Source: Chloroflexota bacterium (GTDB lineage Bacteria > Chloroflexota > Dehalococcoidia > UBA2979). Taken from it: DNA of 64,000 bases. The notes under the pieces were generated by a model. It did no database searches and had not been told where the DNA came from. It was given only the letters and a program-made list of their open reading frames with translations. The DNA lies in the NCBI GenBank assembly GCA_027592645.1, contig JAQCKI010000001.1, positions 38,312 through 102,311 of the forward strand, in the 5' to 3' direction. Positions 1 to 64,000 of the stretch are shown here, in pieces. Within the stretch, counting starts at the first letter, position 1. Each line of letters opens with the position of its first letter. A program made the translations under genes and the position numbers.

Positions 1-655
1 CGTAGTTGCGGACGGTCGCACCGATGCCCGCGAGGGCATCTTCCACGGTGACGCGGCCACGCGGCACGTCGTGCACGAATCGGTCGATGGCGCGCACGGT
101 CTCAGTTCGCGACCGCGAAGGCAGGTCGTGGACGATGGCGTCGATCTGCTCCATCGCGATGTCCGGCGCCTGCTCGCCGCGCAGTGCCGCCTCCACGACC
201 GCGCCGACACGGCGGATCGCCGCGTCGACCTCGGCGCGGTCGGCGTCGCCCTCCTGGAAGACGTGGACGTGCCCGCCTTCGAGCAGTTCGAGGCCGCGTG
301 CGGCCGCCACCACTGGCACCCCCGCGCGCACGTTCTCCACGACGATGTTCAGCAGCGCCTCTTCGAGGTGATAGCCGTTCACCAACGCCAGGTCGGCCCG
401 CACCACTTCACGCGGCACAGTCGTGGACGGCTGGTAGGCGTGCTCGTCGACGCCGAGGGGGATCAGGTTGATGACTTCCACCTGATCCCCGCCGATGCGC
501 TCGGCGAGTTCGCTCAGCAACGGGAACGTCGAGACGACGACGATGCGTCGATCGTCCTCCCCCGGCGCGCCTGCGGAGGGTGGCGCGTCGCCGGAGCACG
601 CCACGGGGAACGCAGCCAACGCGGCGAGCAGCATGAGCGTCAGGCGGTTGTTCAC
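1..655 (-). CDS. Metal (Zn/Mn) ABC transporter substrate-binding lipoprotein, ZnuA/TroA-like. Only the 5' part is in the window; the gene runs off the window start.
   Basis: Hand translation of the minus strand gives VNNRLTLMLLAALAAFPVACSG (signal peptide with a lipobox-like VAC) followed by ...RIVVVSTFPLLSELAERIGGDQVEVINLIPLGVDEHAYQPST...LVNGYHLEE...HVHVFQEG. The DEHxY and NGYHLEE motifs are typical of cluster-9 ZnuA/TroA binding proteins. It is absent from the ORF track because it has no stop inside the window; the 71..838 + ORF is its antisense shadow. The start could be GTG at 655 or ATG at 634. Confidence 0.6.
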   Translation of the reverse strand, partial: MNNRLTLMLLAALAAFPVACSGDAPPSAGAPGEDDRRIVVVSTFPLLSELAERIGGDQVEVINLIPLGVDEHAYQPSTTVPREVVRADLALVNGYHLEEALLNIVVENVRAGVPVVAAARGLELLEGGHVHVFQEGDADRAEVDAAIRRVGAVVEAALRGEQAPDIAMEQIDAIVHDLPSRSRTETVRAIDRFVHDVPRGRVTVEDALAGIGATVRNY

Positions 656-696
656 GGAGCATCCCCGGCAGCGCCTCGTCGAGGCACCGTCAGGCT

Positions 697-717
697 AACT
701 GAGCCACTGTCTCAGTT
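697..717. promoter_or_regulatory. Near-perfect 21-bp palindrome AACTGAGcCAcTGtCTCAGTT in the znuA promoter region. Candidate Zur/Fur-family operator.
   Basis: Seen directly in the sequence, about 42 bp upstream of the znuA-like start and downstream of the zur-like gene stop. The only strong dyad in this intergenic region. Confidence 0.35.
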
Positions 718-770
718 GCAACTCCGCCCAACCGAGCCGGTCGAGGGAAAGAAACTAGCAGGCGAGTGCT

Positions 771-1190
771 CTACGAAGTGCGTGCCTGGCAGGCCGGGCA
801 GCGGCCGTACACCTCGAAGCGGTGTGCCTCGACGGTGAAGCCCGTGCGTCGGGCGACCTCTGCGATGACGGCCTCGAGGTCGTCCGAGGAGAAGTCGCGC
901 ATCTCACTGCACTCCACGCAGAGCAGGTGGTGGTGATGCTCGTCGGGGGCCAGCCGGTAGGCGGTGGCACCATCCTCCAGCACCACCTGGCACACGACAT
1001 CCAGGTCCTGCAGCAGCTTCAGCGTGCGGAACACCGTCGCGCGGCCGACGGCGGGGGCGGCGTTCACCACGTCGTCCGCGGCGAAGTGGTCGCCGAGGCC
1101 GCTCATCACCTCCAGCAGCGCACGGCGCGGCCCGGTCAGCCGGTAGCCCCGGCGTGCCAGCGTCTGTTCGATAGCCTCGGCAGTCGTCAT
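771..1190 (-). CDS. Fur-family metalloregulator, probably Zur given the adjacent ZnuA-like gene.
   Basis: A 139-aa protein MTTAEAIEQTLARRGYRLTGPRRALLEVMSG...HHHHLLCVECSEMRDF...YGRCPACQ with a Fur-like HTH, a His-rich stretch and two CxxC pairs. The 771..2183 ORF in the track is an over-extension; the ATG at 1190 is the plausible start. Confidence 0.8.
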   Translation of the reverse strand: MTTAEAIEQTLARRGYRLTGPRRALLEVMSGLGDHFAADDVVNAAPAVGRATVFRTLKLLQDLDVVCQVVLEDGATAYRLAPDEHHHHLLCVECSEMRDFSSDDLEAVIAEVARRTGFTVEAHRFEVYGRCPACQARTS

Positions 1191-1256
1191 GGCACCATCG
1201 TCAGGGCCAGCGCGGGGGACTGTCAACGCAAGGCCGGACAGGAGACAATGGGTTGA

Positions 1257-2447
1257 ATGACACTCCAACGCTGGCGGGTGGCTCTCTGGCTCCTGACGCT
1301 CGCTCTGGCCCTCCTGGTTGCCTGGAACGCGCGCGGGACACTGTTCCCCTTCCTGCTGGGCGCCATCTTCGCGTACGCCCTCTCCCCGATCGTGGATTGG
1401 CTGGAGCGCTATGTACCGCCCCGCGGTGAGCGGCGCGAGACCGTGCGCCGCGGCCTGGCCGTCATGCTCATCTACTTGGCCGTGTTCGGTAGCGTTGGTA
1501 CTGCGGGCGTGCTGCTGGCACCGACCGCCATCGATCAGGCGACCCGATTCGTGGACGAGTTGCCGGGGTTCATTGATGGGGCGCGAGAGCAGCTCAATAC
1601 GTGGGTGGACGACACCCGCGGCCGCCTGCCTGTCGAGGTCACCAGAGAGATGGACCGCAGTACGGCCGAGTTCTCCTCGCTGCTTTCGGATGCAGCGGTG
1701 GCCGGTCTGAAGCGCACGGCCGGCGTGCTGACCGGCAGCCTCGGGATGCTGTTCGGCTTCGCGATTGTCCCGTTCTGGATGTTCTACGCGATGCGCGACC
1801 GCCACCTCATGGAACGCAGTCTGCTGCGGGCCGTTCCCCCATCGCTGCAACCGGATGTCCAGAACGTCGCCCGCATGGCGGATCGCCTCGTCAGCCGCTA
1901 CATCCGAGGCCAGTTGTTCCTGGGCCTGATCGTCGGCGTCGCGGTGGGTGCCGGGCTGACGCTCATGAATGTCGAACTGGCGCTGGGCTTGGGCGTGTGG
2001 GCGGGGATCACCGAATTGATCCCGATCGTCGGCCCGTGGCTGGGCGCGGCGGCGGGCCTGATCATCGTGGCAGCCACAGACCCGGACAAGATCATCTGGG
2101 TGGCGTTGCTGTACTTCGCCATCCAACAACTGGAGAACAACCTGCTGGTCCCGCGGATCCAGGGGCAGGCCGTGGATATGCATCCCGCAGCGGTGGTCAT
2201 GCTGCTCGCCATCGCGGGAGCGGTGTGGGGACTGCTGGGCATGCTGGTGGTGATCCCGATGGCGGCGATCCTGCGAGAGATCTTCTGGTACTCAGACCGC
2301 CGGCTGCGCGGAGAAACGCCGGAGCGTGCCTTCCACCAGAGCGGTGTGAACAGGCACCTGCGCGGCCTGGCGCGGGAGGCGCGTATGAACGGAGCGCCCG
2401 TCGATGCGACCGCGACCCCACCGGAGCAGGCCACGCCCGGGTCGTAG
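1257..2447 (+). CDS. AI-2E family transporter (UPF0118 / PerM-like membrane protein).
   Basis: 396 aa with multiple TM segments; the conserved AI-2E-type core is ...ELIPIVGPWLGAAAGLIIVA...LLYFAIQQLENNLLVPRIQG. Confidence 0.8.
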   Translation: MTLQRWRVALWLLTLALALLVAWNARGTLFPFLLGAIFAYALSPIVDWLERYVPPRGERRETVRRGLAVMLIYLAVFGSVGTAGVLLAPTAIDQATRFVDELPGFIDGAREQLNTWVDDTRGRLPVEVTREMDRSTAEFSSLLSDAAVAGLKRTAGVLTGSLGMLFGFAIVPFWMFYAMRDRHLMERSLLRAVPPSLQPDVQNVARMADRLVSRYIRGQLFLGLIVGVAVGAGLTLMNVELALGLGVWAGITELIPIVGPWLGAAAGLIIVAATDPDKIIWVALLYFAIQQLENNLLVPRIQGQAVDMHPAAVVMLLAIAGAVWGLLGMLVVIPMAAILREIFWYSDRRLRGETPERAFHQSGVNRHLRGLAREARMNGAPVDATATPPEQATPGS

Positions 2448-2463
2448 CGCGGTCGCGCTGCTG

Positions 2464-3312
2464 CTACGGGAAGAGGTCGACGGCCGTCCGCAACTGCGCC
2501 TGCAGCAGGATCGGTCCCTGCGCCGCGCTGCCTGAGGCGGCAATCACGTACACGTACGTGGGATCGCCACCGGCCTCGGTGTCCAGGATCAACTGCGCGA
2601 TGCCAGAGATATCCGGCAGGAACGATGCCGCCGAGTTCAACCGCCCGAGCGCGTCCTCCACGACGACGTGGTACGTGGCCCCCACCGGAAGGGGCGGCAG
2701 GCCTGAGAGCAGCACCGCGGCCGTCTGGTTCACGTCGCTCCACAGGTACTCGCCTGTAGCGCCATGTGCGGCAGTGGTGGGCTGGAACGGCACGCGAACC
2801 GCTTCCGCATCGCCCTGGGCCGCGATCAATGCCTGCTGATCGCGCAACGCCGTCTCCAACTGCACGCCCAACGATTCTGCCTGGATGACGCTCGCGGCCG
2901 AGCGGTCGATCGCGTCCAACCGCCGGGCGTCCGACTCCACGATCGCGGCGAGCGTCCGCGTCTCTTCACGCAACGTGCTCACCGAGGTCTGCAGGCCCAC
3001 GGCCCACATCGTGACGATCGCGAGCGCCGCGGCCATGCCTGCCATGGGCGCGTGACGACGCCAGCGCGCGGGCGAGTGCCAGGTGAGGCCGTTGCGGCGC
3101 GCGGCGGCGATGACGCGCTCGCGCAGGCCGGGGTCTGCCCGGCGCATTGGCACGGACAACGCGATCAGGTCAGCGATCTCCACATAGGCGGCGTACTCGG
3201 CCGCGGCGGCCTCGTCCGTGCGGATCAGGCGGGCGGCGTCACGCGCGTCCGGCTCGCTGAGCGTGCCGAGCGCGTGGCCGGAGAGCAGGGCTTCACGTTC
3301 CTCGGGCGTCAC
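2464..3312 (-). CDS. Anti-sigma factor (RskA-like, single TM) cognate to the upstream ECF sigma.
   Basis: 282 aa. The N-terminal cytoplasmic anti-sigma helix domain (MTPEEREALLSGHALGTLSEPDARDAARLI...) is followed by a TM segment (MAGMAAALAIVTMWAVGL) and an extracytoplasmic domain. The stop/start overlaps the sigma gene (GTGA). Confidence 0.6.
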   Translation of the reverse strand: MTPEEREALLSGHALGTLSEPDARDAARLIRTDEAAAAEYAAYVEIADLIALSVPMRRADPGLRERVIAAARRNGLTWHSPARWRRHAPMAGMAAALAIVTMWAVGLQTSVSTLREETRTLAAIVESDARRLDAIDRSAASVIQAESLGVQLETALRDQQALIAAQGDAEAVRVPFQPTTAAHGATGEYLWSDVNQTAAVLLSGLPPLPVGATYHVVVEDALGRLNSAASFLPDISGIAQLILDTEAGGDPTYVYVIAASGSAAQGPILLQAQLRTAVDLFP

Positions 3313-4010
3313 GCCTCGGCCTCTCCCTCAACGAGTTGTGCGGCAGGGTGGCGACCGTCCGCCACAAACTCCGCCAGTGACTCTCGCAACTTCCGCATCC
3401 CGAGCCGGATGCGCGTCTTCACCGTACCCAGCGGATCGCCCGTGCGCTCCGCGATCTCGATCTGCGTCAGCCCGCCGAAGTAGGCGAGTTCAATCACCCG
3501 TCGCTGCTCCGGTGGTAGCCGCGTCATCGCCGCTCGTACGGCGACCCGTTGCTCCGCCAGTTCTGCGCCCAGCGCCGGGTCGTCCAGCCGATCCGCGGTC
3601 GCCAGGCCCGACACCGGGTCGTCGTCTTGATCCTCCGACCGCAGACGACGCGTCACCTTCCTCAGTTCATCCAGCGCGCGGTTGCGCGTCACAGACATCA
3701 GCCAGGAGACAAACCGCCCGCGAGCGGGGTCGTACGAAGTGGGCTGTCGCCACACCCGCAGGAACACCTCCTGCGCCACGTCCTGCGCCAGCTGGTTGTC
3801 CCGCAGCACCCGGAAGGCCACGGAGAAGACAAGCGCGGAGTAGCGGTCGTACAGGTCCTCCAGCGCCCGGATCTCGCGGCGCGCGATCGCCTCCATCAGC
3901 GCGACATCGTCAGGTGGCTCCGCCGGACGAAGATCGTCGCTACCTGGAGTTACGTCGCGAAGGGCCGAACGGATTGCCGGGCGCGGCCGCTTTGGCGCCG
4001 GTTTCGTCAA
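3309..4010 (-). CDS. ECF-type RNA polymerase sigma-70 factor.
   Basis: Sigma70 region 2 (DLYDRYSALVFSVAFRVLRDNQLAQDVAQEVFLRVW) and region 4 (RRVIELAYFGGLTQIEIAERTGDPLGTVKTRIRLGMRKL). The likely true start is MEAIARRE at about 3896. Confidence 0.8.
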   Translation of the reverse strand: MTKPAPKRPRPAIRSALRDVTPGSDDLRPAEPPDDVALMEAIARREIRALEDLYDRYSALVFSVAFRVLRDNQLAQDVAQEVFLRVWRQPTSYDPARGRFVSWLMSVTRNRALDELRKVTRRLRSEDQDDDPVSGLATADRLDDPALGAELAEQRVAVRAAMTRLPPEQRRVIELAYFGGLTQIEIAERTGDPLGTVKTRIRLGMRKLRESLAEFVADGRHPAAQLVEGEAEA

Positions 4011-4097
4011 CAGAAGGCCTCCCTGGTCGCGGGGAGCGGGGCAGGGCCGGGTTCGATGGGATCATACGCTGCCGGACGGCGCGTGTGGGCGGTGCGC

Positions 4098-4925
4098 CTA
4101 GACAGCGGCGCCGGTGGTGAAGAGCAGGCCGCGCGCCAGCACCTCGCCCGCCAGCACGAAGCCCAGAGCGATATAGAGCAGGCCGGTGGCGGACATCATG
4201 CCGCGGATCTGCGCCGCCTTGAACGCCAGCCAGACGGCGCCCAGCGGGAACAACAGCCCGGCCCCCACGCGGAGCCAGTAGGCGTAGTTCTGCGCCAGGC
4301 CGGCCTCTGACCCACCCAGCGGCACCACGCTCGGCGGGATGAGGGTGCCCGCGACGACCAGCACCACCTGCAGCAGCAGCGCGCCGAACACCACCAGCGC
4401 CATCTGCTCCATCGGCTCCTTCGGCAGGCGGCCAGAGGTCAGGTACCAATGCCCCCAGACCATTGCCATGTTCGCGGTGCCCAGCACGGCGGTGGAGGCG
4501 AGCACGCTGAGCAGCATCCCGACGACCGACCATGCCGCCGGGGCCACGAGCATCCCCAGCGCCAGTACCGCGCCGATGCCGACCACTGAGCCAGCCGCGC
4601 CCAGCAGAATGCCACCCCGATGATGCTCCCGCATTGCTGCCACCAGGTGCAGGATCGCGACGAGCAGGAATAGCGCCAGCAGCACGCCGGCTGGGCGGAA
4701 CCACGAGGTATCCAGCGGGTAGCCGTCCACCTCCGACACGTTCTGGAGCGACATGAACGCCCACAGCGCCAGCGCGGCGAACGGCACCACCGTCAGCGCA
4801 CCCGCCTTCACGTAGCCCAGCGTCACCTGGCGACGCGCGTCGAACACCGTCAGCATCGCGAGCGAGCCCACGGCCAGCTCGACGAGCAACAACAGCACGG
4901 TGTACGGAAGGGATGCGGCGCTCAC
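4098..4925 (-). CDS. Polytopic membrane protein of unknown function.
   Basis: About 8 hydrophobic helices. GTG start at 4925; the 4098..5042 ORF is over-extended. Confidence 0.5.
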   Translation of the reverse strand: MSAASLPYTVLLLLVELAVGSLAMLTVFDARRQVTLGYVKAGALTVVPFAALALWAFMSLQNVSEVDGYPLDTSWFRPAGVLLALFLLVAILHLVAAMREHHRGGILLGAAGSVVGIGAVLALGMLVAPAAWSVVGMLLSVLASTAVLGTANMAMVWGHWYLTSGRLPKEPMEQMALVVFGALLLQVVLVVAGTLIPPSVVPLGGSEAGLAQNYAYWLRVGAGLLFPLGAVWLAFKAAQIRGMMSATGLLYIALGFVLAGEVLARGLLFTTGAAV

Positions 4926-5437
4926 GCGGCCATCGTCGGGCTGGCGGATCGCTGGGTCAACGAATCGAGTGGAACGAGGCACGCGTCCGCCCGCACGTAG
5001 AGCGGGTGGCGGGGCTGGCCGCCAGTCGTGACGCCCAGGCACGCCACGCTAGGAGGCAGAAGCCATCGGACGGCCTCGACGCGTCCGCGGAGCGCCCGAG
5101 GCGGCACGCCCCACGCCGCCACCACCGCGTCCGCCCGGCGGAGCGCGCGGCGGATCGCGTGGTTGTTTCGTCGCCCCACCGGGTCGGCGGCCTCTAAGAG
5201 CGCCCGCGGATCGGTGGCACGGTGCGCGCACAGATTCACCACCTCCAGCGCGCCGAAGCCCCACGAGCGAGACAGCGCGATACAGCGGCGGATCGTTGCG
5301 TCGTCCCGGTACGCATCGGCGGTGGAGGGGTTGAGCATCACCCACGCGACCACAGGCCCCGGCCCCCAGCGCCGGCTGAGCGAGTAGCGATAGCGGCGAT
5401 CGCGCGAGAACGTCGCGCGGCGATCAATCTCGTCCAC
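4922..5437 (-). CDS. DUF1643 domain-containing protein.
   Basis: RDRRYRYSLSRRWGP...VAWVMLNPSTADAYRDDATIRRCIALS matches the DUF1643 signature (YRYxLxRxW ... LNPSTAD ... DPTIRRC). Confidence 0.7.
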   Translation of the reverse strand: MDEIDRRATFSRDRRYRYSLSRRWGPGPVVAWVMLNPSTADAYRDDATIRRCIALSRSWGFGALEVVNLCAHRATDPRALLEAADPVGRRNNHAIRRALRRADAVVAAWGVPPRALRGRVEAVRWLLPPSVACLGVTTGGQPRHPLYVRADACLVPLDSLTQRSASPTMAA

Positions 5438-5486
5438 GGAGAGCCTCCCGAGACGGATGCTACCGGCCGGCCAGTGACGCCGGGGA

Positions 5487-6053
5487 TTGCGGGGGGACGG
5501 TGGCAGGGCGCACCATCCCTACATGCCTCAATACCTCGCCGCCCAGTACGGAGACCGCCGGCGCTATCTGGTGAAGGCGCTCCGTGAGATCTCGCACCGC
5601 ACCACCCGACTCGTCGAGGGGATGCGGAAGCGCGACCTGGAGGCGCCGATCCCGGATGACGAGTGGAACGTGGCCCAGATCGTGGGCTTCCTGCGCGACT
5701 CGGAGCGGGAGGACCTGCTCGCCCTGCGGATCATGACGCGCGTCGACGGTGACCCGATCGAGGAGCGCCGCGCGATCCACAGTCCGCAGGAGGAGCGCTT
5801 CCGTGCCAGGGACGTGGACGAATTGCTGTGGGAGTTCCTGACGCTGCGCGAGGAGACCGTCTGGCTGCTCGCGGACGCCGGCTCTGCCTGGAACCACGTG
5901 GGTGTCCACCCGTTCCGTGGCGAGGTGACCGTGTTCACGTGGGTCCAGGAGATGAACGAGCGCGACCTGGACTGCATGTGGCGGATTCAGCGCGCCCGTG
6001 ACGCCTTCCGTCCGCCCGGCGCACCGATGATGGCCGGCGCGCCCGACGTGTAG
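5487..6053 (+). CDS. DinB-family (DinB_2-like) damage-inducible protein.
   Basis: ...WNVAQIVGFLRDSEREDLLALRI...HPFRGEVTVFTWVQEMNERDLDCMWRI; four-helix-bundle metal-binding family. The start may be the ATG at 5523. Confidence 0.55.
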   Translation: MRGDGGRAHHPYMPQYLAAQYGDRRRYLVKALREISHRTTRLVEGMRKRDLEAPIPDDEWNVAQIVGFLRDSEREDLLALRIMTRVDGDPIEERRAIHSPQEERFRARDVDELLWEFLTLREETVWLLADAGSAWNHVGVHPFRGEVTVFTWVQEMNERDLDCMWRIQRARDAFRPPGAPMMAGAPDV

Positions 6054-6057
6054 CGCG

Positions 6058-7866
6058 CTACCAGGACGGTGTCGCCAGGACCTCGTCCACTGCGGCCAGC
6101 AACGACTCTGGCTGCACCACCGCCTGCGAGCAGATCTGTCCAGTGCAGACGTAGGCGACCTTGACCGCATCGCGCGGGATGCCCAGCGAGTAGAACAGCA
6201 GGTCGTCCTGCTCCGGGTTCAGCCGCTGCACGGTGCGGGATGCCAGCGGCAATCGCAGCGCAGCGTGGTGGAGCGGGTCGGCCACCCGGTCGGGCTCGCC
6301 GGCCGGCCACTCCGAGACGATCTTGAACTCCGGCTCTGCGGAGAGCAGCCGGTCCGTCACGCGGGCGAAGTCGGCGGCGGCCAGCCCGCGCGCCTCGATG
6401 CCGTGCGCGAACGCGCCGAGCACGTCCGCGGCGGTGCCGATGTACCGCGCATCGTGGGTCAGCCGCGCCAGCGTCAGGAAGCCCTCCGCCGCGGCGACGT
6501 TCGCCTCCAGCGGCACGAGCGGTTCGGCCAGCAGCGCCGTGTCCTCGTGGTCGAAGGGCACGTCGCGGAAGCCGATGCCCGGCTCCAGCCAGCCATCGTC
6601 CATGACCCGCGCCAGCCAGCGTGCGTGATCCAGGTAGGACGGCTGTCCGGTCACCTCGTACGCATCGATCAGGGCCAGCAGCATCTGCGCCTGGTCATCC
6701 AGGATGCCGAGGAGGGACGGGCCACCATCAAAGGCGTGGTACATACCCGCCTGCCCGGCCCGCGCGTGCGTCAGCAGGAAGTCGACCGCGCGCAGGCCGT
6801 GGTCCATCCAGTCGCGCCGGTCGAAGGCCACCCCGGCGCCGATCAGGCCACGCGCCGCCACGGCGCACGAGCCGGTGAAGACCCGGTGATCCACGGGCGG
6901 CTCGTCGGATCTGCCGTCTTCGAACGCCTTCGGGGTCGCCTCGGGCGCGCGCTGAGCGTGGCCGATGCCGCCCTGCGCGTCGCTCAGCGTCCCGCCGAGG
7001 TAGTCCACGACGGCCTGCACGGTCTCGCGCTGCTCATCGCGCCAGTCGAGGTCGGAGAGCGCCAGTTCGCCGGCGACCTGCAGCAGCGCGCCTTGATCAC
7101 GGGCGTGCTTCTCGCGCACCGGCTGCGACCAGCCAGAGGCGACTGCGGCGTGGAAGATGCCGCCCTCCGGGTCGAACAGGCCGCCTTCGGTCATCGCAGA
7201 CCAGGTCGCCTTCGCGTGGTCGAGCGCGCCCTGGTGGCCGCGTCGATGGTGCGCGTACCGCCAGAGGCGGAGCGATGCGGCCTGCGGGAAACGCAAGGGA
7301 GCGCCGGGATCCACCACGCCGGGGACGCCCTCGTCGTAGCGCGAATCCACGTGCTCCACCGCGATGTCGAGGATGGCGGGCGTCAGGATGCCGGGGCTGC
7401 GCTGGGCGCGCGCTGCCGCACGCTCCGCGGCCCGCATCGCGCGCGCCGCCTCAATGCCCTGCACGACGCCGTCGCGGCGCATGTGCCAGTCGTCCAGCAT
7501 CGTCTCGAGCGCGGCTGCGATGGCCGGCGCGTCAGTCACGGGCACGTCGCCCATCACCTCCCCGTCCGGGGTCAGAATCGTGATCGCCGGGACGCTGCCA
7601 TCGCCGTAGCGGACGGCGATATCCGGGCGCTCGTCCACATCGACACGCATCGAGACGAAGCGGTCGGTGAGGAGTGCGGAGAGCATGGGATCGGCGAGCA
7701 AGGTGTCGGCGGCGCGCGATGCGTCGCTCCACCACGCCGTCAGGAACAGAAGGACAGGACGACCCTCACGCTGGGCGAGTGCGAAGGCTTCCGCACTCCA
7801 GTCATGCCAGCGGATGCCCGTGGCCTGTCCGGGTGCAATCGAGACCGGGAACGGTGCGTCACTCAT
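6058..7866 (-). CDS. Thioredoxin-domain protein, DUF255/YyaL family (Trx-like N-domain plus six-hairpin epimerase/glycosidase-like domain).
   Basis: 602 aa. The N-terminal IRWHDWSAEAFALAQREGRPVLLFLTAWWSDASR resembles the Trx-like fold of DUF255 but lacks CxxC. The long C-terminal alpha/alpha-toroid-like region contains ...LLALIDAYEVTG... Confidence 0.7.
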   Translation of the reverse strand: MSDAPFPVSIAPGQATGIRWHDWSAEAFALAQREGRPVLLFLTAWWSDASRAADTLLADPMLSALLTDRFVSMRVDVDERPDIAVRYGDGSVPAITILTPDGEVMGDVPVTDAPAIAAALETMLDDWHMRRDGVVQGIEAARAMRAAERAAARAQRSPGILTPAILDIAVEHVDSRYDEGVPGVVDPGAPLRFPQAASLRLWRYAHHRRGHQGALDHAKATWSAMTEGGLFDPEGGIFHAAVASGWSQPVREKHARDQGALLQVAGELALSDLDWRDEQRETVQAVVDYLGGTLSDAQGGIGHAQRAPEATPKAFEDGRSDEPPVDHRVFTGSCAVAARGLIGAGVAFDRRDWMDHGLRAVDFLLTHARAGQAGMYHAFDGGPSLLGILDDQAQMLLALIDAYEVTGQPSYLDHARWLARVMDDGWLEPGIGFRDVPFDHEDTALLAEPLVPLEANVAAAEGFLTLARLTHDARYIGTAADVLGAFAHGIEARGLAAADFARVTDRLLSAEPEFKIVSEWPAGEPDRVADPLHHAALRLPLASRTVQRLNPEQDDLLFYSLGIPRDAVKVAYVCTGQICSQAVVQPESLLAAVDEVLATPSW

Positions 7867-7947
7867 TCGTTCGCTCCGAACCGCATCGGCGGCATCTCTG
7901 CCTCATTGAGCGTAGCACCTTGTGCCGCCGCGCCCGGTGACAGGTGT

Positions 7948-8463
7948 CTAATCGCCTGCGCGAATCTCGGAAGCCAGATCCTTCACGAACAGCGACGATC
8001 CACCGCCGCGATCCCACGCTTCTTCGACACCGCCCAGCACGTAGCCGTGCCGCGCATAGAAACGTCGGGCTCGGTCATTGGCGTAGGAGGCCCAGAGTTC
8101 CACCTGCGGCGCGCCCAGAGCGCGCGCCCATGACTCCGCAGATTGCATCAGCGCATCCGCCATGCCACCTCCGCGCAGGTCATCGTCCAGCCACATCGAG
8201 GAAATGAACGCATCGTGAGGCGGCTCCGGCAGCGCGTTCACGTACACCATCCCGCCGAGCACGCCTTGGCCTCGATCGACGACGAACATCGCCTCATAGG
8301 CGCCGTCTGCAGCGCGGGTGGCACGGTCGTGCCAGACCTCATCGGGGTGCTCGGACGCCTCATCGAGCGTGGTGTGGTAGGCCTCGGGCGCCAGGCGGAG
8401 CGCGCGCAGGCGGACGCCTTTCAGCGCCATGCCCTCATCGGCGCGAATCTGTCGGACCTCCAT
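7948..8463 (-). CDS. GNAT family N-acetyltransferase.
   Basis: MEVRQIRADEGMALKGVRLRAL...WLDDDLRGGGMADALMQSAESWARALG...RFYARHGY; acetyl-CoA binding motif. Confidence 0.7.
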   Translation of the reverse strand: MEVRQIRADEGMALKGVRLRALRLAPEAYHTTLDEASEHPDEVWHDRATRAADGAYEAMFVVDRGQGVLGGMVYVNALPEPPHDAFISSMWLDDDLRGGGMADALMQSAESWARALGAPQVELWASYANDRARRFYARHGYVLGGVEEAWDRGGGSSLFVKDLASEIRAGD

Positions 8464-8474
8464 CGCACACCTCC

Positions 8475-9005
8475 CTAGATTCCGAGGTCGTCCTTTCCGA
8501 GCAACGCGCGCGCCAGCGAGCAGCGGCCGAGATGTCCGTTCCCGTGACTCAGGATGACCTGCAGGACGTGCTCCATGCGGGGCTGTTCGCCCCACGGCCG
8601 CAGCATCACGGGAGTAGCGAGGTATTCGGGGGTCATGGCAGCCAGGCGGGGTAGTACCACGTCACGCACCGCCTCGATGTATGCAGCGAAGTCGGCGGGC
8701 GGTGGGAAGCGCAGTGCGCGCGCCTCTTCATCCGTCATGCCGGTGCCCTGCGCCACCTTCGGTAGACCGAAGCGCGCATCGAAGCGGTCGCGCAGCCACA
8801 CCGGCTGCTCCCGGTCGAAGACAAAGAACAGCACGTTGTCCGCGGTGCGCACCACGTGCCAGATGTCCCAGCCGATCGAGTGCGCTCGGTCGTTGGGCTG
8901 GTGGTTCAGTTCCTCGGGGGTGAGGTCAATGACCGCACGGATGCAGTTGTCCAGCAGTCGGCCGACGTGCAACGACAACTGGGTGGAGACCGTCGCGTCC
9001 GCCAT
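8475..9005 (-). CDS. DinB_2 / YfiT-like putative metal-dependent hydrolase.
   Basis: ...LHVGRLLDNCIRAVIDLTPEELNHQP...HVLQVILSHGNGHLGRCSLARALLG; His triad of the DinB/YfiT fold. Confidence 0.55.
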   Translation of the reverse strand: MADATVSTQLSLHVGRLLDNCIRAVIDLTPEELNHQPNDRAHSIGWDIWHVVRTADNVLFFVFDREQPVWLRDRFDARFGLPKVAQGTGMTDEEARALRFPPPADFAAYIEAVRDVVLPRLAAMTPEYLATPVMLRPWGEQPRMEHVLQVILSHGNGHLGRCSLARALLGKDDLGI

Positions 9006-9025
9006 CGTCGTCGTCCCCTCTGCGG

Positions 9026-9436
9026 CTAGCCTCGCCGCGATCGTGTGATGAACAGCAGTCCGATGGCGACCAGGGCGACGATCCAGAGCATCTGGAATCC
9101 ACCCCACCCGAGCGCGGGCATTCGCAGCCCGATGCCGCCGCGCCCCAGCACCCAGATGAACGCGAGCCCGACCAGGCTCACGCCGATCAGCAGTGAAAGA
9201 TCGGTGTTGCCACCGCCCGAGCGCGTCACCGTCGACCCGTCACTCTCCGGAACGACGATCCACAGCAGGCCATACGCCAGCACGATCGGCCCCAGGAAGG
9301 ACAGCAACGCCAGCACGGCGACGCCGAGGCGGACGAGCGTGGGATCCACGTCCAGGTACTCCGCGATGCCGCCACAGACGCCAGCGATCTTGCGATCTTG
9401 GCTGCGCAACAGACGTCGGGGGGTGCTACCGGCCAC
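9026..9436 (-). CDS. PspC-domain membrane protein (phage-shock protein C-like).
   Basis: RLLRSQDRKIAGVCGGIAEYLDVDPTLVRLGVAVLALLSFLGPIVLAYGLLWIVVPE is a canonical PspC domain. Confidence 0.75.
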   Translation of the reverse strand: MAGSTPRRLLRSQDRKIAGVCGGIAEYLDVDPTLVRLGVAVLALLSFLGPIVLAYGLLWIVVPESDGSTVTRSGGGNTDLSLLIGVSLVGLAFIWVLGRGGIGLRMPALGWGGFQMLWIVALVAIGLLFITRSRRG

Positions 9437-9457
9437 GCTGGCTCGCCTTTCCGCGGG

Positions 9458-9901
9458 TTAGGCCCGCGCGCGCAACAGTCCCTCGATCACCTCGAGGTCG
9501 GCCTGGGAGATCTTGTGGAGGTTGCCGCGAAACGCCATGCCGAGCTTCTTCGGCCCGAACTGGCGCGTCTTGTCCAGCAGGTCCGTGATCTCGCGCACGT
9601 CCTGGTAGTTGTCACGCTTCGCGATCACGACCGGCTTCGTGGCGATGCGGAACGGGTAGTCCTCGTCTGGCTTGCCCTCGGACTCGAAACCCAGGTCGGT
9701 GTGGTCTTCGTACGCCTCGCCCGTCACCTCGACGACGCCGGCAAACTCCACGCGGCCGACCAGGTAGTAGACGATGCGGTCGCCGGGACGCATATCGCCG
9801 GACTGCTTGCGCCGGCTGGACTTGAACGGCGCGAGATCAAACTTCCGCTTGCGTAGCAGTTCGAAGTTGTCCGGCGAGTTGACGGTGATCCAAGCCTGCA
9901 T
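9458..9901 (-). CDS. EVE (PUA-like) domain protein.
   Basis: MQAWITVNSPDNFELLRKRKFDL...GDRIVYYLVGRVEFAGVVEVTGEAYEDHTD resembles the EVE/DUF55 fold. Confidence 0.45.
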   Translation of the reverse strand: MQAWITVNSPDNFELLRKRKFDLAPFKSSRRKQSGDMRPGDRIVYYLVGRVEFAGVVEVTGEAYEDHTDLGFESEGKPDEDYPFRIATKPVVIAKRDNYQDVREITDLLDKTRQFGPKKLGMAFRGNLHKISQADLEVIEGLLRARA

Positions 9902-10016
9902 ACTTACCCCCGCTGATCGATCCGCGGTGTGCCGCCCAACGGCGAGGCACAGCATAGTCCCCAACGAAGAGGCCCCGCCGGAGCGGGGCCTCTTCAGTCT
10001 CGTCCGAGGTGTCTCG

Positions 10017-10442
10017 CTAAGAGCAGGCGCGCGGCGTACCCGGGTTACCTGCCGTCTGGAAGGACGAACCGCAGGCGCAGGAGGACGTGGCGTTCGGGTT
10101 GTAGATGGTGAACCCGGACTTCATCAGGTCCTCGTGGTAGTCGATTTCGGCACCGGAGATCATCGGCGCGGACTCGCGGTCAATGACCACACGTACGCCG
10201 GCGTCCGTCTCGATCACCTGGTCTTCGGCCTCGGCCGCGGGGGCAATCGACATGCCGTACTGGTAGCCGGAGCAGCCGCCGCCGACCACGAAGACGCGGA
10301 GCATGCCGTCCGGGTGCCCCTTGGACTCCAAGATCGTCTTCGCCTTGGCAGCGGCGCGCTCGGTCACCGTCACCACCGCGGTGATGATCGGTTCCGGCTT
10401 CTTGGAGATCGTCTGGCCCATGCCGGAAAGCAGAGAAGTCAT
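10017..10442 (-). CDS. A-type Fe-S cluster carrier (IscA/ErpA/HesB family).
   Basis: ...LRVFVVGGGCSGYQYGMSI...NPNATSSCACGSSF; the three conserved Cys (C-x-CGCG) of HesB/IscA. Confidence 0.8.
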   Translation of the reverse strand: MTSLLSGMGQTISKKPEPIITAVVTVTERAAAKAKTILESKGHPDGMLRVFVVGGGCSGYQYGMSIAPAAEAEDQVIETDAGVRVVIDRESAPMISGAEIDYHEDLMKSGFTIYNPNATSSCACGSSFQTAGNPGTPRACS

Positions 10443-10534
10443 GAGTTCCCCTTCGGGTGCGCTCTCATCTTACGCGAGTGTCGCCCGCCCAGCAATAAAC
10501 GCAGTCACGCGTTCTGTAACGTCCGTGGCGAAGC

Positions 10535-11209
10535 CTACCCCGCCGCCGCCGAGGGCGCCACGCGGTAGCCGCAGTGGAAGTCGTGCGGCACGCGGTCGGC
10601 CTCCAGCGGCCGCACGGGCGCGCCCAGCAGGCGCTGCAGCATCACCTGGTCGTGCTCGCACGGGTGCGCCGGGGCGCCCTCCTCCAGCCGGTTGCACGGG
10701 CAGCCACGGCCAAACAGGTGGACACCGTCCGAAGCCTCCACGACTTCGAAGTCGATCCCCTCGCGGGCGATCAGCGACACGGCGGAGCGGGCGCGCTCCA
10801 GCATGTCTTTGCCCTGCACCTGCGGCGCGTACTCCGTGGCGATGCGGTCCGCCATGCGGGTGAAGATGAGGCGCGCGAGGTCCTGCCCGGAACGGCCGGC
10901 CGTCTCGATCGTCTCGAGGCCCACGATCTCGCCGAGCAGCCGCTGCGTCATGCGGACGTAGTGGTGGGGGAACAGGTCCGCGCCGGCCTCGGTCAGCGCG
11001 AACAGATGCTTCGGACGGCCGGTGCCGCCTCGCACCTGCGTGACCTGCACGAAGTTGTCGCGCTGCAGCACGTCCAGGTGGCGGCGCACCGTCGCGCCGG
11101 CCAGCCGGAGTTCGCGCGAGAGGTCGTCGACGCTCATCCGCTCCCGACGCCGCAGCAGCGCGAGGATCTCCTCGCGAGTGCCATCGATGCGCCGGGGTGA
11201 CGAGCTCAT
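10535..11209 (-). CDS. HTH transcriptional regulator with a C-terminal Cys cluster (SufR-like Fe-S assembly regulator).
   Basis: N-terminal wHTH (REEILALLRRRERMSVDDLSRELRLAGATVRRHLDVLQRDNFV) and a C-terminal GRGCPCNRLEEGAPAHPCEHDQV ... FHCGY. The gene sits between iscA and a divergent cysteine desulfurase. Confidence 0.5.
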   Translation of the reverse strand: MSSSPRRIDGTREEILALLRRRERMSVDDLSRELRLAGATVRRHLDVLQRDNFVQVTQVRGGTGRPKHLFALTEAGADLFPHHYVRMTQRLLGEIVGLETIETAGRSGQDLARLIFTRMADRIATEYAPQVQGKDMLERARSAVSLIAREGIDFEVVEASDGVHLFGRGCPCNRLEEGAPAHPCEHDQVMLQRLLGAPVRPLEADRVPHDFHCGYRVAPSAAAG

Positions 11210-11231
11210 GCGTCCAGCCTACCAGCGTTTC

Positions 11232-11297
11232 GCACGTTCTTGAGCGATCAACGTGCTAAACCGGCCAGCCCCGGCGCACCTCGGCGCACCTCGGCGC
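11232..11297. promoter_or_regulatory. Divergent promoter region with a 7-bp inverted repeat (GCACGTT-n11-AACGTGC) and a 10-bp tandem direct repeat (CGGCGCACCT x2.5).
   Basis: Seen in the sequence between the sufR-like and cysteine desulfurase starts. Coordinates are approximate (plus or minus 2 nt). Confidence 0.3.
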
Positions 11298-11314
11298 GGC
11301 GGTATCCTCCACGC

Positions 11315-12535
11315 ATGGCCGCACACATCGAGCGCGTCTACCTGGATCACGCCGCCACCACCCCGCCCGACCCGGCAGTGGTGGAGGCGATGCTGCCGTA
11401 CCTGACGACCGTCTGGCACAACCCGTCTTCGATCTACGTGGAGGCCCAGGCGGCCCGCGCTGCCATCGACCGCGCCCGCGCGACGGTGGCACGCCTCCTC
11501 GGCGCGAACGAGGGCGAGATCATCTTCACCTCCGGCGGATCCGAATCGGACAACCTCGCGCTGCGCGGCGTCGTGGCCGCCTCCACCCGCCGCGGCCGCC
11601 ACGTGATCACGAGCACCATCGAGCACCACGCCGTGCTCGACACGATCGAGCAGATGGAGCACGACGGCACGGCGGAGATCACCCGCGTCGCCCCCGAGCC
11701 AGACGGGCGCGTCGCCCCGGAGGCGATCGAGGCGGCTGTCCGCGATGACACGGTGCTGGTCAGCGTGATGCACGCGAACAACGAGGTGGGCGCGGTCAGC
11801 GACATCGCCGAGATCGCGCGGCGGGTGAAGGCCCGCAACCCGCGCACGATGGTGCACACGGACGCCGTGCAGAGCGCCGCGCACCTCGGTGTCCACGTCG
11901 ACCGCTTCGGCGTGGATCTGCTCACGCTGACCGGCCACAAGATGTACGGCCCGCGCGGCGCGGGCGTGCTGTATGTCCGATCCGGGACGCCGCTGCAGCC
12001 GCAGATCCTCGGTGGTGGCCAGGAGGAGCGCCGTCGCGCCGGCACGGAGGACACGGCGGCCATCGTGGGCCTCGCCCGCGCGATGGAACTCACGTGGGAG
12101 CGCCGCGAGGCGGACGTGGCCCACGAGCGCGCGCTGCAGGAACGGCTGATCGAAGGCCTGCCGCGCCGCATCCCGATGCTGGCGATCACCGGCCCGACCG
12201 ACCCCACCCATCGCCTCCCCGGCAACGTCTCGTGCTGCGTCGGCTACGTGGAGGGCGAATCGATCCTCCTCGCGCTAGACCTCGCCGGCATCGCCGCCTC
12301 CTCCGGGTCGGCGTGTACCACCGGCTCCGTGGAGCCGAGTCACGTGCTGGTGGGGATGGGCGTGCCGGAAGACCTCGCGCGCGGGTCGCTGCGGTTCACG
12401 CTGGGCCGCGGCAATACCGAGGCGGACGTGGATCGGCTGCTGGAGGCGCTCCCGCCGATTGTGCAGCGCCTGCGCGCGCTGTCGCCGATCCCGGCGACCG
12501 AGCCGGCCGAGGCGTGGCGGCCGTGGCTGGCCTGA
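11315..12535 (+). CDS. Cysteine desulfurase (IscS/NifS class, PLP-dependent).
   Basis: ERVYLDHAATTPPDPAVVEAM..., PLP-Lys motif TLTGHKMYGPRGAGVLYV, catalytic Cys SSGSACTTGS. The ORF track's start at 11240 is an N-terminal over-extension. Confidence 0.85.
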   Translation: MAAHIERVYLDHAATTPPDPAVVEAMLPYLTTVWHNPSSIYVEAQAARAAIDRARATVARLLGANEGEIIFTSGGSESDNLALRGVVAASTRRGRHVITSTIEHHAVLDTIEQMEHDGTAEITRVAPEPDGRVAPEAIEAAVRDDTVLVSVMHANNEVGAVSDIAEIARRVKARNPRTMVHTDAVQSAAHLGVHVDRFGVDLLTLTGHKMYGPRGAGVLYVRSGTPLQPQILGGGQEERRRAGTEDTAAIVGLARAMELTWERREADVAHERALQERLIEGLPRRIPMLAITGPTDPTHRLPGNVSCCVGYVEGESILLALDLAGIAASSGSACTTGSVEPSHVLVGMGVPEDLARGSLRFTLGRGNTEADVDRLLEALPPIVQRLRALSPIPATEPAEAWRPWLA

Positions 12536-12608
12536 CGGGAACCCGGCATTCCGACGCGCCGGTTTGCCGCCTCGTCACGCGGGCGATAGCATCGGGCCGA
12601 ACTGAACA

Positions 12609-13358
12609 TTGCACAGCGGGGGCTTCGCGTTGACCGGACAGCCGCTTCCCATCTTCAACGCCGGCGCCGCGACCACCGCGGGCGGGCTGCACATCCCCCA
12701 CCCACTGTTGGGCGAGGGTGAACTGACCGGCGCCGACCTCGAAGAAGAGGTGCGCAAGAACGTCCTGGTGACGTCGGTCGATGGGCTGCTGAACTGGGCC
12801 CGGGCGCACTCGCTCTGGCCGGCGATGTTTGGCCTCGCGTGCTGCGCGATCGAAATGATCGCCTCCGCCTCCTCGCGCTACGACATCGCCCGGTTCGGGT
12901 CGGAGGTCTTCCGCGCGTCGCCGCGCCAGGCGGACCTGATGATCGTGGCCGGCACGGTGACCTGGAAGATGGCACCGGTGGTGCGCCGCATCTACATGCA
13001 GATGGCGGAGCCCAAGTGGGTCATCTCCATGGGCGGCTGCGCGATCATGGGTGGCCCGTTCGCCTACGCCTACTCCGTGCTGCCTGGCGTGAACCTGATC
13101 GCTCCCGTCGATGTGTATGTGCCCGGCTGCCCGCCGCGGCCGGAATCGCTCCTGCAGGGGCTGATGATGCTGCAGGAGAAGATCAAGCACGAAGAACTCA
13201 CCGGGCAGCGTCAACGCCCCGAGCCGGATGGCGACTTCTCCGCCTACCTGCCGGAGGGTGACCCGATTCGCCGCGAACTGGAGTCGCTCTTCCCGCCGTA
13301 CCCCGGCCTGGACGACCCGAACCGCCGTTCCGGCGGCGTCCCGCTGGCCCGCGTCTAG
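12609..13358 (+). CDS. nuoB: NADH-quinone oxidoreductase subunit B (20 kDa / PSST, N2 [4Fe-4S]), not followed by nuoC/D.
   Basis: ...[21 protein letters not shown]...[24 protein letters not shown]...[13 protein letters not shown]...[10 protein letters not shown]; all four N2-cluster cysteines are present. It has a 50-aa N-terminal extension. Confidence 0.8.
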
Positions 13359-13382
13359 CCTCGACGGCCCCGTGTACGCACG

Positions 13383-13406
13383 AAGCCCGGCCTCGCGGCC
13401 GGGCTT
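13383..13406 (+). terminator. GC-rich hairpin (AAGCCCGGCC-TCGC-GGCCGGGCTT) followed by CTTCTGATTGTG. Probable intrinsic terminator of nuoB.
   Basis: A perfect 10-bp stem seen 25 nt after the nuoB stop, between convergent genes. Confidence 0.45.
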
Positions 13407-13439
13407 CTGATTGTGCGCCGCTGCGCCCGAGGGTGCCCG

Positions 13440-14177
13440 CTACGCGCGGAACAGCACCTCGAACGCGATGTAGAGGATCGCGAAGACGACGAAGCCGGAG
13501 ATGATCGCGGCCCGCACGCTGTCGTACGGCTTGGTGTGCATCGCCGGGCCGAGGCCCTTGATGAGGCCGAGCGCGTTGACCTCCAGCACACCGACGACCA
13601 CGGCGAACACCGCCCAGTAGGTGATGATCGCGCTGGTCTCAGGCTGCGCTTCGAAGGCGCTGGAGCCGACGAAGTGGCTGGTGGCGGCCATAAAGAAGAG
13701 CAACGGAACCGAGAAGATCGTGTTCATGCGCGAGGCGACCGCGCCACGCCGGCCAGCCGGCGCGGCGTCCGGGTTTGGCGGACCACCGCCGATGACGGAG
13801 CGCGCGGAAGCGATGACGACCTGCTGGGCTCGCCAGATCACGGCCCAGACGTTGGTGAGCATGATGACGCCGAGCACCGCGCCCGAGGCGATTGAGATGC
13901 CGGGAGGGCTGGTGAAGTAGTCCTTGGTGAAGGACTCGTTGAAGCCCAGGATCATGAGGCCGGTCACAACCGTGAAGACCGCGCCCCAGCGGAACCACCA
14001 GAGCGCCCGCCAGGTGACCTGATCCAGCGCCTCCATCCGCGCAGGCGCTCCCAGTTGGAGGAATGCCGGCGTCTGGACGAAGTTGAAGTAGTAGAGCAGC
14101 CCGATCCAGGTGATCCCGGAGAGCAAGTGTCCCCAGCGCGAAAGGAGCGCCAGGCCGTCCTGCGTGAAGAGTTCCAT
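13440..14177 (-). CDS. Integral membrane protein (PuuD/UPF0093-like N-terminal helices).
   Basis: 7-8 TM helices. The N-terminal HLLSGITWIGLLYYFNFV resembles the membrane domain of the PuuD/HemJ-type families. Assignment is tentative. Confidence 0.4.
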   Translation of the reverse strand: MELFTQDGLALLSRWGHLLSGITWIGLLYYFNFVQTPAFLQLGAPARMEALDQVTWRALWWFRWGAVFTVVTGLMILGFNESFTKDYFTSPPGISIASGAVLGVIMLTNVWAVIWRAQQVVIASARSVIGGGPPNPDAAPAGRRGAVASRMNTIFSVPLLFFMAATSHFVGSSAFEAQPETSAIITYWAVFAVVVGVLEVNALGLIKGLGPAMHTKPYDSVRAAIISGFVVFAILYIAFEVLFRA

Positions 14178-14277
14178 GGTGGGTACGTCCCTCGCTCACG
14201 ATTCGAATCCGTGTAGACGCGCGGACATTAGCACAGTATTACAAGCGGATACTTGTCTCGGAACGGTTGCTGAGGTG

Positions 14278-14724
14278 TTACGGCAGGACGGTCAGCGTGC
14301 CCTGCATGCCCGCCTGGCGGTGACCGGCCACGCTGCAATAGAACTCGTAGGTGCCCGGGATCGCCGCCCCGACCTGCACCACCGTGGATTTGCGACCATC
14401 GAGGCCGACGTACACGGCGGTGTCCGCACGTCCCACGCGCCCGGCCGGCTCAGTCACGGCAACCGCCGCATCGACCTCGTCGATCACGAAATCGTGGAAC
14501 AGGCTGCCGGTGTTCCTGAGGCGGATCTCCAGCACCTCGCCGGCGCGTGCCTCGAGCGCGGTCGGCGCGAAGGCGATGTCTCGCATGACGAGCTCGACGC
14601 TCGCTGAGGGCTCGCCGAGGGACGCGTCGGTCGTCGACTCGGCCTGATTGCCGCCGCCGCATGCGACAAGAACGGACGCAAGCATCACGCAGAACATCGA
14701 CGTGATACGGATTCGCGATGTCAT
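14278..14724 (-). CDS. Cupredoxin-like blue (type-1) copper lipoprotein.
   Basis: Signal peptide plus lipobox (MFCVMLASVLVACGGG). Type-1 Cu ligands are H in GSLFHDFVIDE and the C-terminal loop YCSVAGHRQAGMQG (Cys-x4-His-x4-Met). GAGGT RBS before the ATG at 14724. Confidence 0.65.
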   Translation of the reverse strand: MTSRIRITSMFCVMLASVLVACGGGNQAESTTDASLGEPSASVELVMRDIAFAPTALEARAGEVLEIRLRNTGSLFHDFVIDEVDAAVAVTEPAGRVGRADTAVYVGLDGRKSTVVQVGAAIPGTYEFYCSVAGHRQAGMQGTLTVLP

Positions 14725-14841
14725 GGCTGGTGACCTCGAAACGTTGCGATGTATGGTCAATGGTGAAGTTATCACTCAGTCCACTGGCTGAGACCGCGTC
14801 GCCCTCCGCGTGGCGCGATCCACACACCGTAGGGAGACCCC

Positions 14842-15264
14842 ATGATCCGTAACGCCATCGAACGGTTGATCCGCCCCGGCGAGCAGGCCTTCGCCCACTG
14901 CGATATCCCGTGTGGCATCTACGACCCGAAGGAGGCGCAGCTGGCCGCCGAGAGCGTCGAGAAGATGATGACCATGATCGCCGACCTGGGCGAGACGCAA
15001 TCGCTGGAGCACCTCAACTCCTTCGTCCGGTACGTGCAGGTGAAGGAAGAGCACGCCGAGAAGGTGAAGCACCAGATCCGCATCATCTGGGGCGACTACT
15101 TCAAGCCGACGCACCTGGAGAAGTTTCCGGACCTCCATGAGAAGGTCTGGAACATCATGAAGACGGCCGGCGCCTGCAAGCAGGGCGTCAATCTGGACGA
15201 CGCGAAGCGCCTCCGCGCCGAGGTGGACGAGTTCGCCGACATGTTCTGGAAGACCAAGGCGTAG
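14842..15264 (+). CDS. sodN: Nickel superoxide dismutase precursor.
   Basis: An N-terminal propeptide MIRNAIERLIRPGEQAFA is followed by the Ni-hook HCDIPCGIYDP (His-Cys-x-x-Pro-Cys-Gly-x-Tyr). The size is typical of Ni-SOD (about 120 aa mature). Confidence 0.85.
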   Translation: MIRNAIERLIRPGEQAFAHCDIPCGIYDPKEAQLAAESVEKMMTMIADLGETQSLEHLNSFVRYVQVKEEHAEKVKHQIRIIWGDYFKPTHLEKFPDLHEKVWNIMKTAGACKQGVNLDDAKRLRAEVDEFADMFWKTKA

Positions 15265-15367
15265 TCCGCCTTCGTCCGTTCGCGCCCATCGAGGGCCGGC
15301 GTTACGCGACGCCGGCCCTTGTGCATTCGGCGCCGCGGTACAGACGAGAGCGGATCCGTGCGCGAGA

Positions 15368-16030
15368 ATGGGCGCGATGAGCACCCACCGTGCCTTGCTA
15401 CTCGTCCCTCCCCTGCTCGCCGCCGCTGCGGGCGTTGCCGCTGGCGTCACCACCCTCGCTCGGCGTGGGTGGATGCGCGTGGAGGTGGCGGGCGAGTCGA
15501 TGACCCCGGCGCTCTTGCCCGGCGACTTTCTCATCCTCCGTCGCGGTGCACCGGAGCGGGACGGAGCCTTCGGCCAGGTGGTCGCCACCCGTGACCCGCG
15601 GCCCGAGGGCGACGGGCGGCTGCTGCTGAAGCGCATCGTCGGGCTGCCGGGTGAGGCGTTGCGCGTCGGTGGGGGCGTGCAGGTGAACGGCCGTGCGCTC
15701 CTGGAGTCGTACGCCCACGGCGAGACGCCGCACGAGCAGCACCGCGGCATCAACCGCCTAGGCAACGACGAGTACTTCCTGCTCGGCGACCACCGCGGCG
15801 CCAGCACGGACAGCCGTGACTTCGGCCCGGTACGGGTCGACCGCATCGAGGGCACCGCGACGCTCCGCTACTGGCCGCTCGCGCGGGCCGGGCGCCTCCG
15901 CGCGGCGGAGCGACGTCTGCTGGGCCTCGCCGACCGTGCCGACGAGGGCCCCACCTCGCCCCTTGTGGCACCGCACCAGCACGATCATCCCACCGATGCC
16001 GGGCACCCCACCGAATCAGGGAACCCCTGA
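15368..16030 (+). CDS. sodX: S26 signal-peptidase-like Ni-SOD maturation protease.
   Basis: N-terminal TM, the catalytic Ser box GESMTPAL, GDHRGASTDSRDFG and the Lys box. It lies immediately downstream of sodN, as in Streptomyces and cyanobacterial sodN-sodX pairs. Confidence 0.75.
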   Translation: MGAMSTHRALLLVPPLLAAAAGVAAGVTTLARRGWMRVEVAGESMTPALLPGDFLILRRGAPERDGAFGQVVATRDPRPEGDGRLLLKRIVGLPGEALRVGGGVQVNGRALLESYAHGETPHEQHRGINRLGNDEYFLLGDHRGASTDSRDFGPVRVDRIEGTATLRYWPLARAGRLRAAERRLLGLADRADEGPTSPLVAPHQHDHPTDAGHPTESGNP

Positions 16031-16057
16031 TCCACGCGTCGCTCCGCACCGCTGAGA

Positions 16058-17050
16058 ATGGCCCCAGCCCGCGCATCGGTGCGCGGCGGCGAAGGGGCTC
16101 CGATGGCGATCCTTGGCGCACGTCCCGGCCAGCAGCCTGATCGGTACGAGGAGGCACTCCGCCGCCAGCAGTCCACCGCCGCACGCGACCAGGAGCGTGG
16201 ACAGCGCGTCCCCACGTTGGACGAACTCGTGGTGCAGGTCGCGGAACTCGCACCGCTGCCGGCCGTGGCCGGTCGGATCCTGGCGCTGAGCGGGCGCGCC
16301 GACTTTTCGGCACACGACCTGGCAGCGATCATTGCCAGCGACCAGGCCCTGACCACCCGACTGCTCCGCCTGGCTAACTCCGCCTACTACGGCGCGCCAC
16401 GTCGCATCGGCACGGTGCGGGACGCCGTGGTGCTGCTCGGATTTCGGGCGGTGCAGCAGGTGGCGCTCGCCTCCTGCATGATGCAGCGCGGCCGCCCCTC
16501 CACCCACCTCGACTACGAGCGCTTCTGGCACTTCTCGATCACCACCGCGCTGCTGGCGGAGGTGCTGGCGCGGGTCGATGGCGAACACCTCGATGTGGCC
16601 TTCACGGCCGGGGTGGTACACAACGTGGGCCTGCTGGCGCTGGATCAGCACCGCCCCGACCTGCTGGGCGAGGCGATCGCCCGGTCACGGGCCGAACCGA
16701 CCTCCGTGCACCAGGCGGAACACGCGCTATTGGGCTACACGGACGCGGACCTCGGCGCGGCGCTGGTGGAGCACTGGAACTTCCCGAGCACCCTCGTCGA
16801 GGCGGTCCGGGACCACGCGAGGCCGCTGGACGATCCACCCGCCGAGGGCTCGCTGGCGGCGCACGTACTCCGCGCCCGGGTCTTCGCCCGCGCCTCCGGC
16901 CTGACCGAAGGCCTCGAGCGCGGGGAGACACAGCCGGTGGCCGACGAGGCGTGGCTGCGACCGCCGCTTTCGATCACGCTGGACCACGCCGGCGGGCTGG
17001 AACAGGTGCTCGCGCGCACGGACGCCTTCCTGGCGGCGACGCGCGCCTGA
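16058..17050 (+). CDS. HDOD domain signalling protein.
   Basis: ...VAGRILALSGRADFSAHDLAAIIASDQALTTRLLRLANSAYYG...VVLLGF...HNVGLLAL; HD-related output domain. The start may be at 16103. Confidence 0.6.
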   Translation: MAPARASVRGGEGAPMAILGARPGQQPDRYEEALRRQQSTAARDQERGQRVPTLDELVVQVAELAPLPAVAGRILALSGRADFSAHDLAAIIASDQALTTRLLRLANSAYYGAPRRIGTVRDAVVLLGFRAVQQVALASCMMQRGRPSTHLDYERFWHFSITTALLAEVLARVDGEHLDVAFTAGVVHNVGLLALDQHRPDLLGEAIARSRAEPTSVHQAEHALLGYTDADLGAALVEHWNFPSTLVEAVRDHARPLDDPPAEGSLAAHVLRARVFARASGLTEGLERGETQPVADEAWLRPPLSITLDHAGGLEQVLARTDAFLAATRA

Positions 17051-17166
17051 GGGCCGTCGGCCACCGTTACGTCAAGTAAAGAGAGAATTTTCGGGCTGTT
17101 TTGGCCCGGAACGCCGCTTCACGCGGGCTCACCCCTTGCACCTCGGACCGCGATTCGGTAGAACAG

Positions 17167-17193
17167 TTAGCACTCTCCCCTTGGGAGTGCTAA
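17167..17193 (+). promoter_or_regulatory. CIRCE element (HrcA operator) TTAGCACTC-N9-GAGTGCTAA.
   Basis: A perfect match to the CIRCE consensus 61 nt upstream of the groEL start. The line was cross-checked against the ORF-track coordinates. Confidence 0.9.
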
Positions 17194-17253
17194 CGCGAAG
17201 TTCGACTCGTGGCCGCTCGGCCGCGGGCGGTTGAGCAAGAAGGATTAGACCGC

Positions 17254-18873
17254 ATGCCCAAGCAGCTTCTGTTCGATGAAGAGGCGCGCCAGGCGCTGCG
17301 CAACGGCATCGACGCCCTCGCGGATGCCGTCAAGATGACCCTGGGCCCCCGCGGCCGAAACGTCGTCCTGGACAAGAAGTTCGGCGCTCCGACCATCACC
17401 AACGACGGCGTCACCATTGCGCGCGACATCGAGTTGAGCGATCGGTTCGAGAACATCGGCGCGCAGCTGGCCAAGGAAATCGCTTCCAAGACCAACGACA
17501 TCGCCGGTGACGGCACGACCACCGCCACGGTGCTCGGCCAGGCGATTGTCCACGAGGGCATGAAGAACGTCGCCGCCGGCGCCGACCCGATGGCGCTGAA
17601 GCGCGGCATCGAAGCCGCCTCGCGCGCCATCAAGGACGCCGTCACCAAGAACGCCACCAAGGTCACGACCCGCGCCCAGATGTCGCAGGTCGCCTCGATC
17701 TCCGCGGCGTCGCCGGAAATCGGCGAGCTGATCGGTGAAGTGATGGAGGCCGCCGGCAAGGACGGTGTCATCACCATCGAGGAAGGCCGCGGCGTCGAGA
17801 CTGAGGTCGAGTACGTCGAGGGCATGTCCTTCGACCGTGGCTTCATCTCCCCGTACTTCGTCACCAACCCGGAGCGGATGGAGGCGGTCATTGAGGACCC
17901 CTACATCTTCGTCACGGACAAGAAGCTCTCCTCCGTCAACGAGATCCTGCCGTGGCTGGAAAAGCAGCTGCAGGCCTCCAAGAACCTCATCGTCATCGCC
18001 GAGGACGTGGACGGCGAGGCACTGGCCACGCTAGCGGTGAACAAGCTGCGCGGCACCATCAACGTGGTCGCCGTGAAGGCCCCGGGCTTCGGCGACCGCC
18101 GCAAGGAGAACCTGGGCGACATCGCCACGTTCACCGGCGCTCAGCTGATCTCCGGGGAACTGAACCGCACGCTGGAGTCCGTTACGCCGGCTGACTTTGG
18201 TCGCGCCCGCCGCGTGGTGGTCACCAAGGAAGACTGTGCGATCATCGAAGGCAAGGGTGCCAAGAAGGACGTGGACGGCCGCGTCAAGATGATCCGCGCG
18301 CAGTTGGAGCGGGCCACCTCTGACTGGGACCGCGAGAAGTTGCAGGAGCGCCTGGGCAAGCTGTCCGGCTCGGTCGCCATCATCAAGGTGGGCGCCGCCA
18401 CCGAGGTGGAACTGACCGAGAAGAAGCACCGCGTGGAGGACGCTCTGTCCGCCACCCGTGCGGCCGTGGAAGAGGGCATTGTCCCCGGTGGTGGCGTGGC
18501 GTTCCTGAACGCGATGCCGGCGCTGGACAAGGTGGTGCTGGAGAACGCGGACGAGATGACCGGCACGCGCATCCTGCGCCGCGCGCTGGAAGAGCCGCTC
18601 CGCCGCATTGCTACCAACGCGGGCCAGGACGGCTCCGTGGTGGTGCAGAAGGTCATGAGCCTGAAGAAGGGCCAGGGCTACGACGCGGCCGCGGACAAGT
18701 ACGGCGACATGATCGCCCTGGGCATCATCGACCCGGCCAAGGTCACCAAGGCCGCGCTGGAGAACGCTGTGTCCATTGCGGGCATGGTGCTCACCACCAA
18801 CGTGCTGGTGACGGACGCGCCCGAGGGTCAGTCCAGCCACGCCGGGTCCGGCCCCGGCAACGAGATGTACTAA
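17254..18873 (+). CDS. groEL: Chaperonin GroEL (60 kDa).
   Basis: [39 protein letters not shown]...[12 protein letters not shown]..., AAGGAT RBS. No groES lies upstream; the preceding gene is the HDOD protein. Confidence 0.95.
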
Positions 18874-18902
18874 CCCGGCTTCAAGCCGGAACAGGGATCC
18901 CA

Positions 18903-18940
18903 CTGCGGGGCCGGGTGACCGGCCCCGCAGTCATTCCTCC
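18903..18940 (+). terminator. Intrinsic terminator after groEL: 12-bp stem CTGCGGGGCCGG-GTGA-CCGGCCCCGCAG, followed by TCATTCCTCC.
   Basis: A perfect inverted repeat about 30 nt after the groEL stop, preceded by a smaller hairpin CCGGCTTCAAGCCGG. Confidence 0.6.
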
Positions 18941-18970
18941 CACCGTCCGTACCTGCATTCGGGAGCACGC

Positions 18971-19423
18971 ATGCACGGCGACAACGGCCCCGTCCTGGAC
19001 ATGGACGCCGCCACCGAGGCGATCGACGACGCCGATGTCCTGGTGATCGGCTTCGACTTCACGGCCGATCGGCTGCTGATCGATCTGCGCGAGGATCCGG
19101 AGGGCAACACCCCGCCGATCCTGGAACTGACCGAGCCGCTGACCAACGCCCACGAGCGGACGCTGTGGCTGGCGGAGCGCCGGCCGCTGGTGGCACCCCC
19201 GGATCGGTTCATCTTCTTCACCTGGCCGCACACCCCTCAGTTCCTGGAGGAGAGCGCGCTGCTGGATCGCGCCGTGGACCGCATGGTGCGTGACCACGGC
19301 GTGGACCTGCACGACGACCTGGTGGAGGTGTTCACCGACCTGCGCCGCCGCGATCAGGCGGACACGCGCAGCGCGGTCGCCGGTGCCGAGGGCTTCGAGA
19401 CGATCTGGAGCCGCCGCCGCTAG
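18971..19423 (+). CDS. Hypothetical protein.
   Basis: 150 aa with no motif I recognise. Codon usage is consistent with the host. Confidence 0.4.
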   Translation: MHGDNGPVLDMDAATEAIDDADVLVIGFDFTADRLLIDLREDPEGNTPPILELTEPLTNAHERTLWLAERRPLVAPPDRFIFFTWPHTPQFLEESALLDRAVDRMVRDHGVDLHDDLVEVFTDLRRRDQADTRSAVAGAEGFETIWSRRR

Positions 19424-19446
19424 CATCGGATACCGGAGGCGAGCCC

Positions 19447-20250
19447 ATGCCGGTCGCTCACGTCAACGACATCGACATCTACTACGAACTCGCCGGCGAT
19501 GGCCCGCGATTGCTGGTGCTGCCCGGCAGCGGTGCCGATCTGCGAGTGGCGAACGCGGGCAAGCCACTGCAGGACCGCTTCACCGTCCTCACACTCGACC
19601 AGCGCGGCCTCGGGCAGACCTCCGCGCCGCAGGGGCCGTACTCGATGGCGCAGTACGCCGATGACGTTGCGGGGCTGCTGGATCACCTGGGGTGGGAGCA
19701 CTGCCACGTCCTGGGAATCTCCTTCGGTGGGATGGTGGCGCAGGAAGTCGCGCTCCGGCACCCGCAGCGCATCGACCGCCTCGTGCTCGCCTGCTCGTCG
19801 CCGGGCGGGGCGGGTGGCTCCTCTGCCCCGTTGCACGAATATGAGCGGCTCCCGGTCGATGAGCAGGTCGCCGTGCGAATGCAGGTGCAGGACCGCCGTC
19901 ACGATGCCGCGTGGCGCGCGGCCCACGCCGACGAGGTCGCCGCGTTCCATGAGCGGATCGTGCGAGCCCAGTCACGCCCGCCAGAGGCACGTCGCGGTTC
20001 ACGCCTGCAACTCGAAGCCCGCGCCGAACACGACACGTTCGACCGCCTGCACCTGATCACCGCGCCCACACTGGTGGCGGGCGGCCGCCACGACGGGCAG
20101 GCACCGCAGGAGAACCAGCGCGCCATCGCCACGCGCATCCCCGGCGCGCGCCTGGAGTTCTTCGAGGGTGGCCACGGCTTCATCCGCGAGGATCCGGAGG
20201 CATACGACGCGCTGGCGGACTTTCTGCTGAACGGCTCAGCCGGGGCGTAA
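19447..20250 (+). CDS. Alpha/beta-fold hydrolase.
   Basis: Nucleophile elbow GISFGGMVAQE (GxSxG), HG-type oxyanion LLVLPGSGAD, C-terminal His (GGHGF). Confidence 0.7.
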   Translation: MPVAHVNDIDIYYELAGDGPRLLVLPGSGADLRVANAGKPLQDRFTVLTLDQRGLGQTSAPQGPYSMAQYADDVAGLLDHLGWEHCHVLGISFGGMVAQEVALRHPQRIDRLVLACSSPGGAGGSSAPLHEYERLPVDEQVAVRMQVQDRRHDAAWRAAHADEVAAFHERIVRAQSRPPEARRGSRLQLEARAEHDTFDRLHLITAPTLVAGGRHDGQAPQENQRAIATRIPGARLEFFEGGHGFIREDPEAYDALADFLLNGSAGA

Positions 20251-20253
20251 CGG

Positions 20254-21723
20254 TCAGGTGACCGTCCACCACGGTTCAACGTCCGCCTCGCGATCGCCGC
20301 GGCCGATGCCCCACGAGACGATTGCCGCGGCCAGCATCAGCGCGGCGGCAGCGATGAACACCTCGCGGAACGTGGTCACCTGCGCCTCCGCGACCAGCCG
20401 CGTGAACTCCGGCGTACCGAACTCCAGCGATCCCGCGCGCGCGTAGAACCGCCCGAGTCCGCTGGAGGTGAGCAGCGCCGCGCCGATCAGCATCCCGGTC
20501 ACGCGGCTGAGGGTGAGCCATGCGGACGCCGTCGCACGCTGCGCATCGTCGACGCGCTGCAGGACGGCCGCGCCGAGCGGCGCGATCACCAGGCCGAAGC
20601 CGAAGCCGCCGATCAACTGCGGTACGGTGCGCAGCATCTGCGACAGATCGCGATCCCAGCCCTGCAGGCCGAGGAACCCGGCGGCGGCGAACGCCATCCC
20701 GAGCACGGCGGTGCCGCGTAGGCCCAGCCGCGTGCCAAGCCAGCCGCCCGCGATCGCGCCGAAGGGTACGGCCACTGTCAGCCGCATCAACGTCAGGCCG
20801 CCCTCCAACGGCGACTCGACCAGCACGAGGTTCACGAACAACGGCACGCTGATCAGCACGACGATCAGGCCGACGCCAACCAGCAGGCTCGCCACCAGCG
20901 CCGCCTGCACTCGGCCGTCACGGAAGATCTCCAGCCGCACCATCGGCTCAGGGATACGTCGCTCGTACCACACCCACATCGCCACGATGCCGGCGACGCT
21001 GGCGAGCAGCGCGGCCGTGGCTGGCAGCGAGCGGCGGGCGTTGGGGTCATCGACCAGCGTGAACGTCAGCACGGCGAGCGCGATGCCGAGCACGGCCGCG
21101 CCCGCCCAATCGATACGGCCACGCGTGCGCTCGTGCCCTGCGAGGCGCCACGCGGCGATCGCGATCGGGAGCGACATCGGCAGGTTCACCCAGAACACGG
21201 TGCGCCAGTCGAACCACTCCGTGATCGCCCCGCCCCACAGCGGCCCCAGCAGCGCACCACCCTCGGACGCCGCGGCGATGGCACCGAGGCCCATGACGCG
21301 ACGTTCGGGCGGCAACTCGGTGACCACGATCGCCATCGCCACGGGCACCACGCCACCGCCGCCCACCGCCTGCAGGGCGCGGAACGCCACCAGCGGCTCG
21401 AATGATGGCGCGAGCGCGACGAGAGCGCTGCCGAGCATGAACACGCCGAGGCAGGCCGCGAAGATGCGCGCGTGGCCGTACACATCGGCGATGCGCCCCA
21501 CCAGCGGCAGCGCCACGAGGTAGCCGAGCAGGTAGCCGTTCACCACCCAGGACGCGCGGTAAAAGTCGTCCACCGTGAGCCCGATCTCGTTGATGATCGC
21601 GGGCAGCACGGCCACGATGGAGGTCTGATCGTCGGCCGCGACAAACACGCCGGCCGCGACGGTCCAGATTAGCCATCGGCCGCGTCGAGGGTCACGTGTG
21701 GCGATGGCGGCAGGCTGGCTCAC
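20254..21723 (-). CDS. MFS drug/lipid efflux transporter (DHA2-like, 14 TMS; P55-like partner of LprG).
   Basis: ...LGRIADVYGHARIFAACLGVFMLGSAL... MFS motifs. The GTG start at 21723 overlaps the lprG-like stop (GTGA). Confidence 0.8.
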   Translation of the reverse strand: MSQPAAIATRDPRRGRWLIWTVAAGVFVAADDQTSIVAVLPAIINEIGLTVDDFYRASWVVNGYLLGYLVALPLVGRIADVYGHARIFAACLGVFMLGSALVALAPSFEPLVAFRALQAVGGGGVVPVAMAIVVTELPPERRVMGLGAIAAASEGGALLGPLWGGAITEWFDWRTVFWVNLPMSLPIAIAAWRLAGHERTRGRIDWAGAAVLGIALAVLTFTLVDDPNARRSLPATAALLASVAGIVAMWVWYERRIPEPMVRLEIFRDGRVQAALVASLLVGVGLIVVLISVPLFVNLVLVESPLEGGLTLMRLTVAVPFGAIAGGWLGTRLGLRGTAVLGMAFAAAGFLGLQGWDRDLSQMLRTVPQLIGGFGFGLVIAPLGAAVLQRVDDAQRATASAWLTLSRVTGMLIGAALLTSSGLGRFYARAGSLEFGTPEFTRLVAEAQVTTFREVFIAAAALMLAAAIVSWGIGRGDREADVEPWWTVT

Positions 21724-22412
21724 CGGGGCGCGACGATCTCCACGGGCTGATCGAAGCGGGTGAGGTCCAGGCGGCGCAGGGTGTTCTCGGCTTCCTCGGG
21801 GGTCACCGCCCCTTCGATCTCGATGCGGTAGACGAGCGAATCTTCGATGCCGACCCACGCACGCGCATGAAGTGCCCGCCCCGCCGGTGCGTCCGGTGCG
21901 AACAGATCGAGGCTGCCCGAGTCCACGGTCGCGTCTACGCGGTAGGTCTCGACGTCACCGATGCGCTCGGTGCGCGACACGGAGGCGGCGGTGACGGAGC
22001 GCATCAGCGCGGTGACGCCGGCCTCCGGGTTGAAGAACGCGGCGAGCGAGACCTCCTCGCGCTGCCAGCGCCCCGTCAGCGGGTTCGTGATGTAGGACTG
22101 CTCCGGCAGGATCACGATGCCGAGCCTCAGGTTGGAGGTGCCCAGCCGCGCCCGGATCTCCATCTGCGCCCGATCCGTCCCGGCGATGTCGCCCTCGGCG
22201 GAGACGAGTTCGAGGCCCAGCATGATGGGCGTGGTGCCGTTCTCCTGCGTCAGGACGAAGTGGAATGCCTCCACCCGGTCCATCCGCTCCGCGGCGCCGG
22301 CCAGCACCGCCTCCGCGTCGACACCTGCCACCGAGCCGCCTCCACCGCACGCCACGAGGAGCAGCGCCACCACGCCGAGCGCGACCAGGGCGATCCGATG
22401 GGCGCCGCTCAT
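21720..22412 (-). CDS. LppX/LprAFG-family lipoprotein (LprG-like lipid-binding lipoprotein).
   Basis: Signal peptide plus lipobox ALLLVACGGGG. The LppX_LprAFG-like fold is predicted from length and pattern (..FHFVLTQENG...LVSAEGDIAG...YRVDATVD..). It is translationally coupled to the downstream MFS gene, as in mycobacterial lprG-p55. Confidence 0.65.
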   Translation of the reverse strand: MSGAHRIALVALGVVALLLVACGGGGSVAGVDAEAVLAGAAERMDRVEAFHFVLTQENGTTPIMLGLELVSAEGDIAGTDRAQMEIRARLGTSNLRLGIVILPEQSYITNPLTGRWQREEVSLAAFFNPEAGVTALMRSVTAASVSRTERIGDVETYRVDATVDSGSLDLFAPDAPAGRALHARAWVGIEDSLVYRIEIEGAVTPEEAENTLRRLDLTRFDQPVEIVAPR

Positions 22413-23464
22413 CGGACGTCCACCACGGGTGCCCCGGCCTCGATGTGACCGACGATCCAGCAGCCGCCCGCCTCCGCCTCGATCGCGCTGCGGAGGGCCT
22501 CGGCGTTGTCCGGGGGCACGGCGATGAAGAGCGGGCCGGAGGTCTGCGGGTCGTAGAGGACGTGAACGAGCGCGTCGTCGAGGCCGTCCACGAGACGGAT
22601 GCGGTCACCGAGTTGTTCGCGGTTGCGGCTGGAGCCACCGGTCACCGCGCCGGCGGCGGCGAAGTGGAGCGCGTCCGGCAGCAGCGGCACCCGCGCCGCC
22701 TCGATCACCACGGTCACGTCGCTGCGCGTGGCCACCTCCGCCGCGTGCCCCATGAGGGCGTAGCCGGTGATGTCCGTCATCGCGTGGACGCCATGCGCAC
22801 GGGCGAGGTGCGAGGGGTGCCGGCTGAGTTGGAGCATGCTTGCGACGGCCGCCTCGTAGCCGGCCTCGTAGCCGTCGCGCTGCTGCTGCGCGGCGGTCAG
22901 CAGGATGCCGGTGCCGAGCGCCTTGGTCAGCAGCAGGAGGTCGCCGGGCTGCGCGCCGCTCTTCTGGATCACCGCGTCCGGGTGGATCACGCCCGTGACG
23001 GAGAGCCCGTACTTCGGCTCCTTGTCGAAGACGGTGTGGCCGCCGGCGATCACGGCGCCCGCTTCGCGCACCTTCTCTGCACCGCCCCGGAAGACCTCGG
23101 AGAGCATCGCGGGGTCAAGGTCGTCCGGCCATGCGGCGATGTTCAGCGCCAGGCGCACCTCGCCACCCATCGCGTACACATCGGAGAGCGCGTTGGCAGC
23201 GGCAATTGCGCCATACGTGTACGGGTCGTCCACCACGGGCGGGAAGAAGTCCAGCGTCTGGATCAGGGCGAGATCGGGCGCGATCCGGTAGACGGCCGCG
23301 TCGTCCGCGCCATCGAGCCCCACCATGAGATCCGGGTAGTCCGCCGGATTGAAGGTGTCGTGAATCGGGCGCAAGACCTGCGCCAGGGTCCCCAGACCCA
23401 TCTTGCCCGCTCAACCGGCGCAGGAGGCCAGGTCGGTGAGGCGGAAGATCTCTTCGCGCGTCAT
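22409..23464 (-). CDS. selD: Selenide, water dikinase (selenophosphate synthetase), selenoprotein form with an in-frame UGA.
   Basis: The ORF-track fragment starting at 23401 (MGLGTLAQVL...DDAAVYRIAPDLALIQTLDFFPPVVDDPYTYGAIAAANALSDVYAMGG) is SelD lacking its catalytic N-terminus. Reading upstream in frame on the minus strand gives MTREEIFRLTDLASCAG-TGA-AGKM..., which aligns with E. coli [14 protein letters not shown] with the TGA at the catalytic Cys/Sec position. A perfect AAAGGAGGA Shine-Dalgarno sits 7 nt before the ATG at 23464, and a hairpin lies 11 nt 3' of the UGA. Confidence 0.75.
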
Positions 23465-23580
23465 CGCCATTCCTCCTTTCGTGCGCTGGGTGCTCGCTGG
23501 GCGGATGCATCGTCGCACCCACCCTCGAGCGCGTCGAGGAGCGAACCTGCCCCACCAAGAGCCGCTGCTACCATCGGCGC

Positions 23581-24273
23581 ATGCCCGCCAAGCGCGCCCC
23601 CCGCCCCGATATTGCCCCGCCCGCGTGGTCGCCGGGTGAACTCATCGCGATCCTCGATGAGGCGTACGGGCGGGCGCCCCAGCAGGCCTCGCACGAGCCG
23701 GTGTTCGAACTCGTGCTCACGCTGCTCTCCCAGCACACCTCGGACCTGAACTCCGGCGTGGCGATGCACCGGCTGTGGGAGGCGTTCCCTTCGTGGGACG
23801 CGGTGCTGAGCGCACCGATCGAGGCGGTCGAGGACGCGATCCGGCCGGGTGGACTGGCACCGACGAAGTCGCGCCGCCTCCAGGCCCTGCTCACCGAGGT
23901 GCGCGAGCGTCGCCCCGACTGGGACCTGGAGTTCCTGCGCGACCTGCCACTGGACGAGGCGAAGGCGTGGCTGACCTCGCTCCCCGGCGTCGGGCCCAAG
24001 ACGGCGGCGTGCGTGCTGCTGTTCGCGCTGGAGCGGCCCGCGCTGCCCGTGGACACGCACGTCGAGCGCGTCTCGAAGCGCCTCGGCCTGGTGCCGCCGA
24101 AGATGCCAGCCGACAAGGCGCACGACGTGCTGGAGGCGATGCTGGAGCCGGAGCAGGTGTACGCGTTCCACGTGGACCTGATCCAGCACGGCCGCCGTAC
24201 CTGCCACGCGCGTGGCCCGAAGTGCGATGCCTGTCCGCTCGAGTCGCGCTGTCCGAAGGTGGGCGTCGGGTAG
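23581..24273 (+). CDS. nth: Endonuclease III-like HhH-GPD DNA glycosylase with a [4Fe-4S] cluster.
   Basis: HhH motif LPGVGPKTAACVLLFAL, a catalytic D (ALPVDTHV), and C-terminal CHARGPKCDACPLESRC (C-x6-C-x2-C-x5-C). Confidence 0.8.
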   Translation: MPAKRAPRPDIAPPAWSPGELIAILDEAYGRAPQQASHEPVFELVLTLLSQHTSDLNSGVAMHRLWEAFPSWDAVLSAPIEAVEDAIRPGGLAPTKSRRLQALLTEVRERRPDWDLEFLRDLPLDEAKAWLTSLPGVGPKTAACVLLFALERPALPVDTHVERVSKRLGLVPPKMPADKAHDVLEAMLEPEQVYAFHVDLIQHGRRTCHARGPKCDACPLESRCPKVGVG

Positions 24274-24284
24274 GGCGTCGGCCC

Positions 24285-24821
24285 TCAGTCGCGCGCGTCC
24301 GGGTCGGCGGGGCCATCGAGCGTCAACTGCATCTCGACATCGCTGAGCCAGCGGCCGAACTTGCGGCCCGTGTCGTGCTCGCTCCCGGTCAGGACGAATC
24401 CGAAGCGTTCGTGCAGCGCGATGCTCCCGGCGTTCTCCGCCTCGATCCACGCGACGACGGCGCGGATGCCGAGGGCGCGCGCCGCCTCCACGAGCGTCCC
24501 GAGGAGCGCGCGCCCGATGCCACGGCCCTGCGCCTCCGGCGCGATGTAGACCGTGTCCTCACGGGTCCAGCGGTAGCCGGGCTTGCCGCGGTAGCGCGAG
24601 AGGTAGGCGAACCCCGCGACCCGTCCATCGACCTCCGCAACGAAGACCGGCGAACGGTCGTCGTGTTCGCGGAACCACGCCTGGCGGGCCTCCAGCGTCC
24701 ATTCGTCCAGATCCCAGGTCGCGATGCCCTCGCGGATCTCGCGGTTGTAGATGGCGTTGATCGCCTCCAGATCGCGTTCCTCGGCGCGGCGGACGGTGAC
24801 CTCGGGCGGTTGTGCTGGCAT
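24285..24821 (-). CDS. GNAT N-acetyltransferase (PAT/YwnH-like).
   Basis: ...VFVAEVDGRVAGFAYLSRYRGKPGYRWTREDTVYIAPEAQGRGIGRALL...RFGF. The ORF-track start at 25127 is over-extended; the ATG at 24821 fits. Confidence 0.7.
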   Translation of the reverse strand: MPAQPPEVTVRRAEERDLEAINAIYNREIREGIATWDLDEWTLEARQAWFREHDDRSPVFVAEVDGRVAGFAYLSRYRGKPGYRWTREDTVYIAPEAQGRGIGRALLGTLVEAARALGIRAVVAWIEAENAGSIALHERFGFVLTGSEHDTGRKFGRWLSDVEMQLTLDGPADPDARD

Positions 24822-25023
24822 AGGGCGGAGGATACCGGCCGGTGGTGCCTCAGCGCTGCTGCGGCAGGTGACAATCGCCCCTATACTCGGGCCATGGAAG
24901 GAACGGGTGCCATGACGACGCAGACCGGCCAGGACGCTTCGCGCGCTGGGCTGCTGCGCGTCCGTCGTCTTCGCCGGACAGTTGCGCACGCCACCCCCGC
25001 CCAGTAGCGGAGCACTTCCCCTC

Positions 25024-26265
25024 ATGACTTCCCTGGATGCTTCCACCCCGGCCTTCGACTGGATCGATGGCGGTGGGGTGACCACCCCCCTCGGCTTCGT
25101 CGCCGGCGCCGTATACGCCGGCATCAAGACTTACGGCGACGAGCCGCGCCTGGACCTGGGCGTGCTTGGCGGCGAGGCACCCCTCACGGCGGCTGGCGTC
25201 TTCACACGCAACGCCGTGACCGGCCACTCGGTGAGCCACGGCCGCAACCTGTTCGCCCGCACGAGCACGATTCGCGGCGTGGTGATCAACTCCGGCAACG
25301 CCAACACAGTCACCGGCACGCAGGGCGCGAAGGACTGCGCGCACCTCGCCGCGCTGGCGGGCGCTCTGCTCGGGGGCACCGCCGGTGACGTGATCGTCGG
25401 CTCCACCGGCGTCATCGGCCGCATGTTGCCGATGGCGAAGGTGGAGCGCGGGGCGAGCGAGATCACGCTCTCCCGCGACGGTGGCTACGCCTTCTCGCGG
25501 GCGATCATGACCACCGACACGCACGAGAAGCAGGCTGCGCTGCGATTCGAGGTTGCCGGGCGTGCCTACCGCGTCGGCGGCTGCGCGAAGGGCTCCGGGA
25601 TGATCCACCCGAACATGGGCACCATGTACGGCGTGGTGACCACGGACGCCCCCGTGGACGCGGCGTGGCTGGACGCCACGTGGCGCGCCATCGTCGACCG
25701 CACGTTCAACATGATCGATGTGGACATGGACACCTCCACCAGCGACATGGCCCTCGTGATGGCCTCCGGCGCGGCGGGCGGCGACCCGGTCTCCGCCGGG
25801 CACCCGGCTGAGGCGATGCTGATCGCGGCGATTGATGCCGTCGCCGGCCGCCTGGCGCGCTCAGTCGCGCGCGACGGCGAGGGCGCCACGTGCCTGATCG
25901 AGGCGACGGCGAGCGGTGCCGCCAGCGTCGAGGACGCGCGGATCGCCGCGCGCACGGTGACCTCCTCGCCTCTGGTGAAGACGGCCGTCACGGGCCGCGA
26001 CCCGAACTGGGGCCGAATCATGATGGCTGCCGGTCGCTCCGGCGCGCGTATCGACCAGGATCGCGCCAGCGTCTGGATCGGCGAGCACTGCGTCCTGGAC
26101 GCCGGCCAGCCGGTGGCCGTCGACCTGAAACTGGTCTCGGAGGCAATGGGCCACGAGGTCGTCTCGATCCGGGTGGATCTGGGCGTCGGTGACGCCTCGG
26201 CGACCGCCTGGGGCTGCAACCTGACCCACGAGTACGTATCGATCAACGCGGACTACACCACATGA
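25024..26265 (+). CDS. argJ: Bifunctional glutamate N-acetyltransferase / amino-acid acetyltransferase.
   Basis: ...GFVAGAVYAGIKTYGDEPRLDLGVL... with the autoproteolytic ATML-like site MTTDTHEK region. Length 413 aa. Confidence 0.9.
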   Translation: MTSLDASTPAFDWIDGGGVTTPLGFVAGAVYAGIKTYGDEPRLDLGVLGGEAPLTAAGVFTRNAVTGHSVSHGRNLFARTSTIRGVVINSGNANTVTGTQGAKDCAHLAALAGALLGGTAGDVIVGSTGVIGRMLPMAKVERGASEITLSRDGGYAFSRAIMTTDTHEKQAALRFEVAGRAYRVGGCAKGSGMIHPNMGTMYGVVTTDAPVDAAWLDATWRAIVDRTFNMIDVDMDTSTSDMALVMASGAAGGDPVSAGHPAEAMLIAAIDAVAGRLARSVARDGEGATCLIEATASGAASVEDARIAARTVTSSPLVKTAVTGRDPNWGRIMMAAGRSGARIDQDRASVWIGEHCVLDAGQPVAVDLKLVSEAMGHEVVSIRVDLGVGDASATAWGCNLTHEYVSINADYTT

Positions 26266-27044
26266 CCAACACGACTCCTCAGAAGCGCGCCACCGTCATC
26301 AAGATCGGCGGCTCGACGCTGGGCTCGGAGGACACGACGCTCCAGGACGTCGCCGCGCTGAACCGCGCCGGCGAGCGCGTGGTCGTCGTCCACGGCGGCG
26401 GCGCGATGATCACCGAGTGGCTGAAGAAGATGGAGATCGACTCCGTCTTTGTGGATGGCCTCCGCTCGACGAACGCCGCCGCTCTTGAGGTGGTGGTGGG
26501 CGTCCTCCGCGGCGTGGTGAACACCCAACTCGTCGGTGAGATCGTGGCCCTCGGTGGGCGCGCGGTCGGCATTTGCGGCGTCGATGGTGCCTGCGTGCGC
26601 GCCGAGCGCTACGACGACCGGCTGGAGTACGTCGGCCGCGTGACCTCGGTGGACGGTGCGTTCATCGAAGGGCTGCTGGACGCGGGTGTGATCCCGGTGA
26701 TCGCCCCGATCGGGTTCGAGGCGCCGAACCAGCCGTTGAACATCAACGCGGACACCGTCGCCGGCGAGGTGGCGCGTGCAATCAGGGCCGACTCACTGAC
26801 GTTCCTGACGGACGTGGACGGCCTGATGGACGCACAGAAGCAGGTACTGTCGGAGGTGGACGCGGCGACGGCCGCGGCCCTGCGGGCGGACGGCACGCTC
26901 GCAGGGGGTATGATCCCGAAAATTGACGCCTGCTTCCGCGCCGCCGAGGCAGGCGCGCGGGCGCTGATTGCGAATGGAACACAGCCGGGCACCCTGCGGC
27001 GGATCGCCGCCGGAGAGGCCATCGGCACGCTCATCAAGGGGTAA
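26262..27044 (+). CDS. argB: Acetylglutamate kinase.
   Basis: TVIKIGGSTLGSE...VVVHGGGAMI... amino-acid kinase family. Overlaps the argJ stop. Confidence 0.9.
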   Translation: MTNTTPQKRATVIKIGGSTLGSEDTTLQDVAALNRAGERVVVVHGGGAMITEWLKKMEIDSVFVDGLRSTNAAALEVVVGVLRGVVNTQLVGEIVALGGRAVGICGVDGACVRAERYDDRLEYVGRVTSVDGAFIEGLLDAGVIPVIAPIGFEAPNQPLNINADTVAGEVARAIRADSLTFLTDVDGLMDAQKQVLSEVDAATAAALRADGTLAGGMIPKIDACFRAAEAGARALIANGTQPGTLRRIAAGEAIGTLIKG

Positions 27045-27046
27045 AC

Positions 27047-29884
27047 ATGGGATTTCACGACGACCGAGGCAACCTGGGCCCCCCGCCGGAGCCGTTCCGG
27101 ATCAACGAGGGGCGCGAGATGCGGTCGCCTGTCCCGCTGCGCTGGCTCGCACTGGCGGCGATCGCCGTCGTCCTGTACGTCACGCTCAACGTACTGAAGT
27201 CGATCTACACCAATGCCATGTGGTTCGACTCCGTTGAGTTCGGCTCGGTCTACCGGACCGTGGTCATGTCCCGGATCACGCTCTTCGCCATCGGCGCGGT
27301 GGTCGCCGGGGTGGTCATTGGCCTGAACGTCATGATCGCCCGACGGCTCGCCCCCGCCGGCTTCGAGGCGACGCTGATCGAGGAGATCGACCCGGAGGCC
27401 GTCCGCAAGGTGCTGCTGGTGGTGCTGATCGCCGCCACGCTCTTCCTCGCGGTGATCTTCGGCAGCGTGGCCGCGGGCGCATGGGAGACCGTGCTGCTCT
27501 GGATGAATGGCGTGGAGTTCGGGCGCACGGACGTGCAGTTCAACCGCGACATCTCCTTCTACATGTTCGATCTGCCCGCCTACCAGTTCTTCCAGTCCTG
27601 GCTGCTGGGCCTGGTGATCGTCTCCGCCATCGGTGCGGGCGGCATCTACGCCCTCTCGATGTCCTTCACGCGCGGTGAAATCCGCATCGAGGGGGCCATG
27701 CGGACGCACCTGTCCGTCCTCGGCGGTCTCGCATTCCTGCTGATCGCGGCGAACACCTACCTGGGCATCTTTGGGCTCGTGAACTCGCCCACGGGCATCG
27801 TCTATGGCGCCACGTACACGGATGTGAACGCGCGCCTTCCCGTCGCCTACGTGCTGGTGGCGCTGGCCGCCTTTGCTGGCCTCGCCACGATCGCCAACGC
27901 CTTCCTGACCCGCGATGGGTTCCGGGTGCCGATCTTCGCCGTGGGCCTCTGGGTGGTCGGTGGTCTGCTCGGCGGGGTGATCTACCCCGGCACGGTGCAG
28001 GCGCTGCAGGTCGAGCCGAACGAACGCCTCCGCGAGGAGCAGTACATCTCCCGAAACATCGAAGCGACGCGGTTCGCGTGGGGTCTGGAAGACATCGTGG
28101 AGACGCGGTACCCCGCGAACCCGGTGGTGACGCAGGCGGACTTCGACGCGAACCCGAAGACGATCGAGAACGTCCGCCTGCTGGACCCGCGCCCGCTGCG
28201 CGACACCGTCAACCAGATCCAGGCGATCCGGCAGTTCTACCAGTTCACCGACATCGACGTTGACCGGTATGTCATCGACGGCGAAGAGCGCCAGGTGATG
28301 ATCGCGACCCGAGAGATGGACATCAGCCGTGTCCAGGACCGCAACTGGACGCGTGAGCGGCTGCAGTTGACGCACGGCTTCGGCGCCGTGATTGCGCCCG
28401 TGAACGAAGTGCTGCCCGCAGGCCTGCCGCGGCTGATCACGGCGGACATCCCGCCGCGCTCCGAGGTGTTGCCGATCACGACCGAAGGCGCGCGCATCTA
28501 CTTCGGTGAGCTGACCAACCATTACGTCATCGCCAACACCAGCGAGCCGCAGTTTGACTACCCGTTGGGCGAAGGCAACGCCGAAACGTCCTACACGGAA
28601 GACCGTGGGATCACGTTGAACTCACTCGCCCGTCGCATCGCACTGGCGTGGGAACTGGGCGACGCGAACCTGCTGATCTCCGGGCAGATCAACTCTGACT
28701 CGCGGCTGCTGTGGCGGCGCAACATCGTGGAGCGCGTCAGCGGGGTGGCCCCGTTCCTGATCATCGATTCCGATCCGTACGCGGTGGTGCTGGACGAGCG
28801 CATCCACTGGTTCATGACGGGTTACACCGTCTCGTCGTCGTTCCCGTACTCGCAGCCCTCGGCGGGGGTGAACTACATCCGCGATGCGGTGAAGATCACC
28901 GTGGACGCCCAGACGGGCGACATGGTGTTCTACCTGATCGCAGAGAACGACCCGGTGGCAACCACGTGGGCGAAGATCTTCCCGGACCTGTTCACGCCCA
29001 ACTCGGAGATGCCGGACGAGGTGCGTCGCCACCTCCGTTACCCGGAGGACATCTTCAAGATCCAGTCGCAGTTGTACCTCCGCTACCACATCACCAACCC
29101 CGACGTGTTCTTCATCGGCGAAGACGTGTGGAACATCCCCACGGAGCGCGTCGGATCGCTTGATGTGATTGTGGAGCCGTATTACGTCACGCTGACGCTG
29201 CCCGAAGAGGAGGACGGCGTGGCGCTCGATGAGGACATCGAGTTCGTCCTGATCATGCCGTTCACGCCGCGCAACCGGCAGAACACCGTGGCATGGTTGG
29301 CCGGCCGATCAGACGGTGAGCACTACGGTGCAATGCGCGCGTATCGCTTCCCCACGGACACGCTGGTGTACGGCCCCGCTCAGATCGAGGCTCGTATCGA
29401 CCAGAACCCGGGCATCTCGCAGCAGTTCAGCCTCTGGAACCAATCCGGCTCCGAGGTGATTCGCGGCAACCTCCTGATGATCCCGGTGGGCTCGTCGTTC
29501 CTGTTCGTGGAGCCGATCTACCTGCAGGCAGAGAACTCGCGGTTGCCGGAACTGGTGCGCGTGATTGTGGCCAACGGCAACGCACTGGCGATGGAGCGGA
29601 CGCTGCCGCACGCGCTGGACGTGGTGATGGGACGGCGGGCTTCGTCGCTGCCGAACGTGACCACGCAGACCAGCGGCGACCCGCTGAACCCGGTGCCAGG
29701 GCCGCTTCCGGATGCGACGCCGACGCCGATCATCACAGCCACACCGCAACCGCTGCCGACAGGTGACCTGGGCCTGCTGCTGGATCAGGCCCAACAGGCC
29801 TCCGACGCAACTCAGGCCGAACTGAACCGGCTGCGCGCACTGCTGGAGGCAATCCAGGTGCAACTGGAGCAACAGACGCCATAG
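27047..29884 (+). CDS. UPF0182 family large membrane protein.
   Basis: 945 aa. The N-terminal TM region has the UPF0182 signature NAMWFDSVEFGSVYRTVVMSRITLF and a large extracytoplasmic domain. It is inserted between argB and argD. Confidence 0.7.
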   Translation: MGFHDDRGNLGPPPEPFRINEGREMRSPVPLRWLALAAIAVVLYVTLNVLKSIYTNAMWFDSVEFGSVYRTVVMSRITLFAIGAVVAGVVIGLNVMIARRLAPAGFEATLIEEIDPEAVRKVLLVVLIAATLFLAVIFGSVAAGAWETVLLWMNGVEFGRTDVQFNRDISFYMFDLPAYQFFQSWLLGLVIVSAIGAGGIYALSMSFTRGEIRIEGAMRTHLSVLGGLAFLLIAANTYLGIFGLVNSPTGIVYGATYTDVNARLPVAYVLVALAAFAGLATIANAFLTRDGFRVPIFAVGLWVVGGLLGGVIYPGTVQALQVEPNERLREEQYISRNIEATRFAWGLEDIVETRYPANPVVTQADFDANPKTIENVRLLDPRPLRDTVNQIQAIRQFYQFTDIDVDRYVIDGEERQVMIATREMDISRVQDRNWTRERLQLTHGFGAVIAPVNEVLPAGLPRLITADIPPRSEVLPITTEGARIYFGELTNHYVIANTSEPQFDYPLGEGNAETSYTEDRGITLNSLARRIALAWELGDANLLISGQINSDSRLLWRRNIVERVSGVAPFLIIDSDPYAVVLDERIHWFMTGYTVSSSFPYSQPSAGVNYIRDAVKITVDAQTGDMVFYLIAENDPVATTWAKIFPDLFTPNSEMPDEVRRHLRYPEDIFKIQSQLYLRYHITNPDVFFIGEDVWNIPTERVGSLDVIVEPYYVTLTLPEEEDGVALDEDIEFVLIMPFTPRNRQNTVAWLAGRSDGEHYGAMRAYRFPTDTLVYGPAQIEARIDQNPGISQQFSLWNQSGSEVIRGNLLMIPVGSSFLFVEPIYLQAENSRLPELVRVIVANGNALAMERTLPHALDVVMGRRASSLPNVTTQTSGDPLNPVPGPLPDATPTPIITATPQPLPTGDLGLLLDQAQQASDATQAELNRLRALLEAIQVQLEQQTP

Positions 29885-29932
29885 CGGCTACGCCCGGCCG
29901 GGCCAGCCCTCAGCACGGAGAAGGAGTCCCAG

Positions 29933-31120
29933 GTGGGTGATACCCCGGCACGTGAGGCACGGGTTCACATGCAGATGTTCCGGCGTCTGCCCGTCACGCT
30001 GGTGCGTGGCGAGGGCACCCGTGTCTGGGACAACACCGGGAAGTCCTACCTGGACTTTGTCGCCGGCATCGCCGTGGATACGCTGGGTCACGCCCACCCC
30101 GGCCTCGCGGACACCATCGCCCGCCAGGCGCGGACGCTCGTGCATGTCTCCAACCTGTTCTACTCCGAGCCGCAGGTAGAACTCGCAGAGTTGCTGGTGG
30201 ACCACTCCGTGCTGGACCAGGTCTTCTTCTGCAATTCCGGTGCGGAGGCGAACGAGGGCGCGATCAAACTCGCGCGGAAGTGGGGCATCCAGAACCGCAG
30301 CGGCGCCTACGAAATCATCGCCACGCATAACGGCTTCCACGGCCGCACGCTGGCGGCCGTCGCCGCCACGGGTACGCCTCGGTACCGCGAGCCGTTTGGC
30401 CCGCAGATGCCCGGCTTCGTCTTCGTCGACTACGACGACCTGGACGCGATCAAGGCGGCCACCACGGAACGCACGTGCGCAGTGCTGCTGGAGGCGATCC
30501 AGGGCGAAGGCGGCGTGAACGTACCGGATCCCGGCTACCTGCGAGGCGTCCGCGATTGGTGCGACGCGCAGGGCATCCTGCTGATCCTGGACGAAGTTCA
30601 AACCGGCTGCGGCCGCACGGGGACGCTCTGGGCGTACGAACAGGCCGGGATTGAGCCGGACATCATGACGCTGGCGAAGGGCCTGGCCGGTGGCGTACCC
30701 ATCGGTGCGCTCCTCGCGAAGGCGCATTGCGCGGTCTTCGAGCCGGGCGACCACGGCTCCACCTTCGGGGGCAACCCCCTGGCCACGGCCGCCGGCGCAT
30801 ACGTGCTGCGCGAGGTGATCGATGGCGGCGTGCTGCAGAACGCGGCTGACCGCGGCGAGCAGCTTGAACAGCGCCTGGCAGGCATCGAAGACCGCTGTGA
30901 ACTCGCGGTGGGGCACCGCGGCGCTGGCCTGCTACGCGCGTTGGTGCTGAGTCGCGACGCCGCGGGCGAAGTGGTGTTGAAGGCGCTGGAGTACGGCCTG
31001 ATCCTGAACCCGGTCCGCCCGAACGCCGTGCGCTTCATGCCACCGTTGACGGTGACCGCCGAGGAAGTCGACGCTGCTGCGGCCATCGTGGAGCGCGTCC
31101 TCAACGAAATCGGCCCGTAG
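29933..31120 (+). CDS. argD: Acetylornithine aminotransferase (class III PLP).
   Basis: ...FCNSGAEANEGAIKLARKW..., LILDEVQTGCGRTG, TLAKGLAGGVPIGA (PLP-Lys). Confidence 0.85.
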   Translation: MGDTPAREARVHMQMFRRLPVTLVRGEGTRVWDNTGKSYLDFVAGIAVDTLGHAHPGLADTIARQARTLVHVSNLFYSEPQVELAELLVDHSVLDQVFFCNSGAEANEGAIKLARKWGIQNRSGAYEIIATHNGFHGRTLAAVAATGTPRYREPFGPQMPGFVFVDYDDLDAIKAATTERTCAVLLEAIQGEGGVNVPDPGYLRGVRDWCDAQGILLILDEVQTGCGRTGTLWAYEQAGIEPDIMTLAKGLAGGVPIGALLAKAHCAVFEPGDHGSTFGGNPLATAAGAYVLREVIDGGVLQNAADRGEQLEQRLAGIEDRCELAVGHRGAGLLRALVLSRDAAGEVVLKALEYGLILNPVRPNAVRFMPPLTVTAEEVDAAAAIVERVLNEIGP

Positions 31121-31142
31121 GCCAGCACGCGGAGGGGCGCTC

Positions 31143-33797
31143 ATGCTGCCCGGCGGCCTGAACCGGCTCGGCGTCCAGATCACGCTGACCGCAACCGTGC
31201 TGGTGCTGGCTGTCGGCGGCCTTGTCGTGTGGCAGGTGGACGGCATCATCCAGGCGAACGAGCGCGAGCGTGCTCGCGAGCGCCTGTTACTCACCCGCGA
31301 GCAGGTCGAACAGCAGTTCACGACCTACCGCGACCTTGCCGTCACCGGTGCGTCCGTCCTTGCGACGCAGCCCGAGATGCGCGCTGCGATCGAGGCGCGC
31401 GACGTGGCAGAGGTGTTGCGTGTCGCCACGCACTTCTTCTCGCAAACCGGGGCGCCACTACAGGGTGCACCCGGCCTGCAGATCTACGATCCGTCCGGTG
31501 CACTCTTGATCCGCGCCCATACCCCGCTCAACGGACGCCAGGAGTTCATACCACCGGCCATTCGTGCGGTGCTCCGCGACCGATCAGCGCTGGGTGTGCT
31601 GCGCAACGACGAGGTGTTGGGGATCGCCATCAGCGGCATCGTGCCCGTGACGGATGGCGCGGGGCGTGTCGTCGGTGTGATCGAAGCGCTCACCGGGCTG
31701 GACCGGCGCTTCGTCCGCGACCAGGCGCGGCTGCTGGGCGTGGAGGTGGCCGTTGTCCTGTGGGACGGACAGGTCATCGCCTCGGATGGCGCGGGTACCC
31801 TCCTGGCGGGTTCAATCACGTCCAATGTGCGAGCCGCATCCGCCATGGGACAGATGAGCACCGTGCAACACGGCAACGTGCCGTACCTGGCGATGGTGCT
31901 GCCGCTGACGGGGCCGGATGGTGGACCGCTGGCCGAACTCTACTTCGCCCTGGATCGCCAGGTCGTAGACTCCGCCGTCTCAAGCGTCCGCATGCGCGCG
32001 CTGCGCGCCACACTCGGCGGCGCGCTGCTGGCGTCGGCGCTCGTCATTATCTTCGCCACCCTGATCGTGCGGCCGCTCCGCTCGCTGCTGGACTCCGCGA
32101 TTGCGATCCGCTCGAACGAACTTGAACGGCCGGTGCCCCAGACAGGCCCGCAGGAGGTGCGCGAGATTGCCGCCGCGATGGACGACATGCGCCTCGCGAT
32201 CCGGCAGAGTCGGGAAGTGGCGCTGAGCGTGAACCGGGATCTCGCTTCCCGATTCGATGCCTCCGCCGCGTCGCTGTCAGACGCCACGCAGGAACTGCGC
32301 GTCATGTATCGAGTGCTGGCAGCGCTGAACGGCGAGACCCCGGGAGGGCTCGCCAGCGTGGCGGAGTTCCTCTCTGACCTCGCCTGGGTGGATTCGGCGG
32401 TCATCGGCCTTGCCACGGAGCAGGGGCGACTTTCGTTCGCCGCCGCATCCGGTGTGCCGGTCATGGCGGCACACCAGTTGCTCGGCATCGTCGAGGGTGG
32501 GGTACTCGGACAGCGGCTGGAGGACGGCTTCATCGTCTCCAGCACGGCCGCGGTTCCGGAAACGCAACTGCTGCCGGGTGCCGGCATCGGCGGCTTCGTC
32601 GCGCACCCCATGTCGCAGCCGGACGGCGTGGTCGGCGTCGTCGTCCTCGCCTCCCGCGGGCCGATCGCGGTCACACGCGAACGCACCGCACTGCTCGGCA
32701 CCATCGCCCGCGAAGTCACGGCGATGCTGGAGCGGACCGAACTCGCGGACGAGGTCGAGGAGAGCCGGCGGATCGCCGAATCCGTGCTGCGCGAGATGGC
32801 AGACGGCGTGCTGGTATTCGACCACGAGGCGCGCTGCCGCGTCTGTAACCCTGCCGCCGCACGGCTGCTGAACCGTACACGGGAAGCGCTGATCGGGCAG
32901 GCTGCCGAAGACTGCTTGCCGCTGTCGGCGGAATCGATCGAGGCCCTGCGACGTCGTGCCTACCAGCCGCACGATGGCCCGGTTTCACCGCTGCTCACGG
33001 AGGTGCGCGGTCGGCGATTGGCGGTCTCATCGGGGCCATTTGCGGACCCCGACCCGGATCGCAGCGGCATGCTGGTGCTCATCCGGGACCTCTCGGCAGA
33101 ATCGGAGGCGGAGCAGGTCAAGCAGGACTTCGTCTCCATGGTGGGGCACGAACTGCGGACGCCACTGACGCTGATCCGCACGACGATCGACCTGCTCCAC
33201 GAAGGCGACGCGGGGACGCTGAACCCCACCCAGCAGCGCATCGTGGAAGTACTGCTGGGTAACACCGACCGCCTGATGGCGTTGATCACGGACATCCTGG
33301 ATGTCTCGGCGATCGACTCGGGGCGCCTCGACATCCTGCCCGAGTACATGGACATCGGCGAGGCGATCCGCGCCGCCGTCGAAGAGGCGATGCCCGGCGC
33401 GAGCGCCAAGCAGCACACGCTGTTCACCGCAGCACCGCTGGGGATCACGGTCTGGGCGGATCAGCGCCGCATTGTGCAGGTACTGGCAAACCTGCTCAGC
33501 AACGCCGTGAAATACACCCCGCCGGGCGGTCGGATCGAGGCCGGACTGGATACGGCGGACGAGCAGATCCGCATCTGGGTCCGCGACAGTGGCATCGGCA
33601 TCCCCGAAGAGGAGCAGGAGCGCCTGTTCGAGAAGTTCTACCGCACCTCCAGCGGCCGCAGAATCACCGGGGGCACGGGGCTTGGCTTGTCAATCGCCCG
33701 ATCGCTCGTGGAGATGCACGGCGGGCGGATCTGGTGCGATTCGGACGGCGAGACCGGTTCCACGTTCGCCTTCACGCTACCGCGCCGCCGGGTATGA
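31143..33797 (+). CDS. Multi-sensor signal-transduction histidine kinase (TM sensor-HAMP-GAF-PAS-HisKA-HATPase).
   Basis: 884 aa. H-box MVGHELRTPLT; N/G boxes ...LANLLSNAVKYTPPGGRIEA...DSGIGIPEEEQERLFEKFYR...GTGLGLSIARSLVEMHGGRIW. Confidence 0.8.
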   Translation: MLPGGLNRLGVQITLTATVLVLAVGGLVVWQVDGIIQANERERARERLLLTREQVEQQFTTYRDLAVTGASVLATQPEMRAAIEARDVAEVLRVATHFFSQTGAPLQGAPGLQIYDPSGALLIRAHTPLNGRQEFIPPAIRAVLRDRSALGVLRNDEVLGIAISGIVPVTDGAGRVVGVIEALTGLDRRFVRDQARLLGVEVAVVLWDGQVIASDGAGTLLAGSITSNVRAASAMGQMSTVQHGNVPYLAMVLPLTGPDGGPLAELYFALDRQVVDSAVSSVRMRALRATLGGALLASALVIIFATLIVRPLRSLLDSAIAIRSNELERPVPQTGPQEVREIAAAMDDMRLAIRQSREVALSVNRDLASRFDASAASLSDATQELRVMYRVLAALNGETPGGLASVAEFLSDLAWVDSAVIGLATEQGRLSFAAASGVPVMAAHQLLGIVEGGVLGQRLEDGFIVSSTAAVPETQLLPGAGIGGFVAHPMSQPDGVVGVVVLASRGPIAVTRERTALLGTIAREVTAMLERTELADEVEESRRIAESVLREMADGVLVFDHEARCRVCNPAAARLLNRTREALIGQAAEDCLPLSAESIEALRRRAYQPHDGPVSPLLTEVRGRRLAVSSGPFADPDPDRSGMLVLIRDLSAESEAEQVKQDFVSMVGHELRTPLTLIRTTIDLLHEGDAGTLNPTQQRIVEVLLGNTDRLMALITDILDVSAIDSGRLDILPEYMDIGEAIRAAVEEAMPGASAKQHTLFTAAPLGITVWADQRRIVQVLANLLSNAVKYTPPGGRIEAGLDTADEQIRIWVRDSGIGIPEEEQERLFEKFYRTSSGRRITGGTGLGLSIARSLVEMHGGRIWCDSDGETGSTFAFTLPRRRV

Positions 33798-33877
33798 TCG
33801 GAGACCGGTAGCGGGCGCAGTCGCCCACCAGCCGCCACCTCCCGCGACCCCGCCGGATAGCCGAAAGCAGACGCCGC

Positions 33878-35119
<1,242 letters not shown>

Positions 35120-35145
35120 GGGCGCGGTCGATGCCGGACGGCTAG

Positions 35146-35811
35146 CGCCTCCTCGCCCTGTTCGATATCGACCTCACGCTGATCCGTAACCCGATCGACC
35201 GCGAGGTCATCACAGCGGCACTGGACGAGGCGACGGGCACACCCGGCCTGTTGGGCGACATCGACCTCATGGGGCGCTCTGACCGCTGGCTCGTCGACGA
35301 GGTGTCCGGCCGCCACGGACTTGACGCCGGCGCGCTGTTCGAGGCGTATGGCGCGGCCTACCGGCGGCTCTTGCGCGAGATGCTGTTGCCGCTCCCGCCC
35401 TCCACGCTCCCAGGCGCTATCGAGCTGCTCGCCGCGCTCCGAGCGCGCCCCGGCACGACGCTCGGCGTCGCGACCGGCAATCTGCGCGACAACGCCGTGA
35501 CGAAACTGACCCACGGCCGCGTGATCGAGTTCTTCGACCCGCTGCTGGGCGGCTTCGGCGACGACCACGCGGACCGCGCCGACATCGTCCGGGCCGCCTC
35601 GGTCGCCTGCGCCTACGAACCGGGGGATCGCCTCGTCGTTATCGGGGACACCGTGCACGACGTGCGCTCCGCGCTGGCCGTCGGCGCCGTCCCCGTCGCC
35701 GTCACCACCGGCCACGCCACCGCCGCGGAACTCACCGCCGCCGGCGCTCACATCGTCCTCCCGGGCCTCGGTGACGTGGCTGCGGCGATAGGGGCGATCA
35801 CCGGCGACTAG
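35146..35811 (+). CDS. HAD-superfamily hydrolase whose N-terminus is interrupted by an in-frame TAG (possible pseudogene, sequencing error or non-canonical start).
   Basis: The ORF track starts at TTG 35251 and misses HAD motif I. Upstream in frame, LLALFDIDLTLIRNP (the DxDxT motif I) is preceded by ATG CCG GAC GGC TAG (35131-35145). Motif III/IV is ...VVIGDTVHDV. Confidence 0.5.
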   Translation, partial: RLLALFDIDLTLIRNPIDREVITAALDEATGTPGLLGDIDLMGRSDRWLVDEVSGRHGLDAGALFEAYGAAYRRLLREMLLPLPPSTLPGAIELLAALRARPGTTLGVATGNLRDNAVTKLTHGRVIEFFDPLLGGFGDDHADRADIVRAASVACAYEPGDRLVVIGDTVHDVRSALAVGAVPVAVTTGHATAAELTAAGAHIVLPGLGDVAAAIGAITGD

Positions 35812-35815
35812 GCCT

Positions 35816-35840
35816 CTCGTGTACACTGCTCGTGTACACT
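35816..35840. promoter_or_regulatory. Tandem 12-bp direct repeat CTCGTGTACACT x2, each containing the palindrome GTGTACAC. Candidate antitoxin operator.
   Basis: Seen directly, 19 nt upstream of the first vapB-like ATG. Cross-checked against the ORF-track frame. Confidence 0.5.
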
Positions 35841-35858
35841 ACCCCTGAGGTATCTGCG

Positions 35859-36092
35859 ATGAAGGACATCACCCTGAGCGCAGACGAACGCCTGATCGAG
35901 GCGGCGCGCGAGCGTGCTCGGCTGGAGCGCACCACCTTGAACGAGCGCTTCCGCGAGTGGCTTGCCGAGTACGCCCGGGAGCCCGAGGCCGCCGACGACG
36001 CAATGGCGGTGGTCGAGCGGATCCGTTCCTATACCGGTACTGGTGGGCGGAAGTTCACCCGTGACGAGATGAATGAGCGCGGCTCTCGCTAG
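35859..36092 (+). CDS. VapB-like antitoxin, copy 1 (small DNA-binding protein).
   Basis: MKDITLSADERLIEAARERARLERTTLNERFREWLAEY... 77 aa, GAGGT RBS. Paralogous to the next gene. Confidence 0.55.
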   Translation: MKDITLSADERLIEAARERARLERTTLNERFREWLAEYAREPEAADDAMAVVERIRSYTGTGGRKFTRDEMNERGSR

Positions 36093-36130
36093 TTACGTCC
36101 CCACTCGAACACATGATTGAGTTCTACGCG

Positions 36131-36364
36131 ATGAAGAACATCACCCTGAGCGCCGACGCCGAACTCATTGAGCGGGCCCGTGCTCGGGCGCGCGCAAGGC
36201 AGACGACCTTGAACGAAGAGTTCCGGCGCTGGCTGATGGCCTATGCCAGTGAAGCCGACCGTGCCGAGGCTGCAGAGCAGGCATTGTCGACGGTTCGCGA
36301 GATTCGACAGCGCGTGAACGTTGCCGGACGCAAGTTCACTCGCGAGGAGATGAATGAGCGCTGA
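36131..36364 (+). CDS. VapB-like antitoxin, copy 2.
   Basis: MKNITLSADAELIERARARARARQTTLNEEFRRWLMAY... about 55-60 % identical to copy 1 over the N-terminal 45 aa. Its stop overlaps the vapC start (ATGAgcgcTGA). Confidence 0.55.
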   Translation: MKNITLSADAELIERARARARARQTTLNEEFRRWLMAYASEADRAEAAEQALSTVREIRQRVNVAGRKFTREEMNER

Positions 36365-36773
36365 CTTTCTTGATACGAACGTCCTTGTGTATCTCTTCGA
36401 CGCTGACAGCCCGGCCAAGCAGCAGCGTGCAGATGTGATTGTGGGAGCGGGTATCGCGACCGGCAGCGCCGTCATCAGCTACCAGGTGGTGCAGGAGACG
36501 CTCAACGTCCTCCTGCGTCACGCGGCGCATCCCGCATCGCCGGAGGAAGCACGCCGGATCCTGAACGACACACTGCTCCCGCTCTGGCGGTCGACCCCGA
36601 GCGTCGCCACCTATGAGCGCGCCCTCACGCTCCGGGAGCGCTACGGCTACTCGTTCTATGACTCGCTGATCCTTGCCGCCGCGCTCGAGGCCGGGTGTGA
36701 CCGCCTCCTGAGCGAAGACTTCCAGCACGGACAGCGGATCGATGGCCTCACGATCGAGGACCCGTTCCGCTAA
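36354..36773 (+). CDS. vapC: PIN-domain ribonuclease toxin VapC.
   Basis: FLDTNVLVYLFD (D4), ...E..., DSLILAAALEAGCDRLLSEDF. Acidic PIN catalytic residues are in the canonical positions. Confidence 0.75.
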   Translation: MSADFLDTNVLVYLFDADSPAKQQRADVIVGAGIATGSAVISYQVVQETLNVLLRHAAHPASPEEARRILNDTLLPLWRSTPSVATYERALTLRERYGYSFYDSLILAAALEAGCDRLLSEDFQHGQRIDGLTIEDPFR

Positions 36774-36813
36774 GCCGTCGCCCTCGGCTCCGGCCTCCGT
36801 TACCCTCGCCAAC

Positions 36814-38223
36814 ATGACGCAGCAGCCTTCGGACGGTGGGTCGAGCAAACTCTGGGGCGGGCGCTTCTCCGGTGAGACGGACGCGCTCGTCGACCAGTTC
36901 AACGCGTCCATCGACTTCGACCGGCGGCTCTACCGCGAGGACATCGCCGGCTCCATCGCGCACGCCACCATGCTCGCGCGGCAGGGCGTGATCCCCGAGG
37001 CGGATCGGGACGCCATCGTGGCGGGCCTCCTCCAGATCCAGTCGGAGATCGAGGCCGGCACGTTCGAGTTCCGACTGGACCGCGAAGACATCCACCTGAA
37101 TATCGAGGCCGTGCTCATCGAGCGCATCGGTGACGCTGGTCGCCGCCTGCACACGGGCCGGTCGAGGAACGACCAGGTCGCGACGGACACGCGTCTCTTC
37201 GCGCGCGCCGCGTGCGACGAGACGGTGGCGCTGTTACGCAGCCTGCGCGGCGCCCTCATCGACCTCGCTGAGCGCGAGGCGAGCACGGTGATCCCGGGCT
37301 ACACGCACCTGCAGCGCGCCCAGCCGATCCTGCTCGCACACCACTTGCTCGCCTACGAGGCGATGTTCGCGCGCGACACGGAACGCTTCACACAGGCGCG
37401 GGCGCGCGCCAACGTGCTGCCGCTGGGCGCCGGCGCGCTGGCCGGGGTGACGTACCCCATCGACCGCGAGTTCGTCGCGCAACAACTGGGGTTCGAGGCG
37501 ATCTCCACGAACTCGCTGGATGCGGTGAGCGACCGCGACTTCATCGTCGATTACCACTCGGCGGCGGCGCTGACGGCGGTGCACCTCTCCCGACTGGCGG
37601 AGGAGTTGATCCTGTGGGCCACCGCGGAGTTCGGCTTCGCGAAGATGGATGACCGCTACTCCACCGGCTCCAGCATCATGCCGCAGAAGAAGAACCCGGA
37701 TGTGGCGGAACTGGCGCGCGGCAAGAGTGCACGGGTCATCGGCAACCTGGTGCAGGCGCTGACGATGTTGAAGGGCCAGCCGCTGGCCTACAACAAGGAC
37801 AACCAGGAGGACAAGGAGTCGCTCTTTGACTCCGTCGACACGATCCTCATCACCCTGCGCGTGGTCGCCGCGATGCTGCCGACGCTGACCTTCGACGCCG
37901 AGCGCGGCCGCACCGCCGCCATCGCGAACTTCGCGCTGGCCACCGACGTGGCCGACTACCTCGCGCGGAAGGGCGTGCCGTTCCGCGATGCGCACGAGGC
38001 CGTCGGCACGCTCGTCGCCCGCTGCGAACGCGAGGGGCGCACGTTCGAGGACCTGACGCTCGAGGACTTCCGGCAGGCCCACCCGGCGTTCGACGCGGAC
38101 GTGCTGGCGATCGACCTCGATGCGTCGCTCGCCGCGCGCGACGTCCCCGGCGGCACCGCGCCTCGTCGCGTCGCCGAGGCGCGCGAGTCCGCGCGCGCGC
38201 GCCTGGCCGCGGAACGCGCGTAG
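36814..38223 (+). CDS. argH: Argininosuccinate lyase.
   Basis: LWGGRFSGETDALVDQFNASIDFD..., fumarate-lyase signature GSSIMPQKKNPD. Confidence 0.9.
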   Translation: MTQQPSDGGSSKLWGGRFSGETDALVDQFNASIDFDRRLYREDIAGSIAHATMLARQGVIPEADRDAIVAGLLQIQSEIEAGTFEFRLDREDIHLNIEAVLIERIGDAGRRLHTGRSRNDQVATDTRLFARAACDETVALLRSLRGALIDLAEREASTVIPGYTHLQRAQPILLAHHLLAYEAMFARDTERFTQARARANVLPLGAGALAGVTYPIDREFVAQQLGFEAISTNSLDAVSDRDFIVDYHSAAALTAVHLSRLAEELILWATAEFGFAKMDDRYSTGSSIMPQKKNPDVAELARGKSARVIGNLVQALTMLKGQPLAYNKDNQEDKESLFDSVDTILITLRVVAAMLPTLTFDAERGRTAAIANFALATDVADYLARKGVPFRDAHEAVGTLVARCEREGRTFEDLTLEDFRQAHPAFDADVLAIDLDASLAARDVPGGTAPRRVAEARESARARLAAERA

Positions 38224-38897
38224 TGCCTGCGATCCAGATCGCCCCCAGCATCCTGACCGCCGACTTCGGCCGGCTCGCCGAGCAGGTGCGCGAGGCGGAG
38301 GCGGGTGGCTGTGACCTCTGGCATCTGGACGTGATGGACGGGCACTTCGTCCCACCGCTGTCGTTCGGCCGCGAGGTGATCGCGGCGGTGCGGGCCGCCT
38401 CGGACGGGCGGTTCATCGAGGCGCACCTGATGGTGGAGCGCCCGGGCGAGCAGTTCGCGGACATGGCCGCGGCCGGCGCGCAGCGGCTGATCTTCCACTA
38501 CGAGGCGGCGGGCAACCTCGACCGTGCGCGTGAACACATCGGCGCGGCGCGCGCGCTCGGCTGCCAGGTGGGGCTCGCGATCAACCCGGAGACGGCCGTG
38601 CGCGACATCGCGCCGCTGCTGGCCGAACTGGACGAGGTCACCGTGATGCTGATCCGCCCCGGCTGGGGCGGCCAGGCGATGCGGCCCGATCTGCTGACGA
38701 AGGTCACGGACCTCGCCATGCGCGTGCGGGCCGAGGGCGTCGCGCTGCAGATCGAGGTCGATGGCGGCGTGAAGGCTCACAACGCGCACTCGTGCGCGGC
38801 GGCAGGTGCCACGATCCTGGTCGCCGGCTCCGCCGTCTTCAATGCGGAGCAGACGCCACAGGCCGCCCTCGCGGAGTTGCGCGGCGCGATCGGGTAA
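38223..38897 (+). CDS. rpe: Ribulose-phosphate 3-epimerase.
   Basis: IAPSILTADFGRLAEQV...LHLDVMDGHFVPPLSFG...HLMV...VDGGV. Confidence 0.85.
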   Translation: MPAIQIAPSILTADFGRLAEQVREAEAGGCDLWHLDVMDGHFVPPLSFGREVIAAVRAASDGRFIEAHLMVERPGEQFADMAAAGAQRLIFHYEAAGNLDRAREHIGAARALGCQVGLAINPETAVRDIAPLLAELDEVTVMLIRPGWGGQAMRPDLLTKVTDLAMRVRAEGVALQIEVDGGVKAHNAHSCAAAGATILVAGSAVFNAEQTPQAALAELRGAIG

Positions 38898-38929
38898 CCT
38901 TGATCGGTAGCACCCGAGGAGCCCCCCCA

Positions 38930-39358
38930 ATGCCCGAATACATCCCGAGCCCCACCGAGTGGGTCCGCAAGCAGGTCGAGCAGATCGAGGCGAGCGGCGG
39001 CAAGGAGGGGATGGAACTGCGCGGGATGCGCGTGGTGCTGGTGACGAACACCGGCGCGAAGACCGGCGCGATCCGCAAGACCCCGCTGATGCGCGTGGAG
39101 GTGGACGGCACCTACGTCCTCGTCGCCTCCAAGGGCGGCGCGCCGGAGCACCCCGTCTGGTACCACAACCTCATGGCGCACCCGGACGTGCTGGTGCGCG
39201 ACGGCGAAGTGGAACGCCGGATGCGCGTCCGCCTGGTCACCGAGCCCACCGAGCGCGCTCGGCTCTGGACCGCGGCCGTGGCGGCGTACCCACCCTACGC
39301 GGAGTACCAGACCAAGACCGACCGGCAGATCCCGGTGTTCGCCGCCGAACCGGTGTAG
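38930..39358 (+). CDS. Deazaflavin (F420)-dependent nitroreductase-family oxidoreductase (Ddn/DUF385-like).
   Basis: ...MRVVLVTNTGAKTGAIRKTPLMRVEVDGTYVLVASKGGAPEHPVWYHNLMAHPDV... has the PxWYxNL signature of the F420H2-dependent split-barrel family. Confidence 0.65.
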   Translation: MPEYIPSPTEWVRKQVEQIEASGGKEGMELRGMRVVLVTNTGAKTGAIRKTPLMRVEVDGTYVLVASKGGAPEHPVWYHNLMAHPDVLVRDGEVERRMRVRLVTEPTERARLWTAAVAAYPPYAEYQTKTDRQIPVFAAEPV

Positions 39359-39362
39359 CGCG

Positions 39363-39782
39363 CTACAGCGCCCGCATCCGGTTGTTGCGGGCGTTGTGCT
39401 CCACCTCGGCGAGGCCGAGCGCCTCCAGGACCGGCGGCACGTAGTTGCCGAAGCGGCCGCGCAGGCCCTTCTTCAGGCCGTACCAACCGCCGACGGGGTT
39501 GTTGGCGGCGCGTCCCCACGCTTCCACGGTGCCGTCCGCGGCCGGCTTCTGCTCATCGGCGTTGCCGAGCGGCACCCAGTCGCCCTGCGCACGCAGCCAC
39601 GCATGCAGATCCTCGATGCAACGCAGGTGGTAGCGCAGTTCCGTGGTGCCGACGCGGACGACCAGCGCGGGCGGGTTCGCACCCCCGTCACGGAACGCGG
39701 TATAGGTGGAGCCACCGGGCGGGGTGTTCAGTTGCCACGGATCGTCGGTGGTACCGGTGCCAGCGACATACGGCTGCGGCAT
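39363..39782 (-). CDS. Hypothetical protein.
   Basis: MPQPYVAGTGTTDDPWQLNTPPGG... no family recognised. Divergent from the WYL regulator. Confidence 0.4.
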   Translation of the reverse strand: MPQPYVAGTGTTDDPWQLNTPPGGSTYTAFRDGGANPPALVVRVGTTELRYHLRCIEDLHAWLRAQGDWVPLGNADEQKPAADGTVEAWGRAANNPVGGWYGLKKGLRGRFGNYVPPVLEALGLAEVEHNARNNRMRAL

Positions 39783-39881
39783 GTGTCCACGTCCTCTACT
39801 TCGAGTGCGAATGCCAAGGCTACCAGCGTGCCAGATCAAACCTGACATCATTCGTCATATATTCCAGCCGGAGGACAGCAA

Positions 39882-40580
39882 GTGCGCGCGACCCGGCTGG
39901 TCACGATTCTGCTCATGCTCCAGGAACGGGGCCAGGTCACCGCGGCCGAGGTGGCGCGGGCGCTGGAGGTCTCCGTGCGGACGGTCTATCGCGACATGGA
40001 GGCGCTCAGCAGCGGCGGCATCCCGATCTACGCGGAGCGCGGCGTGACCGGGGGATTCCGGCTGCTGGAGGGCTACCGACCGCACCTCGGAGGCTTCACC
40101 ACCGACGAGGTCACCGCGCTGTGGATGCTGGGAGACCCGCCGCTCGCGCGTGCCCTGGGACTGGAGTCCGCGCGTGCCTCGGCCGCGCTCAAGCTCATCG
40201 GCGCGCTCCCGGAGGCGCAGCGGGCGCAGGCACGTGCCGCCTCGGGCGGTATCCACATCACTGACGGCGACCCTCCAGCCGCCCACCACGAGTCATGGCT
40301 TCGAGGGCTTCGCCGGGCGGCTGTGGAAGGGCGGGTGGTCCGCATCGCGCTCACCCCGGGTGCAGCTGCCTCTACTGAGTTCGAGTTCGAGCCGCTGGGA
40401 CTGGTGCGCGCTGGTACGTCATGGCATGGCGTGGGCAGGCAGGCGGGATCGATTCGTAGCGTGGCGCTCGCGGACATCGCAGCAGTGAGCGCCACCGCCG
40501 GGCGCTTCCTGGTTGAGCCCTTCGACATCGCCAACTGGTGGAAGTCGCGAGCGCCCTCGGACACACGAACGCCCCGCTGA
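39882..40580 (+). CDS. HTH plus WYL-domain transcriptional regulator (YafY-like).
   Basis: N-terminal wHTH (RLVTILLMLQERGQVTAAEVARALEVSVRTVYRDMEAL) and C-terminal WYL-like region. Confidence 0.65.
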   Translation: MRATRLVTILLMLQERGQVTAAEVARALEVSVRTVYRDMEALSSGGIPIYAERGVTGGFRLLEGYRPHLGGFTTDEVTALWMLGDPPLARALGLESARASAALKLIGALPEAQRAQARAASGGIHITDGDPPAAHHESWLRGLRRAAVEGRVVRIALTPGAAASTEFEFEPLGLVRAGTSWHGVGRQAGSIRSVALADIAAVSATAGRFLVEPFDIANWWKSRAPSDTRTPR

Positions 40581-40590
40581 GCGGGGCGTT
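40568..40590. terminator. Bidirectional intrinsic terminator hairpin AACGCCCCGC-TGA-GCGGGGCGTT.
   Basis: A perfect 10-bp stem overlapping the WYL regulator stop, 32 nt downstream of the rpmB stop on the other strand. Confidence 0.5.
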
Positions 40591-40621
40591 ATGTCGTCAT
40601 CAGACGGCCGGGCGGCGGGCT

Positions 40622-40873
40622 TTACGCCTTGCTGACCATGCCCTGCGGCACGCCCTTGGCCTCCAGGCGCTTCACCTCCGTGCGGAGGCAGCGGGTGCAG
40701 ACGTTGATCCGCTTCCAGGCGCCAGCCACGAACATGCGGCGCTTCTGCACGTTCGGAGCGAACGTGCGGCTGGTGCGGGGCGCCTTGCGCTCCCAGTTAC
40801 CGGAGTGCTTGTGCCGGATGTTCCGGCCGAACACCAGGTGCTTGTCGCAGACATCGCATGCGCCAGAAGCCAT
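40622..40873 (-). CDS. rpmB: 50S ribosomal protein L28.
   Basis: MASGACDVCDKHLVFGRNIRHKHSGNWERKAPRTSRTFAPNVQKRRMF... matches the L28 pattern (C-x2-C ... G-N-x-x-S-H ... PN(L/V)Q). The 40942 start in the ORF track is over-extended. Confidence 0.7.
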   Translation of the reverse strand: MASGACDVCDKHLVFGRNIRHKHSGNWERKAPRTSRTFAPNVQKRRMFVAGAWKRINVCTRCLRTEVKRLEAKGVPQGMVSKA

Positions 40874-41007
40874 GAACGTACTCACTACACTCGTCAGGGG
40901 ATCGCGGGCGGGCGCACTCGGCGCGTCCGACCAGCCTACCAACGAGGGGCCGGTAACGTCTACGCTACGCGCAGCAACCGGGACGGGCGGCGACTGAGGG
41001 GTGTGCC

Positions 41008-42615
41008 GTGGTCCAGTATGCGCGTGTCACAGGCGATCAGGTGCTGGACGCCTTTCGCCTGGCCGAAGGCTGGCTGGCCGCCAACCGCGAAGGCATCAAC
41101 GCGATCAATGTCTACCCCGTGCCGGACGGCGATACCGGCACGAACATGCTGCTGACCTGGCGCGCCGCACTCCAGGCCGCGCCCGACGACGCCCCACACG
41201 CCGGTGACCTGCTCGCGGCTTGCTCCCGCGCCGCCCTGCTGGGCGCCCGGGGCAACTCGGGCGTGATTCTCTCCCAGATGATCCGAGGTCTCGCGGAGGC
41301 CTCCGCGGGCCAGCCGGACCTGGATGCCGCTGGCATCGTCGCCGGGCTGCTCGGCGCCTCGCAGACGGCATACGACGCCGTCAGCGCGCCCGTGGAAGGC
41401 ACGATGCTCACGGTGCTGCGCGATGCCGCCCAGGCCGCCGAGGCGTCCCTGCGCGAGGGCCACGGCATCCGCTCCGTCTTTGAGGCCGCCGTGATCGAGG
41501 CGTTCGCGAGCGTGGAGCGCACCCCGGCATTACTCCCCCGCCTCCGCGAGGCGGGCGTCGTCGACTCTGGCGGCCTGGGCGTCGCGATCATCCTCGAAGG
41601 GATGGCACGCGGACTGGCGGGCGAGCCGCTGCCCGAGGTGATCCGCGCGATCTCCGGCGCAGCGGTCGACCTCGGCGGGGTGGAGCACGAGGGGCACGGC
41701 TACTGCACCGAGTTCATCATCTTCGGCGCCAGCATCGACCGGCGCGCCCTGCAGGACGAACTCGCGACGCTCGGCGGGGACTCGATCCTCGTCGTCGGCG
41801 ACCCGGCCACGGTGCACGTCCACGTCCACATGGAGGACCCGGGGCCAGCGCTGAGCGCGGGCGTCCGGCACGGGGCGCTCTCCGCCGTGAAGATCGAGAA
41901 CATGCAGGCGCAGCACGAGGAGTGGGCGCGTGGCCGCGACGAACCTCAGGACGCGCACCTGCCGCCGCTTGGCCTTGTTGCGGTCGCCCCCGGCGAGGGC
42001 TTCGCGCGGCTGCTGGGGGAGATGGGCGCGGTGTGCATCGGCCAGGACGCCGACGCGAAGGCAAGCGCCGGGGAGTTCGTGCGCGCCGCGCGCCGTGCGG
42101 GCCGCGAGCACGTATTCCTGCTGCCAAACGACAAGGACACGCTGATGGCGGCCGAGCAGGCCGCGCGGGAGGCGCCGGGCTTCATCACCGTGCTGCCCTC
42201 GATCTCGGCGGCGGCGGGCATGGCGGCGGCGATCGCGTACTGGCCGGACGGCGACCGCGCCGAGGTCGCGGCGCGCATGACGGAGGCGATGGCGGCGGTC
42301 CGCACGGTGGAGGTCTCCCGCTCCGTCCGCGATGCCACCGTGGATGGCATCCGCGTCAGCCAGGGCGATGCGATCGCCCTGCTCGACGGGCGGCTCGTCG
42401 CGCGCGCGCAGGAACTGGAGGGCGCGCTGCTCGCCGGCCTCGGGCAGGCGGCGCGGCCGGGCGCCGAGATTGTCACGGTCTACCTCGGTGCGGAGGCACC
42501 GGAGGACGCGGCGGTGCGCATCGCGGAGCAGATCCGCGCGGCGCACCCCGGCGTGGAAGTCGAAGTGGTGCAGGGCGGGCAACCGCACTATCCGTACGTG
42601 CTCGGGGTGGAGTAG
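41008..42615 (+). CDS. DAK2-domain fusion protein YloV (dihydroxyacetone-kinase-like).
   Basis: ...INVYPVPDGDTGTNMLLT..., DAK2 phosphatase-like domain. 535 aa, GTG start. Confidence 0.8.
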   Translation: MVQYARVTGDQVLDAFRLAEGWLAANREGINAINVYPVPDGDTGTNMLLTWRAALQAAPDDAPHAGDLLAACSRAALLGARGNSGVILSQMIRGLAEASAGQPDLDAAGIVAGLLGASQTAYDAVSAPVEGTMLTVLRDAAQAAEASLREGHGIRSVFEAAVIEAFASVERTPALLPRLREAGVVDSGGLGVAIILEGMARGLAGEPLPEVIRAISGAAVDLGGVEHEGHGYCTEFIIFGASIDRRALQDELATLGGDSILVVGDPATVHVHVHMEDPGPALSAGVRHGALSAVKIENMQAQHEEWARGRDEPQDAHLPPLGLVAVAPGEGFARLLGEMGAVCIGQDADAKASAGEFVRAARRAGREHVFLLPNDKDTLMAAEQAAREAPGFITVLPSISAAAGMAAAIAYWPDGDRAEVAARMTEAMAAVRTVEVSRSVRDATVDGIRVSQGDAIALLDGRLVARAQELEGALLAGLGQAARPGAEIVTVYLGAEAPEDAAVRIAEQIRAAHPGVEVEVVQGGQPHYPYVLGVE

Positions 42616-42650
42616 CCACCGGTGGGAGGGGCCTGCGCTATGATCCGGCC

Positions 42651-43517
42651 ATGACCGTACGCATTGTCACCGACTCCACATCCGACCTGACGGCGGAGCG
42701 CGCCCGGGAACTCGGCGTCACCGTCGTACCCCTGAGCGTCCTGTTCGGCGAGGAGGCGCTGCTGGACGGCGTCGACATCACGGCCGAGCAGTTCTTCCGC
42801 CGCCTGCCCCGTGAGACGGCGATGCCCACCACCGCCCAGCCTTCGGCCGGTGCGTTCAAGATGGCCTACGAGGCGCTGATCACCGAGGGCGCCACGGCGA
42901 TCGTCTCGTGCCACCTCTCGGCGGCGCTCTCCGGCACGCTGGAGTCGGCCCGACAGGGCGCGGAGGGCCTCTCCGTCCCGGTGCTGTTCGTTGATTCGAA
43001 GCAGGTGTCGCTGGGCCTCGGTGTCGGTGTGATGGAGGCGGCACGCGCGGCGCAGGCCGGCGCCACCGCCGAGCAGGTAGCAGCCGTTGCGACGGACGTG
43101 TTCCGCCGCACGCACAGCTACATCACGCTGGACACGCTGGAGTACCTGCGGCGCGGCGGCCGGATGAGCCGTGGGCGTGAGGTGCTGGGCACGCTGCTGA
43201 ACGTGAAGCCGGTGCTGGAGATCAAGGACGGCCTGGTGGAGGCGATCGGCAAGATCCGCACCAAGCAGAAGGCGATCGAGGATCTCCTGAACCGCTGCTC
43301 GGCGCTGCGGCCGGTGCAGTACACCTTCGCGGTCCACGCGACGACGCCGGACGAACTCGCATACATCGATGACCGGATGCGCGGCCTTGCGCCGGAGGCG
43401 CCGTTCTACTCGGGCCGGATCGGTCCCGTGATCGGCGTGCACGGTGGCCCGGGCACCGTGGGCGCAGGCGTGGTCACCGCACCGGACGAGCACTCCCCCG
43501 CCTTCCTTCCGACGTGA
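42651..43517 (+). CDS. DegV family fatty-acid-binding protein.
   Basis: MTVRIVTDSTSDLTAERARELGVTVVPLSV... the classic DegV N-terminus. The 41922 start in the ORF track is a false extension. Confidence 0.85.
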   Translation: MTVRIVTDSTSDLTAERARELGVTVVPLSVLFGEEALLDGVDITAEQFFRRLPRETAMPTTAQPSAGAFKMAYEALITEGATAIVSCHLSAALSGTLESARQGAEGLSVPVLFVDSKQVSLGLGVGVMEAARAAQAGATAEQVAAVATDVFRRTHSYITLDTLEYLRRGGRMSRGREVLGTLLNVKPVLEIKDGLVEAIGKIRTKQKAIEDLLNRCSALRPVQYTFAVHATTPDELAYIDDRMRGLAPEAPFYSGRIGPVIGVHGGPGTVGAGVVTAPDEHSPAFLPT

Positions 43518-46111
43518 CCGCCGACTTCCCACGGCTGAGGCTCACCCTCGAGCGGGAGCTGGAGGCGGGTGCGCGCGACCTCACGGAGCCGGACGGCCTC
43601 GACGCGCTGTTGCGTGCGCAGGCGCGCGACGAGGCACCGGGGTCGCCGCTGCTGCGGATGATCGCGGCACTCCCCCCGACCGGGTACGGCTCGCTGGCGC
43701 CGGGCGAACGCGCGGCATGGCTGCGGCGCGCGCTTGCGACGGTGCGCCGAGAACTGGCGCTGGAGGACGAACTCCAGCCTGCCACCCTGCCCGTACGCGG
43801 CGAAGCGACGCCGCCCGCGCGTAAGCCTCCGGCAAAGCGTCGAGCACCACGCGTGGCGACCGAGCAGGAGATGCGCGACGCCGGCGAGGCACCTCGGGCG
43901 CGCCCGGCATCGAAGGCGAGCGGGGCCGGCTCGGCATCCGCGCGGAAGGTGGCGCCCGGCGCGGCCGGGCTGGATCTGCCGATCGAGCGCGCCGGGACGG
44001 GGATGCGCGGCACCAGCATCGAGAAGCTGCACCGCCTCGGGATCCGCACGGTCGGCGACGCGCTGCGGCACTACCCGTTCCGCCACCTGGACTTCGCCAG
44101 CACGATCCCGATCGCGGCGCTGCGCCCCGGCGTGGACGCCACCGTGCGCGGGCGCATCGATGTCTCACGCATCGTGCCGATGGGCCGCGGCGGACGGTTG
44201 AAGGCGACCGAGGTGTGGATCTCGGACGGCATGGCGCGCCTGAAGGCGACCTGGTTCAACCAGCCGTTCATGGCCCGCGCGCTGCCCGTGGGCGCGGAGG
44301 TCGCTCTGCTCGGCAAGGTCTCGGTGTTCCGCGGCCAGTTGGGCTTCCAGAGCCCCGAGTACGAACGGCTGGACCGCGCCGGCACGGTGACGCTGCGCCT
44401 GGTGCCGGTCTATCACCTGACGGAAGGCCTGCCGCAGCGCACGCTGCGCGGGCTGATCGAGAAGCTGCTGGAGGAGTACGGCGACCGCATCGAAGACCCG
44501 CTGCCGGCGGCGATCCGCCAGCGCCTCGGGCTGCTCGGCCTGCAGGAGGCGACCCGCCAGTGCCACTACCCGGACTCGGAGGCGCAACTGCGCGAGGCGC
44601 AGCGGCGGCTGGCGTTCGATGAACTGCTGGCGATCCAGATTGGCGTGCAGACGCGCAAGCGGGAGTGGCAGCAGAGCGGCGACGCACCCGCCGTCACCGA
44701 CCACGCGGTCGCCGAGGGCTTCCTCGGCACGCTGCCGTTCGCTCTCACCGGGGCGCAGCGTCGCGTGCTGAGCGAAGTCCGCGAGGACATCGCGCTCACC
44801 CGGCCGATGTCGCGACTACTCGAGGGTGACGTGGGGTCAGGCAAGACCGTGGTGGCGCTGGCGGCGATGCTCTCGTTCGTCGCCGCCGGCTACCAGGCGG
44901 TGCTGATGGCGCCCACCGAGGTGCTGGCAGAGCAGCACTACCGCACGCTCTGCAAGGTGCTGTCGGGCGAATCGGAGCCGCCGCTGAACGGCCTCGTCAA
45001 CGTGCCGGGAATGCCGCTGCCGGTGAAGGTGGTGATGCTCAGCGGCTCCACGCTCGCGAAGCAGCGCCGCGAGGCGGTTGCGGCGATCAAGCACGGCGGC
45101 GCGCACCTCGTGGTCGGCACGCACGCGCTGATCCAGGAGGGCGTGGACTACCACCGCCTGGGTCTCGCCGTGGTGGATGAGCAGCACCGCTTCGGCGTGA
45201 TCCAGCGTGGCCAGTTGCGCCGCAAGGGCATCGAATCCAGCGCCGCGACCGAGGCCGGCACCTCCGTCACACCGCACCTGCTGGCGATGTCCGCGACGCC
45301 GATCCCGCGCTCGCTGGCGCTGACGCTGTACGGCGACCTGGACCTCTCCGTGATCGACGAGATGCCGCCGGGCCGCACGCCGATCGCCACGCGCTACCTG
45401 ACGCCGATCCAGCGGCGCGAGGCGTTCCACCACGTCCGCCAGGAGGTCGTCGCGGGCCGGCAGGCGTTCGTGATCTGCCCGCTGGTGGAAGGCTCGGACG
45501 CCGTGCAGTCGCGCGCGGCGACGGAGGAGGTCGAACGGCTGCGCACCGAGGAGTTCCCTGACCTCGCCGACCGCATCCTGCTGCTGCACGGCCGGATGGC
45601 GGCGAAGGAGAAGGACCGCGTGATGAAGGCGTTCGCCGCGCACGAGGCGGACATCCTGGTCTCCACCGCCGTGGTGGAGGTGGGCATCGACGTGCCGAAC
45701 GCGACGGTGATGGTGATCGAAGGCGCGGATCGCTTCGGCCTGGCGCAGTTGCACCAATTCCGCGGCCGCGTCGGGCGCGGCGAGCACCCCTCGACGTGCT
45801 TCCTGCTCGCCGACGACCCCACGCCGGAGGCGGAGGAGCGGCTGTCCGTGCTCGAGCGCACCAACGATGGCTTCGCGCTGGCGGAGGCGGACCTGCAACT
45901 GCGCGGCCCCGGCGACCTGTTCGGCACCGCGCAGTCGGGCCTCGCCACGCTGCGCGTCGCCTCGCTGCTGGACACGCGCCTGATCGACTCCGCCCGCCGC
46001 GAAGCCGAGTCACTCCTCGATGCCGACCCCGACCTCGCCCTCCCCGAGCATCGCGCCCTCCGCTACGCGGTGGCAGATCGTGCCGCGGCGGTCAGCGTGG
46101 AGGTGCATTAG
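43514..46111 (+). CDS. recG: ATP-dependent DNA helicase RecG.
   Basis: Wedge/OB N-domain; helicase motifs LEGDVGSGKTVVA, DEQHRFGV, the TRG motif, and the C-terminal domain. 865 aa. Confidence 0.9.
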   Translation: MTADFPRLRLTLERELEAGARDLTEPDGLDALLRAQARDEAPGSPLLRMIAALPPTGYGSLAPGERAAWLRRALATVRRELALEDELQPATLPVRGEATPPARKPPAKRRAPRVATEQEMRDAGEAPRARPASKASGAGSASARKVAPGAAGLDLPIERAGTGMRGTSIEKLHRLGIRTVGDALRHYPFRHLDFASTIPIAALRPGVDATVRGRIDVSRIVPMGRGGRLKATEVWISDGMARLKATWFNQPFMARALPVGAEVALLGKVSVFRGQLGFQSPEYERLDRAGTVTLRLVPVYHLTEGLPQRTLRGLIEKLLEEYGDRIEDPLPAAIRQRLGLLGLQEATRQCHYPDSEAQLREAQRRLAFDELLAIQIGVQTRKREWQQSGDAPAVTDHAVAEGFLGTLPFALTGAQRRVLSEVREDIALTRPMSRLLEGDVGSGKTVVALAAMLSFVAAGYQAVLMAPTEVLAEQHYRTLCKVLSGESEPPLNGLVNVPGMPLPVKVVMLSGSTLAKQRREAVAAIKHGGAHLVVGTHALIQEGVDYHRLGLAVVDEQHRFGVIQRGQLRRKGIESSAATEAGTSVTPHLLAMSATPIPRSLALTLYGDLDLSVIDEMPPGRTPIATRYLTPIQRREAFHHVRQEVVAGRQAFVICPLVEGSDAVQSRAATEEVERLRTEEFPDLADRILLLHGRMAAKEKDRVMKAFAAHEADILVSTAVVEVGIDVPNATVMVIEGADRFGLAQLHQFRGRVGRGEHPSTCFLLADDPTPEAEERLSVLERTNDGFALAEADLQLRGPGDLFGTAQSGLATLRVASLLDTRLIDSARREAESLLDADPDLALPEHRALRYAVADRAAAVSVEVH

Positions 46112-46236
46112 GGGCGGGGCATTCGGCATGACCCCGCGGACCCCGGGCCCGCAACCTGGGTGCTTCGGCCGGGCGGCGCTCTTCAGCCGGTAGGCGGCGA
46201 CCTGACGACCTCTAGAATGATCACCGATGGGCCCGC

Positions 46237-48324
46237 GTGAACGAATGGAACTCGGAGTCGATGCCCGACACTACCTCCGTCCCCATCACAACGCGAGGCT
46301 TCAGCCTCGCTCCGTGGCAACTTGCCGCGCTTGCCGCGTGGCAGCGGGGCGATGGTCTGCTCCCCTATCGAGGGACTCTGGAAATCTTCACTGGTGGGGG
46401 AAAGACCCTTATCGCGCTAGAGGCGGCGGCGGAGGTATCGCATGGCACCCCTGAGCTGAAGATTGCCGTTGTCGTACCGACCCAGGCCCTCGCGGAGCAA
46501 TGGGCGGCGGCAATCGCGCGTCACACGAATCTTGCCTCTCGGGAGATCGGGATACTCGGCGGAGGTAAGAAGGGTTCATTCCAGAAGCATCGCGTTGTGG
46601 TCGCCGTGTTGAATACGGCCTCTAAGCGGCTACCCACGATGGCGGCGACCGCGCAGCCACTGATGTTGATCGTGGATGAGGCTCATCGAGCGGGTGCGAA
46701 GACATTCTCTGGTGTACTCCGGACGCCGGCTGCCTTTCGACTCGGCCTCTCCGCCACGCCCGACCGGGAAGAGATCGATGAAGACGGCGAGCCCATCGCG
46801 TTTGATGAACAGCTCGTCGGTCGCAGCCTTGGTCGGGTTGTCTTTCGATTCAGTTTGAAGGAAGCGCGCGAGGCTGGGTGGTTACCAGCCTTCGAAATCC
46901 ATCATCATGGCGTTCGTCTAACTGAGGACGAACGCCGTCGCTACGACGAGATTTCGCGCCGTGTGGATGACCTCGCAGACCGGCTCCGGGCGGCTGGGCT
47001 AGCACCCGAACGGGCCATGCGGATGCACCCGAACCGCGATGATCTGCTCCAGATGGTGACTGCTTATGTGGGCGCTACGTCACAACGTAAGGACTTTCTA
47101 TATCGAGCCACCGAACGCGCGCGAGTTACTACGTCGCTAGTGACCACGATAATGAGTCTGTCTGACCGACGGATACTCCTGTTCGGGGAGCGCGTCACGG
47201 AGGCTGAGTCCATAGCATCGTCGCTCCGGAAGGGGCTGGGGGACGAGCAGGTAGCTATCGAACACGCTGAGCTCAGGCCCTCGGAGCGCCGACAGGCGCT
47301 CGATGACTTCCGAGAAGGACGTAAGTCAGTGTTGGTCTCGGTGAAGGCTCTCGTGGAGGGGATCGATGTCCCTGAGGCGGATGTAGGAATAGCCGTCGCA
47401 TCATCGGCTGCCGTAAGACAGCGGATTCAGTCGTTGGGTCGTATCCTTCGTCGCCGTTTTGATGATGTCGAGAAGCATGCAGAGATGCACGTTATTTATG
47501 TCAATGACACTGTCGATGATCTGATCTACAGCAAGGAGGATTGGAGCGACCTAACTGGAGAGGGTAACAACCACTATTGGCTGTGGCCGCTCGACCCCAC
47601 CCTTCCCCCTGAGCTTCAGTCTGGGCCGCCCAGAACCCCAAAACCAACGGAGCAACAGGAGTGGGAGCGGCTACAGCGCGAGAATCACGACCTCCCCACC
47701 TTGTGGTTTGGCCTGCCGTCAGGACAAGAGTATTCCGTAGACACGCTGGGCACGGTGACTAACCAGTCCAACACTACGATCGGAAACCCCCAGGGAGTCG
47801 CCGAAATGGTGAGTTCGGTCCGAGGGAAGTCTGGCGGTCGCTTTCGAGTCACCCCCCAGTATCGAGCCGTACTGGTTCGAGCTGACGGCGGCGAGGACCT
47901 GTGGCTGGCTGGTTGGTTGAAGGAGCCCTTCACAGCCCGTGAAGAGCAACACTTGGCCGACTTCGACATCGCGCAACTGCGCCCCGGCGACCCCTATCCG
48001 GGCCCAACGGACGAGATCAACGGCAGCTTCCGGGTCAGCCAGCGCAACCGAGGCACGCTTGAGCGCGAGCTTCGAACGACCACAAGCCGTGGTAAGGAAT
48101 TTGCGACCGAAAGTGGCCAAGGATCACGGGCGACGAACGCGCGGGCTGTCCTGGACGCTTGGAGGGCATCTGGGGTTGGAAAGGGCTTGCTAGTCAGGTG
48201 CAATTCCCTGTGGGACGCCTACTATGTCGTCGGCGGGCAGCCACTCTTCCTGGCGCGTATCCCGGAAGGCCTTGCTTGGCCGTCAGAATCCGACGAGAGG
48301 GAGGAAACTCCCTCACCGCTCTAG
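46237..48324 (+). CDS. SF2 (DEAH/ResIII-type) helicase with an about 270-aa uncharacterised C-terminal domain; lower GC than the host.
   Basis: Walker A IFTGGGKT, DEAH box LIVDEAHRAG, motif III LGLSATPD, motif VI QRIQSLGRILRR. The C-terminal domain carries a GGR-x-R/Y-V/I...DGG repeat. A GGAG RBS favours a start at 46261. Confidence 0.8.
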   Translation: MNEWNSESMPDTTSVPITTRGFSLAPWQLAALAAWQRGDGLLPYRGTLEIFTGGGKTLIALEAAAEVSHGTPELKIAVVVPTQALAEQWAAAIARHTNLASREIGILGGGKKGSFQKHRVVVAVLNTASKRLPTMAATAQPLMLIVDEAHRAGAKTFSGVLRTPAAFRLGLSATPDREEIDEDGEPIAFDEQLVGRSLGRVVFRFSLKEAREAGWLPAFEIHHHGVRLTEDERRRYDEISRRVDDLADRLRAAGLAPERAMRMHPNRDDLLQMVTAYVGATSQRKDFLYRATERARVTTSLVTTIMSLSDRRILLFGERVTEAESIASSLRKGLGDEQVAIEHAELRPSERRQALDDFREGRKSVLVSVKALVEGIDVPEADVGIAVASSAAVRQRIQSLGRILRRRFDDVEKHAEMHVIYVNDTVDDLIYSKEDWSDLTGEGNNHYWLWPLDPTLPPELQSGPPRTPKPTEQQEWERLQRENHDLPTLWFGLPSGQEYSVDTLGTVTNQSNTTIGNPQGVAEMVSSVRGKSGGRFRVTPQYRAVLVRADGGEDLWLAGWLKEPFTAREEQHLADFDIAQLRPGDPYPGPTDEINGSFRVSQRNRGTLERELRTTTSRGKEFATESGQGSRATNARAVLDAWRASGVGKGLLVRCNSLWDAYYVVGGQPLFLARIPEGLAWPSESDEREETPSPL

Positions 48325-48334
48325 GACGGTTCTC

Positions 48335-48994
48335 ATGGCCCTGCCTTACCCCGGCAATCTCCCACGAAACGTAAACCACGACGCGAAATACTCAGTCGTG
48401 CACGACAGTGATGGCGACATGCGGGTGCGACTCCTCTACACGCTCTCGGAAGGTGAGCGAGCGCTCCTTTCGACGGACAAGCATCCCAAGCTCGTGGCCA
48501 TGGTGAACGAGGTGAAGGACGAGATCCACGGGGCGCCCGGTGGAGCGTTCTACATCAACGAGTATCGACAAGTCATCGTCCCCACGAACACAGCCTATTT
48601 CTTCGCCGGTACCTACGAAACCTTGTTGGAGTTCGAGTTCGAGGGCAAGGTTATTGGGCCCAAAGCGAGCAGCACCGTGACGCCTGGGGACACGTGGATC
48701 GGACCCCATGTTGGAATTCCCTACACGCTTGCGGCGGGCGGCCGTGATTTCTACTACGAAGTAGAGACTCGCCCGTCGGTAACGAAGCGTGTGACCCTCT
48801 CCGCAGCAGTCGGTGCGCCCGCCGCGGCCGCTTTGGCAAGGCGACTTGCCGAAGTCAAGGGCAGCCAGGGCGGGCGCGTCTACATCAACGAGGCACGTGA
48901 ATTTTTCGCCCCGATCGAAGTGGGAGGGGCGTGGCAGCAACGGTATCTCGGCCCTCTCGGTAAGGACGCTTGGTTCCCGCAGCCGAGCGTCTAG
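48335..48994 (+). CDS. Hypothetical protein with an internal duplication related to the helicase C-terminal domain.
   Basis: 219 aa with repeats GGAFYINEYRQVIVP... and GGRVYINEAREFFAPIEVGG. It lies 10 nt after the helicase stop and has the same atypical composition. Confidence 0.5.
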   Translation: MALPYPGNLPRNVNHDAKYSVVHDSDGDMRVRLLYTLSEGERALLSTDKHPKLVAMVNEVKDEIHGAPGGAFYINEYRQVIVPTNTAYFFAGTYETLLEFEFEGKVIGPKASSTVTPGDTWIGPHVGIPYTLAAGGRDFYYEVETRPSVTKRVTLSAAVGAPAAAALARRLAEVKGSQGGRVYINEAREFFAPIEVGGAWQQRYLGPLGKDAWFPQPSV

Positions 48995-49005
48995 TGGCGT
49001 AGCCG

Positions 49006-49344
49006 TCACCCCAGCGGCACGAACGCGCAGACGCCCTCCTGGAGAATCGTCGAGGTGTGGCCGCGGCCGGTGGCGTCTTCGGCCTGGAGCACGTCGCCGG
49101 GCTCCATGATCACCTTCGAGCCGTCCCAGCAGCCGATCTGGACGCGGGCGGTGAGGTAGACGACGTACTGGCGGCGCGGGGCCGGGTGGTAGTCGAGCGC
49201 GGTGCCGCCCTTGCGGATGCGGAACTGGATCGACTCCGCAGCCTCCACCTCCGCCGCGGGGCGGTCGCCATCGCCGAAGGCGATCGGGTGCTCCTCGAAG
49301 TGTGACTCGCCGTCGTCGCCGGTGTAGATGCGGATGCGCTTCAT
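49006..49344 (-). CDS. Cupin-domain protein.
   Basis: Small beta-barrel (about 112 aa) ...GTALDYHPAPRRQYVVYLTARVQIGCWDGSKVIMEPGDVL... Confidence 0.6.
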   Translation of the reverse strand: MKRIRIYTGDDGESHFEEHPIAFGDGDRPAAEVEAAESIQFRIRKGGTALDYHPAPRRQYVVYLTARVQIGCWDGSKVIMEPGDVLQAEDATGRGHTSTILQEGVCAFVPLG

Positions 49345-49420
49345 CGCGTGGCCTCCCTCTCCCGGCCCGCACTCGTGGCGGGCCGCCCGAGGCGCATCCT
49401 ACGCGGGCGGGGAAGGCCTC

Positions 49421-49445
49421 GGGCGGTCCGAGGGCGGTCCGAGTG
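49421..49445. repeat. Tandem 11-bp direct repeat GGGCGGTCCGA x2 (plus a partial third copy) in the 247-nt argS upstream region.
   Basis: Seen directly and cross-checked against the ORF-track translation of the overlapping spurious ORF. Confidence 0.5.
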
Positions 49446-49591
49446 CGCTCGGGCGGCGCCCCGCGTCGCCTCGGGGGAGGGGGCGCGATACACTGAGGCC
49501 TCGCACGCCCCGAGTAGCGGTGCGAGACGGGTGGCCCGCGGAAGCGGGCCGCATGCGTCCGCCGCACACACACGGAGAGAGGCCCGGGCCG

Positions 49592-51256
49592 GTGATTCGA
49601 GACGAGATCGTCGCGCTGGTGGAAGGTGCCCTGGCGGCCGCCCAGGCGGCTGGCGACCTGCCGCAGTTCGCCGCCCCGCCCGTGACGACCGAGCATCCCG
49701 CCCGCCCCGAGCACGGCGACTTCTCCGCGAACCTGCCGCTGCGCATCCAGGGCCTGGCGCGGATGAAGGCGATCGAGGTCGCCGAGGCGCTCCGCCGCCA
49801 CGTCCCACCGCATCCGGCCGTGGAGCGCGTCACCGTGGCGCCGCCCGGCTTCCTGAACCTGTACCTAGCCCCCGGCTGGGTCGCTGCCCAGACCACCGCG
49901 ATCCTCGACGCCGGCGAGGCGTACGGGTCGCTCTCGATGGGCGCGGGCCGCTCCGTGCAGATCGAGTACGTCAGCGCGAACCCGACCGGCCCGATCCACG
50001 TGGGCAACGGCCGAGGCGCGGCGATCGGCTCCACGCTGGCGGCGGTGATGCGCGCCGCCGGGTACGACGTCCAGCAGGAGTACTACATCAACGACGCCGG
50101 GACGCAGGTCGCGATCTTCGGGCGCACGCTCTACTCGCGGTACCAGCAGCTGTTCGGCCGCGAGGTGGAGATCCCGGAGAACGGCTACCCCGGCGACTAC
50201 GTCATCGGCATCGCGGAGGCGCTGAAGGCGGCGCACGGCGACCGCTTCCTGCGCCCCGAGGGCGAAGAGGGCGACCCCGAACTTGGCCACCTCGGCCTGC
50301 AGCGGATGGTCGACTCGATTCGCGACGATCTCGGCGGCATCGGCGTCGAGTACGACCGCTGGTTCTCCGAGCGCTCGCTGATGGACGAGGGTGGCCCGTA
50401 CGGCACCGTGATGGGGCTGCTGAAGCAGCAGAACTACATCGCGGAGCGTGACGGGGCGACGTGGTTCACCTCCAGCGACCTCGGTGAGTCCAAGGACAAC
50501 GTGCTGATCCGCACGGACGGCCAGCCGACGTACTACGCGACGGACATCGCCTACCACTACGACAAGTTCATCACGCGCGGCTTCGACCGCGTGATCGACA
50601 TCTGGGGCGCGGACCACCAGGGTCACGTCTCCCGCGTGAAGGCGGCCGTGGCGGCCATCGGCGGGAACCCGGACGCGCTCGACGTGCTGTTGTTCCAGCT
50701 GGTGACGTTGAGGCGGGGCGCCCAGGTGGTGCCGCTCTCCAAGCGCGCCGGCGAGATCGTCACACTGCGGGACGTGGTGGAGGAGGTGGGCGCGGACGCG
50801 ACCCGCTTCTTCTTCCTCGCGATCGGTGCGAACCAGACGATGGACTTCGACCTCGACCTCGCGAAGAAGCAGTCGGACGAGAACCCCGTCTACTACGTCC
50901 AATACGGTCACGCCCGCATCTCCAGCATCCTGGCAAAGGCGGTCGAGGAAGGCCTGTCCTCGGCCGGCGCGGACACGGCGCTGCTCGTCCACCCGGCGGA
51001 GCAGGCGCTGCTGCGCGAACTGCTGCTGCTGCCCGAAGTGATCGAGAAGGTCGTGAACGAACTCGCGCCGCACCACCTGCCGCACTACGCGCAGTCGCTG
51101 GCGAGCGCGTTCCACGGCTTCTACACGCAGTGCCGCGTGATCCAGGCGGACGAGCCGGACCTGACCAAGGCGCGGCTTCTGCTGCTGGAAGCGACCCGCG
51201 TGGTGCTCGCACACACGCTCGGTCTGATGGGGATCAGCGCGCCCGTCTCGATGTAG
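49592..51256 (+). CDS. argS: Arginine--tRNA ligase.
   Basis: HIGH-class motif YVSANPTGPIHVGNGRGA, the KMSK-like region and the anticodon-binding C-terminus. GTG at 49592 is preceded by GGAGAGAGG; the ATG at 49553 is an alternative start. Confidence 0.9.
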   Translation: MIRDEIVALVEGALAAAQAAGDLPQFAAPPVTTEHPARPEHGDFSANLPLRIQGLARMKAIEVAEALRRHVPPHPAVERVTVAPPGFLNLYLAPGWVAAQTTAILDAGEAYGSLSMGAGRSVQIEYVSANPTGPIHVGNGRGAAIGSTLAAVMRAAGYDVQQEYYINDAGTQVAIFGRTLYSRYQQLFGREVEIPENGYPGDYVIGIAEALKAAHGDRFLRPEGEEGDPELGHLGLQRMVDSIRDDLGGIGVEYDRWFSERSLMDEGGPYGTVMGLLKQQNYIAERDGATWFTSSDLGESKDNVLIRTDGQPTYYATDIAYHYDKFITRGFDRVIDIWGADHQGHVSRVKAAVAAIGGNPDALDVLLFQLVTLRRGAQVVPLSKRAGEIVTLRDVVEEVGADATRFFFLAIGANQTMDFDLDLAKKQSDENPVYYVQYGHARISSILAKAVEEGLSSAGADTALLVHPAEQALLRELLLLPEVIEKVVNELAPHHLPHYAQSLASAFHGFYTQCRVIQADEPDLTKARLLLLEATRVVLAHTLGLMGISAPVSM

Positions 51257-51415
51257 CGCGGCACCGCCACGCGGCCGGCGGCGGCATGGCCCGCTGCGAG
51301 GGCCGCCGGGCCACGTGGCCCCCGACGAGGCGCACCAGTATCATCGGCGTTCGCAGCACGACAGCCAGCGACGACCCGGACGAGAACGACCGGTCGAGAC
51401 GGACGGAGGCGCCGC

Positions 51416-52441
51416 GTGACCTCGGACAGCACCGCCCGCCGCCGGATCCTCACGGGAGTGCGCCCCACCGGCGCGCTCCACCTGGGCCACTACGCTGGCG
51501 CGCTCGAGAACTGGCTGCGCCTGCAGCGTGAGTACGAGTGCTACTTCTTGATCGCTGACTACCAGGTCTCCGACTACGCCGATGACCTGGATCGCGTGCG
51601 CGAGTCCGTGATCGAGGTTGCGCTGGACTGGCTCGCGGTCGGCCTCGACCCGAACGACAGCCACTACACCATCGAGAGCATGGTGCCGGAACACGCGGAG
51701 CTGACCACGTGGCTGTCGTGGTGGGTGCCGCTGGGGATGCTCCAGCGCAACCCGACACTGAAGGCGGAGATGGCCGACCTGGAGGCGGGGAAGTCCGTCC
51801 CGGTGGCGTTCTTCAACTACCCGATGATGCAGGTCGCCAACATCCTGATGCCGAAGGCGCACCTGGTGCCGGTCGGCGACGATCAGTTGCCGCACATCGA
51901 ACTCACGCGCGAGGTCGCCCGCCGCTTCAACCGCATGTTCGAGCGCGATGTCTTCCCGGAGCCGGAAGCGCTGGTGGGCCGCGTCGCGCGACTCGTGGGC
52001 CTCGATGGCGACGCCAAGATGAGCAAGTCGCGCAACAACGCGATCTTCCTGAAGGACGACGAGGCCACGGTCACGCAGAAGGTGCGCGGGATGTTCACCG
52101 ACCCGACGCGCCTGCGCGCCACTGACCCCGGCCACGTGGAGGGCAACCCGGTCTTCATCTACCACGACGCGTTCAACCCGAACGTGGAAGAGGTGAACGA
52201 CCTCAAGGAGCGCTACCTCGTCGGCAAGGTCGGCGACGTGGAAGTGAAGACGAAACTCGCCGCCGCACTCAACACGTTCCTCGACCCGATTCGGGAGCGG
52301 CGCGCGTACTTCGAGGCCCACCCGAGCGAGGTTCGCGAGGCGCTCGAGAACGGCACCGCCCGCGCCCGCGCCACCGCGCAGGCGACCATGGCCGAGGTGC
52401 GCGACGCGATGCGCATCAACTACCTCGACCGCCTGCGCTGA
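51416..52441 (+). CDS. trpS: Tryptophan--tRNA ligase.
   Basis: ILTGVRPTGALHLGHYAGAL (HIGH), KMSKS (AKMSKSRNN). GTG start with a GGAGG RBS. Confidence 0.9.
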   Translation: MTSDSTARRRILTGVRPTGALHLGHYAGALENWLRLQREYECYFLIADYQVSDYADDLDRVRESVIEVALDWLAVGLDPNDSHYTIESMVPEHAELTTWLSWWVPLGMLQRNPTLKAEMADLEAGKSVPVAFFNYPMMQVANILMPKAHLVPVGDDQLPHIELTREVARRFNRMFERDVFPEPEALVGRVARLVGLDGDAKMSKSRNNAIFLKDDEATVTQKVRGMFTDPTRLRATDPGHVEGNPVFIYHDAFNPNVEEVNDLKERYLVGKVGDVEVKTKLAAALNTFLDPIRERRAYFEAHPSEVREALENGTARARATAQATMAEVRDAMRINYLDRLR

Positions 52442-52680
52442 TCCGCGCCATTCGTTCGCGCTGAGCCCGTCGAAGCGCCAGCGCCACCCGACCACGTCCC
52501 GATGAGCCTTCGATCGGCGCGCGAAGTCGAGCGAGGCCGTAGCGGGCGCTGCGCGCCCGACCCCTCTCCCCCTGCCCCCTCTCCCTTCGGGAGCGGATGA
52601 GTTGTGGTGGGGTTCCATCCGACCACGGTGGGGCCTCGGTCGCTGCGCGACGGGCCGGAGCGCACCCCGCCGCCGCGCTT

Positions 52681-52932
52681 CTATCCGTTCTCGTCCTCGC
52701 CCGCCAGCGCCACCAGCACCTCCGGCGAGCAGCCGAGCGCGCGCAGTTGCCGCGCGAACATCGCGCGTTGGCGTGCGGCGATGGCGATGTCGTCCGGGTG
52801 GAAGCGCCCCTCCGTATCGTCGGCGACGAGGTCGTAGCGTTGCCACTCGCGAAAGAGCGCGCGGCACTCATCATCGTGCGCGTGTGTGGCGTGCTCGGGC
52901 GTGCCGTCGGGCATCGTGCGCTCCTCCGGCAC
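52681..52932 (-). CDS. Small hypothetical protein.
   Basis: 83 aa, acidic, no recognised motif. Coding status is uncertain. Confidence 0.3.
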   Translation of the reverse strand: MPEERTMPDGTPEHATHAHDDECRALFREWQRYDLVADDTEGRFHPDDIAIAARQRAMFARQLRALGCSPEVLVALAGEDENG

Positions 52933-52990
52933 GATGCTACGGTGCGACCTCGATGCGGGCGACGTGGGAGCCGATGCAAGGGGGCGGGCG

Positions 52991-53254
52991 ATGGGCCACG
53001 AACTGGAGCGCGAGGAGCGCGAGCACGCGGTGGCCCGTCTCGCGTCGTACCTGCGCGCCGAGCGCGAGGAGCCATGGAACGACCTGGCGGTGCAGTTGCT
53101 GCTCGCGGAAATCGAGGAGCAGGTGGCGCCGCTCTACTACAACCGCGGCATCGCCGACGCGCAGCACGTCCTCGCCGACATCAACGAACGTATCGAGGTG
53201 AACCTGGACGCCCTCAAGCGCCTGCCCCCGGCGCGCCGGCCGGGGGAGCGGTAG
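52991..53254 (+). CDS. DUF2164 domain protein.
   Basis: LEREEREHAVARLASYLRAEREEPWNDLAVQLLLAEIEEQVAPLYYNRGIADA fits the DUF2164 pattern. Confidence 0.5.
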   Translation: MGHELEREEREHAVARLASYLRAEREEPWNDLAVQLLLAEIEEQVAPLYYNRGIADAQHVLADINERIEVNLDALKRLPPARRPGER

Positions 53255-53266
53255 GCGCGGTATCCC

Positions 53267-53842
53267 TCAGGCCTTGCCGGGCACGCGGATCTTCTCGCGC
53301 GCGGCGCGGATGGTGCCGGCGACGCGGGTGGTGCGAGTCTCGTCACGCTTCGCGCTCTTGATCCACCAGAGGAACTGACGGCGCACGGAGGGAGCGAACG
53401 CTTCCCAGTGGTCACGCGCGAGCGGATCGGCCTCGAGCGCAGCGGCGAGGTCGGGCGGCATCACGAGATTATCGATGTCGTCGAGGAGCGACCAGGAGCC
53501 GTCCGCCTTCGCACGGTCGATGACCACCCGGCCCGCCGGGGTCATGAGGCCGGCGGCCTCCAGGTGTTCGATGCGCTGCTTGTTCAGCGCCGACCAGATG
53601 CTCCCCGCCCGCCGAGGTGAGAGGTAGAGCCTTGACCGGTCGTCGTCGAACTCGCGCCGCGTACTGTCGATCCAGCCGAAGCACAGCGCTTCCTCCACGA
53701 TTTCCGCATAGGCGAGGTAGTGCGGGTGATGTTTGCGGTAGGTGACGAGCCAGATCGCCTGCGGGGACGCGTGGCTCGTCTCCAGCCACCAGCGCCAGTC
53801 GGCGCGGCTGTCCATGTGGACCTCGGGCTCCTCGTGACTCAA
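53267..53842 (-). CDS. YdeI/OmpD-associated family protein (DUF1801-like).
   Basis: ...WRWWLETSHASPQAIWLVTYRKHH...FGWIDS... a pattern typical of the YdeI family. Confidence 0.5.
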   Translation of the reverse strand: MSHEEPEVHMDSRADWRWWLETSHASPQAIWLVTYRKHHPHYLAYAEIVEEALCFGWIDSTRREFDDDRSRLYLSPRRAGSIWSALNKQRIEHLEAAGLMTPAGRVVIDRAKADGSWSLLDDIDNLVMPPDLAAALEADPLARDHWEAFAPSVRRQFLWWIKSAKRDETRTTRVAGTIRAAREKIRVPGKA

Positions 53843-53855
53843 GCCAGCGCCTCGA

Positions 53856-55505
53856 CTACGCCCCGGCGAGCAGCGCGCGCCCGATGACCTTGAGTTCCAG
53901 CGTGGGCTTCACGCCTTCGAAGATCGGCAGGACGAGCGCGTCCACGACGTAGCGCGAGATCGGATCCTCCTCCGAGTAGCCCCAGCCGCCGTGCAGCAAC
54001 TGGGCTTCACGGGAGACCTCGCCGGCTACGTCGCAGGCGAGCAGTTTCGCCATGCTCGGCTCCGGCGCACGGGTGTTGAACGCGCGCGCCGAGGCGTACG
54101 TGATCTGGCGCGCGGCGGCGATCAGCACCGCCATGCGGCCGATCTTGAACTGCGTGAGGTGGTACTCGGCGAGCGGCAGGCCGAACTGCTTACGCTGCAC
54201 CACGTACTGGCACGCCTTCTCCAGCGAGGCCTGTGCCAGGCCGGAGGCGCGGCCACCGGTCTGCAGGCGGCCCGCGGCGAAGCCACCCATCTGCAGGAAG
54301 AAGCCCTGGCCGACGCCCGCGTCGCCACCGACCAGGTGGGTGTGGGGCACCCAGATGTTGTCGATGGCGATGGTGAACGAGTGCATGCCGCGATAGCCCG
54401 GGGTGGGGTTCGCGGTGCCCTCCATCACGCCACCCTCGGCCTGTTCGAAGCGCCAGTGGTGTCCATCGAACGCGGGCTTCGGGATCATGAAGAGCGAGAG
54501 GCCACGGTTGCCGCTCTTCGGGTCCGGGTCGGTGCGGGCGAGCAGCGCGAGGACGGTGGCGCGGCCTGAGAACGTGCTCCACGCCTTCGCGCCGTTGATT
54601 CGCCAGCCCTTCTGCCCGTTGTGCTCCGCCGGCTCCGCCTTGGTCTGCAGCGAGGCGACGTCTGACCCGGTGTCTGGCTCCGTCACCGCGATCGCGACGA
54701 GTTCCTCGCCGGCCGCGATGCGCGGGAGCCACTGCTTCCGCTGCTCCTCGGTGCCACCGGCGAGGAGCGCCTTGGTCAGGATCTCCGGGCGCGTGGCGAG
54801 CGAGCCAGCCGCCGCCAGGGAGGCGGCGGAGAGCTCCTCGGTGATGATGATCATCGGCAGGTCGCCCATGCCGGTGCCGCCGTACTCGACGGGGATCGAG
54901 GAGCCGAAGAAGCCCTGCGCGGAGAACTTCTGGAGCAGGTCGTCCGGCACCAGCAAATCCTGGCGGTGGATCTCCTGGGCAATCGGCATGACCTCGGTCT
55001 TGGCGAAGTCGCGCGCCATGACGCGGGTCAGCGCGGCGACCTCGTCCTCAAGTTCGCAGTTGTTCTGGCCGCCGGTGGCGATCATCTCGCGGCCGATCGC
55101 GCGGATCGCGCCCTCGTCCAGGCCGGCGCGCACCAGTGTCCGCACGTCCGAGGTGTGCAGCGGGGCGATGTCCGCCTCGGACAGCCCGAAGTCGTCCCAG
55201 GCCGCCTCCACCTGCGAGCGGAGCGCGTGGGTGACCTCCGCCGCATACACGTGCGCCATGCGCTCCTGCAGCGCGTCCGGCGTGCCGGCGGCCTGCAGGC
55301 GCTCCACATACGCGGTCAGGTCTTGCGCCGCGCGCACCTGCGTGGCGAGGTAGGCGATCCGCTCCGTGTGAACCTGGTGGTCATCGATCTTCGCGCCGCG
55401 GTCGGTGACCGCGGAGGCGCGCTGCACAGCGGCGTCGACGACGCGCTGGGTGGCGTCGACGAGTGTGCGTGCGGCCGTCGCCGGAGAAACATCGGTCATG
55501 GTCAT
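53856..55505 (-). CDS. Acyl-CoA dehydrogenase with an about 170-aa N-terminal extension.
   Basis: ACAD N/M/C domains (...GGTGMGDLPMIIITEELS..., ...QMGGFAAGRLQTGGRASGLAQASLEKACQYVVQRKQFG...). About 550 aa from the ATG at 55505. Confidence 0.8.
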   Translation of the reverse strand: MTMTDVSPATAARTLVDATQRVVDAAVQRASAVTDRGAKIDDHQVHTERIAYLATQVRAAQDLTAYVERLQAAGTPDALQERMAHVYAAEVTHALRSQVEAAWDDFGLSEADIAPLHTSDVRTLVRAGLDEGAIRAIGREMIATGGQNNCELEDEVAALTRVMARDFAKTEVMPIAQEIHRQDLLVPDDLLQKFSAQGFFGSSIPVEYGGTGMGDLPMIIITEELSAASLAAAGSLATRPEILTKALLAGGTEEQRKQWLPRIAAGEELVAIAVTEPDTGSDVASLQTKAEPAEHNGQKGWRINGAKAWSTFSGRATVLALLARTDPDPKSGNRGLSLFMIPKPAFDGHHWRFEQAEGGVMEGTANPTPGYRGMHSFTIAIDNIWVPHTHLVGGDAGVGQGFFLQMGGFAAGRLQTGGRASGLAQASLEKACQYVVQRKQFGLPLAEYHLTQFKIGRMAVLIAAARQITYASARAFNTRAPEPSMAKLLACDVAGEVSREAQLLHGGWGYSEEDPISRYVVDALVLPIFEGVKPTLELKVIGRALLAGA

Positions 55506-55615
55506 CAGTCGGTCCTTCGCTCTTGCCGCGCGTCGGGACGGGCGTTGATCGAGGCGGCTACCACCGCGGGTCACTCATCAGTGCGGCTACCGCCGCGGGT
55601 CATCCATCGATGCGG

Positions 55616-56722
55616 CTAACGCCGCCGGGGCATCAAGACGGTGTAGTCCAGATCCAGCACCACGTTCGGGTGGTAGCGCTCGCGGCCGCTATCATCTGCG
55701 ACCTTGAACGGCTGTTCCTCCGTGAACGGGTCCGCGTTCTTCACCCCCACCAGTCGCAGCCGCAGTGCGCCCGCGTCTGCCCGGCCGAGATCGATCCGCT
55801 CGATGACATCGGTCCATGCGAACAGCGTATCGCCCGCGAAGGTGGGATTGCTGTGCGTGCCGCCGTTGAAGGCCAGGACGCGGACTGCGTTCTCCAGGCC
55901 GTTGAAGGAGAGCGCGTGGGCCATGGAGATGATGTGGCCGCCGTAGATCACGCGCTTGCCGAAGCGTGTCCCCTTCAGCGCGTGGGCGTTGAAGTGCGCC
56001 CGAGCGATGTTCTGGTAGAGGCGAGCCGCCATCTGCTGCTCCGCCTCTTCGATGGCGACACCCTCCACGTGGTGGATGCGCTCGCCGGGCTCGTAGTCCT
56101 CCCAGAACCACTGGCCCCCGGTGACCGAGGCGTCAAAGCGGCCCAGGTCCAACTCGGCGGGTACATGAAAGGCGGCCGGATCCACCTGTGGCGGGGTCTT
56201 CGGCGCCTCGTCGATGCCGGTGAAGGCGGAGGTGTCGCGTTTGTTCATCAGTACCCAGCGGATCAGCGAGAGCACCTCTTCGCCGCGCTGGTTGCGGCCC
56301 ACGGTGTGCACCCAGGTCACCCCCGTGTCGCCCGTGCTGGACTCGCGCCGGCCGATGACCCTGGTGGTGGACGTGATGGTGTCGCCGGGGTAGGCGGGGA
56401 CGCCGAAGCGGACATCGGCGTAGCCGAGGTTAGCGACGGCGTTCAGCGAGACGTCCGGCACGGACTTCCCGAAGACCATGTGGAACAGCAGCAGGTCGTG
56501 CACCACTTCGCGCTGGAAGCCCAACGAGCGGGCGAACTCGGCGTCGCAGGAGAGCGGCTGGCGTGCCGCCGTCAGCGCGATGTACATCGCCGCATCGCCC
56601 TCGGTGATAGTCCGGGGCACGGCGTGGACGATCTCGCGACCGGTGGTGAGGTCTTCGAAGTAATTGCCGGTGTTCGCCTTACCGGCGGCGTCCTGCAGAG
56701 CCAATGGCACCCCCTCGCGCAC
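55616..56722 (-). CDS. Double-hotdog MaoC-family (R)-specific enoyl-CoA hydratase/dehydratase.
   Basis: 368 aa with two MaoC-like hotdog halves (...GDTITSTTRVIG... and ...GGHIISMAHALSFNG...). Confidence 0.75.
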   Translation of the reverse strand: MREGVPLALQDAAGKANTGNYFEDLTTGREIVHAVPRTITEGDAAMYIALTAARQPLSCDAEFARSLGFQREVVHDLLLFHMVFGKSVPDVSLNAVANLGYADVRFGVPAYPGDTITSTTRVIGRRESSTGDTGVTWVHTVGRNQRGEEVLSLIRWVLMNKRDTSAFTGIDEAPKTPPQVDPAAFHVPAELDLGRFDASVTGGQWFWEDYEPGERIHHVEGVAIEEAEQQMAARLYQNIARAHFNAHALKGTRFGKRVIYGGHIISMAHALSFNGLENAVRVLAFNGGTHSNPTFAGDTLFAWTDVIERIDLGRADAGALRLRLVGVKNADPFTEEQPFKVADDSGRERYHPNVVLDLDYTVLMPRRR

Positions 56723-56809
56723 TCCTCATTCTATGGGGGTCACCGGCAAGGGCCAGCGCCCCCGGATACCTCCCCCCGGTACACTGAGGGGACAGGGAAG
56801 GCGGTAAGC

Positions 56810-57052
56810 ATGGGCATCAAGGAACTCGAGGCGCTGGTGGCGGCGTTGCAGGCGGAGATCGCCAAGGGGCGGCAGGACAACCTGGTGCTGGGCACCTGGC
56901 ACATCCACTTTGAGAAGCGGGACAACGCGCCGGTCTTCCAGTTCGTGAAGTGCGAGTCCGAGGTCTACTGCGAGGAGCGCCCGGTGGTCATCGCAGCGGA
57001 CGGCTCGGGCGCGGTGCTGGACAAGGGCGGGCCGCTGTTCGCGGAGGCGTAG
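56810..57052 (+). CDS. Small hypothetical protein (80 aa).
   Basis: GGAAGG RBS, two Cys (VKCESEVYCEERP). Uncertain. Confidence 0.35.
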   Translation: MGIKELEALVAALQAEIAKGRQDNLVLGTWHIHFEKRDNAPVFQFVKCESEVYCEERPVVIAADGSGAVLDKGGPLFAEA

Positions 57053-57129
57053 GCCCCCGACCTCCCCGCTCCCCTTCCCCGCTCTGCTAGTCTCCCCACG
57101 CCAACCCGAGGTGTGATGGGAGCCAGTCC

Positions 57130-57540
57130 GTGATCACGTTCAAGCACTACACCGTCGCCGTCCATGACCTGGACCAGGCGGTCGCCGACTACAAGTCCCG
57201 CTTTGGCATGACTGCCATTGGCGAGCCGGCGCACAACAGCATCGGTAACTTCACCTACCAGCCGGTGGGCTTCAACGGGCAGGTGATGTGTCACCTGATC
57301 TGCCCGGTGTCCGATGAAAGCCCGATCGCGAAGTTGATGAAAGAGCGGATCAACCCGTTCAACCCGCACGGCGAGGGCATCTACCTGCTCGCCTACGAGT
57401 CCGACGACACCGAGGGCTTCGTGAAGCAGGTGACGGACAACGGTGGCCGGGTGAACCGTGCCCCCAACGGCGGTAACGCGTGGGTGCACCCCACCTCGTC
57501 CAACTTCGTGCTGATGGAGATCTACCCGAAAAAGGCGTAA
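57130..57540 (+). CDS. VOC/glyoxalase-family protein (methylmalonyl-CoA epimerase-like).
   Basis: 136 aa, beta-alpha-beta-beta-beta modules (MITFKHYTVAVHDLDQAVADYKSRFGM...). Confidence 0.65.
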   Translation: MITFKHYTVAVHDLDQAVADYKSRFGMTAIGEPAHNSIGNFTYQPVGFNGQVMCHLICPVSDESPIAKLMKERINPFNPHGEGIYLLAYESDDTEGFVKQVTDNGGRVNRAPNGGNAWVHPTSSNFVLMEIYPKKA

Positions 57541-57574
57541 CGCTGGACGCAGACCTCGATGGCCGGGTGCGGGC

Positions 57575-58897
57575 TCAGTGCCCCCCGGCCATCGGCGCGT
57601 CCGCCGTGGCACCGAGGCCGCCTGCGGCCCGTTCCGCCTCGGCCTCGGCGCGCGCGGCCACGACCAGGGCGTCCGGCGGCTTCGCCATGAGGAACAGCGG
57701 GATCGCGGCGGCGGTGACGGCGGCAGACACGTACCAGCCGAGTTCATAGTTCCCCGTGCGGTCCACCGCCCAGCCGACAAACCACGGGCCGATGGCGCCG
57801 CCGGTGGTCATGATCAGCGCACCCAGGCCGTTGATCGTCCCGAAGTACTTCGTGCCGAAGTAGTCGGCGAGCATCGCCGGGCGCACGGGGATCGCCCCGC
57901 CGAAGCCGGGCGCGATGATCAGGATCGCCACCATCGCGACGAAGAACGAGTTCGCCATCGCCAGCACGACCAGCCCGAGCACCACCATCGCCGTGGAGAC
58001 GGCCAGCACACTCGCCTTCGAGAAGCGGTCGGCGATGATCCCGAAGCCGAGCCGCCCCACGATCGAGAACACGGTGAACACCGCCACCGTGGTGGAGGCG
58101 GCGGCCTTGGAGACGTCCAGATCCTTCTCCAGGTAGGGAATCTGGTGCACCACGAACGTGGTGGAGCCGAACGCGTAGAGCGACATCCCAACCGCGAGCA
58201 GCAGGAACGGGTGCGACTTCAGGACGGCGCGCACGGGGATGCCCCACCGCACGAGGGGTGCGGGCACGATCTCGTCGTCGGCGTACTTCAGGCCGTCCAT
58301 CGGCTGAGGGTGGTCGACCGGGCGCGCGCGGATGTTCAGCGCGAAGAAGACGCCACCGGTCGCCATGAACACGCCCAGCACTTGCAGCGCCGAGCGCCAG
58401 CCGAGCCACTCCACCAGCCACGCGATCACGATGACGAGCAGGCCACCGAGGCCGCCGCCAATCGTCATGAACGACATCGCGCTCGCACGGCGCTGCTCGA
58501 ACCAGGACGCTACTGCGACCAGGCCGACCTGGCCGCCCGCGGCGGAGGAGCCGACGGCGATCACCAGCATCGCCGCATAGAAGTGCCAGAGTTCCTGGAT
58601 CAGCGACATGATGATGATGCCCAGCGCGGAGACCAGCAGCCCGCCGATCATCACCCGTCGAGGGCCCACGCGGTCCAGCATCACGCCGACCAGTGGCGCG
58701 GCGATGCCACCGACCTCCGAGCGCAGCGAGAAGGCAAGCGAGGTCGCGGCCACGCTCCAGCCGAACTCGTCGATGACCTCTTTGAAGATCGTGCCGAAGC
58801 CATAGAAGAACGCTGCCGACATGGCGAGCATGATCAGCGCCGCCGAGGTGACGACGACCCAGCCTTCGTACACGTTCGGGAAGAGGCGACGACCCAT
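57575..58897 (-). CDS. MFS transporter (oxalate/formate antiporter-like, 12 TMS).
   Basis: ...GVMLDRVGPRRVMIGG... MFS motif A. 440 aa. Confidence 0.8.
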   Translation of the reverse strand: MGRRLFPNVYEGWVVVTSAALIMLAMSAAFFYGFGTIFKEVIDEFGWSVAATSLAFSLRSEVGGIAAPLVGVMLDRVGPRRVMIGGLLVSALGIIIMSLIQELWHFYAAMLVIAVGSSAAGGQVGLVAVASWFEQRRASAMSFMTIGGGLGGLLVIVIAWLVEWLGWRSALQVLGVFMATGGVFFALNIRARPVDHPQPMDGLKYADDEIVPAPLVRWGIPVRAVLKSHPFLLLAVGMSLYAFGSTTFVVHQIPYLEKDLDVSKAAASTTVAVFTVFSIVGRLGFGIIADRFSKASVLAVSTAMVVLGLVVLAMANSFFVAMVAILIIAPGFGGAIPVRPAMLADYFGTKYFGTINGLGALIMTTGGAIGPWFVGWAVDRTGNYELGWYVSAAVTAAAIPLFLMAKPPDALVVAARAEAEAERAAGGLGATADAPMAGGH

Positions 58898-58968
58898 GGC
58901 CCCGATGCTACGCCGCGCGCACCTATGCGCACCGGCAGCAGGCGGCCCTCATGTGACGCTTGTGTGAG

Positions 58969-60351
58969 TTATCGGGCCCGTGATGGCTCCGGGCGGTCGA
59001 GTGCGCTCTGGAGGAGGCGCGCGGCGGTCGCCATCGGATCCCAGACACCCGAGAACGGCGGCGCGTAGGCCAGATCGGCGTTGAGGAAGTCGTCGACGGT
59101 CATCTCCGCCCAGAGGGCGACCGCCATCGCGTCGACCCGCTTCCCGGCCGTGGGGCCGCCGGCAATCTGGACGCCCAGCAGGCGCCGCGATGTGCGATCA
59201 CCGATGGCCTTCACCGACATCCGAGTGCTGGAGGGCCAGTAGCCCGCCTTCGTGGGCGACTCGAACGTGACCGCGACGGCATCAAAGCCGGCCGCGCGCG
59301 CCTCTACCTCTGTCAGGCCGGTGCGCGCGATCTCCAGGTCCAGGCATTTCGTGATCGCCGTGCCCAGCACGCCGGGGAACACCTCGTCACCCCCGCCGAT
59401 ATTGAAGCCGGCGACACGCCCCTGCCGGTTGGCGAGCGTGCCGAGGTGCAGGTTCACGGGCTGGCCGCTGATCCGGTGCGTCGACTCGGCACAGTCACCC
59501 GCGGCATAGACACCGGCGGCGCTGGTGCGCATGTGGCCGTCCACCCAGACGCCGCCCGACTCGCCGATGCGCAGCCCCGCCCCTCGCGCCAGTTCCACGT
59601 TTGGCACGGTGCCCGCCGCGAACAGCACCACGTCCGCCGGGATCGCCTGCTCCTCACAGCCAACCGAGGTCACCCGGCCACCTTCGCCGTGCAGGCACTC
59701 GACGCGCTGGCCGGTGAGGACGCGGATGCCGAGGGCGCGGACCGCCTCGGTGATGCGCTCAGAGAAATCGTCGTCGAATGCGCCATCAAGCAGGCCGGCG
59801 CCAGACGTGACGACCGTCGTCTCGATGCCGTTGACGTGGAACGCCTCCGCCATCTCGATGCCCACGAAGCCGCCACCGACGACGACGACGCGCTTCGGGC
59901 CGGCCTCCACGATCGCGCGGACGGCGAGGGCATCGTCCAATACGTGCATCTCATGGACACCGGCGAGGTCGTAGCCCTCGATCGGCAGGCGTCGCGCGCG
60001 GGCACCGGTGGCATAGACGAGGTGGTCGTACTCCACGGTGAGGTCACGCTCGCCGGCGTGGTCGCGCACCGTCACCGAGCGCGCACCGAGGTCGATCGCG
60101 GTGACCTCGTGCCGCTTGTGGACGGTGATGCCGCCCCGCGCGAAGTCTTCCACCGACCGTACGAGCAGGCGCTCGAACGGCATCACCTCACCGGAGACGT
60201 AGTACGGCTCACCGCACGCGGAGAACGAGATCCAGTCGGAGCGCTCGAACGCAACGATCTCCAGCGCGTCGGCAGCCTTCATGCGGCGCGCGTTGGTGGC
60301 GGCGGTCATGCCGGCCGCATCGCCACCGATGATGACGAGCCGTTCAGGCAT
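58969..60351 (-). CDS. FAD-dependent pyridine-nucleotide-disulfide oxidoreductase of the Nox/Npx/CoA-disulfide-reductase class (single redox Cys).
   Basis: LVIIGGDAAGMTAA (FAD), ISFSACGEPYY (the SFxxC active site of Cdr/Nox), VVVVGGGFVGIEMAE (NAD). Confidence 0.8.
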   Translation of the reverse strand: MPERLVIIGGDAAGMTAATNARRMKAADALEIVAFERSDWISFSACGEPYYVSGEVMPFERLLVRSVEDFARGGITVHKRHEVTAIDLGARSVTVRDHAGERDLTVEYDHLVYATGARARRLPIEGYDLAGVHEMHVLDDALAVRAIVEAGPKRVVVVGGGFVGIEMAEAFHVNGIETTVVTSGAGLLDGAFDDDFSERITEAVRALGIRVLTGQRVECLHGEGGRVTSVGCEEQAIPADVVLFAAGTVPNVELARGAGLRIGESGGVWVDGHMRTSAAGVYAAGDCAESTHRISGQPVNLHLGTLANRQGRVAGFNIGGGDEVFPGVLGTAITKCLDLEIARTGLTEVEARAAGFDAVAVTFESPTKAGYWPSSTRMSVKAIGDRTSRRLLGVQIAGGPTAGKRVDAMAVALWAEMTVDDFLNADLAYAPPFSGVWDPMATAARLLQSALDRPEPSRAR

Positions 60352-61243
60352 GCGCCCGCTCGAGGCCGGCGAGCGCGGCGTCTGCCTGCTCCCCGGCGTG
60401 GTAGGAGGAACGCACGAACGGCCCCGCCTCCACGTGCGCGAAGCCGAGGTCCAGCGCGTGCGCCTTCAGCGCGGCGAACTCGTCCGGGTGCCAGTAGCGC
60501 GCGACCGGCAGGTGCTTGGGCGTCGGGCGCAGGTACTGGCCCACCGTCAGCACATCGACACCGGCGGCGCGCAGGTCGGCGAAGACGGCGCGCAGCTCAT
60601 CCTCGGTCTCACCGAGGCCAACCATCAGCCCGCTCTTCAGCGGCATCGACGGGGCGAGTGCTCGGGCGCGCCTGAACAGCGCCAGCGTGCGCTGGTAGTC
60701 GCCGCGCGGGCGGGCGCGCGAGTACAGGCGCGGCACCGTCTCGATGTTGTGGTTCAGCACGTCTGGACGCGCCTCCACGACCGTCGCGAGGGCGTCGTGG
60801 TTGCCCTCGAAGTCGGGGATCAGCACCTCCACGCGACAGTCCGGGCACACGCGGCGGATCGCGCGGATGCACGCCGCGAAGACGGCGGCGCCACCATCCG
60901 CCACGTCGTCCCGGTTCACGGAGGTGATGACGGCGTAGTCCAGGCCCAGCGTCTCCACCGTTTTCGCCAGCCGGTACGGCTCCAGCAGGTCGAGTGCATC
61001 CGGGCGGCCAGAGGTGACGGCGCAGAAGCCGCAGGCGCGCGTGCAGACATCGCCCAGGATCATGAACGTGGCGGTGCCGCTGTTGAAGCACTCGCCGATG
61101 TTCGGGCAGCGCGCCTCTTCGCAGACGGTGTGCAGCCGCTCGGTGCGGAGGAGGTCCGTGATGTGTGAGAAGCGCTCACCGGACGGGAATCGCGCCTTCA
61201 GCCATGCCGGCTTCGGCTCGCGCACCGGCGTCGGCGCCGTCAT
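60344..61243 (-). CDS. lipA: Lipoyl synthase (radical SAM).
   Basis: CEEARCPNIGEC and CTRACGFCAV (CxxxCxxC) cysteine motifs. Overlaps the lipB stop. Confidence 0.9.
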   Translation of the reverse strand: MTAPTPVREPKPAWLKARFPSGERFSHITDLLRTERLHTVCEEARCPNIGECFNSGTATFMILGDVCTRACGFCAVTSGRPDALDLLEPYRLAKTVETLGLDYAVITSVNRDDVADGGAAVFAACIRAIRRVCPDCRVEVLIPDFEGNHDALATVVEARPDVLNHNIETVPRLYSRARPRGDYQRTLALFRRARALAPSMPLKSGLMVGLGETEDELRAVFADLRAAGVDVLTVGQYLRPTPKHLPVARYWHPDEFAALKAHALDLGFAHVEAGPFVRSSYHAGEQADAALAGLERAHA

Positions 61244-61962
61244 CCCCACCGCTCCGCGACCCACGCCTCCACCGCGCGCGCCTGGGCGTTCCAGTTCTCT
61301 GCGCCGATGAGCGTGACGAAGAACTCGGCCACGAACGCGGCTCGCACCGCCTCCACGACCCGCTCGATTGAGACCGGCGTGGCAGATAGCGTCGCGACCG
61401 AGGTGACTGCGGCATCCGCGATGCCACACGGGACGATGTCATCGAACCAGCGCAGGTCGGCGTCCACGTTCAGAGCGAAGCCGTGCTGCGAGACACCGTC
61501 GCGCACGCGCACGCCCACGGCGGCGACCTTGGCACCGTCCACCCACACGCCGGGACGACCGTCCACCACCTCCCCGGCATGGCCGAGTTCGGCGAGCGCG
61601 GCGATGATCACGCGCTCCAGTGAACGGATGTAGTCGCCGGCCTTCAGGCCGCGGGCCCGCAGATCCAGCACCGGGTAGCCCACGATCTGACCGGGGCCAT
61701 GCCAGGTGATGTCCCCGCCGCGGTCGGCCTCGACGAGTGGCGCGCGGAGGCGGTCGCGCTCGACGCGGAGCGACTGAAGCCCCGCACGTGCGCCAGCGGT
61801 GTAGACGGACGCGTGCTCGATGAGGGCGAGCGACTCGCGGCCCTCGCCGGAGCGGAGCGTGGACGCCGCGGTGCGCTGCCAGCGCAGGCCGGCGGCGTAG
61901 TCCACGCCGGTTGCGCGGACACAGGCAACCAACGCACGACGCAGGGCCGTCTCAGGAGTCAT
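61240..61962 (-). CDS. lipB: Octanoyltransferase (lipoyl(octanoyl) transferase).
   Basis: ...GGDITWHGPGQIVGYPVLDL... and ...KVAAVGVRV... with the catalytic Cys (PCGI). Confidence 0.85.
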   Translation of the reverse strand: MTPETALRRALVACVRATGVDYAAGLRWQRTAASTLRSGEGRESLALIEHASVYTAGARAGLQSLRVERDRLRAPLVEADRGGDITWHGPGQIVGYPVLDLRARGLKAGDYIRSLERVIIAALAELGHAGEVVDGRPGVWVDGAKVAAVGVRVRDGVSQHGFALNVDADLRWFDDIVPCGIADAAVTSVATLSATPVSIERVVEAVRAAFVAEFFVTLIGAENWNAQARAVEAWVAERWG

Positions 61963-62072
61963 ACAGCCAGTCTAGCAACCTCGGGGGCGCCCCCAGTGCA
62001 TCGCGACGGCGGTGCTGCGCTAGGCTGGACGCTGGCCCGTGCGTCCGCGCGAGGTGTATCCGGAGCGATGCG

Positions 62073-64000
62073 ATGAGCGACGATCCGATGGCGCCCCCCT
62101 CCACTGCCACCCCGGACTGGGTGGAGACGCAGGAGTGGATCGATGCGCTGCGGGATGTCGCCCGAAGCGGCGGCGCGGATCGCGCGAGCAGCCTGCTGGA
62201 GTCGCTCCAGATCGCGGCGCAGCGCCTCGGCATCACGCTCCCGGTCACGTCGCGTACACCTTATGTAAATACGATCCCGGTCTCGCGCCAGGCGCCCCAC
62301 CCCGGCAACATCCCGGTGGAGGATCGCCTCAAGAGCATCATCCGCTGGAACGCACTGGCGATGGTGAGTGAGGCGAACGACCGCTTCCCCGGCATCGGCG
62401 GGCACATCTCCACGTACGCCTCGGCGGCGACGCTGTACGAGGTGGGCTTCAACCATTTCTGGCGCGGCCCCGATCACCCCTCGGGCGGCGACCTGGTGTA
62501 CATCCAGGGGCACGCCTCCCCCGGCATCTACGCGCGCGCGTACCTGGAGGGGCGCCTGACCCCCGCCCGGCTGCACGCGTTCCGCCGAGAACTCTCGGCG
62601 GACGGCCTCGCCTCCTACCCGCACCCGTGGCTGATGCCCGACTTCTGGCAGTTCCCGACGGTCTCGATGGGCCTCGGGCCGCTGATGGCAATCTACCAGG
62701 CGCGGATGATGCGCTACCTGGAGGCACGTGGCCTCAAGGAGCCGACCGACCAGAAGGTGTGGTGCTTCCTCGGTGACGGCGAGACGGACGAGCCGGAGTC
62801 GCTGGGTGCGATCTCGCTCGCGGCACGGGAACACCTGGACAACCTGGTGTTCGTCGTGAACTGCAACCTGCAGCGGCTGGACGGTCCGGTGCGTGGCAAC
62901 GGCCAGATCATCCAGGAACTGGAGGCCGTATTCCGCGGTGTCGGCTGGAACGTGATCAAGTTGATCTGGGGCGGGGACTGGGATCCGCTGCTGGCCGCCG
63001 ACTCGGAGGGCCTGCTGGCCGACCGCATGGGCCAGGTGGTGGACGGCGAGTACCAGACCTACACCGTCGCGGGCGGCGCCTACATTCGCAAGCAGTTCTG
63101 GGGCACCGACCCGCGCCTCTCGCGCATGGTGGCACACCTCTCCGATGACGAACTGTGGCGCCTGCGCCTCGGTGGGCACGACACCGACAAGGTGTACGCC
63201 GCCTATCACGCGGCCACGCACCACCGTGGCGCACCCACGGTGATCCTCGCGCGCACCATCAAGGGCTACGGGCTGGGCGAGGCGGGCGAGGGCCGCAACA
63301 TCAGCCACCAGCAGAAGCACCTGAACGTGCAGGAACTGCTCCAGTTCCGCGACCGCTTCAAGGTCCCGCTGAGCGACGCTGAGGTCGCCACGGCGCCGCT
63401 GTACCGGCCGGCGGCGGACAGCGCGGAGATGCGCTACCTGCGCGACCGTCGAGCACACCTCGGCGGGCCGCTGCCGCAGCGCCGCGTCCGCAACGCGACG
63501 GTGGAAGCACCATCGTTCGAGCCGTTCGAGGAGTTCTTCCGCGGCAGTGGCGACCGCGAGGCGTCCACCACGATGGTGTTCGTGCGGATGCTCGCCTCCC
63601 TGATGCGCGACCCGAAGGTCGGCAACCGCGTGGTGCCCATCGTCCCGGACGAGGCGCGCACGTTCGGCATGGAGACGTTCTTTCGCGAGTTCGGCATCTA
63701 CTCGTCGAAGGGCCAGCTCTACGAGCCGGTCGACCGCGAGAACCTGCTCTTCTACAAGGAGACGAAGGACGGCCAGGTCCTGGAGGAAGGCATCACGGAG
63801 GCGGGATCGATCTCCTCGTTCATCGCGGCCGGCACCGCGGCGGCGTCCTACGGGGTCACGACGCTGCCGTTCTTCATCTTCTACTCGATGTTTGGCCTCC
63901 AGCGTGTCGGCGACCTCGTCTGGGCCGCCTCGGACGCACGCACGAGGGGGTTCCTCGTGGGCGCCACGGCCGGCCGCACGACGCTGAACGGGGAGGGCCT
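62073..64000 (+). CDS. aceE: Pyruvate dehydrogenase E1 component (homodimeric AceE type), 5' two-thirds; continues beyond the window.
   Basis: Hand translation from the ATG at 62073: MSDDPMAPPSTATPDWVETQEWIDAL...SYPHPWLMPDFWQFPTVSMGLGP...WCFLGDGETDEPESLGAI...VNCNLQRLDGPVRGN... ThDP-binding motifs of E1p. A GGAG RBS sits 6 nt upstream. It is absent from the ORF track because there is no stop in the window. Confidence 0.9.
   Translation, partial: MSDDPMAPPSTATPDWVETQEWIDALRDVARSGGADRASSLLESLQIAAQRLGITLPVTSRTPYVNTIPVSRQAPHPGNIPVEDRLKSIIRWNALAMVSEANDRFPGIGGHISTYASAATLYEVGFNHFWRGPDHPSGGDLVYIQGHASPGIYARAYLEGRLTPARLHAFRRELSADGLASYPHPWLMPDFWQFPTVSMGLGPLMAIYQARMMRYLEARGLKEPTDQKVWCFLGDGETDEPESLGAISLAAREHLDNLVFVVNCNLQRLDGPVRGNGQIIQELEAVFRGVGWNVIKLIWGGDWDPLLAADSEGLLADRMGQVVDGEYQTYTVAGGAYIRKQFWGTDPRLSRMVAHLSDDELWRLRLGGHDTDKVYAAYHAATHHRGAPTVILARTIKGYGLGEAGEGRNISHQQKHLNVQELLQFRDRFKVPLSDAEVATAPLYRPAADSAEMRYLRDRRAHLGGPLPQRRVRNATVEAPSFEPFEEFFRGSGDREASTTMVFVRMLASLMRDPKVGNRVVPIVPDEARTFGMETFFREFGIYSSKGQLYEPVDRENLLFYKETKDGQVLEEGITEAGSISSFIAAGTAAASYGVTTLPFFIFYSMFGLQRVGDLVWAASDARTRGFLVGATAGRTTLNGEG

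Follow-up and report, generated by a model that had tools for sequence, protein, structure and literature searches.

The stretch of DNA analysed here, 64 kb in length and hereafter called the window, carries on its minus strand a full-length selD gene from an uncultured member of the Chloroflexota. The coding sequence (22409–23464) comprises 351 codons, counting a predicted selenocysteine at position 18 (Sec18), and a TGA stop; beyond the in-frame UGA at codon 18 the frame stays open until this stop at 22411–22409. That the gene encodes selenide, water dikinase (selenophosphate synthetase) is confirmed by its translation and by matches to family profiles and known structures. With the TIGR00476 selD HMM, the score is 358.7 bits (cutoff 125) and the alignment covers residues 8–320, so that the match begins before the UGA codon; NF002098 scores 313.3 bits (cutoff 299), and PF00586 (AIRS) and PF02769 (AIRS_C) are recorded on the public copy of the gene. 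In the PDB, the best matches of the product are SelD of E. coli and SelD of Aquifex aeolicus, and E. coli SelD (3u0o) matches residues 4–331 with E = 1e-59. The lineage is related to Dehalococcoidia MAGs.

Two further genes follow on the same strand. The start codon of an LppX/LprAFG-family lipoprotein gene (21720–22412; PF07161 on the identical gene in locus L003) overlaps the selD stop in the sequence ATGA, which points to co-transcription and translational coupling with selD. The GTG start of an MFS transporter gene (20254–21723; its identical copy in L003 carries PF07690) overlaps the stop of the lipoprotein gene in the same manner (GTGA), and this gene is the apparent third member of a putative selD operon. 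Every close UGA-type relative has the lipoprotein gene right behind selD, and the MFS gene is conserved as well. A scan of the intergenic region for promoters and terminators found none.

Translation of selD would begin at the ATG at 23462–23464, a start position that is the same in relatives (ATG in L007, GTG in L008–L010). It is preceded by a perfect Shine–Dalgarno sequence, AAAGGAGGA (23471–23479, minus strand), which the initial annotation had already recognized with a spacer of 7 nt; the element is present, but the measured spacer is 6 nt. Similar GGAGG or GAGGGAG elements stand ahead of the corresponding starts (ATG or GTG) of L007–L010 and L022. In L007, a TGA lies in frame two codons ahead of the corresponding start, which rules out an earlier start of selD. 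The in-frame ATG at 23470 was also considered as a start and is implausible, as it directly abuts the Shine–Dalgarno sequence.

The UGA at codon 18 (23411–23413) stands where E. coli SelD has its catalytic Cys17. HMMER pairs EEIFRLTDLASCAG[U]AGKMGLGTLAQVL of the product with the N-terminus of E. coli SelD and places the UGA on Cys17 and Lys21 (AAG, 23402–23404) on Lys20, which bears out the residue-for-residue match proposed in the initial annotation; the position and frame of the UGA and the accompanying features can be read directly in the sequence where they had been placed. Both Cys17 and Lys20 are essential in E. coli SelD. The equivalent lysine is found in 13/13 aligned sequences. Three residues before the UGA, Cys15 (TGC, 23420–23422) would form a C-A-G-U motif with Sec18; it is likewise invariant in the alignment (13/13 sequences, with the codon TGC in 12 and TGT in one), and it is also present in Cys-type orthologues, where the motif reads SCAG-C-AAK.

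The UGA is highly conserved. At the DNA level, TGA stands at codon 18 in 20/20 UGA-type sequences, i.e. the window and 19 relatives with SelD identities of 52–90%, among which are Dehalococcoidia, Chloroflexia, Thermomicrobiales and Anaerolineales. A UGA-type selD with 69% identity and an identical hairpin 2 (described below) lies on the 6.64-Mb contig ERZ21829562:ctg258104l. The window gene itself occurs in four independent public assemblies at 99.96–100% identity, and the MAG GCA_009391795.1 carries it. In the 10–17 codons upstream of the UGA, the amino acids are kept while the synonymous sites change freely: R8, L9, T10, A13, C15, A16 and G17 are invariant in 13/13 sequences with freely varying codons, and the mean codon entropy before the UGA is 1.37 bits compared with 1.08 bits in the rest of the gene. 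This combination indicates that the frame upstream of the UGA is translated. Judged from these alignments, the conservation of the UGA together with the upstream frame is clearly above chance. UGA is not reassigned: in the window it serves as an ordinary stop for many ORFs whose codon composition is coding-like, selD itself included.

Standard gene callers truncate this gene, as the initial annotation had anticipated. Both the ORF list and the public calls take the internal ATG of Met22 (23399–23401) as the start, which is wrong and yields a product of 330 aa. This product is called on four public contigs, and the NCBI records MQC47870.1 and MDA0269462.1 are each 330 aa long. Among the 120 closest homologue clusters of the protein collection, at least 94 begin at a methionine just past the UGA position, and most database homologues appear as 330-aa proteins. 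Such uniformity could be taken to mean that the UGA is a true stop, either in a truncated or inactivated selD read from ATG 23401 or through an assembly error at the TGA. We regard this explanation as scarcely credible. The 330-aa product would be without the residues that match Cys17 and Lys20 of E. coli SelD, and ATG 23401 has no Shine–Dalgarno sequence, in contrast to ATG 23464. The protein-level conservation of the upstream codons extends over 13 lineages, and the identity of the TGA in four assemblies and 19 relatives excludes both an error and recent decay. The deposited protein lacks its catalytic loop, and correcting its annotation is the main value of the present analysis; metabolic reconstructions of these Chloroflexota MAGs would otherwise miss the use of selenocysteine. 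The MAGs concerned originate from bioreactor, soil and sediment samples.

On the mRNA, the UGA is followed by two hairpins within the coding sequence. Hairpin 1, GGGUC-UGGG-GACCC (23386–23399, minus strand), begins 11 nt past the UGA with a loop spacing of 16 nt, and hairpin 2, GGCGCAG-GUC-UUGCGCC (23368–23384, minus strand), has a 7-bp stem closed by a GUC loop. Under the bSECIS model (PMC13188914), the stem has 4–16 bp and the loop 3–9 nt, a G falls within the first two loop positions, the UGA is 16–37 nt away, and dG does not exceed −7.5 kcal/mol. Hairpin 2 lies within all of these limits (7 bp, a 3-nt loop with G first, 33 nt and −9.3 kcal/mol). Hairpin 1 misses the energy limit with −6.6 kcal/mol, its spacing equals the lower bound, and in most relatives neither of its first two loop positions is a G. 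The initial annotation had drawn both hairpins correctly, with hairpin 1 at the same 11-nt offset, and had regarded the arrangement as matching the bacterial spacing rule; the SECIS fit fails for hairpin 1 and holds for hairpin 2. With gathering thresholds, an Rfam scan over the full window gave no matches; this result is no evidence against a SECIS, as Rfam is not known to include a bacterial SECIS family.

Folding of the RNA past the UGA, which had been suggested as a check, does produce both hairpins, and the RNAalifold consensus fold contains them as well, but their stability does not exceed the background. The fold of the 64 nt past the UGA is no better than that of dinucleotide shuffles (z = 0.11), and synonymous recodings of the 48 nt past the UGA gave the same stability z-scores as control segments. 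Stability is uninformative here because the DNA is 69% GC, and a model-specific test was used in its place. For the window gene by itself, a hairpin that fits the SECIS model arises by chance at 11–12% of comparable positions or recodings. Across the alignment, a model-fitting hairpin is present in 12/13 sequences, compared with an expectation of 21% from synonymous recodings and of 10% from other in-frame positions in the same genes. It is comparative evidence alone that lifts the predicted hairpins above chance. Several single-sequence folds also contained an outer helix joining the UGA region to the sequence past hairpin 2; this helix is absent from the consensus fold and was rejected.

Between the two elements, hairpin 2 is the most likely SECIS under the model, and hairpin 1 probably serves as a spacer or an auxiliary element and not as the apex bound by SelB. 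The pairing is kept in 91% of cells for hairpin 2 (20 sequences) versus 78% for hairpin 1. It is possible, although we would not favor it, that the UGA is decoded through hairpin 1, or through both hairpins together, and not through hairpin 2 alone. Hairpin 1 begins at exactly the distance of the E. coli spacing rule, and it holds the one clear compensatory change, a single UA-to-CG pair, whereas hairpin 2 is almost invariant and its changes are of the GC-to-GU type. Moreover, L013, L014 and L031 have no hairpin 2; a shifted hairpin at the hairpin-1 position (8 bp, loop GUC or GGC, spacing 20) is their sole model-fitting element. In L018, which has no model-fitting hairpin, hairpin 1 alone is stable (−7.1 kcal/mol). 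The energy and spacing of hairpin 1 in the window and its less frequent pairing weigh on the other side, and we retain hairpin 2 as the candidate SECIS.

Constraint at the RNA level must be read together with that on the protein. The nucleotides of hairpin 2 double as the code for the conserved peptide LAQVLRP. Codons 27 and 28, within hairpin 2, are CTG and GCG in 13/13 sequences, while the Val codon of the loop varies freely. Covariation is weak; the observed score is reached by 11 of 500 shuffles, and the coding constraint that overlaps the helices confounds this figure. The peptide pattern LA[QH]VL[RQ]P over the hairpin-2 codons occurs in 91/94 of the Met22-truncated homologues versus 0/17 of the full-length Cys forms.

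Orthologues with cysteine at codon 18 provide a further comparison. L025 and L034 have TGC or TGT where the window gene has TGA. The L025 protein (P0024) is 70% identical to the window SelD and shares the N-terminal motif LASCAG-x-A.K, and the upstream gene order of its locus is the same, with genes for a histidine kinase, argD, UPF0182, argB, argJ, an acetyltransferase and an endonuclease III-like protein. This syntenic form (TGC) has lost both hairpins, and its locus has neither the LprG-like nor the MFS gene. By contrast, both hairpins persist in L034, where they look like a SECIS remnant; such remnants have been described for Sec-to-Cys conversions (PMC1794560). Given the coding of LAQVLRP and the persistence of both hairpins in the Cys-type L034, constraints on protein and RNA are not fully separable. 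The initial annotation had held that TGC in close relatives, joined with a degenerate N-terminus of the window copy, would speak against a selenoprotein. TGC does occur, in a sister lineage only; the degeneration does not, as the N-terminus is complete there while the hairpins have been lost. A complete N-terminus with lost hairpins is the pattern expected of a Sec-to-Cys change and not of decay in the window copy. This clean natural Sec/Cys pair within a conserved gene order, together with a Cys form that carries a fossil SECIS, should be useful for studies of Sec-to-Cys conversion.

Taken together, these observations make it very probable that selD is a Sec-encoding gene, in which the UGA at the catalytic residue is read as selenocysteine. 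The family assignment, the alignment, the conserved TGA, the protein-level selection upstream of it and the truncated public records agree with this reading, which the initial annotation had put forward. Among selenoprotein families in bacteria, SelD belongs to the two with the widest distribution (PMC1794560, PMC13188914), its Sec-containing form ranking second, and the Sec-decoding trait has been reported for the phylum Chloroflexi (PMC5322559). We infer Sec18 at this position rather than another residue. Insertion of a different amino acid would give a Cys-type enzyme by read-through of the UGA, either with Cys carried by a Sec-like tRNA and SelB or with Trp or Cys through near-cognate decoding. 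A few bacteria are known to insert Cys at UGA by means of Sec-like tRNAs. The inserted residue is not readable from the sequence alone, searches of the available sequence revealed no Sec machinery, and the Cys-type orthologues at 70% identity indicate that Cys is functional at this site. Nevertheless, we judge a non-Sec residue to be very improbable. The UGA forms specifically keep a hairpin of the SECIS type, whereas the TGC orthologue has lost it, a pattern that marks recoding by SelB; Sec-type SelD occurs commonly, and this phylum has a documented Sec trait. Near-cognate read-through, for its part, would be inefficient and would not hold a UGA across lineages down to 52% SelD identity.

If the UGA is decoded as selenocysteine, these uncultured organisms would require selenium and possess selA, selB and selC, and we infer that the three genes lie elsewhere in the genome. 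ARAGORN found no tRNA of any kind in the 64-kb window and no tRNA-Sec in the related loci. Using tblastn, neither E. coli SelA/SelB nor the SelA/SelB of the GC-rich actinobacterium Miltoncostaea oceani matched the window or the related loci (about 30, with about 10 kb around selD), and a search of plasmids with E. coli SelB returned no Chloroflexota record among the matches listed. Two scans of the window for in-frame TGA codons revealed no second selenoprotein gene; these scans are insensitive near the N-terminus and missed the selD UGA itself. Other in-frame-TGA candidates in the window were rejected as antisense or not protein-like, and a glutaredoxin-like gene near selD in relatives was dismissed as a selenoprotein gene as it has no in-frame UGA.

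The mechanism that we propose is the standard bacterial one. Translation would start at ATG 23464 behind its strong Shine–Dalgarno sequence, and the UGA at codon 18 would be recoded to selenocysteine. SelB with GTP and Sec-tRNA(Sec) would bind the SECIS stem-loop just downstream within the coding sequence and hand Sec to the A site as the ribosome approaches. The stem-loop is most likely hairpin 2, with the weaker hairpin 1 between it and the UGA. Sec18 would then sit in the glycine-rich N-terminal loop (SCAG-U-AGK) in the place of E. coli Cys17, with Lys21 corresponding to Lys20. Since selenophosphate, the product of SelD, is needed to make Sec-tRNA(Sec), selD would depend on its own product.

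A broader interpretation would join several of these features. SelD might be the sole or nearly sole selenoprotein of this Chloroflexota clade, with the whole Sec apparatus kept just to produce the enzyme that supplies it; the SECIS might be an unusual one of two hairpins, with the SelB loop 33 nt from the UGA; C-x-x-U might be a redox motif in the catalytic loop; and the coupling of selD to the LprG-like and MFS genes, which are absent in the Cys-type L025–L027, might reflect an unrecognized connection of selenium handling with a transport function. As a joint reading we consider this quite improbable. Sec-type SelD is already well known, and the window gene adds another case to it, leaving selenoprotein biology unchanged.

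Comparison with known systems places the gene as follows. E. coli SelD (3u0o) has Cys17 (TGC) and a second Cys at +2 (G-C-G-C-K) and needs no SECIS, whereas the window selD would have Sec in place of Cys17, Gly at +2 and Cys at −3. The apex of hairpin 2, GCAGGUCUUGC (GCA-GGUCU-UGC), is nearly identical to the apex GCAGGUCUGC (GCA-GGUC-UGC) of the SECIS in E. coli fdhF and is the candidate SelB site. Nevertheless, the loop starts 33 nt past the UGA compared with 18 nt in fdhF, a separate small hairpin lies between, and no bulged U is evident in hairpin 2. With the Sec-SelD of A. aeolicus (PDB 2yye/2zod), the window gene shares the family TIGR00476 and a UGA that lies in the glycine-rich loop at the N-terminus with A-x-K behind it. 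Where the window gene has CAG-U-AGK, the A. aeolicus chain as solved shows SSG-C-AAK, and the UGA falls on the GCAAK position, at which the native A. aeolicus residue is Sec. An in-CDS SECIS and routine truncation by gene callers are common to the Sec-SelD family and the window gene. What sets the window gene apart from this family is its uncultured Chloroflexota lineage, an additional and invariant Cys at the third residue ahead of Sec (C-A-G-U), and its setting, in which it is coupled to LprG-like lipoprotein and MFS genes rather than being located near selA/selB or ybbB.

The selD gene is carried on the minus strand, where its reading frame opens at an ATG (23464-23462) preceded by the Shine–Dalgarno (SD) sequence AAAGGAGGA (23479-23471). 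The initial annotation placed these elements correctly in every respect but the spacer between them, which is 6 nt and not 7 nt. A further in-frame ATG at 23470 is implausible as the start, since the SD sequence directly adjoins it. Relatives use the same start position (ATG in the related locus L007 and GTG in L008-L010) with SD-like motifs preceding it, and in L007 an in-frame stop lies two codons upstream of the ATG. The 351 codons of the window gene read MTREEIFRLTDLASCAG*AGKMGLGTLAQVL..., in which codon 18 is TGA (23413-23411), flanked by the Cys15 codon TGC (23422-23420) and the Lys21 codon AAG (23404-23402); the frame closes at a TGA at 22411-22409.

For protein searches, the selD UGA was substituted by Cys. 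The NCBIfam equivalog TIGR00476 (selD) matched at 358.7 bits (cutoff 125), starting at residue 8, that is, upstream of the UGA, and the top solved structures were SelD from E. coli (3u0o, E = 1e-59) and Aquifex aeolicus (2yye). Alignment to 3u0o places the UGA at the position of E. coli Cys17, as had been proposed, and Lys21 at that of Lys20. An invariant Cys, Cys15 in the window, stands three residues before the Sec position, giving a C-A-G-U motif that is C-A-G-C in Cys-type orthologues. The G-C-G-C-K found in E. coli SelD is not used here; position +2 is occupied by Gly, Ala or Ser. Judging from the motif, Cys15 and Sec18 might form a selenenylsulfide.

The residues aligned with E. coli Cys17 and Lys20 would both be missing from the product of the gene as usually called. 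The mechanical ORF list starts selD at Met22 (ATG, 23401-23399) and yields 330 aa; an identical 330-aa version is encoded on four public contigs, and NCBI records MQC47870.1 and MDA0269462.1 ('SelD [Chloroflexi bacterium]') are also 330 aa long. Two of the four contigs, QWJE01000020.1 (MAG GCA_009391795.1) and an ENA metagenome scaffold, are 99.96-99.99% identical to the window, and the closest genome representatives are Chloroflexota and Dehalococcoidia MAGs. Different assemblies thus agree on the sequence, and the public records truncate selD, in line with the expectation that gene callers would shorten it. Among the best 120 homologue clusters of a protein collection, 103 are N-terminally truncated (94 starting at Met22), the other 17 being Cys forms of full length. 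The main use of the finding is an annotation fix.

A genome-collection scan returned 14 related loci, 12 of which span the N-terminus without frameshifts, and all 12 carry TGA at the equivalent codon. Among these 12 are Thermomicrobium sp. CFH 73360 and MAGs from Chloroflexia and Anaerolineales, at just 52-58% protein identity. A 6.6-Mb ENA contig and JGI metagenomes supplied seven further UGA forms, so that the UGA-type set comprises 20 sequences with the window. In a codon alignment of 13 of these UGA-type sequences, R8, L9, T10, A13, C15, A16 and G17 show no amino-acid change, yet synonymous codons are used freely at these positions; mean codon entropy is 1.37 bits, versus 1.08 bits in the rest of the gene. 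Invariant residues with free synonymous variation indicate purifying selection on a translated peptide in frame with the gene body, and the claim that the in-frame UGA is decoded is supported. A truncated gene, pseudogene or assembly error, which the short public records might suggest, is effectively excluded by this conserved, translated upstream frame and by four concordant assemblies. TGA is an ordinary stop for selD itself and for many window ORFs with coding-like codon composition; general UGA reassignment is thus excluded, and a site-specific recoding mechanism is needed. In L020 (~10001-10365 of JAXLWY010000011.1), which was left out of the counts, several single-base indels around the Sec codon put selD out of frame, giving GGCTGGAGCC in place of GGCTGAGCGGGC; the likely cause is misassembly of a long-read MAG, not pseudogene formation.

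Both hairpins described downstream of the UGA in the initial annotation are present, although their stability is unremarkable: folding of the 64 nt after the UGA is not better than that of dinucleotide shuffles (z = 0.11), and the 48 nt after it do not exceed synonymous recodings in stability and resemble control segments elsewhere in selD. As thermodynamics alone is uninformative, the hairpins were tested against a published bacterial SECIS model, which sets limits of 3-9 nt for the loop, 4-16 bp for the stem and 16-37 nt for the UGA-to-loop distance, and requires a G within loop positions 1-2 and dG <= -7.5 kcal/mol (PMC13188914). Hairpin 1 (GGGUC-UGGG-GACCC, 23399-23386) fails on energy at -6.6 kcal/mol, and its loop lies at the lower distance limit of 16 nt; hairpin 2 (GGCGCAG-GUC-UUGCGCC, 23384-23368) passes at -9.3 kcal/mol, with its loop 33 nt from the UGA. 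At its apex hairpin 2 reads GCAGGUCUUGC, similar to GCAGGUCUGC at the apex of the E. coli fdhF SECIS (taken from NC_000913).

Hairpin 2 satisfies the model in ten of 13 sequences, and some model-fitting hairpin occurs in 12 of 13 (L018 has none), against expectations of 21% from synonymous recodings and 10% from other in-frame positions in the same genes. The hairpin 1 loop lacks the required G in five UGA-type loci (L008, L009, L015, L016 and L017), and its stem is broken in L010. In three Thermomicrobiales-like loci (L013 632-697, L014 10049-10114 and L031 2332-2397; two of them in the 13-sequence set), replacement of Arg32 by Ala breaks hairpin 2. In its place is an 8-bp hairpin, GCGCCGGG-GUC/GGC-CCUGGCGC, which reuses the 5' arm of hairpin 2 as its 3' arm and whose loop lies 20 nt beyond the UGA; the SECIS position appears to have shifted within the family. 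A reading in which hairpin 1, or both hairpins in tandem, serves as the SECIS is an alternative. The RNAalifold consensus contains both hairpins, and across the 20 sequences hairpin 2 is 91% paired and hairpin 1 78% paired. Real covariation amounts to a single UA-to-CG pair, in hairpin 1, plus changes from GC to GU in hairpin 2, and 11 of 500 shuffles reached the observed score. Codon usage is more telling of RNA-level constraint: Leu27 (CTG) and Ala28 (GCG), both within the 5' arm of hairpin 2, are fixed in 13/13, the Val30 codon in its loop uses all four third bases, and changes in its 3' arm (TTG/CTG, CGC/CGT) keep pairing. On balance, hairpin 2 is probably the SECIS.

The 17 full-length Cys forms read SCAG-C-AAK. 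Over the hairpin 2 codons, LA[QH]VL[RQ]P occurs in 91 of the 94 Met22-starting forms versus none of these 17, which read LHDVLA, LAEVLG and similar. P0024, a Cys-type SelD in locus L025 (70% identity), shares the window's gene order (histidine kinase, argD, UPF0182, argB, argJ, acetyltransferase and endonuclease III-like genes); it has TGC at the Sec codon, and both hairpins are destroyed. That the UGA is read as Cys or some other residue is disfavoured, as the SECIS is specific to UGA forms. One Cys-type gene, L034 (10052-10117 of JGI contig Ga0137436_1000007; TGT, 54% identity), retains both hairpins, with hairpin 2 intact as GGCGCAG-GUG-CUGCGCC. This looks like a fossil SECIS from a recent Sec-to-Cys conversion, and owing to it protein-level and RNA-level constraint are not fully separable.

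Downstream of selD, an LppX/LprAFG-family lipoprotein gene (21720-22412, minus strand) overlaps it by ATGA and is in turn overlapped through GTGA by an MFS transporter gene (20254-21723, minus strand), which suggests one translationally coupled operon (20254-23464). The mycobacterial lprG-Rv1410c pair presumably has a similar arrangement. In the window the lipoprotein and MFS genes follow selD, as they do in all close UGA-type relatives whose sequence extends far enough downstream (L007-L011, L022 and L028-L030); they are missing behind the Cys-type selD in syntenic position (L025-L027) and in distant UGA forms. On the plus strand (24916-33797), an argJ, argB, argD cluster is broken by a large (~945 aa) UPF0182 membrane protein gene and followed by a dCache/HAMP/PAS histidine kinase gene, an order kept in UGA-type and Cys-type relatives alike.

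The 64-kb window contains no tRNA gene of any kind and no Rfam match. Neither the window nor ~30 related loci (up to 21 kb) gave a tblastn hit with SelA or SelB from E. coli or from Miltoncostaea oceani, a GC-rich actinobacterium in which selD, selA and selB are clustered, and ARAGORN found no tRNA-Sec in those loci; the Sec machinery is thus not linked to selD in this lineage. A scan for a second selenoprotein gene found none in the window, but it also missed the selD UGA and so is insensitive near gene starts. One other TGA (53267-53269, minus strand) has coding-like GC3 on both sides and an 8-bp hairpin (-18 kcal/mol) 28 nt downstream. The 'frame' beyond it is Arg/Pro-rich and antisense to a plus-strand ORF (52838-53254). 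This TGA was rejected as a Sec codon and taken for an ordinary stop with a terminator-like hairpin after it. Chloroflexi are reported to have the Sec-decoding trait and to lack the selenouridine trait (PMC1794560, PMC5322559); together with the conserved UGA and the SECIS, these reports make it probable that the genome encodes the Sec machinery.

In the proposed mechanism, translation would begin at 23464 and, at UGA18, SelB with GTP and Sec-tRNA(Sec), SECIS-bound on the mRNA, would insert selenocysteine. The predicted product, a 351-residue SelD carrying Sec in its flexible N-terminal loop, would convert selenide and ATP to selenophosphate. The first claim, that selD is a UGA-containing selenoprotein gene, is borne out by its match to the family HMM, the alignment of its catalytic loop, the conservation of the in-frame UGA and a SECIS that fits the model. 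SelD ranks with FdhA as one of the two most widespread families of bacterial selenoproteins, and SelD Sec-to-Cys conversions with SECIS remnants, which L034 matches, are documented (PMC1794560, PMC13188914). Sec-containing SelD is a well known textbook case, found here in an uncultured Chloroflexota lineage.

Follow-up and report, generated by a model that had tools for sequence, protein, structure and literature searches.

Two genes of foreign composition, inserted beside recG in a Chloroflexota genome, are in the reading that we favor with moderate confidence both horizontally acquired cargo in a hypervariable slot and the minimal version, with two genes, of a widespread, unannotated helicase-centred module, putatively of an anti-phage or anti-mobile-element defence type. 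The genes encode an XPB-like helicase and a small partner, called protein X here. They lie in a stretch of 64,000 nucleotides that was analysed as a whole (the window), and the relevant features, in the coordinates of the window, are the following:

43514..46111, plus strand: recG, the conserved left flank, a host gene outside the module (Pfam RecG_wedge and RecG_dom3_C; GC3 0.92)
46115..49002, no strand assigned: foreign-composition cargo segment, lying between the stop codons of recG and of the convergent cupin-like gene
46237..48324, plus strand: gene 1, open reading frame for an XPB-like SF2 helicase with a C-terminal X-like domain (Pfam ResIII, Helicase_C and ERCC3_RAD25_C)
46303..47538, plus strand: helicase motor core, aa 23-434 (Pfam domain limits, invariant motifs, match to the helicase part of PbeA)
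47719..48270, plus strand: X-like C-terminal domain of the helicase, aa 495-678 (hhalign against X; AlphaFold prediction)
48335..48994, plus strand: gene 2, open reading frame for protein X, 219 aa, internally duplicated, of an unannotated family
48539..48583, plus strand: X repeat motif 1, GGAFYINEYRQVIVP, aa 69-83 (conserved residues; pairs with motif 2 in hhalign)
48869..48913, plus strand: X repeat motif 2, GGRVYINEAREFFAP, aa 179-193 (conserved residues; DNA direct repeat D1)
49006..49344, minus strand: small convergent gene, the conserved right flank, a host gene called 'cupin' in the preliminary description (86-87 % identical in L049-L052; GC3 0.95)

The preliminary description had proposed a foreign origin from hand-counted samples, and computed GC, GC3 and codon usage bear this out against the flanks. 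The GC content of the island (46115-49002) is 0.607, the minimum across the 64-kb window, in which windows of equal length have a mean of 0.689 (sd 0.020). GC3 is 0.66 and 0.73 in the two island genes versus 0.91-0.95 in the flank genes (0.92 in both recG and argS), and the codons AAT, ATA, TTA, TTT and ACT occur at 1-13 per 1000 in the island versus 0 per 1000 in four flanking genes, AAT, ATA and TTA being among the codons first noted as nearly absent elsewhere. Just two genes lie between recG and the cupin-like gene, co-oriented and 10 nt apart as originally described, and the identical island was found again in several assemblies. Searches at the island detected no tRNA, Rfam match, sigma-70-like promoter, integrase, relaxase, replication initiator or terminal repeats, in agreement with the earlier remark that tRNA and integrase genes are missing nearby. 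Flanking repeats of the island were at chance level, none being significant, and terminator-like sites were no more frequent there than in shuffled sequences.

The recG/cupin junction is variable in close relatives. DNA homology to four of these (L049-L052), with RecG proteins 91-95 % identical, stops at 46102-46114 on the left and at 49003-49006 on the right, and in each relative the interval from the recG stop codon to that of the cupin gene is filled exactly by other cargo. The four low-GC cargos all differ, and one of them is a TacA-GNAT toxin-antitoxin pair; the helicase-X pair is not conserved at this site. The identities first given to the flanking genes stood for FakA/Dak2, recG and argS but not for the 'cupin', which has no Pfam match.

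Gene 1 is 695 aa long when read from the GTG at 46237. The ATG at 46261, giving 687 aa, is more likely the start, because the NCBI call for the identical protein of the MAG is 687 aa and a GGAG lies 5 nt upstream. Judged by its motifs, the product is an XPB-type SF2 translocase, predicted to be ATPase-competent. The motor core has Walker A (TGGGKT), DEAH, SAT followed by R-E-E, and motif VI (QRIQSLGRILRR), and the four canonical motifs are invariant across 33 homologs (alignment A5), which upholds the original SF2 assignment. Homologs at E <= 1e-30 number 581. The closest solved sequences are those of archaeal XPB (PDB 6p4f, 5tnu and 2fwr; E about 2e-23), and the best matches of the core are the helicase part of PbeA in PADLOC (E 1e-55) and TIGR04095 dnd_restrict_1 in NCBIfam (E 2.5e-44). 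The sequence from motif III onward reads SATPDREE, with R177 invariant and E179 nearly so (alignment A5), and this R-E-E presumably sits where the 'RED' motif of XPB (R-E-D) belongs. The helicase domain begins at aa 12-23, whereas XPB chains align from their own residues 53-83 on, and the score against the XPB equivalog NF045503 is 80.4 bits versus a cut-off of 610 bits. A housekeeping helicase of the Lhr/HelY type, also considered, is ruled out; the core is instead XPB/PbeA-like, without the N-terminal domain of XPB or the nuclease domain of PbeA. Pfam, PADLOC and NCBIfam searches found no nuclease, methylase or toxin domain in the module, consistent with the initial statement that no methylase or recognisable nuclease is present.

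Gene 2 begins 10 nt past the gene 1 stop, which is overlapped by an AGGA. Its product, X, consists of two tandem copies of a strand-strand-strand-helix-strand-strand-strand unit and has two invariant GGxxYINE...P motifs. The internal duplication noticed at the outset is evident both in the protein, whose N and C halves match in hhalign over the GGxxYINE...P hairpin (Prob 93.7 %, E 1.9e-7), and in the DNA, where the 34-nt direct repeat D1 has copies at 48549 and 48879, 330 nt apart. Invariant residues are G70, F72, Y73, E76, V80, V82 and P83 in motif 1, and G180, Y183, N185, E186, F191 and P193 in motif 2. X falls outside known families: it has no Pfam or NCBIfam match at E <= 1 and no PADLOC match, and its profile retrieved nothing from the PDB sequences at E <= 10; no relative of X is detectable among solved structures. 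Two folds were considered for X: a sliding clamp (PCNA or beta clamp), rejected because there was no significant structural superposition, and an ATP-grasp or ligase nucleotidyltransferase fold. The pI of X proteins is acidic to neutral (median 5.8), which does not point to a simple DNA-binding protein.

Profile comparison indicates that the C-terminal 185 or so amino acids of the helicase are a diverged, motif-degenerate copy of X. The X and helicase-tail profiles (A1 against A2) match with Prob 94 % and E 1.2e-7 over 175 columns, and an independent alignment reproduced the match at E 5e-7; negative controls gave E 0.2-0.4 with reversed sequences and E 0.18 with the helicase core. Profiles are needed to detect the relationship, pairwise BLASTP of the tail against X being non-significant (E 0.06). 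The AlphaFold prediction for the domain (pLDDT 87) has the same unit twice, as in X. The earlier view that the partner is the accessory domain of the helicase in free-standing form, drawn from a short shared repeat, has statistical support, and the homology extends over the whole domain. Used as sole query, the tail returned only 21 proteins, all short. Judging from protein length and contig size, many of these are probably gene calls that were cut short or split, and they were used solely as alignment A2.

XPF-ERCC1 and Mus81-Eme1 are heterodimers in which an active domain pairs with a degenerate paralogous domain. By analogy, the presence of a motif-degenerate copy in the helicase and a conserved version in X suggests that these paralogous domains may also pair; the heterodimers are related to the helicase-X pair neither in sequence nor in fold.

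The two genes travel together in other genomes. The helicase adjoins X in 38 of 44 genome loci, or in 38 of the 39 that are testable, since five of the six loci without an adjacent helicase lack upstream DNA; it lies directly upstream of X on the same strand in 37 loci and on the opposite strand in one (L006). A third paralog, X' (E 2e-33 against X), is present in about 20 loci. Some loci have fusions: helicase, X' and an X-MIT_C (PLD-like) fusion follow one another in L130 and L131, a helicase fragment, X' and an X-AAA_21 (ABC-ATPase) fusion in L138, and a NERD-kinase-X fusion precedes the helicase in L132. The module is found in more than ten bacterial phyla, with a patchy spread over Actinomycetota, Chloroflexota, Acidobacteriota, Planctomycetota, Verrucomicrobiota, Lentisphaeria, Saccharibacteria, Bacillota, Thermodesulfovibrio, Syntrophobacter and Arenicellales. 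The family comprises 477 clusters at 50 % identity, currently labelled just 'hypothetical protein' or 'DEAD/DEAH box helicase'.

Elsewhere the pair lies among defence genes. Neighbours in other loci include a type IV restriction enzyme with HNH, DrmA, a GajB-like UvrD, an HKD-Snf2 protein with a type IIG methyltransferase, Hma and BrxL. PADLOC families matched at E <= 1e-10 number 234 among 90 neighbour ORFs versus 3 among 119 control ORFs, a contrast that is qualitative only, being a count of families rather than genes with control loci from different organisms. Greedy ORF calling being noisy in high-GC loci, the neighbour sets were restricted to ORFs of 250 aa or longer. The window copy itself has no defence genes beside it, its flanks being recG and a housekeeping-type gene. 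Neighbours and fusions together give strong contextual support to the candidate defence-like system of the preliminary description, and it is from them that we infer this role. The module matches no PADLOC system, and literature searches covering defence helicases of the XPB/ERCC3 type, MIT_C, Pbe, ARMADA and new systems from actinobacteria yielded no account of the helicase-X pair; the module may already be named in some catalogue.

Several known systems resemble the pair in part. Archaeal XPB-Bax1 likewise has a helicase encoded beside a partner protein; the motor core of gene 1 is nearest XPB, and the invariant Arg and following acidic residues lie at the presumed 'RED' place. However, gene 1 has no N-terminal damage-recognition domain, its motor starting from about aa 12, X has no match to Bax1 or any other Pfam family, the helicase has an extra C-terminal domain paralogous to its partner, and the genomic context is one of defence islands, not repair loci. 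PbeA is an HKD nuclease fused to an SF2 helicase and belongs to the CxC-ABC/DndE 'PbeABCD' systems (PMC10853773). PbeA and TIGR04095 are the best matches of the helicase core and share its defence association, and some variants of the module have a PLD-like (MIT_C) domain on X. Gene 1, in contrast, matches only positions 241-629 of the 672 in the PbeA profile, with the HKD nuclease part absent and only 11 aa preceding the match, and scores 152 bits against TIGR04095 versus a cut-off of 600 bits; the window contains no CxC ABC ATPase, DndE or phosphorothioate-modification gene.

Hachiman (HamA with the helicase HamB) and other two-gene systems also combine an SF2 helicase with one small partner in defence islands. 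The HamB models, however, match gene 1 only marginally (E 6.7e-4), X contains neither DUF1837/HamA nor another known domain, and nothing in Hachiman corresponds to the paralogy of partner and helicase tail. DISARM, ARMADA and Druantia differ in that a YprA/DrmA-type helicase with DUF1998 is absent from the window, a DrmA-like protein being a variable neighbour elsewhere; ARMADA as described has no XPB-like gene (PMC12458937). The lack of fit to Hachiman and DISARM suspected from gene order is thereby confirmed.

Other readings of the island have to be weighed against a defence module. One of them, which we consider unlikely, is that the pair is a non-autonomous accessory or remnant of larger systems (ARMADA/DISARM-like arrays or type IV restriction clusters) and that the window copy, which has no recognisable nuclease or other effector domain, is an inactive orphan. 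Such larger systems could be seen in L002/L005, L004/L009 and L039, where the genes that come after the pair on its own strand encode a 1551-aa TmtA-like SF2 protein, a GajB-like UvrD and a DrmA/YprA-like helicase, and in L001 and L012, which have genes for a type IV restriction enzyme and an HNH protein downstream. The adjoining systems differ from locus to locus, however, with only the helicase-X pair constant, and many loci, that of the window included, have the pair by itself among unrelated genes. The two genes in the window are also intact with the family motifs conserved, and the recurrence of the identical island in several assemblies speaks against an inactive remnant as well.

It is quite improbable that the genes are instead a DNA repair or recombination accessory pair like archaeal XPB-Bax1, acquired horizontally and kept beside recG to act at stalled forks or lesions. 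The solved relatives closest to the motor are indeed repair helicases, the pair directly follows recG in the window, and it has no nuclease, methylase or toxin domain. Against this, the adjacency to recG is not conserved, relatives having unrelated cargo there and other genomes having the pair elsewhere; the distribution is patchy across phyla and the composition foreign; the neighbours are overwhelmingly defence genes; the NERD-kinase, PLD-like and ABC-ATPase modules fused to X are typical of conflict systems; and the helicase falls far below the XPB cut-off and has no N-terminal domain. The probability is very low that the pair serves a mobile element, be it as a replication or transfer helicase with its loader, as an addiction module or as a means to counter defence. 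The foreign composition, the variable slot with its toxin-antitoxin pair in one relative, and the HTH and PemK-like toxin genes upstream of the pair in actinobacterial loci would all suit such a role, but the island lacks mobility genes (integrase, relaxase, replication initiator), a tRNA and terminal repeats, and searches of 2.9 million contigs of viral origin, of PHROGs and of the 72,556 plasmids in PLSDB gave no homologs of X.

If the pair is a defence module, X may act by docking on the degenerate X-like domain of the helicase, in a pseudo-symmetric contact of paralog with paralog that would create a complex of motor plus recognition/adaptor. X might sense an invader-derived cue via its conserved YINE sites, and the cue would license the helicase, as an XPB-type translocase on double-strand DNA, to attack foreign DNA. 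Where the module is more elaborate, X would bring a nuclease, kinase or ATPase effector; in the minimal version of the window, either the motor would serve as the effector or X would have an unrecognised activity of that kind. More tentatively, X may represent a new fold and a new class of sensor/adaptor that, together with X' where present, forms with the tail of the translocase a pseudo-symmetric complex coupling recognition, motor and interchangeable effectors, in an unnamed defence family of more than ten phyla.

Helicase-centred immunity (Hachiman, DISARM, Druantia, ARMADA and Pbe) makes up a large share of bacterial immunity and is unclear in its mechanisms, and the helicase-X pair offers an unusually clean case, with a minimal two-gene core and an accessory domain without known fold. 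Three paralogous states of this domain occur: X is free and conserved, X' is free but diverged, and the helicase tail is a fused, degenerate copy. The natural fusions that put different effectors on X amount to a domain-swap series in which the roles of sensor, motor and effector are directly testable. The recG/cupin junction is itself a small, sharply bounded cargo hotspot that can be mined for further systems. Giving the family a name in place of its present labels would improve the annotation of many genomes.

Two genes had been described between recG and argS, in a segment whose base composition and codons seemed to set it apart from the host. Both open reading frames are present as described, in an island at window positions 46115-49002:

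46237-48324, + strand, gene 1, an XPB-like SF2 helicase of 695 aa from a GTG start
48335-48994, + strand, gene 2, the small partner protein X, 219 aa

The database copy of the gene 1 protein has 687 aa, which matches an ATG at 46261 with GGAG before it. The gene 1 stop and the gene 2 start are 10 nt apart, and an AGGA overlapping that stop suggests translational coupling of gene 2 to gene 1. The compositional difference held up when computed: island GC is 0.607 against 0.689 for the window (sd 0.020, equal-sized windows), the minimum of the whole window, and GC3 is 0.66 in gene 1 and 0.73 in gene 2, compared to 0.92 in recG, 0.95 in the cupin-like gene and 0.92 in argS. Five A/T-ending codons (AAT, ATA, TTA, TTT and ACT), never used in four flanking genes, reach 1-13 per 1000 within the island. 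FakA/Dak2, recG, a small convergent gene and argS make up the flanks. The segment is of foreign origin. The absence of tRNA and integrase was also borne out, as neither these nor an Rfam match nor meaningful terminal repeats were found in the island region. The small convergent gene, named a cupin in the preliminary description, gave no match in a Pfam search. In the region 49328-49600 of the window, the longest argS frame begins at 49328 (642 aa) and overlaps the beginning of this convergent gene; gene callers place the argS start on identical contigs about 264 nt later, giving 554 aa. At window 27047-29884 GC falls a second time, far less strongly (to 0.635), coinciding with a 945-aa ORF for a multi-pass membrane protein that looks like an ordinary host gene.

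Four metagenomic relatives, with RecG 91-95 % and the cupin-like protein 86-87 % identical, match the window as far as the recG stop and again from the cupin stop onward. Between these stops each carries its own low-GC insert of 0.83-1.1 kb (GC 0.61-0.64 vs 0.72 in the flanks), related neither to the window cargo nor to the other inserts:

L049:543-1375, low-GC insert
L050:705-1812, TacA-like antitoxin and GNAT toxin
L051:816-1912, unannotated proteins with hydrophobic stretches
L052:777-1857, unannotated proteins with hydrophobic stretches

The identical island was found again in several assemblies of the same population. This makes the recG/cupin junction a hypervariable cargo hotspot with sharp boundaries, the helicase-X pair being one among its alternative cargos.

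The SF2 motor occupies residues 23-434 of gene 1 (Pfam ResIII, DEAD, Helicase_C, ERCC3_RAD25_C). Archaeal XPB is the nearest solved sequence (E 2e-23), yet gene 1 lacks the XPB N-terminal domain and scores 80 bits against the XPB equivalog cut-off of 610. In the defence library the top match is to PbeA (E 1e-55), a protein that joins an HKD nuclease to an SF2 helicase (PMC10853773). The match covers the helicase part, at profile positions 241-629 of 672; the nuclease part is missing from gene 1. The top NCBIfam match, dnd_restrict_1, reaches 152 bits against a cut-off of 600 bits. Across 33 homologs no variation is seen in the residues of Walker A, DExH, SAT and motif VI, and an invariant Arg and acidic residues come after SAT, so the motor is maintained by selection as an ATPase. 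At E <= 1e-30 the family numbers at least 581 proteins, each of about 670-710 aa and annotated simply as a DEAD/DEAH or superfamily II helicase.

Protein X had no match in Pfam, NCBIfam, PADLOC or PHROGs, and its profile found nothing among all PDB sequences. A word-indexed search recovered 279 homologs and an exhaustive HMM search 477 clusters at 50 % identity. Conservation within the family is good (54 % mean column identity), with the motifs GGAFYINE..VLVP and GGRIYINE..FFAP standing out. These relate to an internal duplication already noticed in gene 2, which is supported by a match between the two halves across the motif hairpin (E 1.9e-7) and by a 34-nt DNA repeat with copies 330 nt apart. 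The confident AlphaFold model (pLDDT 93.4, pTM 0.90) predicts a strand-strand-strand-helix-strand-strand-strand unit occurring twice. Foldseek listed sliding clamps alone (E 0.01-0.09, TM about 0.17), with no real superposition, and a clamp fold was rejected. The repeat had also been said to recur in the helicase C-terminal domain (the tail, aa 495-678). Pairwise BLASTP of tail against X stayed below significance; profile comparison of the two families upheld the proposal (Prob 94 %, E 1.2e-7, 175 columns), as did a tail alignment prepared independently from full-length helicases (E 5e-7). The controls, reversed tail sequences (E 0.2-0.4) and the helicase core (E 0.18), were negative. Judged by these profiles, the tail is a copy of X.

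One genome per species was scanned, which gave 44 loci in at least ten phyla. The helicase adjoins X in 38 of them; in 37 it immediately precedes X on the same strand, and in L006 it is on the opposite strand. Of the six exceptions, five have no upstream DNA. Only L047 truly lacks the helicase despite ample upstream DNA. Its X copy (L047:10001-10558) is probably a decaying remnant, since it is N-terminally truncated (residues 44-218). In about 20 loci, mainly outside Actinomycetota, a third gene between helicase and X encodes a paralog, X' (E 2e-33 to X, E 8e-8 to the tail), whose second motif is degenerate. Other family members are fusions: of X to an AAA_21/AAA_15 ATPase, to a PLD-like MIT_C domain, or to methylase, HIRAN and STAND ATPase; of NERD and protein kinase to X; and of an Upf1-like helicase and MTES_1575 nuclease to X. 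Wherever flanking DNA suffices, fused X still adjoins the XPB-like helicase, in these gene orders:

L130/L131: helicase, X', X-MIT_C
L138: helicase fragment, X', X-AAA_21
L132: NERD-kinase-X, helicase

On the short contig L129 the end of an X' gene precedes X-MIT_C. Another short contig (L136:426-6556) carries a 1520-aa protein (X, N6-methylase fragment, HIRAN, STAND-type ATPase) between an X-like fragment and an nSTAND2 gene, and is too short to show a possible neighbouring helicase.

Three less probable rival explanations have to be set beside a defence function: that the pair serves repair, that it belongs to larger systems as an accessory or an orphan piece, or that it functions in the service of a mobile element. 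The module's neighbours vary by locus and are mostly defence genes, for example a type IV restriction enzyme with a ScoMcrA-like HNH, a DrmA/YprA-like helicase with GajB-like UvrD and TmtA-like protein, or HKD-Snf2 with a type IIG methyltransferase. Ninety neighbouring ORFs (>= 250 aa, <= 5 kb from the module, 35 loci) gave matches, at E <= 1e-10, to 234 PADLOC families, among them HmaA, HmaB, BrxL, DrmA, DrmD and a type IV restriction enzyme, against 3 generic families from 119 ORFs around an unrelated gene (26 loci), a contrast to be read qualitatively. Searches for X homologs in viral contigs, PHROGs and plasmids found none. A same-strand array follows the module in L002:3540-11478, L005:3454-13097, L009:10698-20650 and L039:10841-16099, consisting of a 1551-aa protein (TmtA-like N-terminus plus SF2 helicase), a GajB-like UvrD helicase and a DrmA/YprA-like helicase; it resembles ARMADA and DISARM, yet differs from their published gene sets. 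In actinobacterial loci the helicase is immediately preceded, on its own strand, by an XRE-type HTH gene, from which a PemK/MazF-like gene diverges (L007:6902-7953; equivalent in L008, L010, L011, L017, L029, L031, L033, L035 and L048; rearranged in L006). They may provide the module with a regulator and a toxin; the window copy has neither.

The pair is not described in PADLOC-DB 2.0, Pfam (2025), NCBIfam (2026) or PHROGs, nor in the literature searched, which took in the ARMADA/YprA survey, the Pbe reappraisal and a 2025 actinobacterial screen from which helicases were purposely excluded. The general kind, a helicase and partner in defence islands, is already known; the partner domain, the three-state paralogy of X, X' and tail, and the fusion series are not. 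Beyond its demonstrated anatomy, paralogy, linkage, fusions, context and foreign origin, we consider the helicase-X pair to be, on balance, an autonomous defence-type module. A specific sensor or adaptor mechanism for X is proposed more tentatively: X may bind the helicase via the paralogous tail domain and act as a recognition or adaptor subunit, a reading suggested because X is the conserved partner and the subunit that receives the effector fusions. The module's defence, against phages or other mobile DNA, would consist in directing a double-strand DNA translocase of the XPB type; its elaborated forms may also bring a nuclease, kinase or ATPase to bear on foreign DNA.
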